A stretch of 11,127 nucleotides of DNA. It comes from a virus. Lineage: Duplodnaviria; Heunggongvirae; Uroviricota; Caudoviricetes. The stretch lies in IMG/VR virus record IMGVR_UViG_2713896903_000008. One strand, given 5' to 3'. This document shows, piece by piece, positions 1-11,127 of the stretch. The notes under the pieces were generated by a model. That model saw only the letters and a list, made by a program, of their open reading frames with translations. It was not told the origin of the DNA and made no database searches. Numbering within the stretch: the stretch's first letter is position 1; each line of letters opens with the position of its first letter. The translations under genes were made by a program, and so were the position numbers.

Positions 1-513
1 TTCATCAAGAACCAGCAGATCCACTTCGCACAGTTCCCGCAAAAATTTTTCGCCTGACTGCCCGTCATCATAGCTGGCATGCAGGGCACTCATAACATCA
101 GCCACGGTAACCACAATCACTGTCTGACCGTCTTTCAGCAGGCGATTTCCGATAGCCGCCGCTAAATGGTTCTTCCCGGTACCAGGTTTTCCGCTGAACG
201 CAAAATTTGTACACCCGGTCATCAGTTCATCGGCGATGGATTTCGCCTGGCTTAACGCGTATCGCTGGCCGTCGTTCTGCACCTGGTAATTCGCAAACGA
301 GCATTTACGGTGCAACGGCTGGATGCCAGAGCGATTCAGGATTTTTTCCACCCGCAACTGACGATTCAGGCGGTTGATCTCCTCGCAACGTTTCTGGCCT
401 TCAGCAAGTTGCCACTCGCGCCACTCCGCAACCGTTCTGAATGGGGCGGTTACATGTGGTGGGGTCAGTCTGCGGATACGTTCCAGAACGCCTCCTGTCG
501 CAATATTTTTCAT
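1..513 (-). CDS. ydaV: DnaC-family AAA+ replicative-helicase loader (prophage YdaV-like); 5' part only, gene continues past the left window edge
   Basis: Minus-strand ATG at 513 (plus 'cat' 511-513) with GGGGGT Shine-Dalgarno just upstream. The frame stays open to position 1, which is why it is absent from the complete-ORF track. Translation starts MKNIATGGVLERIRRL and contains Walker A GKPGTGKNHLAAAIGN. It lies 6 nt downstream of the ydaU-like stop, as in the lambda O-P / Rac ydaU-ydaV arrangement. Confidence 0.85.
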   Translation of the reverse strand, partial: MKNIATGGVLERIRRLTPPHVTAPFRTVAEWREWQLAEGQKRCEEINRLNRQLRVEKILNRSGIQPLHRKCSFANYQVQNDGQRYALSQAKSIADELMTGCTNFAFSGKPGTGKNHLAAAIGNRLLKDGQTVIVVTVADVMSALHASYDDGQSGEKFLRELCEVDLLVLDE

Positions 514-519
514 GGTTCG

Positions 520-1302
520 TTACCCCCTGAAGCCTGGCGGGATCGCACTGTCCGGCAACGAGACGGTGTTAACCTGCCGAGGCAACGTCTCCGGTCGAAC
601 GCCTTTCGGCGCGAACAAGCCCTGGTATTCGTTGGCGATGCTGTGTCGAATCACCTGCTCAGGGGTAAAACCCTGCTGGCGGAATTTTTCCAGTTCCCGT
701 ATCGCCCCGTTAGCGCCCTGCTCCGTTCGAATCGGTTTTCGCAATGCCTGCCTGAACCGGACCCACTCATGCCAGAGTGTTTCCGGCAACCAATCGGGCA
801 ACTCAATAGCCTCCGGCTCGAATTTTTTAGATGCTCGTTTTTGGCGAGGGGGATTTAGGGGGAGATCAGTATTTATATCTTCCTCTTCCTCTGGTAACGC
901 TTTTTGATCCGTTTGTGTAACGCTGGCAGCGTTACCTTTTCGTTTCAGTTCGCGTATTTTTGTAACCCTCTCGTTTGTAATCGCCCGTTTTTTAGAGCTT
1001 TTTCCGTTATGACGTTCAAAGTTAGGTAGAGAAAGCCCACCGTTATTTTCGACCAGCCATCCAACCTGAATTAACGCATCAGCAAAACCAGCCATAAAAG
1101 TGATGCGATCTATTGCACTTTTTGTAACGCCGCGAGCGTTACACTCTGCGTTACCGTCTATCATTTGTTGATCCGCCCATGCCCAGAAGCGAATGACTTT
1201 CCCTAATGCGGCATCTGGATCAATATTCAGAATCTCAGCAAGCCTGAATATTTCCGGCTTATCCGGCGTAATAACCTCGAGCTTTATCCAGTTTGAAGCC
1301 AT
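520..1302 (-). CDS. ydaU: Putative phage replication-initiation protein (YdaU-like, lambda O position), 260 aa
   Basis: Complete 260-aa ORF between ydaT and the DnaC-like loader. ATG at 1302 preceded by GGTGA Shine-Dalgarno. It has an N-terminal globular part, a K/E-rich linker (KALPEEEEDINTD) and a C-terminal part. Assignment is by synteny and general resemblance, not a verified alignment. Confidence 0.7.
   Translation of the reverse strand: MASNWIKLEVITPDKPEIFRLAEILNIDPDAALGKVIRFWAWADQQMIDGNAECNARGVTKSAIDRITFMAGFADALIQVGWLVENNGGLSLPNFERHNGKSSKKRAITNERVTKIRELKRKGNAASVTQTDQKALPEEEEDINTDLPLNPPRQKRASKKFEPEAIELPDWLPETLWHEWVRFRQALRKPIRTEQGANGAIRELEKFRQQGFTPEQVIRHSIANEYQGLFAPKGVRPETLPRQVNTVSLPDSAIPPGFRG
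916..936. repeat. 21-bp dyad-symmetric element copy 1 (perfect core GTAACGCTG-G-CAGCGTTAC at 917-935), inside ydaU
   Basis: Read directly from the sequence; one of three copies of TGTAACGC-N5-GCGTTACA (see finding). Confidence 0.6.
1123..1143. repeat. 21-bp dyad-symmetric element copy 2 (TGTAACGC-cgcga-GCGTTACA), inside ydaU
   Basis: Read directly from the sequence; 8-bp perfect arms with 5-bp spacer. Confidence 0.6.
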
Positions 1303-1314
1303 TTGTTTTCACCT

Positions 1315-1335
1315 TGTAACGCTCGCAGCGTTACA
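1315..1335. promoter_or_regulatory. 21-bp dyad-symmetric element copy 3 (TGTAACGCT-cgc-AGCGTTACA), 13 bp upstream of the ydaU start in the ydaT-ydaU gap
   Basis: Read directly from the sequence; 9-bp perfect arms. On the minus strand it sits immediately downstream of a TTAAAT -10-like hexamer and upstream of the ydaU Shine-Dalgarno. Confidence 0.55.
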
Positions 1336-1379
1336 TTTAACTGATACCGAACAAAACAATCCGGCACGATTAATTTCAA

Positions 1380-1802
1380 TCAATGCACTACGACAGAATC
1401 GCCGGGCGACCCACCACCGCTGAAATGTGCTTTCCGGTAAACGGCCTGGACTGCATCATCATGCGCATCAATTGCCGTACTCAACGCTTCCTGCGCCGCC
1501 AGTAATGCACGGCGTTCCAGGGTATCGAAGATACAGAGTCGGTGACGCAGCTCGCGCGGAAGAATTGCCAGAACCGCAGGGATCAGTTTCTGAATTTTTT
1601 CCCTTTGCGCTTTCGTTTCACCTTTCAACCAACGGTGATAGATATTCTGCTGATTGTTCCAGTCCTTGCCAGGCACCAGGGGCAATTCGCCGCCCCCCTG
1701 GCGCAGATATTCTTCAGTAATTGCGTTAGCGACCCACGCCTGCCCTTTTTCAGATGCCAGGGCCAACAACACTGATTCGATATGCTCATGCCTGATTTTC
1801 AT
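1380..1802 (-). CDS. ydaT: Rac-prophage YdaT-family protein (toxic / CII-position protein), 140 aa
   Basis: 140-aa ORF starting MKIRHEHIESVLLALASEKGQAWVANAITEEYLRQGGGELP, recognised as YdaT. Its ATG overlaps the stop of the upstream Cro-like gene (ATGA overlap at 1799-1802), implying translational coupling. Confidence 0.8.
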   Translation of the reverse strand: MKIRHEHIESVLLALASEKGQAWVANAITEEYLRQGGGELPLVPGKDWNNQQNIYHRWLKGETKAQREKIQKLIPAVLAILPRELRHRLCIFDTLERRALLAAQEALSTAIDAHDDAVQAVYRKAHFSGGGSPGDSVVVH

Positions 1803-2044
1803 GAATCAACCGCTCCTATGCTGTTTTCGCTATGCTTACCGTCTGGGGGGAATACATCGTCAAGTCCACAATGAGCACCAAGCCGATTAAGGGTGGAAAC
1901 AATTTTTCTGCACTCTTCTAGCCCAGGAGTACGAAAATTTGCTTCGTAATTTGCCAGTCGGCTTTGTATCCACCCTAACTGAACAGCAAGTTGTCTTTGA
2001 GACAACCCAAGCTGTTTTCGATATGTTGAAATTTTGTTCATCAT
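1799..2044 (-). CDS. Cro-like HTH (XRE-family) regulator, 81 aa (YdaS position)
   Basis: Tandem ATG ATG at 2044/2041 preceded by AGGAGG (plus 'cctcct' 2047-2052). HTH segment LGLSQRQLAVQLGWIQSRLANYEA. Divergent from the repressor gene across a ~95-bp operator region. Start could be 2041. Confidence 0.8.
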   Translation of the reverse strand: MMNKISTYRKQLGLSQRQLAVQLGWIQSRLANYEANFRTPGLEECRKIVSTLNRLGAHCGLDDVFPPDGKHSENSIGAVDS

Positions 2045-2063
2045 TACCTCCTGTTTCTATTAT

Positions 2064-2125
2064 TCACATTTCGTGAGCGAGATCAACTGCAGATACGTGA
2101 GTACCGCCAATTTCACACATCGTGA
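2064..2125. promoter_or_regulatory. Divergent immunity switch: operators TCACA-ttt-CGTGA (2064-2076) and TCACA-cat-CGTGA (2113-2125), a degenerate half-site CGTGAG at 2096-2101 between them, with candidate promoters for both HTH genes
   Basis: Two 13-bp near-palindromes with identical half-sites, centres ~49 bp apart. Minus-strand -35 TTGATC (plus 2081-2086) and -10 AATAAT bracket operator 1. Plus-strand extended -10 TGaTAAAAT (2123-2131) overlaps operator 2. Confidence 0.6.
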
Positions 2126-2138
2126 TAAAATCGGAACT

Positions 2139-2528
2139 ATGAAAACGATTGCAGAACAAATAGGCGAGCGCCTAAAAGCCACTCGGCTAAATCGAGGATT
2201 AAGTATGGGAAACCTGGCAAAACTATGTGGTTGGTCAGGTTCTTCTCGTATTGCTAACTACGAAGCTGGCACCAGGAGTGTGGGGGCTGAGGATGCGATC
2301 ATCCTCGGCCAAGTACTAGGCATTTCCCCCGCAGAATTAATGTTCGGTGAACAGGAAAACACGTACTCATGGTTAAATGATAACCAGAAAAAAATGCTAG
2401 AGCTGTTTAATCAGCTCCCGGGATCAGAACAAGCACGCATGATTGATCTGTTCGAAATCCGTCTTCAAGAGCTTGATGAGTATGTGGAAAAATATCTAAG
2501 AAGCAGGCAACAGAAAAAATCCTCCTAA
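2139..2528 (+). CDS. cI-like HTH (XRE-family) prophage repressor, ~129 aa (RacR position); no S24 peptidase domain recognisable
   Basis: The track ORF starts at a TTG at 2034, but its first 35 codons overlap the Cro-like start and promoter and translate to low-complexity sequence. Start is taken at ATG 2139 (MKTIAEQIGERLKATRLNRGLSMGNLAKLCGWSGSSRIANYEAG). HTH followed by a ~60-aa helical C-terminal region. Followed by an intrinsic terminator. Confidence 0.75.
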   Translation: MKTIAEQIGERLKATRLNRGLSMGNLAKLCGWSGSSRIANYEAGTRSVGAEDAIILGQVLGISPAELMFGEQENTYSWLNDNQKKMLELFNQLPGSEQARMIDLFEIRLQELDEYVEKYLRSRQQKKSS

Positions 2529-2554
2529 ACCTTTAATCTCCCTCGATTCCAATC

Positions 2555-2587
2555 AAAAAGCTCTCGCTATTAGCGAGGGCTTTTTTT
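2555..2587. terminator. Rho-independent terminator after the repressor gene (9-bp stem GCTCTCGCT/AGCGAGGGC, 3-nt loop, T7 tail; A5 on the 5' side, possibly bidirectional)
   Basis: Stem 2560-2568 pairs with 2572-2580 (one G-U pair); TTTTTTT at 2581-2587; AAAAA at 2555-2559. Confidence 0.75.
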
Positions 2588-2640
2588 GTCCATCAAAAAT
2601 CCAAAAACAACATTGCTCACATATTGAGTTGACAAATCAC

Positions 2641-2653
2641 TCACGATATGTGA
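2641..2653. promoter_or_regulatory. Third copy of the immunity operator, inverted (TCACG-ata-TGTGA = reverse complement of TCACA-tat-CGTGA), just downstream of a consensus -35 TTGACA (2629-2634)
   Basis: Read directly from the sequence. Its position relative to TTGACA places the operator over the spacer/-10 of a plus-strand promoter aimed at ydaG-ydaF, i.e. a PL-like position. Confidence 0.5.
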
Positions 2654-2834
2654 GCATTTGCCATATCCAAACAACGCCCCACCAGAGAACGGCAGGACAA
2701 TACCTTGAGTTATCCAGCCACTGAACAGGGCTAAGTAGCCAGCCTGAGGCATACGAACATGACGGCAGTTGTTGATTGATACAAAGCGCAGTAGATAAAA
2801 CGTTCCGCCACCCGGCGTTAAGGGGAGAGATAAG

Positions 2835-2969
2835 ATGGTGCATTACGAAGTAGTTCAGTATTTGATGGATTGTTGCGGCATCACTTACAACCAGGCTGTG
2901 CAGGCTTTACGCAGCAACGACTGGGATCTCTGGCAGGCAGAAGCCTCTATCCGCAACAACAAGATGTGA
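2835..2969 (+). CDS. ydaG: Small protein YdaG-like, 44 aa (below ORF-track cutoff); predicted three-helix UBA-like fold
   Basis: ATG 2835 preceded by GGGGAGAG Shine-Dalgarno; translation MVHYEVVQYLMDCCGITYNQAVQALRSNDWDLWQAEASIRNNKM; stop TGA 2967-2969. Length and position match what I recall for Rac ydaG. Confidence 0.6.
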   Translation: MVHYEVVQYLMDCCGITYNQAVQALRSNDWDLWQAEASIRNNKM

Positions 2970-2979
2970 GGTGCGAAAA

Positions 2980-3135
2980 ATGCAAAAAATCGACCTCGGC
3001 AATAACGAATCCATTGTGTGCGGCGTGTTCCCCAACCAAGATGGAACGTTCACTGCTATGACGTATACCAAAAGCAAAACATTTAAAACAGAAACTGGTG
3101 CGCGCCGATGGTTGGAGAAGCACACAGTAAGCTAA
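2980..3135 (+). CDS. ydaF: Small basic protein YdaF-like, 51 aa (below ORF-track cutoff)
   Basis: ATG 2980 preceded by GAGGTG; translation MQKIDLGNNESIVCGVFPNQDGTFTAMTYTKSKTFKTETGARRWLEKHTVS; stop TAA 3133-3135. It lies 10 nt after the ydaG stop and overlaps the convergent sieB stop by 4 bp. Confidence 0.6.
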   Translation: MQKIDLGNNESIVCGVFPNQDGTFTAMTYTKSKTFKTETGARRWLEKHTVS

Positions 3136-3620
3136 CGATTAAAACGTCTACTCCTGCTGTTCCAGAATAACTTCATAAAATGGGAGTATTTTTCGGTGAC
3201 GAGATAATAAGAACAGTTTGCGCTATCACTCTGATGTTGAATGATGCCCTTCCGTTCTAATTTTTTCATAACCGGGTTACGGCAAGGAGAAGTGATAATA
3301 AGATTTCCTGTTTTAAGGAAATCTTTAAATACAGCGATTTCTTTCTCAGATAAACGAAGCAATACTCGTTGCTCTGGTAGTAATGAATAATGCTTTTGAA
3401 TATGTGCTCGCAATCTTGAGAAGGAAATGGCGACCACGAAAGAAAAGGCAAAAACGATAATCTGAAAGAGCCAAGGTATTTCAGTATAAGCATTGAATGC
3501 GACAGTAAACTCTTTCGGTATCAGCCCGAGAGTGAGACCAAAAATGATAATCGTATACATAAGTCTTTCGAGTGGCTCGTTAGCAAAAAGTTTCAACAAT
3601 GGAGTAAATACATCCAACAT
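3132..3620 (-). CDS. sieB: Superinfection exclusion protein B (SieB), 162 aa, membrane protein
   Basis: Translation from ATG 3620: MLDVFTPLLKLFANEPLERLMYTIIIFGLTLGLIPKEF, recognised as SieB with hydrophobic segments. The track ORF extends to 3743 (203 aa), but the 41 extra codons run through GC-rich hairpin sequence and look non-coding. Confidence 0.85.
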   Translation of the reverse strand: MLDVFTPLLKLFANEPLERLMYTIIIFGLTLGLIPKEFTVAFNAYTEIPWLFQIIVFAFSFVVAISFSRLRAHIQKHYSLLPEQRVLLRLSEKEIAVFKDFLKTGNLIITSPCRNPVMKKLERKGIIQHQSDSANCSYYLVTEKYSHFMKLFWNSRSRRFNR

Positions 3621-3838
3621 ATCAATAACTCTCAACTGTAAGGGTATTGAAATGTTAACACAAGCTCTCGCTGTAGGGGTATAGCCGAGACCACCGAAGC
3701 CCGGAGGTGGTGAAATAAAACCGGGCACAACACGAAGGCGCATTTCCGATATCCATAAAGAGTCGGTCTTGTCTGTTAAATTTAAATGGTGGGAGTGCGC
3801 CTCCGGTTGTAAATAACGACATTGCTGTGTGTAGTCCT

Positions 3839-3886
3839 GGCGGCATCAGTTTTTTTCTTGAAGTTCGGCTGATGTCCGCCCTTTTT
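3839..3886 (+). terminator. Terminator-like GC-rich hairpin with T-run in the sieB-kilR intergenic region
   Basis: GGCGGCATCAG (3839-3849) pairs with CTGATG-T-CCGCC (3869-3880): 11 bp with one bulged T, 19-nt loop, followed by CTTTTT (3881-3886). Only the plus strand has the U-run. Confidence 0.35.
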
Positions 3887-4060
3887 AAAGTGAATTTTGT
3901 GATGCGGTGAATGCGGCTAAGCGCACGCGGAACAGTTAAAGCTAAAAACAGTGTTATGGGTGGATTCTCTGTATCCGGCGTTAATTGTTAACTGGTTAAC
4001 GTCACCTGGAGGCACCAGGCACCGCATCGACAAAATTCATTTGTAAAAATGGAGATAATT

Positions 4061-4282
4061 ATGATTACTCATCACTTCGGAACTGATGAAATACCACGTC
4101 AGTGTGTAACTCCTGGCGATTATGTTCTTCATGAAGGCCGGACATATATCGCCTCGGCAAACAATATAAAAAAGCGAAAACTTTATATTCGTAGCCTGAC
4201 CACAAAAACATGCATTTCTGACTGCATGGTTAAAGTCTTCCTCGGTAGTGATGGTTTACCTGTAAAAGCGGAGTCATGGTGA
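4061..4282 (+). CDS. kilR: KilR, Rac-prophage cell-division (FtsZ) inhibitor, 73 aa
   Basis: ATG 4061 with GGAG 5 nt upstream; translation [46 protein letters not shown], recognised as KilR. The track ORF start at 4049 lacks a Shine-Dalgarno. Confidence 0.85.
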
Positions 4283-4452
4283 TGGATAAGAAAATAAAAT
4301 GTGCTTACCACCTTTGCAAAAAAGACGTTGAAGAAAGCAAAACTATTGAAAGAATGCTTCATTTCATGCACGGAACTTTATCAAAAAACGAACCGAGAAA
4401 ATATTGCAGTGAAGCTTGTGCCGAAAAAGACCAGATGGCACACGAACTTTAA
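4282..4452 (+). CDS. ydaE: Small Cys4 (zinc-ribbon-like) protein YdaE-like, 56 aa (below ORF-track cutoff)
   Basis: ATG overlaps the kilR stop (ATGA at 4280-4284). Translation [56 protein letters not shown] with Cys at 7, 12, 42, 46. Stop TAA 4450-4452. Confidence 0.65.
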   Translation: MDKKIKCAYHLCKKDVEESKTIERMLHFMHGTLSKNEPRKYCSEACAEKDQMAHEL

Positions 4453-4526
4453 TTAACTGACTATTCGAAACTGAATTTATGCCAGCAATGGCAGGGATTC
4501 GCTCAACCTTAATTAAGGAGAAAAAC

Positions 4527-4802
4527 ATGATTACCAATTATGAATCCACTGTTGTAACTACTGATGACATTGTTCACGAGGTCAATCTGGACGGAAAGCG
4601 TATTGGCTACGTGATTAAAACAGAAAATAAAGAAACCCCATTCACTGTGGTTGATATCGACGGTCCATCAGGCAACGTTAAAACACTTCACGAAGGCGTC
4701 AAAAAAATGTGCCTGGTGCACATTGGAAATAATCTGCCAGCAGAAAAAAAAGCTGAGTTTCTGGCAACTCTGATTGCAATGAAATTAAAAGGTGAAATTT
4801 GA
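4527..4802 (+). CDS. racC: RacC, 91 aa, function unknown
   Basis: ATG 4527 preceded by AAGGAG (4514-4519); translation MITNYESTVVTTDDIVHEVNLDGKRIGYVIKTENKETPFTVVDIDGPSGNVKTLHEGVKKM, recognised as RacC. The upstream in-frame ATG at 4479 has no Shine-Dalgarno. Confidence 0.8.
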   Translation: MITNYESTVVTTDDIVHEVNLDGKRIGYVIKTENKETPFTVVDIDGPSGNVKTLHEGVKKMCLVHIGNNLPAEKKAEFLATLIAMKLKGEI

Positions 4803-4901
4803 AAAAAGAAAGCCTGCACAGTGTACAGGCCTGAGTGAAAAACCTGGGACATTTATTCATCACTCGCACTAAATTTTAATCTGAGTTGAGGTTAAAAAAC
4901 A

Positions 4902-7900
4902 ATGAGCACTGACAAACAAAATTTTGCGTTACATTGCGACGCGAAAAATGAGGGCGTAAGAAAACGCCTCGGCATCAAAGGCGGCTTCTTCTGGACAGAG
5001 GCAAAAAAACTTTCTGTTGCGGTTTCACGCTGCATTGCTGCAATGGACGATGCTGGCTACGATGAAGATGATTTTAAAAAACCTGTTCGCGTCAATTTTC
5101 CCGTTGTTGATGACCTTCCGCCAGAAGGCGTATTTGATACGGAATTCTGCAACCGTTACGAAAAAGGCGGGGAAGATGGCATCACAATGATATTTATCGC
5201 CCCTTCCCCCTCTGTTCAGGACAAACCAGCCAGCACTGACAACACCAACGTCAACGGCGAAGATATGACTGAGATTGAGGAGAATATGCTACTCCCGATT
5301 TCAGGTCAGGAATTACCTGTTCGCTGGCTGGCACAGCACAGCAGCGAAAAACCGATAACGCACGTTTTACGGGAAGAACTGCGCGCATTACATAACGCAC
5401 AGGATGAAAAACTCCCCGCAGTTACAGCGCTGGCCATCTCAAATAAAGCAGCGCAACTCGAACCGCTGGAGATTCGCAATCTCCACAAACTGGTTCGTGA
5501 CACTGACAAAGTTTTCCCTAATCCTGGTAATTCAGATCTGGGACTGATGACTGCTTTTTTCGAAGCATACCTGGGCGCCGACTACACCGATCGTGGTCTG
5601 CTGACAAAAGAGTGGATGAAAGGGAATCGTGTTTCACGCATCACCCGCACGCCCTCCGGTGCTAATGCTGGCGGCGGGAACAAAACTGATCGCGGGGAAG
5701 ATTTCGTCCACGATCAGGCTTCGCTGGCACGCGATGTTGCGACTGGCATTCTGGCCCGTTCAATGGATGTTGATATTTATAACCTTCATCCGGCACACGC
5801 TAAACGTATTGATGAAATCATCGCAGAGAATAAGCCGCCCTTTTCTGTTTTCCGTGACATATTCACTGCTATGCCTGGGGGATTGGATTATTCCCGCGCC
5901 ATCGTGGTTGCATCCGTGAAAGAAGCACCTATCGGTATTGAGGTTATTCACGCGCACGTCACTGAATATCTGAACAAGGTGCTGATTGAAACCAATCACG
6001 CCAATCCTGATCAGGAAATCGTGGATATTGCTTGCGGCCGTTCCTCAGCCCCAATGCCACAGCGTGATACAGAAGAAGGAAAACAAGGTGAAGAAAAACC
6101 ACAACCATCTGGCGCAATGGCAAATGAACAGGCAACGCCTGAAACAGTGGAACCGGATACAACTGAACATCATCAGAACACGCAGCCGATGGATGCTCAG
6201 CCACAGGTAAATTCTGTTGATGCGAAATATCAGGAACTACGGGCAGAACTCCATGAAACCAGGAAAAATATTCCACCCAAAAATCCTGTCGATGCCGACA
6301 AATTACTGGCTGCCTGTCGCGGAGAGTTTGTTGAAGGAATTAGCGACCCGAACGATCCGAAATGGGTCAAGGGGATCCAGACCCGCGATTCTGTGTACCA
6401 GAATAAGCCAGAAACAGAACAAAACACGCCAGAAACTGAAAAAACCAGCCCGGATGTGAAACAACCTGAGCTGGTAGCGAAACAGGAAGCAGAAAAAATT
6501 TGCACCGCCTGCGGTCAGGCTGGAGGAAATAGCTGCCCTGACTGTGGTGCAGTGATGGGAGACGCAACGTATCAGGAAACCTTTAATGAAGAAAATATGG
6601 ATGAATCTCAGGAAAAAGATTCGGAGAAAATGGAAGACAATAAACATCTGCACAAGAAGAACGCTGGCAACCATCCGCATCACAATTGCAGTGATGAAAC
6701 TGGTGAAGCGTCAACTCCTGTAGCAACTGAAATCATGTGGCCGTCATATTTCGAGCCTGGTCGCTATGAAAACCTCCCGAACGAGGTTTATCACGCCGCC
6801 AACGGAATAAGCAGCACGATGCTGAAGGATGCCCGCATCAGTTTGATGTATTACCACGGGCGGCACATTGCCGGAACTATTCCGTGTGAAGAAAGTGATG
6901 CATTGCTACGTGGACGGATCATTCACAGCTATGTTCTGGAAACGGATAAATTCTCTGATGAATATGCCATTCCGGTACCGGTTCCTGAAGATGTGGTTGC
7001 CACTTCTCAAGAACTGATCGCCATTATTAAAAAACACAATGCCAGTCTGCCAGCACTGATGACACCAGAGCAGATGAAAGAGTGGATCGAAAACTACAAC
7101 AGCACTCTTATTCAGCCACTGTCGGTAAGTGCTGGAGCCGAAGAAACAGGCATCCTTTACGGCTCGCTCCCGGAGGAATTCCGACGTATTCCAGAAGGAG
7201 AAAAACACACTGCATCAGCAATGAAAGCCTGTATTAAAGAATACAACGCAAGCCTCCCCTCTCTGTTGAAAACCAGTGGAACACGGGAGCAACTTCTGGA
7301 GCAAATTGAAACTGTAGATCCAGAACTGGCAAAAAAAGAACGGGCTAAATCTTTGCCTTACAACATCAGTGGTACAAAAGAGCAATTAACCGAAATCGCC
7401 CGGAAAATTCGCCCGGAACTGGTAACACTGGAGGACTGGCAAAAACGCCAGCAAGAAGAAAATGCAGGAAAAACGTTTATCAGTCCAGATATGTATGAAC
7501 AGGCAAAAAATATTCATGCGGCACTGCAAAACAATACTGACGCGGCAAGACTACTCAACCACCCGGATCGCAAATCTGAAATCAGCTATTTCGGGTTTGA
7601 TGAAGAAACCGGGCTGGAAATCAGGGTCCGCCCTGATATCGAAATCCGACTGCCATACGAAAGCATCTGCGCCGACGTGAAATCAGTAAGCTTCGGTTAT
7701 GTGCGGCAAGAACGACTAAAAGATCGCTTACACCGTGAAATTATTGAACGTGATTATCACCTGAGCGCCGCAATGTACTGCGATGTGGCAAACCTGGATA
7801 AATTTTTCTGGGTCTTCGTCAATAAGGATGCTGGCTATCACTGGGTAGCAGTTGTGGAAGCCTCGCAGGAACTCCTGGAACTTGGTCGACAGGAATATCG

Positions 7901-8027
7901 CCGGACGCTACGCCAGATAAACGAAGCCCTAGAGACAAACAACTGGCCAGCACCGATTACCGAAAGTTACACCGACGAATTAAACGACTTTGATCTTCGT
8001 CGTCTTGAAGCACTGCATCTGGCTTAA
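4902..8027 (+). CDS. recE: Exodeoxyribonuclease VIII (RecE-type 5'-3' dsDNA exonuclease), long 1041-aa form with C-terminal PD-(D/E)XK nuclease domain
   Basis: Single uninterrupted ORF. N-terminal and central regions recognised as RecE-like. The central low-complexity E/K/T/Q-rich linker contains CTACG-x8-CPDC. The C-terminal region has RPDIE ... ADVKSV, matching the PD-(D/E)XK pattern. Stop overlaps the next gene's ATG (TAATG). Confidence 0.85.
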
Positions 8028-9136
8028 TGGAGAACCTGACCATGCAAAATACCAATATCATCACGACAGAGCAGACACCAAATACCATTTCTGCCAGTAA
8101 CACTATTTTTAACGTTCAGGCGTTGACGCAACTTCAGGAAGTAGCCGGGTTGATGTCACAGGCCACCGTCACAGTTCCCGATCACCTTCGCGGAAAACCT
8201 GCCGACTGCATGGCAATCATCATGCAAGCCATGCAATGGGGCATGAACCCCTACGCTGTGGCTCAGAAAACACACCTGGTAAACGGAGTTCTGGGTTATG
8301 AAGCACAACTGGTTAACGCTGTGATCTCTAGCTCAAGTGCAATTGTAGGCCGCTTCCATTACAAGTACGAGGGAGACTGGGAGAAATGCTCTCGCACCCG
8401 AGTGGAGACCGTTAAGAAAACGGCCAAAGGAGGCGGAATCTATGAGAAAAAAGAAACGATCCCATGTTGGACCAGTGAAGATGAGTATGGTCTATCAGTT
8501 CGAGTTGGTGCAGTTCTTCGCGGTGAAAGTGAGATTACCTGGGGAGAACCGGTGTTTCTTTCCAGCGTGATTACGCGTAATTCTCCTTTATGGACCTCAA
8601 ACCCGAAACAACAGCTCGCCTATCTGGCGTTGAAATACTGGGCTCGCCTTTATTGTCCTGACGTCATCCTGGGCGTGTATACCCCCGACGAACTGGAAGA
8701 GCCACAGGAAAAAATCATTAATCCGGTTCAGGAACATAAAAACACATCAGCCTGCCGTGCGGAACGTGAAACAACAATTATTGAGCAGGATGCCGGGGAA
8801 AACTGGATCGATGCTTTCCGTAAACGTATTGAGCAAGCACAAAGCACCGAAGAAACAACGGCACTTCGCCAGGAAGTAGAAGCTCATAAAAATACACTTG
8901 GTGCTCTCTACACAGAACTTAAAGGAAAAGTGGTTCAGCGTCATCACCGTCTTAATGCTATTGCCCGTATCGAGAAGATGATAAATGACCTGCCTTCATC
9001 AGGTGATCCAGAAGCAGAACAAAAATTTACTGCACTGGAAAATACGCTGAATGCTGCACGACCACATTTAGGAGAATTATATGAGGCGTATAAAACGACA
9101 CTGACAGACCTGAAACCAGAATATATCGGCTCCTGA
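8027..9136 (+). CDS. Single-strand annealing protein of the RecT/Redbeta superfamily (Redbeta/Bet-like core plus ~140-aa helical C-terminal extension), 369 aa
   Basis: Core motifs resemble lambda Redbeta: AIIMQAMQWGMNPY versus Redbeta ALLIVANQYGLNPW, and SPLWTSNPKQQLAYLALKYWARLYCPDVILGVYTPDE versus GPWQSHPKRMLRHKAMIQCARLAFGFAGIYDKDE (compared from memory). Alternative start ATG 8042 (MQNTNI) has GGAG 9 nt upstream; the 8027 start is translationally coupled to recE. Confidence 0.75.
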   Translation: MENLTMQNTNIITTEQTPNTISASNTIFNVQALTQLQEVAGLMSQATVTVPDHLRGKPADCMAIIMQAMQWGMNPYAVAQKTHLVNGVLGYEAQLVNAVISSSSAIVGRFHYKYEGDWEKCSRTRVETVKKTAKGGGIYEKKETIPCWTSEDEYGLSVRVGAVLRGESEITWGEPVFLSSVITRNSPLWTSNPKQQLAYLALKYWARLYCPDVILGVYTPDELEEPQEKIINPVQEHKNTSACRAERETTIIEQDAGENWIDAFRKRIEQAQSTEETTALRQEVEAHKNTLGALYTELKGKVVQRHHRLNAIARIEKMINDLPSSGDPEAEQKFTALENTLNAARPHLGELYEAYKTTLTDLKPEYIGS

Positions 9137-9200
9137 TATTTACCATGGCGGTGTAGCCTCGCCGCCATCGCAAAATTATATATTTATGAGAGAAAAGACA

Positions 9201-9395
9201 ATGCGATATGAAAAAGTTAAGCCATGTCCGTTTTGTGGTTGTCCATCTGTAACAGTGAAAGCCATTTCAGGGTGTTACCGGGCAAAATGCAACGGCTGCG
9301 AATCCCGAACTGGCTATGGTGGAAGTGAGAAAGAAGCCCTCGAAAGATGGAATAAACGAACCGCTGAAAATATTAATGGAGGCATCTATGTATAA
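9201..9395 (+). CDS. ralR: RalR, type I toxin (non-specific DNase / restriction alleviation), 64 aa
   Basis: Translation MRYEKVKPCPFCGCPSVTVKAISGCYRAKCNGCESRTGYGGSEKEALERWNKRT, recognised as RalR; Cys-rich. The track ORF start at 9186 would add 5 codons without a Shine-Dalgarno. Confidence 0.8.
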   Translation: MRYEKVKPCPFCGCPSVTVKAISGCYRAKCNGCESRTGYGGSEKEALERWNKRTAENINGGIYV

Positions 9396-9576
9396 AATTA
9401 CCGCCACAATTGAAAAGGAAGGAGGTACTCCTACTAACTGGACAAGATATTCAAAATCTAAACTAACGAAATCAGAATGCGAAAAAATGCTCTCAGGGAA
9501 AAAAGAAGCAGGCGTTTCCAGAGAGCAAAATGTAAAACTGATGAATTTTAATTGCGAGAAACTTCAGTCCTGGTAA
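9388..9576 (+). CDS. ydaC: YdaC-like small protein, 62 aa, function unknown
   Basis: ATG 9388 preceded by GGAGG (9378-9382); translation MYKITATIEKEGGTPTNWTRYSKSKLTKSECEKMLSGKKEAG. Overlaps the ralR 3' end by 8 nt in another frame. Confidence 0.65.
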   Translation: MYKITATIEKEGGTPTNWTRYSKSKLTKSECEKMLSGKKEAGVSREQNVKLMNFNCEKLQSW

Positions 9577-9608
9577 GTTGCATTGTATTCAAATTAAAAC
9601 TTCATAGC

Positions 9609-9661
9609 TGATTATTAATAATCAACGCGGGCGTCAATTTCTGTCTAATATTGTCGCCCGC
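9609..9661. promoter_or_regulatory. Candidate regulatory region upstream of xis: perfect 16-bp palindrome TGATTATTAATAATCA (9609-9624) followed by stem-loop GCGGGCG-N21-CGCCCGC (9627-9661) abutting the xis Shine-Dalgarno
   Basis: Read directly from the sequence; binding factor unknown. Confidence 0.3.
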
Positions 9662-9674
9662 CAGAGGTGATGCG

Positions 9675-9890
9675 ATGGCACAAGTGATCTTTAATGAAGA
9701 GTGGATGGTTGAATACGGTCTGATGCTTCGTACTGGTCTGGGGGCCAGACAAATTGAAGCATATCGCCAGAACTGTTGGGTGGAAGGCCTCCACTTCAAA
9801 CGAGTATCTCCTTTAGGTAAGCCAGACAGCAAGCGAGGGATTATCTGGTACAACTATCCGAAGATAAATCAGTTTATCAAAGACTCATAA
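9675..9890 (+). CDS. xisR: Excisionase (Xis / YdaQ-like), 71 aa
   Basis: ATG 9675 with GAGGTG 5 nt upstream; translation [71 protein letters not shown]. The track ORF start at 9651 is a TTG inside the stem-loop. Ends 1 nt before the integrase start. Confidence 0.85.
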
Positions 9891-9891
9891 T

Positions 9892-11127
9892 ATGTCTAAA
9901 TTACCAACAGGTGTCGAGATTCGAGGTAAATACATTCGCATCTGGTTCATGTTTCGAGGGAAACGATGTCGGGAAACATTGAAAGGCTGGGAGGTTACTA
10001 ACAGTAACATTAAAAAGGCCGGGAGTTTAAGAGCATTGATAGTTCACGAAATAAATTCCGGCGAGTTCGAGTATTTAAGACGTTTTCCCCAGTCCAATAC
10101 CGGGGCAAAAATGGTGACAACGAGGGTCATAAAAACATTCGGGGAGCTTTGTGATATCTGGACAAAAATTAAAGAGACAGAGTTAACAACAAACACAATG
10201 AAGAAAACAAAATCACAATTAAAAACACTCAGGATAATCATTTGCGAGAGTACCCCAATATCACATATTCGTTATAGCGATATCTTAAGCTACCGAAATG
10301 AACTGCTGCATGGAGAAACGCTTTACCAGGATAATCCAAGAGCCAACAAAAAAGGAAGAACCGTGCGCACAGTTGATAACTATATCGCCCTGCTATGTTC
10401 GTTGTTACGTTTTGCGTATCAGTCGGGATTTATATCAACCAAACCATTTGAAGGAGTAAAAAAATTACAGCGAAACAGAATAAAGCCTGATCCGTTATCT
10501 AAAACAGAATTCAATGCATTAATGGAAAGAGAAAAAGGACAGAGTCAAAACTTGTGGAAATTTGCTGTTTACTCCGGGCTTCGTCACGGGGAACTGGCAG
10601 CCCTGGCGTGGGAGGATGTGGATTTCGAGAAGGGAATTGTGAATGTCAGAAGAAACCTGACGATACTTGATATGTTCGGTCCTCCAAAAACAAATGCCGG
10701 GATCCGAACGGTAACATTACTGCAGCCTGCTCTTGAAGCACTGAAGGAGCAATACAAACTGACCGGACATTATCGCAAAAGCGAAATCACCTTTTATCAT
10801 CGGGAGTATGGCAGAACCGAAAAGCAAAAACTGCATTTTGTTTTCATGCCCAGGATGTGTAACGGAAAACAGAAACCTTATTACTCGGTAAGCAGTTTGG
10901 GGGCGAGATGGAATGCAGCAGTAAAACGTGCTGGTATTCGCCGCCGTAATCCGTACCATACGCGACATACTTTTGCCTGTTGGCTGTTGACGGCAGGAGC
11001 GAACCCGGCATTTATAGCCAGCCAGATGGGGCATGAAACTGCGCAGATGGTGTATGAAATTTACGGTATGTGGATTGATGACATGAACGACGAACAGGTA
11101 GCCATGTTGAATGCGCGGTTATCGTAG
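9892..11127 (+). CDS. intR: Tyrosine-family site-specific integrase (Rac IntR-like), 411 aa
   Basis: Translation MSKLPTGVEIRGKYIRIWFMFRGKRCRETLKGW. The C-terminal catalytic region has the box II motif YHTRHTFA and candidate nucleophile Tyr in MVYEIYGMW. Stop TAG is the last 3 nt of the window. Confidence 0.9.
   Translation: MSKLPTGVEIRGKYIRIWFMFRGKRCRETLKGWEVTNSNIKKAGSLRALIVHEINSGEFEYLRRFPQSNTGAKMVTTRVIKTFGELCDIWTKIKETELTTNTMKKTKSQLKTLRIIICESTPISHIRYSDILSYRNELLHGETLYQDNPRANKKGRTVRTVDNYIALLCSLLRFAYQSGFISTKPFEGVKKLQRNRIKPDPLSKTEFNALMEREKGQSQNLWKFAVYSGLRHGELAALAWEDVDFEKGIVNVRRNLTILDMFGPPKTNAGIRTVTLLQPALEALKEQYKLTGHYRKSEITFYHREYGRTEKQKLHFVFMPRMCNGKQKPYYSVSSLGARWNAAVKRAGIRRRNPYHTRHTFACWLLTAGANPAFIASQMGHETAQMVYEIYGMWIDDMNDEQVAMLNARLS

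Follow-up and report, generated by a model that had tools for sequence, protein, structure and literature searches.

Why should an inverted repeat recur three times in and just upstream of a replication initiator gene, and which protein would read it? The question is raised by an 11,127-nucleotide stretch of DNA, here called the window, which represents a Rac-like lambdoid prophage of E. coli. A preliminary description had reported three copies of the motif TGTAACGC-N5-GCGTTACA, with centres 207 and 192 bp apart. All three are present where it placed them (sites B, A and U; Table 1), the spacings are correct, and so are the peptides that it read from the two intragenic copies and, in the initiator frame, from site U (CNAASVTR and a stop). 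With up to three mismatches allowed, exactly three matches to the motif occur in the window, and site B departs from it by a single mismatch, at the outermost base. Dinucleotide-preserving shuffles contain a mean of 0.04 dyads and none of 200 reaches three, so that a chance origin of the dyads was rejected.

Table 1. Genes, dyads and half-sites around the replication initiator gene, in window coordinates (offsets with a sign are counted from the initiator ATG)
Feature	Position	Strand	Remarks
DnaC/IstB-like helicase loader gene (ydaV)	2..513	-	truncated by window edge; directly downstream of initiator gene
Replication initiator gene	520..1302	-	260 aa
Purine-rich (coding strand), A+T-enriched tract	862..893	-	directly 3' of cluster B; codes acidic linker PEEEEDINTDL
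Lone half-site near B	894..900	.	GTAACGC, 23 bp from site B
Site B	916..936	.	TGTAACGCTGGCAGCGTTACC; dyad TGTAACGCT-GGC-AGCGTTACC; codons 123-129 (GNAASVT); +367/+379
Site A	1123..1143	.	TGTAACGCCGCGAGCGTTACA; dyad TGTAACGC-CGCGA-GCGTTACA; codons 54-60 (CNARGVT); +160/+172
Lone half-site near A	1148..1154	.	GCGTTAC on + strand, 12 bp from proximal arm of site A
Site U	1315..1335	.	TGTAACGCTCGCAGCGTTACA; perfect dyad TGTAACGCT-CGC-AGCGTTACA, 9-bp arms; untranslated
ydaT	1380..1802	-	PF06254, DNA-binding family assignment
Cro-like HTH gene	1799..2044	-	
Divergent repressor gene	from ~2139	+	

The gene that carries the dyads encodes a protein whose entire length (residues 1-260) matches PHROG 2509, 'replication initiation protein', at E = 3.6e-87; the N-terminal domain alone does so at 2.8e-68. 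This domain is encoded roughly by positions 892-1302 and is followed by an acidic linker. The C-terminal domain (roughly 520-861) is common to K-12 YdaU and O-like proteins, and this half also matches 'O-like' and 'primosomal' PHROGs. Its tail bears a weak resemblance to that of DnaT: NCBIfam returned no initiator family and only a weak DnaT-tail match (E = 0.0048), and a sequence search of the PDB gave marginal DnaT-tail matches only (E 0.05-0.28). Pfam contains no family for either half of the initiator, even at E <= 10, and Foldseek found nothing below E = 0.3 in the PDB for the model of the N-domain. The protein may be of the winged-helix type, an assignment for which the predicted structure offers modest grounds. 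The downstream ORF begins 7 bp past the initiator stop and matches PF01695 (E = 7e-12) as well as NCBIfam PRK12377 and DnaC.

The gene had been described as ydaU. The name fits the C-terminal part, which is common to K-12 YdaU, and does not fit the N-terminus, which is not of the DUF1376 type. An identity with YdaU/DUF1376 was rejected, as Pfam gives no match and K-12 ydaU aligns only with window positions 500-777, that is, with the C-terminal part and ydaV. K-12-related alleles align up to position 881, and phages that share the ydaT of the window align only from 1375-1382 rightwards. The segment from about 882 to 1375 is therefore an allele-specific cassette, and it contains the N-domain coding region together with every dyad. 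Its G+C content is 40-47%, as against 57-65% in the flanks. The full initiator allele is found in 679 of 5,426 complete E. coli genomes, roughly an eighth. Only two records of the plasmid database carry the N-domain, both of them phage-like circles, which makes this database no gauge of autonomous replication.

The preliminary description had taken the 21-bp dyad as the target of a dimeric protein. The dyads themselves stand, but a single 21-bp dimer site does not describe the recognition unit fully. This unit is a 7-bp word, GTAACGC, whose copies follow one another at roughly one helical turn, some directly repeated and others inverted. This core half-site occurs nine times in the window (0.73 expected), eight of them inside 894-1334, where they form three clusters of two or three half-sites each, 192-207 bp apart. 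The parent sites of five of the seven half-site positions lie inside the initiator ORF and are kept family-wide. Two lone half-sites had escaped the first reading of the sequence. Together with site A and read in the coding orientation, the one at 1148-1154 completes an array of the form > > <, and its counterpart at +148 is found in most relatives.

The array architecture was compiled for 111 unique genes of the family. Adjacent half-sites are 11-12 bp apart in 301 cases, 22-24 bp in 74, 33-35 bp in 35 and 45 bp in 10, and their orientations are >< (213), << (103), >> (78) and <> (18), where the >< class at 12 bp is inflated because most viral loci were selected by one exact dyad, whereas the additional sites are unbiased. 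It is this quantised spacing of 11-12 bp in both direct and inverted orientation that identifies the arrayed 7-bp word as the unit. Two intragenic clusters recur, A at about +136 to +196 and B at about +334 to +447, each built of two to seven units, and the copy number differs between relatives. In Klebsiella and Enterobacter homologs, insertions in the protein bring extra NAxSVT copies. An upstream site, at about -20 to -68, accompanies 35 of the 111 genes and is missing, for example, from TL-2011b and from the loci L008, L010, L012 and L013. Since the spacings between clusters vary from about 147 to 226 bp, no fixed helical phase between clusters can be claimed.

Two of the three dyads are translated, which raises the question of whether the DNA or the peptide is conserved. 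The preliminary description had argued for selection at the DNA level, and this is borne out by frozen synonymous positions in the arms, by frame-shifted copies and by the untranslated copy. In a codon alignment of 20 genes, the third codon positions within the arms have an entropy of 0.25 bit (n=12) compared with 1.35 outside (n=138; Mann-Whitney p = 1.2e-7), synonymous sites outside the arms being saturated. The residue preceding the asparagine is C, G or S, and its codon remains NGT; the residue preceding the valine is S or G with rare exceptions (R or N), and its codon is therefore NGC in most genes. The lone half-site at 894-900, which reads GCG TTA CCA on the coding strand and supplies the 'ALP' of QKALPEEEE, behaves likewise: the third positions of A135 and L136 do not vary at all (entropy 0.00), CAAAAAGCGTTACCAGAGGAAGAG at this half-site is near-invariant among enterobacterial relatives, and GAGGAAGAG following it is near-invariant as nucleotides in the codon alignment.

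The same constraint extends over long evolutionary distances. From E. coli to Pantoea, Erwinia and Xanthomonas, and down to 42% protein identity, the arms are invariant and the spacer is free. In loci retrieved through the protein and then checked for dyads relative to the ATG, GTAACGC-N5-GCGTTAC occupies the same three positions in Shigella, Mixta, Erwinia, Yersinia, Serratia, Winslowiella, Rouxiella, Samsonia, Rahnella and Pantoea. Site A is conserved as DNA across genera at +136 to +172, and site B is conserved in the family at +334 to +447. Selection thus acts on the DNA of the sites, and the peptide is not its target. The converse idea, that the protein needs a repeated peptide (x-N-A-x-x-V-T) and the palindromes are a by-product of coding for it, draws on the invariance or near-invariance of N55, A56 and V128 in the protein alignment. 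Its probability is negligible: the wobble positions are frozen, one copy is untranslated, and in L012 and TL-2011b the word of site B stands in a different reading frame, where it codes for K-V-T-x-x-A-L-Q. Sister subfamilies, moreover, repeat other peptides (ASAxxAD, VDGxxST) that match their own dyads. The peptides also fall in predicted loops or disordered segments, site A coding for a loop that is predicted with low confidence in the N-domain (residues 52-57) and site B for part of a predicted disordered segment (residues 96-157).

A role at the RNA level, with the dyads serving as hairpins in the mRNA for processing, stability or translational control, is extremely unlikely. Each dyad could form a stem of 8-9 bp, and the 101-nt leader that contains site U has a predicted folding energy of -27.5 kcal/mol (z = -2.8), with the dyad folding as a hairpin beside the Shine-Dalgarno sequence. 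The arms, however, are invariant in sequence, and the deviant dyads mostly carry changes in one arm, several of which break pairing; not one compensatory change was found. The lone half-sites and direct-repeat arrays, which are unable to pair, are likewise conserved at synonymous positions, and Rfam has no match in 800-1400. The only terminator-like call (positions 917-935) falls on the antisense strand and was rejected, the count of such calls being at chance level.

If the DNA is the target, the protein that reads it should be the one with which the sites travel. The preliminary description had suggested comparing the motif with the initiator allele across related prophages, and the outcome is positive: the sites co-vary with the N-domain of the initiator. 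Distant homologs of the N-domain have their own dyads at the corresponding places, each of which spells its own twice-repeated peptide. In the subfamily of epsilon15, phiPSA1, RPZH6 and Carin1, GTCCGC-N7-GCGGAC occurs at about +65 and +344 (class 2); Raharianne has GTAGACG-N6-CGTCTAC at +153 and +368, and TGTCACA-N7-TGTGACA is found with the homolog of a Vibrio phage. Of 180 unique N-domains, 102 are accompanied solely by class-1 words (GTAACGC) and 69 solely by class-2 words, the other nine falling outside these two groups. Residues specific to the classes map to N-domain positions 8-17, 35-47, 97, 109 and 113.

The relation also holds in unbiased scans that take the dyads as the starting point. 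Of 120 stretches of IMG/VR viral contigs with an exact class-1 dyad, 101 encode an N-domain homolog, and the class-1 dyads in those loci are found at -32 to -44, +127 to +177 and +334 to +441, with two strays. Class-2 dyads lead to a class-2 homolog in 76 of 120 stretches; the 96 dyads in these class-2 loci are confined to +60 to +79 and +320 to +399, and a class-1 dyad is absent from all 76 stretches. In the complete phage genomes tested, the words cluster solely in the initiator gene. In vB_EcoS-666R9, eight of the 12 half-sites fall within 2.3% of the genome and the rest are isolated, at the level expected by chance (4.25), and in epsilon15 two sets of four units stand at an 11-13-bp register. 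This covariation points to the initiator N-domain as the protein that binds the sites. The earlier view that the binder is a protein other than the immunity repressor is supported.

It is very unlikely that the sites belong to another protein, be it YdaT (CII-like), the Cro-like YdaS, the repressor or a host factor. The preliminary description had named YdaT as a candidate and had put forward the Cro-like protein for binding assays; ydaT is located directly upstream of the initiator gene and is assigned to a DNA-binding family, and YdaT of CP-933P binds an inverted repeat. The motif does not follow these genes. vB_Apl-pPE4 and Rac-SA53 carry the ydaT of the window at ~93% nucleotide identity, and pPE4 its cro-like gene as well; both have other initiators, and no half-site occurs in about 4.5 kb of either. 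Conversely, a search at E <= 1e-3 found no YdaT homolog in seven loci that have retained the dyads. The gene for the DnaC-like YdaV is absent from many dyad-bearing loci. A host factor is disfavoured because phages of Escherichia, Xanthomonas, Pseudomonas and a Pirellulaceae MAG have one word in common, whereas within the same hosts phages with a different N-domain carry a different word.

What, then, would the initiator do at its sites? On balance, the dyads and half-sites are probably the iterons of an origin from which the prophage replicates, an origin that is embedded in the initiator gene and bound by the N-domain of its product. Several lines of evidence favour this reading. The arrays are confined to a single locus, internal to a gene, variable in number and helically phased, and they change in step with the N-domain of the initiator, with which they share one allele-specific cassette. 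A helicase-loader gene lies directly downstream, and the protein fits an initiator in its PHROG 2509 match and, weakly, in its DnaT-like tail. A purine-rich, A+T-enriched tract follows cluster B family-wide, and lambdoid phages are known to have origins within the initiator gene (PMC7466680).

The tract at 862-893 has ~62% A+T and many purines on its coding strand. It is a candidate site of DNA unwinding and coincides with the recombination junction to other initiator alleles. In 108 unique genes, the 40 nt that follow the last half-site of cluster B have a purine content of 64-86% and an A+T content of up to 68%, compared with gene means of 56% and 48%, an enrichment confounded with Glu/Lys codons. 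There is no strongly A+T-rich region, the lowest G+C content per 40-bp window being 35-43%, and no sharp A+T dip or skew feature occurs in 400-1500.

By analogy with lambda O and its origin, initiation could proceed as follows. Initiator molecules would occupy the mostly convergent arrays (> > < <) of GTAACGC words, 11-12 bp apart, in the intragenic clusters A (about +150) and B (about +370) and, in the prophage of the window, in the third cluster just 5' of the ATG. The clusters, ~200 bp apart, would then be gathered into one nucleoprotein complex, and the tract next to cluster B would be destabilised. The C-terminal domain of the initiator may subsequently recruit the DnaC-like YdaV along with the host DnaB. 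As a secondary, autoregulatory effect, initiator bound at site U and at the intragenic sites might hold back its own expression, either in transcription or in translation. Binding by the N-domain, the firing of an origin and the location of unwinding are all proposed here on the model of lambda.

Several considerations were counted against an origin. The clusters are spaced ~200 bp apart, unlike the single tandem block of characterised lambdoid origins; a strongly A+T-rich region is lacking; the purine richness of the tract possibly reflects just its Glu/Lys codons; and an autoregulatory loop or roadblock, with intragenic and upstream sites for the gene's own product, would look alike. The last of these defines the main rival explanation, in which the sites are purely autoregulatory operators through which the initiator represses its own synthesis, by looping or by blocking RNA polymerase, and the origin is elsewhere. 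The sites do belong to the initiator and cluster only at its own gene, three sites ~200 bp apart look like looping operators, and site U abuts the ribosome-binding site. This site lies in the 77 bp that separate ydaT, with its stop at 1380, from the initiator gene; it is 13 nt 5' of the initiator ATG and adjoins the Shine-Dalgarno sequence AAGGTGA on its 5' side.

Other features make a purely regulatory function unlikely. The universal sites are the two intragenic clusters, and the upstream one is missing in about two-thirds of members; the epsilon15-type gene overlaps the preceding gene and therefore has no spacer. The preliminary description had the upstream copy overlapping a likely promoter, a claim left without support because a promoter scan predicted no sigma-70-like site in the ydaT-ydaU spacer and none near site U. 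Arrays with a variable number of units (two to seven) in helical register, followed by a tract rich in purines and enriched in A+T, are characteristic of origins and not of operators, and the module showed no further repeats that could mark an origin. Among the candidates put forward at the outset, an origin inside the initiator gene is the best-supported reading.

A wider reading of the origin is offered tentatively and with some reserve. The family may represent a widespread and so far unannotated type of origin, in which the binding sites are written into the coding sequence of the initiator's own DNA-binding domain as two arrays ~200 bp apart that bracket the winged-helix core. The N-domain and its iterons would form a swappable specificity cassette with at least three co-varying word classes (GTAACGC, GTCCGC, GTAGACG), spread among phages of Gamma- and Betaproteobacteria, perhaps also of Planctomycetes; the sites might serve both initiation and, through looping, autoregulation. 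As the arrays occupy codons for disordered loops, the protein would on this same reading carry 'passenger' peptides dictated by its own sites.

No paper describing these sites was found in a literature search outside which many subscription papers lie, so that an earlier description is possible; nor did the search find a binding or replication experiment for any family member. In the curated epsilon15 record, the repressor, IHF and RNase III sites are marked, with no origin or initiator sites. Current annotations call the genes 'hypothetical' or 'primosomal protein I' and mark no origin. If the origin reading is true, it provides a testable origin and a code for initiator-DNA recognition in a large family of temperate-phage replication modules, carried by Rac-like prophages, the Stx-associated TL-2011b, epsilon15-like Salmonella phages and phages of Xanthomonas, Pseudomonas and Ralstonia. 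The 7-bp words would be near-diagnostic markers of the module in metagenomes, the two or three co-varying classes a ready-made system for swapping specificity, and the origin could be used for conditional replicons or for reading the coverage of prophage induction. The gene would also be a clean natural case of overlapping codes, a protein sequence constrained by the putative binding sites of that same protein.

A known counterpart by position is K-12 Rac, for which an active origin (oriJ) has been reported (PMC3945230). oriJ belongs to the same type of prophage and the same place in the replication module, but K-12 ydaU has a different N-terminal allele (DUF1376), and K-12 Rac has no GTAACGC half-site. 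K-12 ydaU contains a 12-nt repeat of its own, TTGAACATCTGC, five times inside the gene, and the initiator gene of pPE4 has its own repeats inside as well. From these two cases, the pattern of own repeats in the own gene appears to be general for this slot of the module.

A similar arrangement is known outside the lambdoid phages. In SPP1 (G38P and oriL) and in lactococcal phages, the initiator binds repeats in its own coding sequence, and a loader or helicase gene follows downstream. These replisome organisers thus share with the window both the repeats within the gene and the downstream partner. The only link in sequence is a marginal match of the initiator to phrog_4880 (E = 0.059), Pfam giving no match to Phage_rep_org_N/DUF4373. 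Iteron plasmids, with winged-helix Rep proteins such as RepA, pi and TrfA, resemble the window in the possible winged-helix fold of its initiator, in the arrays of short repeats in helical register and in a possible double use of inverted repeats for origin and autoregulation. Unlike in the window, plasmid iterons are direct repeats, 17-22 bp long and placed outside the rep gene, and inverted half-repeats act as operators, and Pfam detects no sequence-family match between the initiator and their Reps. The YdaT operators of CP-933P resemble the dyads as an inverted-repeat target in a Rac-like early operon; their sequence is different, and the motif of the window does not follow ydaT.

A functional parallel is lambda. 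An origin inside the initiator gene O is established for lambda and the Stx phages; the lambda origin consists of dyad-symmetric repeats bound by the N-terminal part of the initiator, an A+T-rich tract adjoins the repeats in the region coding for the interdomain linker, and the C-terminal part of O partners a helicase loader encoded directly downstream (PMC7466680). The window shares with lambda, and also with the Stx phages and P22 gene 18, the sites inside the initiator gene, their dyad symmetry and the downstream loader. In hybrid-O genetics, the N-domain of lambda O and its sites are exchanged as one specificity unit. The differences are equally distinct. The initiator is not homologous to lambda O by sequence models and has no Phage_rep_O (PF04492) match. 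The lambda iteron spans 18-19 bp, compared with a 7-bp word at an 11-12-bp register; four to six iterons form one tandem block in lambda, compared with two or three clusters ~200 bp apart; and the A+T-rich tract of lambda is matched by a weak one. Unlike in lambda, one cluster lies within the coding sequence for a loop of the DNA-binding domain and one upstream of the gene. By analogy, the module of the window would be functionally like lambda O and its origin, while not belonging to that family.

The initiator cassette has mosaic junctions, marked by the ends of alignments to related sequences. For K-12-type alleles, alignment is confined to sequence left of window position 777 or 881; for phages carrying the window's ydaT, it is confined to sequence right of 1375-1382. 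The G+C content is 40-47% within the cassette versus 57-65% outside it.

Features of the window and of related loci
Feature	Sequence	Coordinates	Strand	Remarks
Mosaic junctions of initiator cassette	window	~777-881 and ~1375-1382		alignment limits
TCACA-N3-CGTGA-type immunity operators	window	2064-2130 and 2620-2650		visible in sequence
RalA sRNA	window	9394-9572	(-)	Rfam RF02694
C5-cytosine DNA methyltransferase gene, epsilon15 locus	L025	842-2011		overlaps initiator gene start
C5-cytosine DNA methyltransferase gene, Vibrio phage 1.211.A locus	L026	1004-2008		overlaps initiator gene start
K-12 Rac ydaU	L152	2521-3378		alternative initiator allele, same module slot
vB_Apl-pPE4 initiator	L153	149-1273		alternative initiator allele, same module slot

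Elsewhere in the window, the immunity operators named in the preliminary description can be seen in the interval separating the cro-like gene from the repressor gene, and they recur downstream of the latter. A promoter scan of window 500-2200 returned a single promoter-like match, at 2086-2059 (-). The RalA sRNA, which is the antitoxin in the RalR/RalA system of Rac, is matched with 199 bits (gathering score 170).

The acidic linker that follows the intragenic half-site group around +370 (cluster B; positions counted from the initiator ATG) appears to be an insertion hotspot. Directly after this linker, the close initiator relatives P0043, P0064 and P0073 (376-aa or 338-aa variants) carry an insertion of ~115 aa, for which Pfam gave no match, while the N-part of another variant, P0110, is fused to DUF1627. 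On the 3′ side of the lone half-site, the number of GAGGAA units ranges from two to four among near-identical relatives (window 862-893 and homologous positions in loci L002-L137), thereby changing the length of the encoded Glu run.

Homologs of the N-terminal domain are also found on contigs of Planctomycetes and Verrucomicrobia metagenome-assembled genomes (MAGs), reflecting either contamination or a genuinely wide host range. Perfect GTAACGC dyads occur at +136 and +357 in a Pirellulaceae MAG locus (L017). Among the Pirellula/Verrucomicrobia MAG loci L019-L021, the first bears two copies of the variant GTGACGC-N5-GCGTAAC; no clear dyad was seen in L020 and L021. A phage-like extrachromosomal record, the 41,205-bp circular "plasmid" of Pusillimonas sp. 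T7-7 (NC_015459.1; MOB-suite type rep_cluster_1580), encodes a member of the window's initiator family together with a DnaC-like gene, and this circular record hints that the initiator module is able to sustain an episome.

In epsilon15-type and Vibrio members, the start of the initiator gene is overlapped by a C5-cytosine DNA methyltransferase gene. The class-2 word of the epsilon15 type, GTCCGC, contains CpG-type cytosines.

Alternative initiator alleles of this module slot possess intragenic repeats of their own. The K-12 ydaU gene harbors five copies of TTGAACATCTGC, two of them 12 bp apart, and the pPE4 initiator gene has TTAGCCTTATCCTTA repeats at 12-bp spacing, with inverted copies ~250 bp away. 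These intragenic repeats may mark oriJ, the origin of the K-12 Rac prophage, and its analogues.

What the first reader, a model, noticed from the sequence alone, without database searches (positions are those of the whole stretch)
2064..2653. Operator family TCACA-N3-CGTGA: tripartite OR-like array at the switch plus an inverted copy in a PL-like position
O1 (2064-2076, tTCACAtttCGTGAg) and O2 (2113-2125) flank a degenerate half-site (CGTGAG at 2096-2101) with centre-to-centre spacing of about 24-25 bp, reminiscent of lambda OR1-OR2-OR3 geometry. A third full site (2641-2653) is the exact family member in inverted orientation (reverse complement cTCACAtatCGTGAg). It sits 60 bp past the repressor terminator, right after a consensus TTGACA. 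This suggests the repressor also controls a rightward PL-like promoter feeding ydaG-ydaF, about 550 bp from OR, which would allow OR-OL-type looping. I found no further copies elsewhere in the window by eye.
Basis: seen in the sequence. Interest (0 to 1): 0.5.

Follow-up and report, generated by a model that had tools for sequence, protein, structure and literature searches.

The report
Prophage repressor operators at both early promoters
The three palindromes are real and are almost certainly the binding sites through which a Rac-like prophage's repressor shuts off its two early promoters, which is the standard lambda-type design with a new DNA specificity and so is ordinary.

Summary
Observation confirmed. 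TCAC-N5-GTGA occurs exactly three times in the 11-kb window (2064-2076, 2113-2125, 2641-2653; 0.17 expected by chance). All three flank a 129-aa repressor gene (2139-2528) of a Rac-like prophage.

O1 fills the spacer of the leftward ydaS (Cro-like) promoter. O2 abuts the extended -10 of the repressor's own promoter. O3 fills the spacer of a rightward TTGACA-N17-(TG)GAGCAT promoter that feeds ydaG-ydaF.

Each early promoter also carries a conserved half-site 24 bp from its full site, abutting the -35 (2088-2100 and 2617-2629).

In 67 distinct related viral loci (repressor 54-100% identical), the upstream pair and the downstream site or sites recur in all but one, which is a deletion. In the TCAC-type relatives the half-sites are fixed while the central 5 bp drift.

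Other immunity types place their own motif in the same two positions: K-12 RacR, Qin DicA and an APEC O1 allele. Qin dicBp and CP-933P PL933P are experimentally proven equivalents.

The repressor is a DicA-family protein. This is a new member of a known kind. Repressor binding and OR-OL looping remain untested.

Separately, the transcript leader at 2670-2773 looks like an undescribed structured RNA.

The parts
1799..2044 (-). ydaS-type Cro-like HTH gene (81 aa), first gene of the leftward early operon (ydaS-ydaT-ydaU...)
   Evidence: ORF list. Pfam HTH_3, E = 6.9e-10. Its HTH is homologous to the repressor's HTH: 42% over 43 aa, E = 1e-6.
2059..2086 (-). PR-like promoter for ydaS: -35 TTGATC (2086-2081), 16-nt spacer, -10 AATAAT (2064-2059)
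   Evidence: This is the only sigma-70 consensus match in 1950-2900. Coordinates checked.
2064..2076 (.). O1 (OR1-like), TCACATTTCGTGA. It fills the PR-like spacer and touches the -10.
   Evidence: A site sits at -75 from the repressor ATG in the relatives, with half-sites invariant in the TCAC-type groups.
2088..2100 (.). Middle half-operator (OR2-like), TGCAGATACGTGA. Only the half distal from O1 (GTGA) matches. It abuts the PR-like -35, with its centre 24 bp from O1 and 25 bp from O2.
   Evidence: ACGTGA is conserved at this position in relatives whose repressors are 57-98% identical.
2113..2125 (.). O2 (OR3-like), TCACACATCGTGA, directly upstream of and overlapping the extended -10 of the repressor promoter
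   Evidence: Found at -25/-26 from the ATG in all relatives.
2123..2131 (+). Candidate repressor promoter (PRM-like): TG (2123-2124) plus -10 TAAAAT (2126-2131). The ATG is 8 nt downstream, so the mRNA is probably leaderless or nearly so.
   Evidence: Read directly from the sequence. The same layout, operator then -10 then ATG, is seen in relatives. paaR2 and lambda cI are leaderless (PMC8630535). Inferred, no TSS data.
2139..2528 (+). Repressor, 129 aa: N-terminal HTH plus a short helical C-terminal domain. DicA family, no S24 peptidase domain.
   Evidence: Pfam HTH_31/HTH_3. 29% identity to Qin DicA over the full length, E = 6e-15. Family alignment.
2555..2587 (.). Bidirectional intrinsic terminator (A-tract, 14-bp stem, T-tract) that ends the repressor transcript
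   Evidence: Fold of -20.3 kcal/mol, z = -6.4. Coordinates. Listed on the minus strand by the scan.
2617..2629 (.). OL2-like half-operator TCACATATTGAGT. The TCAC half is conserved. Its last base is the first T of the -35, and its centre is 24 bp from O3.
   Evidence: The TCACA half is conserved in relatives, and a full operator sits in this register in other immunity types.
2629..2657 (+). PL-like promoter: -35 TTGACA (2629-2634), 17-nt spacer, TG (2649-2650), -10 GAGCAT (2652-2657)
   Evidence: TTGACA is invariant across three immunity types in the alignment. The -10 keeps A at position 2 and T at position 6 in relatives (GAGCAT, GAAACT, GAAGCT). The consensus scan did not flag it because only 3 of 6 bases in the -10 match.
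2641..2653 (.). O3 (OL1-like), TCACGATATGTGA. It lies in the spacer of the PL-like promoter, and its GTGA half supplies the TG and the first two bases of the -10.
   Evidence: Present 85-142 bp after the repressor stop, or further away behind inserted genes, in 66 of 67 distinct related loci.
2670..2773 (+). Conserved structured leader of the PL-like transcript: long-range helix P1, hairpin P2 with a conserved 15-nt loop CAAUACCnnGAGUUA, and two small hairpins
   Evidence: RNAalifold. Covariance model R1 gives one hit per locus. All 7 pairs of P2 show compensatory changes.
2835..3135 (+). ydaG (2835-2969) and ydaF/DUF1391 (2980-3135), the first genes fed by the PL-like promoter
   Evidence: ORFs. 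Pfam DUF1391, E = 1e-28.

Best explanation
The three palindromes are the operators of the immunity switch of a Rac-like lambdoid prophage.

The 129-aa DicA-family repressor (2139-2528) is proposed to bind as a dimer to TCAC-N5-GTGA.
- At O1 it sits in the spacer of the leftward ydaS promoter and blocks RNA polymerase. This silences ydaS-ydaT and the replication genes.
- At O3 it sits in the spacer and -10 of a rightward promoter 100 bp past its own stop codon. This silences the early-left operon (ydaG, ydaF, kil, recE, recT, ralR, xis, int).
- At O2, which abuts the -10 of its own, probably leaderless, promoter, it limits its own synthesis.

At each early promoter a conserved half-site 24 bp away, abutting the -35, probably takes a second dimer through cooperative contacts.

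The Cro-like YdaS has a homologous helix-turn-helix and very likely uses the same sites in the opposite sense.

What is shown: the sites, their statistics, their promoter geometry and their conservation. What is inferred: binding, cooperativity, the order of occupancy and any OR-OL loop.
For: - Statistics. There are 3 exact sites against 0.17 expected, all in the two non-coding regions flanking the repressor. In a complete 47.5-kb phage with the identical repressor there are only 4 sites, and 3 of them are these.
- Geometry. O1 lies between TTGATC and AATAAT on the minus strand. O3 lies between TTGACA and TG-GAGCAT on the plus strand. Both have the same orientation relative to transcription.
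- Conservation. In 67 distinct viral loci the upstream pair and the downstream site or sites recur in all but one. In the TCAC-type relatives the half-sites are fixed and the central 5 bp vary. Across five loci of the family, 19 of 27 CAC-N5-GTG cores fall in the OR and PL intervals, which cover 2-4% of the DNA.
- Module boundaries. Against the APEC O1 immunity type, identity falls to 50-80% exactly from about 2045 to about 2661 and is 90-100% outside. So both operator sets travel with the repressor gene.
- Independent immunity types keep the design. K-12 RacR's footprinted motif TAGGC-N3-GCCTA (PMC9638921) also flanks a TTGACA downstream of racR. Qin DicA's motif flanks TTGACC at dicBp.
- Experiments on equivalents. 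Deleting dicA derepresses dicBp 22-fold. PL933P is repressed about 100-fold by PaaR2 and by YdaS. RacR depletion induces ydaG through intR.
- Protein. It is a DicA homologue, and its HTH is homologous to that of YdaS.
Against: - There are no binding, footprint, TSS or reporter data for this repressor or these sites.
- The PL-like -10 (GAGCAT) matches consensus at only 3 of 6 positions, and the promoter scan did not report it.
- Homologues with the identical or 98%-identical repressor are too similar for the lack of substitutions in the sites to be significant on its own. About 5 variable positions lie in the 94-bp OR region and none in the 26 bp of O1 plus O2, which gives p of about 0.2 (my count).
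- The two half-sites are degenerate and could be tolerated relics.
- An identical YdaS is paired with a repressor only 59-60% identical. So part of the conservation could reflect YdaS rather than the repressor.
Confidence: 0.85

Rival explanations
1. The palindromes are mainly YdaS (Cro-like) sites. The repressor recognises something else or only a subset of them, for example only O1 and O3, with O2 being a YdaS-preferred site.
For: - The window's YdaS is 100% identical to that of the APEC O1 immunity type, whose repressor is only 59-60% identical.
- The APEC O1 type keeps a TCAC-type site at the O2 position while its other sites are ACAC-type.
- In CP-933P, YdaS binds the PRM side first.
Against: - The outer base of the half-site (TCAC against ACAC) changes with the repressor allele, not with YdaS.
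- Both operator sets lie inside the cassette that is exchanged together with the repressor gene, while ydaS lies outside it.
- The repressor and YdaS have homologous HTHs, so shared sites are expected, as in lambda, 434 and CP-933P.
Confidence: 0.06
2. O3 is a real repressor site but not a promoter operator. It serves only as a distal anchor for DNA looping to OR, or as a roadblock to read-through from the repressor gene, and ydaG-ydaF are transcribed from elsewhere.
For: - The -10 is weak.
- O3 lies about 530-580 bp from OR, a distance over which looping is feasible.
Against: - A consensus TTGACA lies exactly 6 bp upstream and is invariant across immunity types.
- A TG-extended -10 with conserved A2 and T6 is kept in relatives.
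- Sequence homology among immunity types resumes just after the -10, as expected for a transcript start.
- A strong terminator already stops read-through.
- The positional equivalents dicBp and PL933P are active promoters.
- No other promoter-like site was found between 2590 and 2834.
Confidence: 0.05
3. The third copy is a chance palindrome or a recombination relic without function.
For: Short palindromes are common, and only 8 bases are specified.
Against: - 0 of 200 shuffles reach three copies.
- The site is kept at the same place in 66 of 67 distinct loci, with repressors down to about 54-60% identity, while the surrounding sequence has diverged beyond alignment.
Confidence: 0.01

Closest known systems
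Qin cryptic prophage of E. coli K-12: DicA repressor, DicC, and the dicBp promoter
   Same: - The repressor is homologous over its full length: 29% identity, E = 6e-15, with a shared LELFNxLPxSEQ C-terminal motif.
- It is a short repressor without a cleavage domain.
- Operators lie both in the divergent intergenic region and around a promoter just downstream of the repressor gene, with one operator upstream of the -35 and one in the spacer (text).
- The first downstream gene is a DUF1391 protein (ydfA or ydaF). The 3' part of the leader (GTTCCGC...GCGTTAAGGGGA) is homologous.
- dicBp is repressed by DicA in experiments.
   Different: - Operator sequence: Qin uses TTAGTCATGGCTAA-type sites, while this one uses TCAC-N5-GTGA.
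- The Cro-like partner is unrelated. DicC has no detectable similarity to the window's YdaS.
- Qin lacks the 104-nt structured leader domain.
CP-933P prophage of E. coli O157:H7: PaaR2, YdaS, YdaT with PR933P, PRM933P and PL933P (Jurenas et al. 2021, PMC8630535)
   Same: - Same gene order: ydaT, ydaS, repressor, then a PL-like promoter.
- Multiple operators lie between divergent promoters, and the repressor mRNA is leaderless.
- A second promoter downstream of the repressor operon carries the same repeats and is repressed by both the repressor and YdaS.
   Different: - The operator consensus is different (18-bp palindromes, GTTTAGTAA half).
- CP-933P has a toxin-antitoxin pair between the repressor and PL.
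- PaaR2 octamerises, whereas the oligomeric state here is unknown.
- Homology between PaaR2 and this repressor was not tested because I did not have the PaaR2 sequence.
Phage lambda CI/Cro with OR1-3 and OL1-3
   Same: - Divergent PR and PRM with three roughly 24-bp-spaced sites.
- A second operator set at PL on the far side of the repressor gene.
- PL is transcribed in the same direction as the repressor gene.
- The immunity region is an exchangeable cassette bounded by the two operator regions.
   Different: - The repressor has no S24 autocleavage domain.
- Sites are 13-bp (4-5-4) palindromes, not 17-bp.
- One site of each early promoter is only a half-site.
- OL has two sites, not three.
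- OR and OL are about 0.55 kb apart rather than 2.4 kb.
- The cro-like gene lies outside the exchanged cassette.
Rac prophage of E. coli K-12: RacR, YdaS, YdaT
   Same: - Same prophage scaffold. ydaT, ydaG, ydaF and sieB are 80-100% identical in DNA.
- RacR's footprinted motif also recurs as operator, TTGACA, operator, TATAGT downstream of racR.
- RacR depletion induces ydaG through intR.
   Different: - RacR is unrelated to the window's repressor, with no BLASTP alignment.
- K-12 YdaS is only 19% identical.
- The operator is TAGGC-N3-GCCTA.
CI of phage mEpX1 and VT1-Sakai (Stx1 phage)
   Same: - The HTH domain is 58% identical over residues 1-74.
- The operators are [A/T]CAC-N5-GTG[A/T], with two or more at OR and three at OL around TTGACC.
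   Different: mEpX1 CI carries a long LexA-like C-terminal domain (215 aa in total). mEpX1 also has an N and nut antitermination system.

Membership tests
Lambdoid immunity switch (OR/OL operator system) | Repressor and Cro-like genes are transcribed divergently from an intergenic region that holds several copies of one operator motif | tested here: met
   The genes are at 1799-2044 (-) and 2139-2528 (+). Two full sites and one half-site lie in the 94-bp gap.
Lambdoid immunity switch (OR/OL operator system) | The same motif overlaps a second early promoter on the other side of the repressor gene | tested here: met
   O3 lies inside TTGACA-N17-GAGCAT. It is conserved in 66 of 67 distinct related loci.
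Lambdoid immunity switch (OR/OL operator system) | The repressor physically binds the operators and represses both promoters | not testable with these tools
   This needs EMSA, footprinting or reporters. Only equivalents have been tested.
Lambda CI / LexA-like repressors | C-terminal S24 peptidase domain with RecA-stimulated self-cleavage | tested here: not met
   Pfam finds only HTH domains. The C-terminal part is about 55 aa and aligns with DicA, not with the S24 part of mEpX1 CI.
Lambda CI | Octamer-mediated OR-OL looping | not testable with these tools
   The single-sequence AlphaFold model was unusable, with pLDDT 45.7. The OR-OL distance varies from 516 to 566 bp among homologues without conserved phase.
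DicA-type short repressors (Qin) | Full-length homology to DicA (HTH plus the short C-terminal domain) | tested here: met
   BLASTP gives 29% identity over 132 columns, E = 6e-15.
DicA-type short repressors (Qin) | A repressed promoter directly downstream of the repressor gene, with operators flanking the -35 | tested here: met
   Same layout in Qin and in the window. This holds at the sequence level only for the window.
DicA-type short repressors (Qin) | DicC as the Cro-like partner, and the DicA operator sequence | tested here: not met
   No similarity between YdaS and DicC. The operator motif is different.
DicA-type short repressors (Qin) | Induction through an antirepressor (Rem) rather than cleavage | not tested
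   No antirepressor gene lies in the window. A complete phage with the identical repressor has a gene annotated as anti-repressor.
K-12 Rac RacR/YdaS module | RacR homologue, and the RacR operator TAGGC-N3-GCCTA | tested here: not met
   No alignment to RacR. The window's motif is different.
K-12 Rac RacR/YdaS module | Flanking Rac genes (ydaT, ydaG, ydaF, sieB, recET, ralR/RalA, intR) | tested here: met

The most novel reading that the evidence does not exclude
The operator-controlled 'PL' unit may include more than a promoter. Its transcript begins with a conserved, covarying RNA domain of about 104 nt (2670-2773). This domain has a long-range helix, a hairpin with an invariant 15-nt loop and two small hairpins, and it has no Rfam match.

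The most novel reading not excluded is that this is a cis-acting element that lets the early-left transcript read through terminators, so that it replaces the N/nut system in Rac-type prophages in the way HK022 put RNA does.

A related, milder novelty is that one YdaS (Cro-like) protein serves two repressors only 59-60% identical. In that case immunity would be set by the repressor and operator cassette alone.
Probability: 0.15. Interest if true: 0.6.

Novelty: new member of a known kind. Interest (0 to 1): 0.25.

Why it matters
It defines the operator motif and the likely regulon of one immunity type of Rac-like prophages. That regulon consists of the two early promoters only. This immunity type is found in poultry, swine and human E. 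coli isolates and in a complete phage genome.

The promoters it silences drive the cell-division inhibitor kil, the recET recombination genes, the ralR toxin, and excision.

The result helps annotation and predicts which co-resident prophages are homo-immune. It does not change the understanding of how such switches work.

Tried and rejected
- A scan of one genome per species for the repressor gave only a 26%-identical hit in an unrelated metagenome-assembled genome. It was not useful.
- E. coli complete genomes hold only 10 copies of the full cassette, all at least 97.7% identical. They are too similar to test conservation, so I used viral contigs instead.
- The PDB sequence search found only generic HTH matches.
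- Single-sequence AlphaFold gave pLDDT 45.7, which is unusable, so no fold search was run.
- Looping was probed through helical phasing of the O2-O3 distance among homologues (516-566 bp). No conserved phase appeared, which is uninformative at this length.
- Leader RNA: there was no Rfam match at the gathering threshold or at E up to 5.
- Leader RNA: it has no sequence similarity to the HK022 PL/put region.
- Leader RNA: there is no second copy in a complete phage.
- Leader RNA: the single-sequence fold is no more stable than shuffles, z = +0.81. Support for the structure therefore rests on covariation only.
- A literature search for H-19B/Stx1 CI operators gave nothing directly usable.
Full report
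**What the window is.** The ORF list and Pfam hits show the early region of a Rac-like lambdoid prophage. The genes, in order:
- ydaU-like, 520-1302 (-)
- ydaT, 1380-1802 (-)
- an 81-aa Cro-like HTH gene of the ydaS type, 1799-2044 (-)
- a 129-aa HTH repressor, 2139-2528 (+)
- ydaG, 2835-2969 (+)
- ydaF/DUF1391, 2980-3135 (+)
- sieB (-), recE, recT, ralR with its RalA antitoxin RNA, and intR

No complete E. coli genome in RefSeq matches the whole window. The best covers 86% at 92.9% identity. Only 10 of 5426 genomes carry the repressor cassette, all at least 97.7% identical. A complete 47.5-kb phage record (PP818812, labelled an Actinobacillus phage) encodes the identical repressor.

**Check of the observation.** TCAC-N5-GTGA occurs at 2064-2076, 2113-2125 and 2641-2653 and nowhere else. 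That is 3 matches against 0.17 expected, and none of 200 shuffles reaches 3. One mismatch adds a single site at 4642, which is the chance level. In the complete phage with the same repressor there are 4 matches in 47.5 kb. Three are these sites and one lies inside a tail-fibre gene, against 0.63 expected.

Two corrections are needed. First, the consensus is TCAC-N5-GTGA, because positions 5 and 9 vary in homologues.

**Anatomy.** On the minus strand the only consensus promoter in 1950-2900 is TTGATC (2086-2081), a 16-nt spacer and AATAAT (2064-2059). O1 fills its spacer. On the plus strand, TTGACA (2629-2634) is followed after 17 nt by GAGCAT (2652-2657), preceded by TG (2649-2650). O3 fills that spacer, and its GTGA half supplies the TG and the first two bases of the -10.

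Read in the direction of transcription, both promoters have the same plan:
- TCAC
- 8-10 nt
- the -35
- 4-6 nt
- TCACGAWATGTGA
- the -10

The upstream TCAC lies exactly 24 bp from the start of the full site in both cases: 2100 to 2076 on the minus strand, and 2617 to 2641 on the plus strand. This explains why O3 is 'inverted'. The two promoters diverge.

O2 ends where an extended -10 begins (TG 2123-2124, TAAAAT 2126-2131), and the repressor ATG follows 8 nt later. The repressor mRNA is therefore probably leaderless, as reported for lambda cI and paaR2. This point is inferred.

A strong bidirectional terminator (2555-2587, z = -6.4) separates the repressor gene from the PL-like promoter.

**Conservation in relatives.** A scan of viral contigs returned 80 loci, which reduce to 67 distinct arrangements, with repressors 54-100% identical.
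- In the groups with 100%, 98%, 84% and 61-66% identity, exact TCAC-N5-GTGA sites lie 73-75 and 25-26 bp before the ATG and 97-142 bp after the stop.
- In the pAEv1818-like group (57-60%) the sites are [A/C/T]CAC-N5-GTG[A/G/T]. In most of these loci extra genes lie between the repressor and a pair of downstream sites 25 bp apart.
- The only locus without a downstream site (L020) has a deletion that removes the promoter and most of the leader.
- In the TCAC-type groups the half-sites never change while the central 5 bp do. O1 has eight variants, O2 four and O3 six.
- The half-sites ACGTGA in OR and TCACA before the -35 of PL are kept at the same positions.
- In five loci of the wider family, 19 of 27 CAC-N5-GTG cores lie in the OR and PL intervals, which make up 2-4% of the DNA.

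The homologues with the identical or 98%-identical repressor are too similar to be informative on their own. By my count variable positions lie in OR and none in O1 or O2, which gives p of about 0.2.

**The sites belong to an exchangeable immunity cassette.** Against APEC O1, which has a 139-aa repressor 59% identical, DNA identity is 90-100% up to about 2044 and again from about 2662. It is 50-80% in between. The three-type alignment shows an invariant TTGACA, type-specific operators on either side of it, and homology resuming just after the -10. The cassette therefore runs from the OR operators to the PL operators, as in lambda immunity regions. Unusually, the Cro-like gene lies outside it. 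The window's YdaS is 100% identical to the APEC O1 YdaS.

**Independent immunity types use the same design.**
- In K-12 Rac the unrelated RacR has a footprinted motif TAGGC-N3-GCCTA in the racR-ydaS region (PMC9638921). The same motif flanks a TTGACA downstream of racR, as TAGGCATAGCCTA-TTGACA-N8-TAGGCATTACCTA-TAGT.
- RacR depletion or interference raises ydaG, ydaF, kilR, recET and intR 40- to more than 100-fold.
- In Qin, DicA-type sites flank TTGACC at dicBp, and deleting dicA raises dicBp 22-fold.
- In CP-933P, PL933P carries OL1-3 and is repressed about 100-fold by PaaR2 and by YdaS.

**The proteins.** The repressor has an HTH_3/HTH_31 domain and no S24 peptidase domain. It aligns with DicA over its full length (29% identity, E = 6e-15), including the LELFNxLPxSEQ motif of the C-terminal part. 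Its HTH is 58% identical to that of mEpX1/VT1-Sakai CI, whose OR and OL regions carry [A/T]CAC-N5-GTG[A/T] sites. It is also homologous to the HTH of its own YdaS (42% over 43 aa). Shared operators for repressor and Cro-like protein are therefore expected.

**Most likely mechanism** (confidence about 0.85). Repressor dimers occupy O1 and O3 and occlude RNA polymerase at the two early promoters. The half-sites 24 bp away are filled cooperatively. O2 gives negative autoregulation and is the likely first target of YdaS. The middle half-site is centred about 45 bp upstream of the presumed repressor mRNA start, which is the position lambda OR2 has relative to PRM, so activation from there is possible. 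All of these steps are inferred from geometry and from the tested equivalents.

Looping between OR and OL, about 530-580 bp apart, is possible but has no support here. The distance varies from 516 to 566 bp among homologues without a conserved phase, and the structure prediction was unusable.

Because there is no cleavage domain, induction is probably by an antirepressor, as with DicA and Rem. The complete phage with this repressor has a gene annotated as anti-repressor.

**Rivals.** Three alternatives were considered.
- YdaS-only sites. This is unlikely because the outer base of the half-site and both operator sets change with the repressor allele, not with YdaS.
- A looping anchor or roadblock without a promoter. 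This is unlikely given the invariant -35, the conserved extended -10, the terminator already present and the proven promoters at the same position in Qin and CP-933P.
- Chance. This is excluded.

**Novelty.** This is the standard lambdoid OR/OL arrangement in its DicA/Rac/CP-933P form, with a repressor specificity that I did not find described in the held literature. It is a new member of a known kind, and a specialist would not be surprised.

**Side finding: the leader.** The 5' leader of the PL-like transcript is conserved across immunity types. RNAalifold and a covariance model support a 104-nt domain at 2670-2773. It has four parts:
- helix P1: 2670-2678 paired with 2764-2773
- hairpin P2: 2692-2720, with the invariant loop CAAUACCnnGAGUUA
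- two small hairpins

All 7 pairs of P2 show compensatory changes. Overall, 94.6% of cells are paired, against 15-58% when the partners are slid by 1-3 columns. G-U pairs fit the plus strand.

There is one copy per locus and per complete phage, no Rfam match and no similarity to the HK022 put region. The single-sequence fold is no more stable than shuffles. Its function is unknown. A put-like antiterminator is one possibility.

Noticed in passing
window 2670-2773 (+), with a further hairpin at 2806-2817: The leader of the PL-like transcript is a conserved RNA domain with covariation. Helix P1 pairs 2670-2678 with 2764-2773. Hairpin P2 has an invariant 15-nt loop CAAUACCnnGAGUUA, and all 7 of its pairs show compensatory changes. 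The domain has no Rfam match, no similarity to HK022 put and a single copy per phage. The single-sequence fold is no more stable than shuffles. The 3' hairpin CGCC-ACCC-GGCG, just before the ribosome-binding site, also covaries and is shared with the Qin dicBp leader.
   Followed up: partly
window 2045-2661 compared with L002 (APEC O1) 3744-4391: The exchangeable immunity cassette holds the OR operators, the repressor, the terminator and the PL operators, but not the Cro-like gene. An identical YdaS is paired with two repressors only 59-60% identical, whose operators differ in the outer base (TCAC against ACAC). In all other groups, repressor identity and Cro identity fall together.
   Followed up: partly
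L010 2131-2168 (-), which is NC_000913.3 1419630-1419667: In K-12 Rac the footprinted RacR motif recurs as TAGGCATAGCCTA-TTGACA-N8-TAGGCATTACCTA-TAGT about 100 bp downstream of racR, upstream of ydaG. The papers I read map RacR operators only in the racR-ydaS region and state that the RacR regulon is not yet characterised in detail.
   Followed up: partly
window 1792-1809: TTGATTCATGAAAATCAG on the minus strand overlaps the ydaT start codon. It matches the published YdaT box TTGATT-N6-AATCAA with one mismatch.
   Followed up: no
window 2123-2141: The repressor ATG lies 8 nt after a TG-TAAAAT extended -10 and has no convincing ribosome-binding site. The repressor mRNA is therefore probably leaderless, as reported for lambda cI and paaR2.
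   Followed up: no
L095 (PP818812.1), whole record; anti-repressor gene at 38401-38889 (-): A record labelled as an Actinobacillus pleuropneumoniae phage is, across the early region compared here, mostly 90-100% identical to this E. coli Rac-like region, and its repressor is 100% identical. The host label therefore looks doubtful. It also carries a gene annotated as anti-repressor, which fits induction without repressor cleavage.
   Followed up: no
window 9394-9572 (-): There is a full-length Rfam match to RalA, the antitoxin RNA of the RalR type I toxin-antitoxin pair (199 bits, gathering score 170), next to the ralR-like ORF at 9186-9395.
   Followed up: no
L007 (phage mEpX1) 2501-3148 compared with window 2139-2528: The same HTH domain (58% identical) is joined either to a long LexA-like C-terminal domain (mEpX1/VT1-Sakai CI, 215 aa) or to the short DicA-like domain found here. 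This looks like a domain swap between cleavage-inducible and non-cleavable repressors that use similar operators.
   Followed up: no

Follow-up and report, generated by a model that had tools for sequence, protein, structure and literature searches.

The hairpin upstream of kilR in a Rac-like prophage is the terminator of the small RNA KilS, in a cassette related to dicF-dicB of Qin

The hairpin that separates sieB from kilR in an 11,127-nucleotide stretch of viral DNA (IMG/VR record IMGVR_UViG_2713896903_000008; the whole of this stretch is referred to as the window) is the Rho-independent terminator of the Hfq-dependent small RNA (sRNA) KilS and hence an already known feature. Judged from sequence and predicted structure, KilS-kilR corresponds in Rac to dicF-dicB and shares its terminator, RNase III helix, and STnc100-type leader. 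The best explanation for expression of kilR, and probably the correct one, is that the KilS terminator is read through and the RNA is processed by RNases after loss of the repressor, with Rho and NusG serving as a gate and without any N-like factor.

Results

ORF mapping and family searches assigned the window to a Rac-like, lambdoid E. coli prophage, of which it is the early region (Table 1), with the genes in the order of K-12 Rac read in reverse. The stop codons of ydaF (+) and sieB (−) overlap at 3132-3135 in the ORF map, as an earlier note on this DNA had described. That note had also placed a PL analogue near 2629-2657, an assignment supported by the −35 and −10 elements, by a recurring operator motif, and by the near-consensus TTGACA-17-TATAGT found at the aligned position of K-12 Rac. 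The operator motif, TCAC-N5-GTGA, is shared by TCACGATATGTGA and the sequences at 2064-2076 and 2113-2125, both of which lie between racR and ydaS. The PL analogue was absent from the promoter-scan list because its −10 element, GAGCAT, matches at only three of six positions.

Table 1. Features of the window that bear on transcription toward kilR
Feature	Position	Strand	Description
Replication genes and ydaT/ydaS		−	
racR	2139-2528	+	Repressor
PL-analogue promoter and operator	2614-2658	+	−35 TTGACA 2630-2635, 17-nt spacer, −10 GAGCAT 2653-2658
Inverted repeat at PL analogue	2614-2624 / 2646-2656		
Operator palindrome TCACGATATGTGA	2641-2653		Overlaps promoter spacer
ydaG	2835-2969	+	Weak UBA-like match; first gene of early-left operon
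ydaF	2971-3135	+	DUF1391; second gene of early-left operon
sieB	3132-3620	−	162 aa; Pfam SieB PF14163, E 2.4e-30; convergent with ydaF
KilS promoter	3774-3789	+	Extended −10 TGtTAAATT 3774-3782, start G3789; motif read from sequence
KilS sRNA	3789-3886	+	98 nt; 5′ stem-loop, single-stranded seed, terminator hairpin
KilS seed region AAAUAACGACAUUGCUGUGUGUAGUC	3811-3836	+	Resembles RprA nt 50-75; RNase E site 3820
Intrinsic terminator of KilS	3839-3886	+	Stem 3839-3849 / 3869-3880, U5 at 3882-3886
Structured kilR leader, STnc100 family	3888-4042	+	Closed by 22-bp helix
Leader hairpin with three GTTAAY hexamers	3977-4003	+	Hexamers 1 and 3 form the stem arms in the fold model, hexamer 2 the loop
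kilR	4061-4282	+	73 aa, cell-division inhibitor; phrog_294 Kil protein, E 1.5e-35; first gene past terminator and leader
ydaE, racC, recE, recT, ralR, xis, int	Downstream of kilR	+	

The stem of the hairpin is formed by GGCGGCAUCAG pairing with CUGAUG-U-CCGCC, with one bulged U, and is followed by CUUUUU (3881-3886). A GC-rich stem of 11 to 13 bp thus stands directly 5′ of a U-run on the transcribed strand, the arrangement of an intrinsic terminator, with a loop of 15 to 19 nt and a U5 tract followed by A. When folded as RNA, positions 3825-3900 reached −19.5 kcal/mol (z −2.8), a value equaled by 1 of 200 shuffles. The ATG of kilR (4061) is 175 nt past position 3886, and both sequence and folding bear out the GC-rich stem and CUUUUU tail that had been reported ∼175 nt 5′ of this gene. 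The complement of the hairpin also folds (−17.1 kcal/mol, z −4.1) but does so without a U-run, so the terminator is directional and functions on the + strand only. When the + strand was scanned over 2660-9200, which reaches from the PL-like promoter to the recT end, this hairpin was the sole strong candidate with a T-run (−18.7 kcal/mol), the others having an irregular stem (−8.6 kcal/mol) or a poor TTTCTT tail (−14.8 kcal/mol); it is the one strong intrinsic terminator on this path. A consensus terminator scanner accepts loops of up to 8 nt and for this reason alone passed over the hairpin. Its short U-run and large loop point to partial, or leaky, termination; counted against leakiness is the stem, which is more regular than that of DicF (−19.5 versus −15.9 kcal/mol).

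Positions 3600-3935 of the window are 100% identical to E. coli K-12 Rac, for which the RefSeq annotation lists the ncRNA kilS (b4833) at 1418405-1418502, between kilR and sieB. Given this identity, and with the conversion K-12 position = 1422291 minus window position, KilS corresponds to 3789-3886 of the window and its 3′ end coincides with the last U of the run. The RNA 3′ end annotated at exactly this base in K-12 (1418405) supports the hairpin as a genuine terminator. KilS folded at −34.9 kcal/mol (z −3.4). This RNA was predicted from RIL-seq data and verified by northern blot in K-12 (Bar et al. 2021, PMC8175672); it was seen in the wild type, was absent from an hfq deletion strain, and accumulated in stationary phase. 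The same report gives an RNase E site at K-12 1418471 (window 3820) and, citing published genome-wide maps, a start at 1418502 (window 3789), for which the extended −10 motif TGtTAAATT is correctly spaced. The supplements of Adams 2021, which hold K-12 start-site and 3′-end data, contain no entry for these genes.

Rfam yielded two back-to-back matches on the + strand, each below its gathering score: DicF (RF00039) at 3826-3881, with 39.1 bits and an E value of 2.9e-6 against a gathering score of 48, and STnc100 (RF02076) at 3883-4068, with 39.5 bits and an E value of 2.2e-6 against a gathering score of 47. For comparison, DicF of Qin itself scores 76.7 bits, and stand-alone STnc100 copies, which sometimes occur in tandem, score 55 to 80 bits. 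The terminator 3′ arm and the leader are nearly identical to the dicF-dicB spacer of Qin. The window does reproduce the context of DicF, namely a place in a PL-like operon with the conserved leader and then a division-inhibitor gene downstream. It does not have the 5′ and loop sequences that define DicF and that, according to published work, pair with the ftsZ, xylR, and pykA mRNAs; the KilS region 5′ of the hairpin and the loop are unrelated to DicF in sequence. The junction sequence was found at 120 loci in a scan of IMG/VR. The seeds that precede the fixed junction at these loci fall into no fewer than three classes (DicF-type, KilS-type, and one with CAUGUUGAUU), and downstream of the junction the loci carry kil or dicB, in several combinations. 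Fifteen representatives were folded among the 30 distinct junction variants, and in all 15 a GC-rich hairpin was located directly 5′ of the U-run, with altered stems (e.g., GGCGGGUAUC/GAUACCCGCC).

Published work on Qin bears directly on passage through this hairpin. DicF derives from the PL-like dicBp transcript, with one 3′ end made by termination, and the 72-nt DicF made by RNase III ends 19 nt past the terminated 53-nt form. The position 19 nt beyond the U-run of the window falls inside the 5′ strand of the 22-bp leader helix. On derepression of dicBp, cells became filamentous in a manner dependent on both DicF and DicB, and methods that included primer extension revealed no internal promoter (bioRxiv 10.1101/2023.04.14.536235), although an older study, as cited there, had suggested a promoter upstream of dicB. 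Since derepression of dicBp acts through DicF and DicB with no internal promoter, the homologous terminator is read through in Qin without a known phage factor.

Beginning 2 nt past the U-run, the closing helix of the kilR leader pairs 3888-3909 with 4020-4042 and has one bulged base. A fold of 3887-4075 (−63.4 kcal/mol, z −5.45) showed this helix closing a multi-branched domain. By analogy with Qin, the only prophage in which RNase III is shown to cut at this helix, the 22-bp helix is likely an RNase III substrate. The 3′ motif of the domain is widespread in Enterobacterales, as found by scanning one genome per species. Covariation was tested for helices P1, P2, and P5 on the conserved flanks of 61 copies, aligned without gaps. 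Pairing was observed in 93.5% of the cells (82% in shuffles), and 131 cells carried double changes compared to 44 in shuffles, a count not matched by any of 500 shuffles. Double changes occurred in 10 pairs, the covariation score was 0.32 versus 0.12 in shuffles, and sliding the partners by one to three columns lowered pairing to 36 to 49%. The conserved STnc100 fold, consisting of the closing helix, P2 with its bulge, and the 3′ CCNGG hairpin, was recovered, with the window row forming 19 of 19 pairs; three compensated pairs set its P2 hairpin apart from the common type. Among otherwise near-identical copies, the middle of the leader is hypervariable, in keeping with the proposal of differing seeds in STnc100 and PasD RNAs (Zhu, Shabalina and Storz 2026 preprint). 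Three GTTAA(C/T) hexamers to which attention had been drawn are indeed present in the leader (GTTAAT 3980-3985, GTTAAC 3987-3992, and GTTAAC 3996-4001). According to the fold model, they are a hairpin of the conserved RNA leader and not a protein site; K-12 Rac has GACUGUAAUU...GGUUGCAGUC at this hairpin, and the alignment indicates that pairing is kept via changes on both sides. A c4-icd-type pairing of the variable part of the leader with the start region of kilR or dicB was also considered and was rejected, with −17.0 kcal/mol for cognate and −17.1 kcal/mol for non-cognate combinations.

Nucleotides 23-48 of KilS are identical to nt 50-75 of RprA at 24 of 26 positions, including the 16 consecutive bases AUUGCUGUGUGUAGUC. 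The local score of 40 compares with 12.5 ± 2.1 for shuffles, none of 5000 being as high. This stretch has the same place in both RNAs, directly 5′ of the terminator, and the likeness falls exactly where RNase E trims both RNAs; the site at 3820 would expose the stretch in KilS. KilS-type variants retain the RprA-like seed. RprA is not mentioned by Bar et al. 2021 (PMC8175672). A crude duplex test gave an energy for KilS with the rpoS leader that was no better than with shuffled KilS, and a search for KilS targets inside the window found none. The RprA-like seed of KilS may be new, and we regard it as a lead, not a result.

Expression of kilR and recET has been studied in K-12, where CRISPRi knock-down of racR derepresses ydaG, kilR, ydaE, racC, recE, recT, ralR, xisR, and intR. 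Derepression of the whole operon, as far as intR, rules out the permanent silencing of kilR-recE that the earlier note had put forward as one possibility. The data are steady-state RNA-seq measurements and do not by themselves prove one continuous PL transcript; YdaS/YdaT-dependent effects or prophage excision could contribute to the derepression. In addition, kil is held off by Rho/NusG-dependent termination (Shashni 2014, PMC4150792), and its physiological activation follows from the lowering of NusG by OxyS (Barshishat 2018, PMC5793797). The former study places the critical Rho terminator (trac) inside racR, so that a different upstream source of read-through, the racR promoter, would operate in Rho-defective cells. 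We found no mapping of sbcA mutations in the accessible literature.

Phage-encoded processive antitermination from the PL analogue, needed to pass the KilS terminator plus the 650-nt untranslated antisense-sieB stretch, is unlikely. It would call for an unrecognized N-like protein (e.g., YdaG or YdaF) or a put-like RNA, and the path does hold one strong intrinsic terminator and a long untranslated stretch; moreover, ydaG and ydaF, the function of which is not known, occupy the position of lambda N, and a DUF1391 gene also comes first in the Qin dicBF operon. The searches nevertheless agree with the earlier observation that an N-like gene and a boxA-boxB nut site are not apparent. No boxA-like site (YGCTCTTTA, at most one mismatch) was found in 2600-4100, with six matches window-wide compared to 5.0 expected, and neither Pfam nor PHROGs revealed an antiterminator family for ydaG, ydaF, kilR, ydaE, or racC. 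The PL leader (2659-2840, ∼180 nt) folded no better than its shuffles (z +0.56), and the inducible phage Rac-SA53 keeps KilS-kilR with another gene replacing ydaG and ydaF, which also argues against antitermination. The + strand RNA across sieB is neither C-rich nor G-poor (GC skew 0 to +0.23, G ≥ C) and is therefore a poor loading site for Rho, with no obvious entry site; a composition scan for Rho loading along the path was C-rich only at 2600-2700. The evidence does not call for a dedicated phage antiterminator.

We consider it very unlikely that a separate promoter 3′ of the hairpin (3890-4060) mainly drives kilR and recET and makes read-through irrelevant. The older suggestion of a promoter in the homologous Qin spacer speaks for it, but the Qin primer extension showed no further promoter, and our promoter scan detected no σ70-like site on the + strand of this stretch, which speaks against the cryptic promoter considered for 3900-4060. 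The stretch is instead one compact, covarying RNA fold, kilR is silent in the wild type and responsive to RacR and Rho/NusG, and Bar et al. (PMC8175672) give a start near KilS at 3789 only. The notion of a separate promoter survives in part: one exists on the + strand, but it sits 5′ of the hairpin (start 3789) and not in 3900-4060, and its product, KilS, ends at the hairpin. It is hardly credible that the hairpin acts mainly as a 5′ stem-loop of sieB mRNA, or that KilS is a sas-like antisense control of sieB. The complement of the hairpin folds well, sieB is divergent from KilS, and phage P22 makes PL-strand antisense RNA against sieB, which would favor such a role. KilS, however, lies at least 168 nt from the sieB start codon (3620) with no overlap of the coding region, and it thus lacks the overlap with the sieB translation start that characterizes the P22 sas RNA. 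Furthermore, the hairpin and leader are also found in Qin and Rac-SA53 without an adjacent sieB, and past the hairpin the − strand has a single promoter-like site (3991-3964), which overlaps the GTTAAY hexamers and is not conserved in K-12.

Discussion

Read-through of the KilS terminator followed by processing, the explanation we prefer, builds on several properties established here or in print. The RNA is KilS, with a known start and 3′ end, and it depends on Hfq; the module is homologous to dicF-dicB, and its leader folds as described; silencing of racR derepresses the operon as a whole; and Rho and NusG act as a gate. In the lysogen, KilS would initiate at its own extended −10 promoter, apparently independently of the repressor, and would end at the hairpin. 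The scant read-through RNA would enter the long, untranslated, and highly structured leader, and KilR synthesis would be blocked by the terminator along with host termination through Rho and NusG. After loss of the repressor, and by analogy with Qin dicF-dicB, transcription from the PL-like promoter (∼2630-2658) would cross ydaG, ydaF, and antisense sieB to reach a leaky terminator, at which some polymerases would stop and others continue. RNase E (∼3820) and presumably RNase III, acting in the 22-bp helix past the U-run, would then cut the read-through RNA into a short KilS, a free STnc100-like RNA, and a kilR-ydaE-racC-recET message. The terminator would thereby double as sRNA gene end and attenuator, and the RNase III site would separate the sRNA(s) from the kilR-recET message. 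It is from Qin, by analogy, that we infer for Rac a leaky terminator, RNase III cleavage at the helix, and no requirement for a phage factor.

As a feature, the hairpin is not new, since it terminates an sRNA already annotated in an intensively studied prophage. Regulation of kilR by RacR and Rho/NusG has likewise been published, and studies of K-12 Rac and the homologous Qin operon largely answer how transcription passes to kilR. We did not find the explicit link between KilS-kilR and dicF-dicB stated in the literature examined. This link yields a testable model in which a toxic division inhibitor and recET are silent in the lysogen and are expressed on derepression without an N-like factor. 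Some modest value remains in the RprA-like seed, in the RNase III helix, and in the homology of the KilS/DicF/STnc100 cassette. A fixed chassis, made up of the terminator 3′ arm, the RNase III helix, the STnc100-like leader, and a division-inhibitor gene, is common to KilS, DicF, and at least one other class, and because the 5′ seed and a hypervariable leader segment differ on this chassis, the cassette could be a two-seed platform. That it delivers two exchangeable trans-acting seeds plus a toxin per transcript, with KilS acting on or competing for RprA targets, is a tentative and somewhat doubtful proposal.

Compared to the K-12 Rac prophage, the window represents a distinct Rac-like prophage: the immunity region differs, recE (1041 aa) and recT (369 aa) are larger and of a type also present in the inducible phage Rac-SA53, and the middle of the kilR leader is closer to Qin. 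KilS itself shows no difference from its K-12 counterpart, with the same sRNA sequence, flanks, sieB-kilR position, and 3′ end. The order of repressor, oL/PL, small early genes, opposite-strand sieB, kil, recombination genes, xis, and int is shared with the PL operon of lambda, the transcript of which is likewise antisense to sieB. The N/nut system of lambda, by contrast, has no parallel among the features found in the window (N-like protein, boxA, or boxB), and here the obstacle is also the end of an sRNA gene. Silencing of rac kil by Rho and NusG, reportedly described by Cardinale in 2008, concerns the same gene and likewise makes expression dependent on a failure of upstream termination; the available passages of the Rho/NusG studies of kil deal with factor-dependent termination and do not mention the intrinsic KilS terminator. 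With STnc100/PasD RNAs, the leader of the window shares the closing helix, P2 with its bulged A, the variable middle, and the CCNGGAGGCACCNGG hairpin. It differs in being the 5′ leader of a protein gene with a closing helix lengthened to 22 bp, whereas STnc100 relatives such as L197 are stand-alone genes with their own terminator.

The closest relative is the dicBF operon of Qin. The seeds are unrelated (AUUGCUGUGUGUAGUC in KilS versus UUUCUGGUGACGUUU in DicF), a start site has been mapped for KilS itself whereas processing is reportedly the only origin of DicF, and the gene downstream is kilR in the window and dicB in Qin. The two systems nonetheless have a homologous terminator hairpin with the same 3′ arm, U-run, and ∼165-nt leader, and in both of them 175 nt separate the 3′ end of the sRNA from the ATG of the division inhibitor. 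DicF has an RNase E site just 5′ of its seed, as does KilS, and the Qin genes belong to a PL-like operon headed by a DUF1391 gene (YdfA), like the module in the window with ydaF.

Junction, seed classes and leader

We aligned the 120 IMG/VR loci that share the junction (L004-L123) on the segment listed in the table below, and at least three unrelated seed classes were found upstream of one fixed junction, namely DicF-type, KilS-type, and CAUGUUGAUU-type. The gene downstream of the junction was kil in some loci and dicB in others, and the combinations were mixed. Because seed classes and division-inhibitor genes are mixed around a single junction, the seed-junction-kil/dicB cassette is, judging from these alignments, modular.

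Alignment of 64 leader variants revealed many unrelated versions of a hypervariable segment midway along the kilR/dicB leader, whereas ∼65 nt upstream and ∼70 nt downstream of this segment are almost invariant across phages. Leader-type copies that precede ORFs in further genera (L138 and L125; Lelliottia, Citrobacter) likewise have a long closing helix, of 15 to 21 bp and different in sequence, versus only 6 to 9 bp in stand-alone copies of this STnc100-family RNA; thus, the long closing helix appears to be associated with leader-type copies.

Coordinates of features in the window and in other loci
Feature	Locus	Position	Strand
Predicted PL transcript, first 40 nt	window	2660-2700	+
Terminator-like hairpin	window	2699-2675	-
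Upstream extension of the sieB frame	window	3621-3743	-
RprA-like KilS seed region	window	3811-3836	+
Alignment segment for L004-L123	window	3877-3904	
Fixed junction (3' arm of the terminator and leader)	L004-L123		
Hypervariable leader middle	window	3935-3976	
recE and recT	window	4902-9136	
Four tandem stand-alone STnc100-family elements, Superficieibacter	L197	110-1690	
STnc100-like element, phage P7	L244	2501-2616	
STnc100-like element, phage D6	L245	2501-2621	

STnc100-family copies elsewhere

Four stand-alone elements lie in tandem within 1.6 kb in Superficieibacter (see also L173, L191, and L163), and a Pantoea plasmid likewise bears several copies. Some tandem stand-alone copies possess their own terminator, and no sizeable ORFs were present between tandem copies. 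In P1-like phages, an STnc100-like element is situated in the ban operon between tRNA genes and tciA/tciB, which are annotated as functioning in tellurite or colicin resistance or inhibition of cell division.

Neighboring features of the early region

The KilS seed region matches nt 50-75 of the host sRNA RprA at 24 of 26 positions, including 16 consecutive identical bases, and this stretch adjoins the terminator in both RNAs. The published RNase E site at window position 3820 coincides with the 5' edge of the RprA-like seed; the KilS paper does not mention the likeness to RprA (PMC8175672).

The predicted PL transcript start is C-rich and G-poor (GC skew of -0.27), and on the opposite strand this sequence folds into a terminator-like hairpin. 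This predicted hairpin would provide an end point for transcripts from sieB that extend antisense to ydaF and ydaG. The sieB frame is open for 41 codons 5' of the annotated start, up to an ATG at 3743 (203 aa); the putative extension does not look protein-like. In P22, two in-frame products are made, SieB and Esc.

The recE and recT genes encode 1041 and 369 aa, far more than the 866 and 269 aa in K-12, and the long versions are similar to their counterparts in the inducible phage Rac-SA53.
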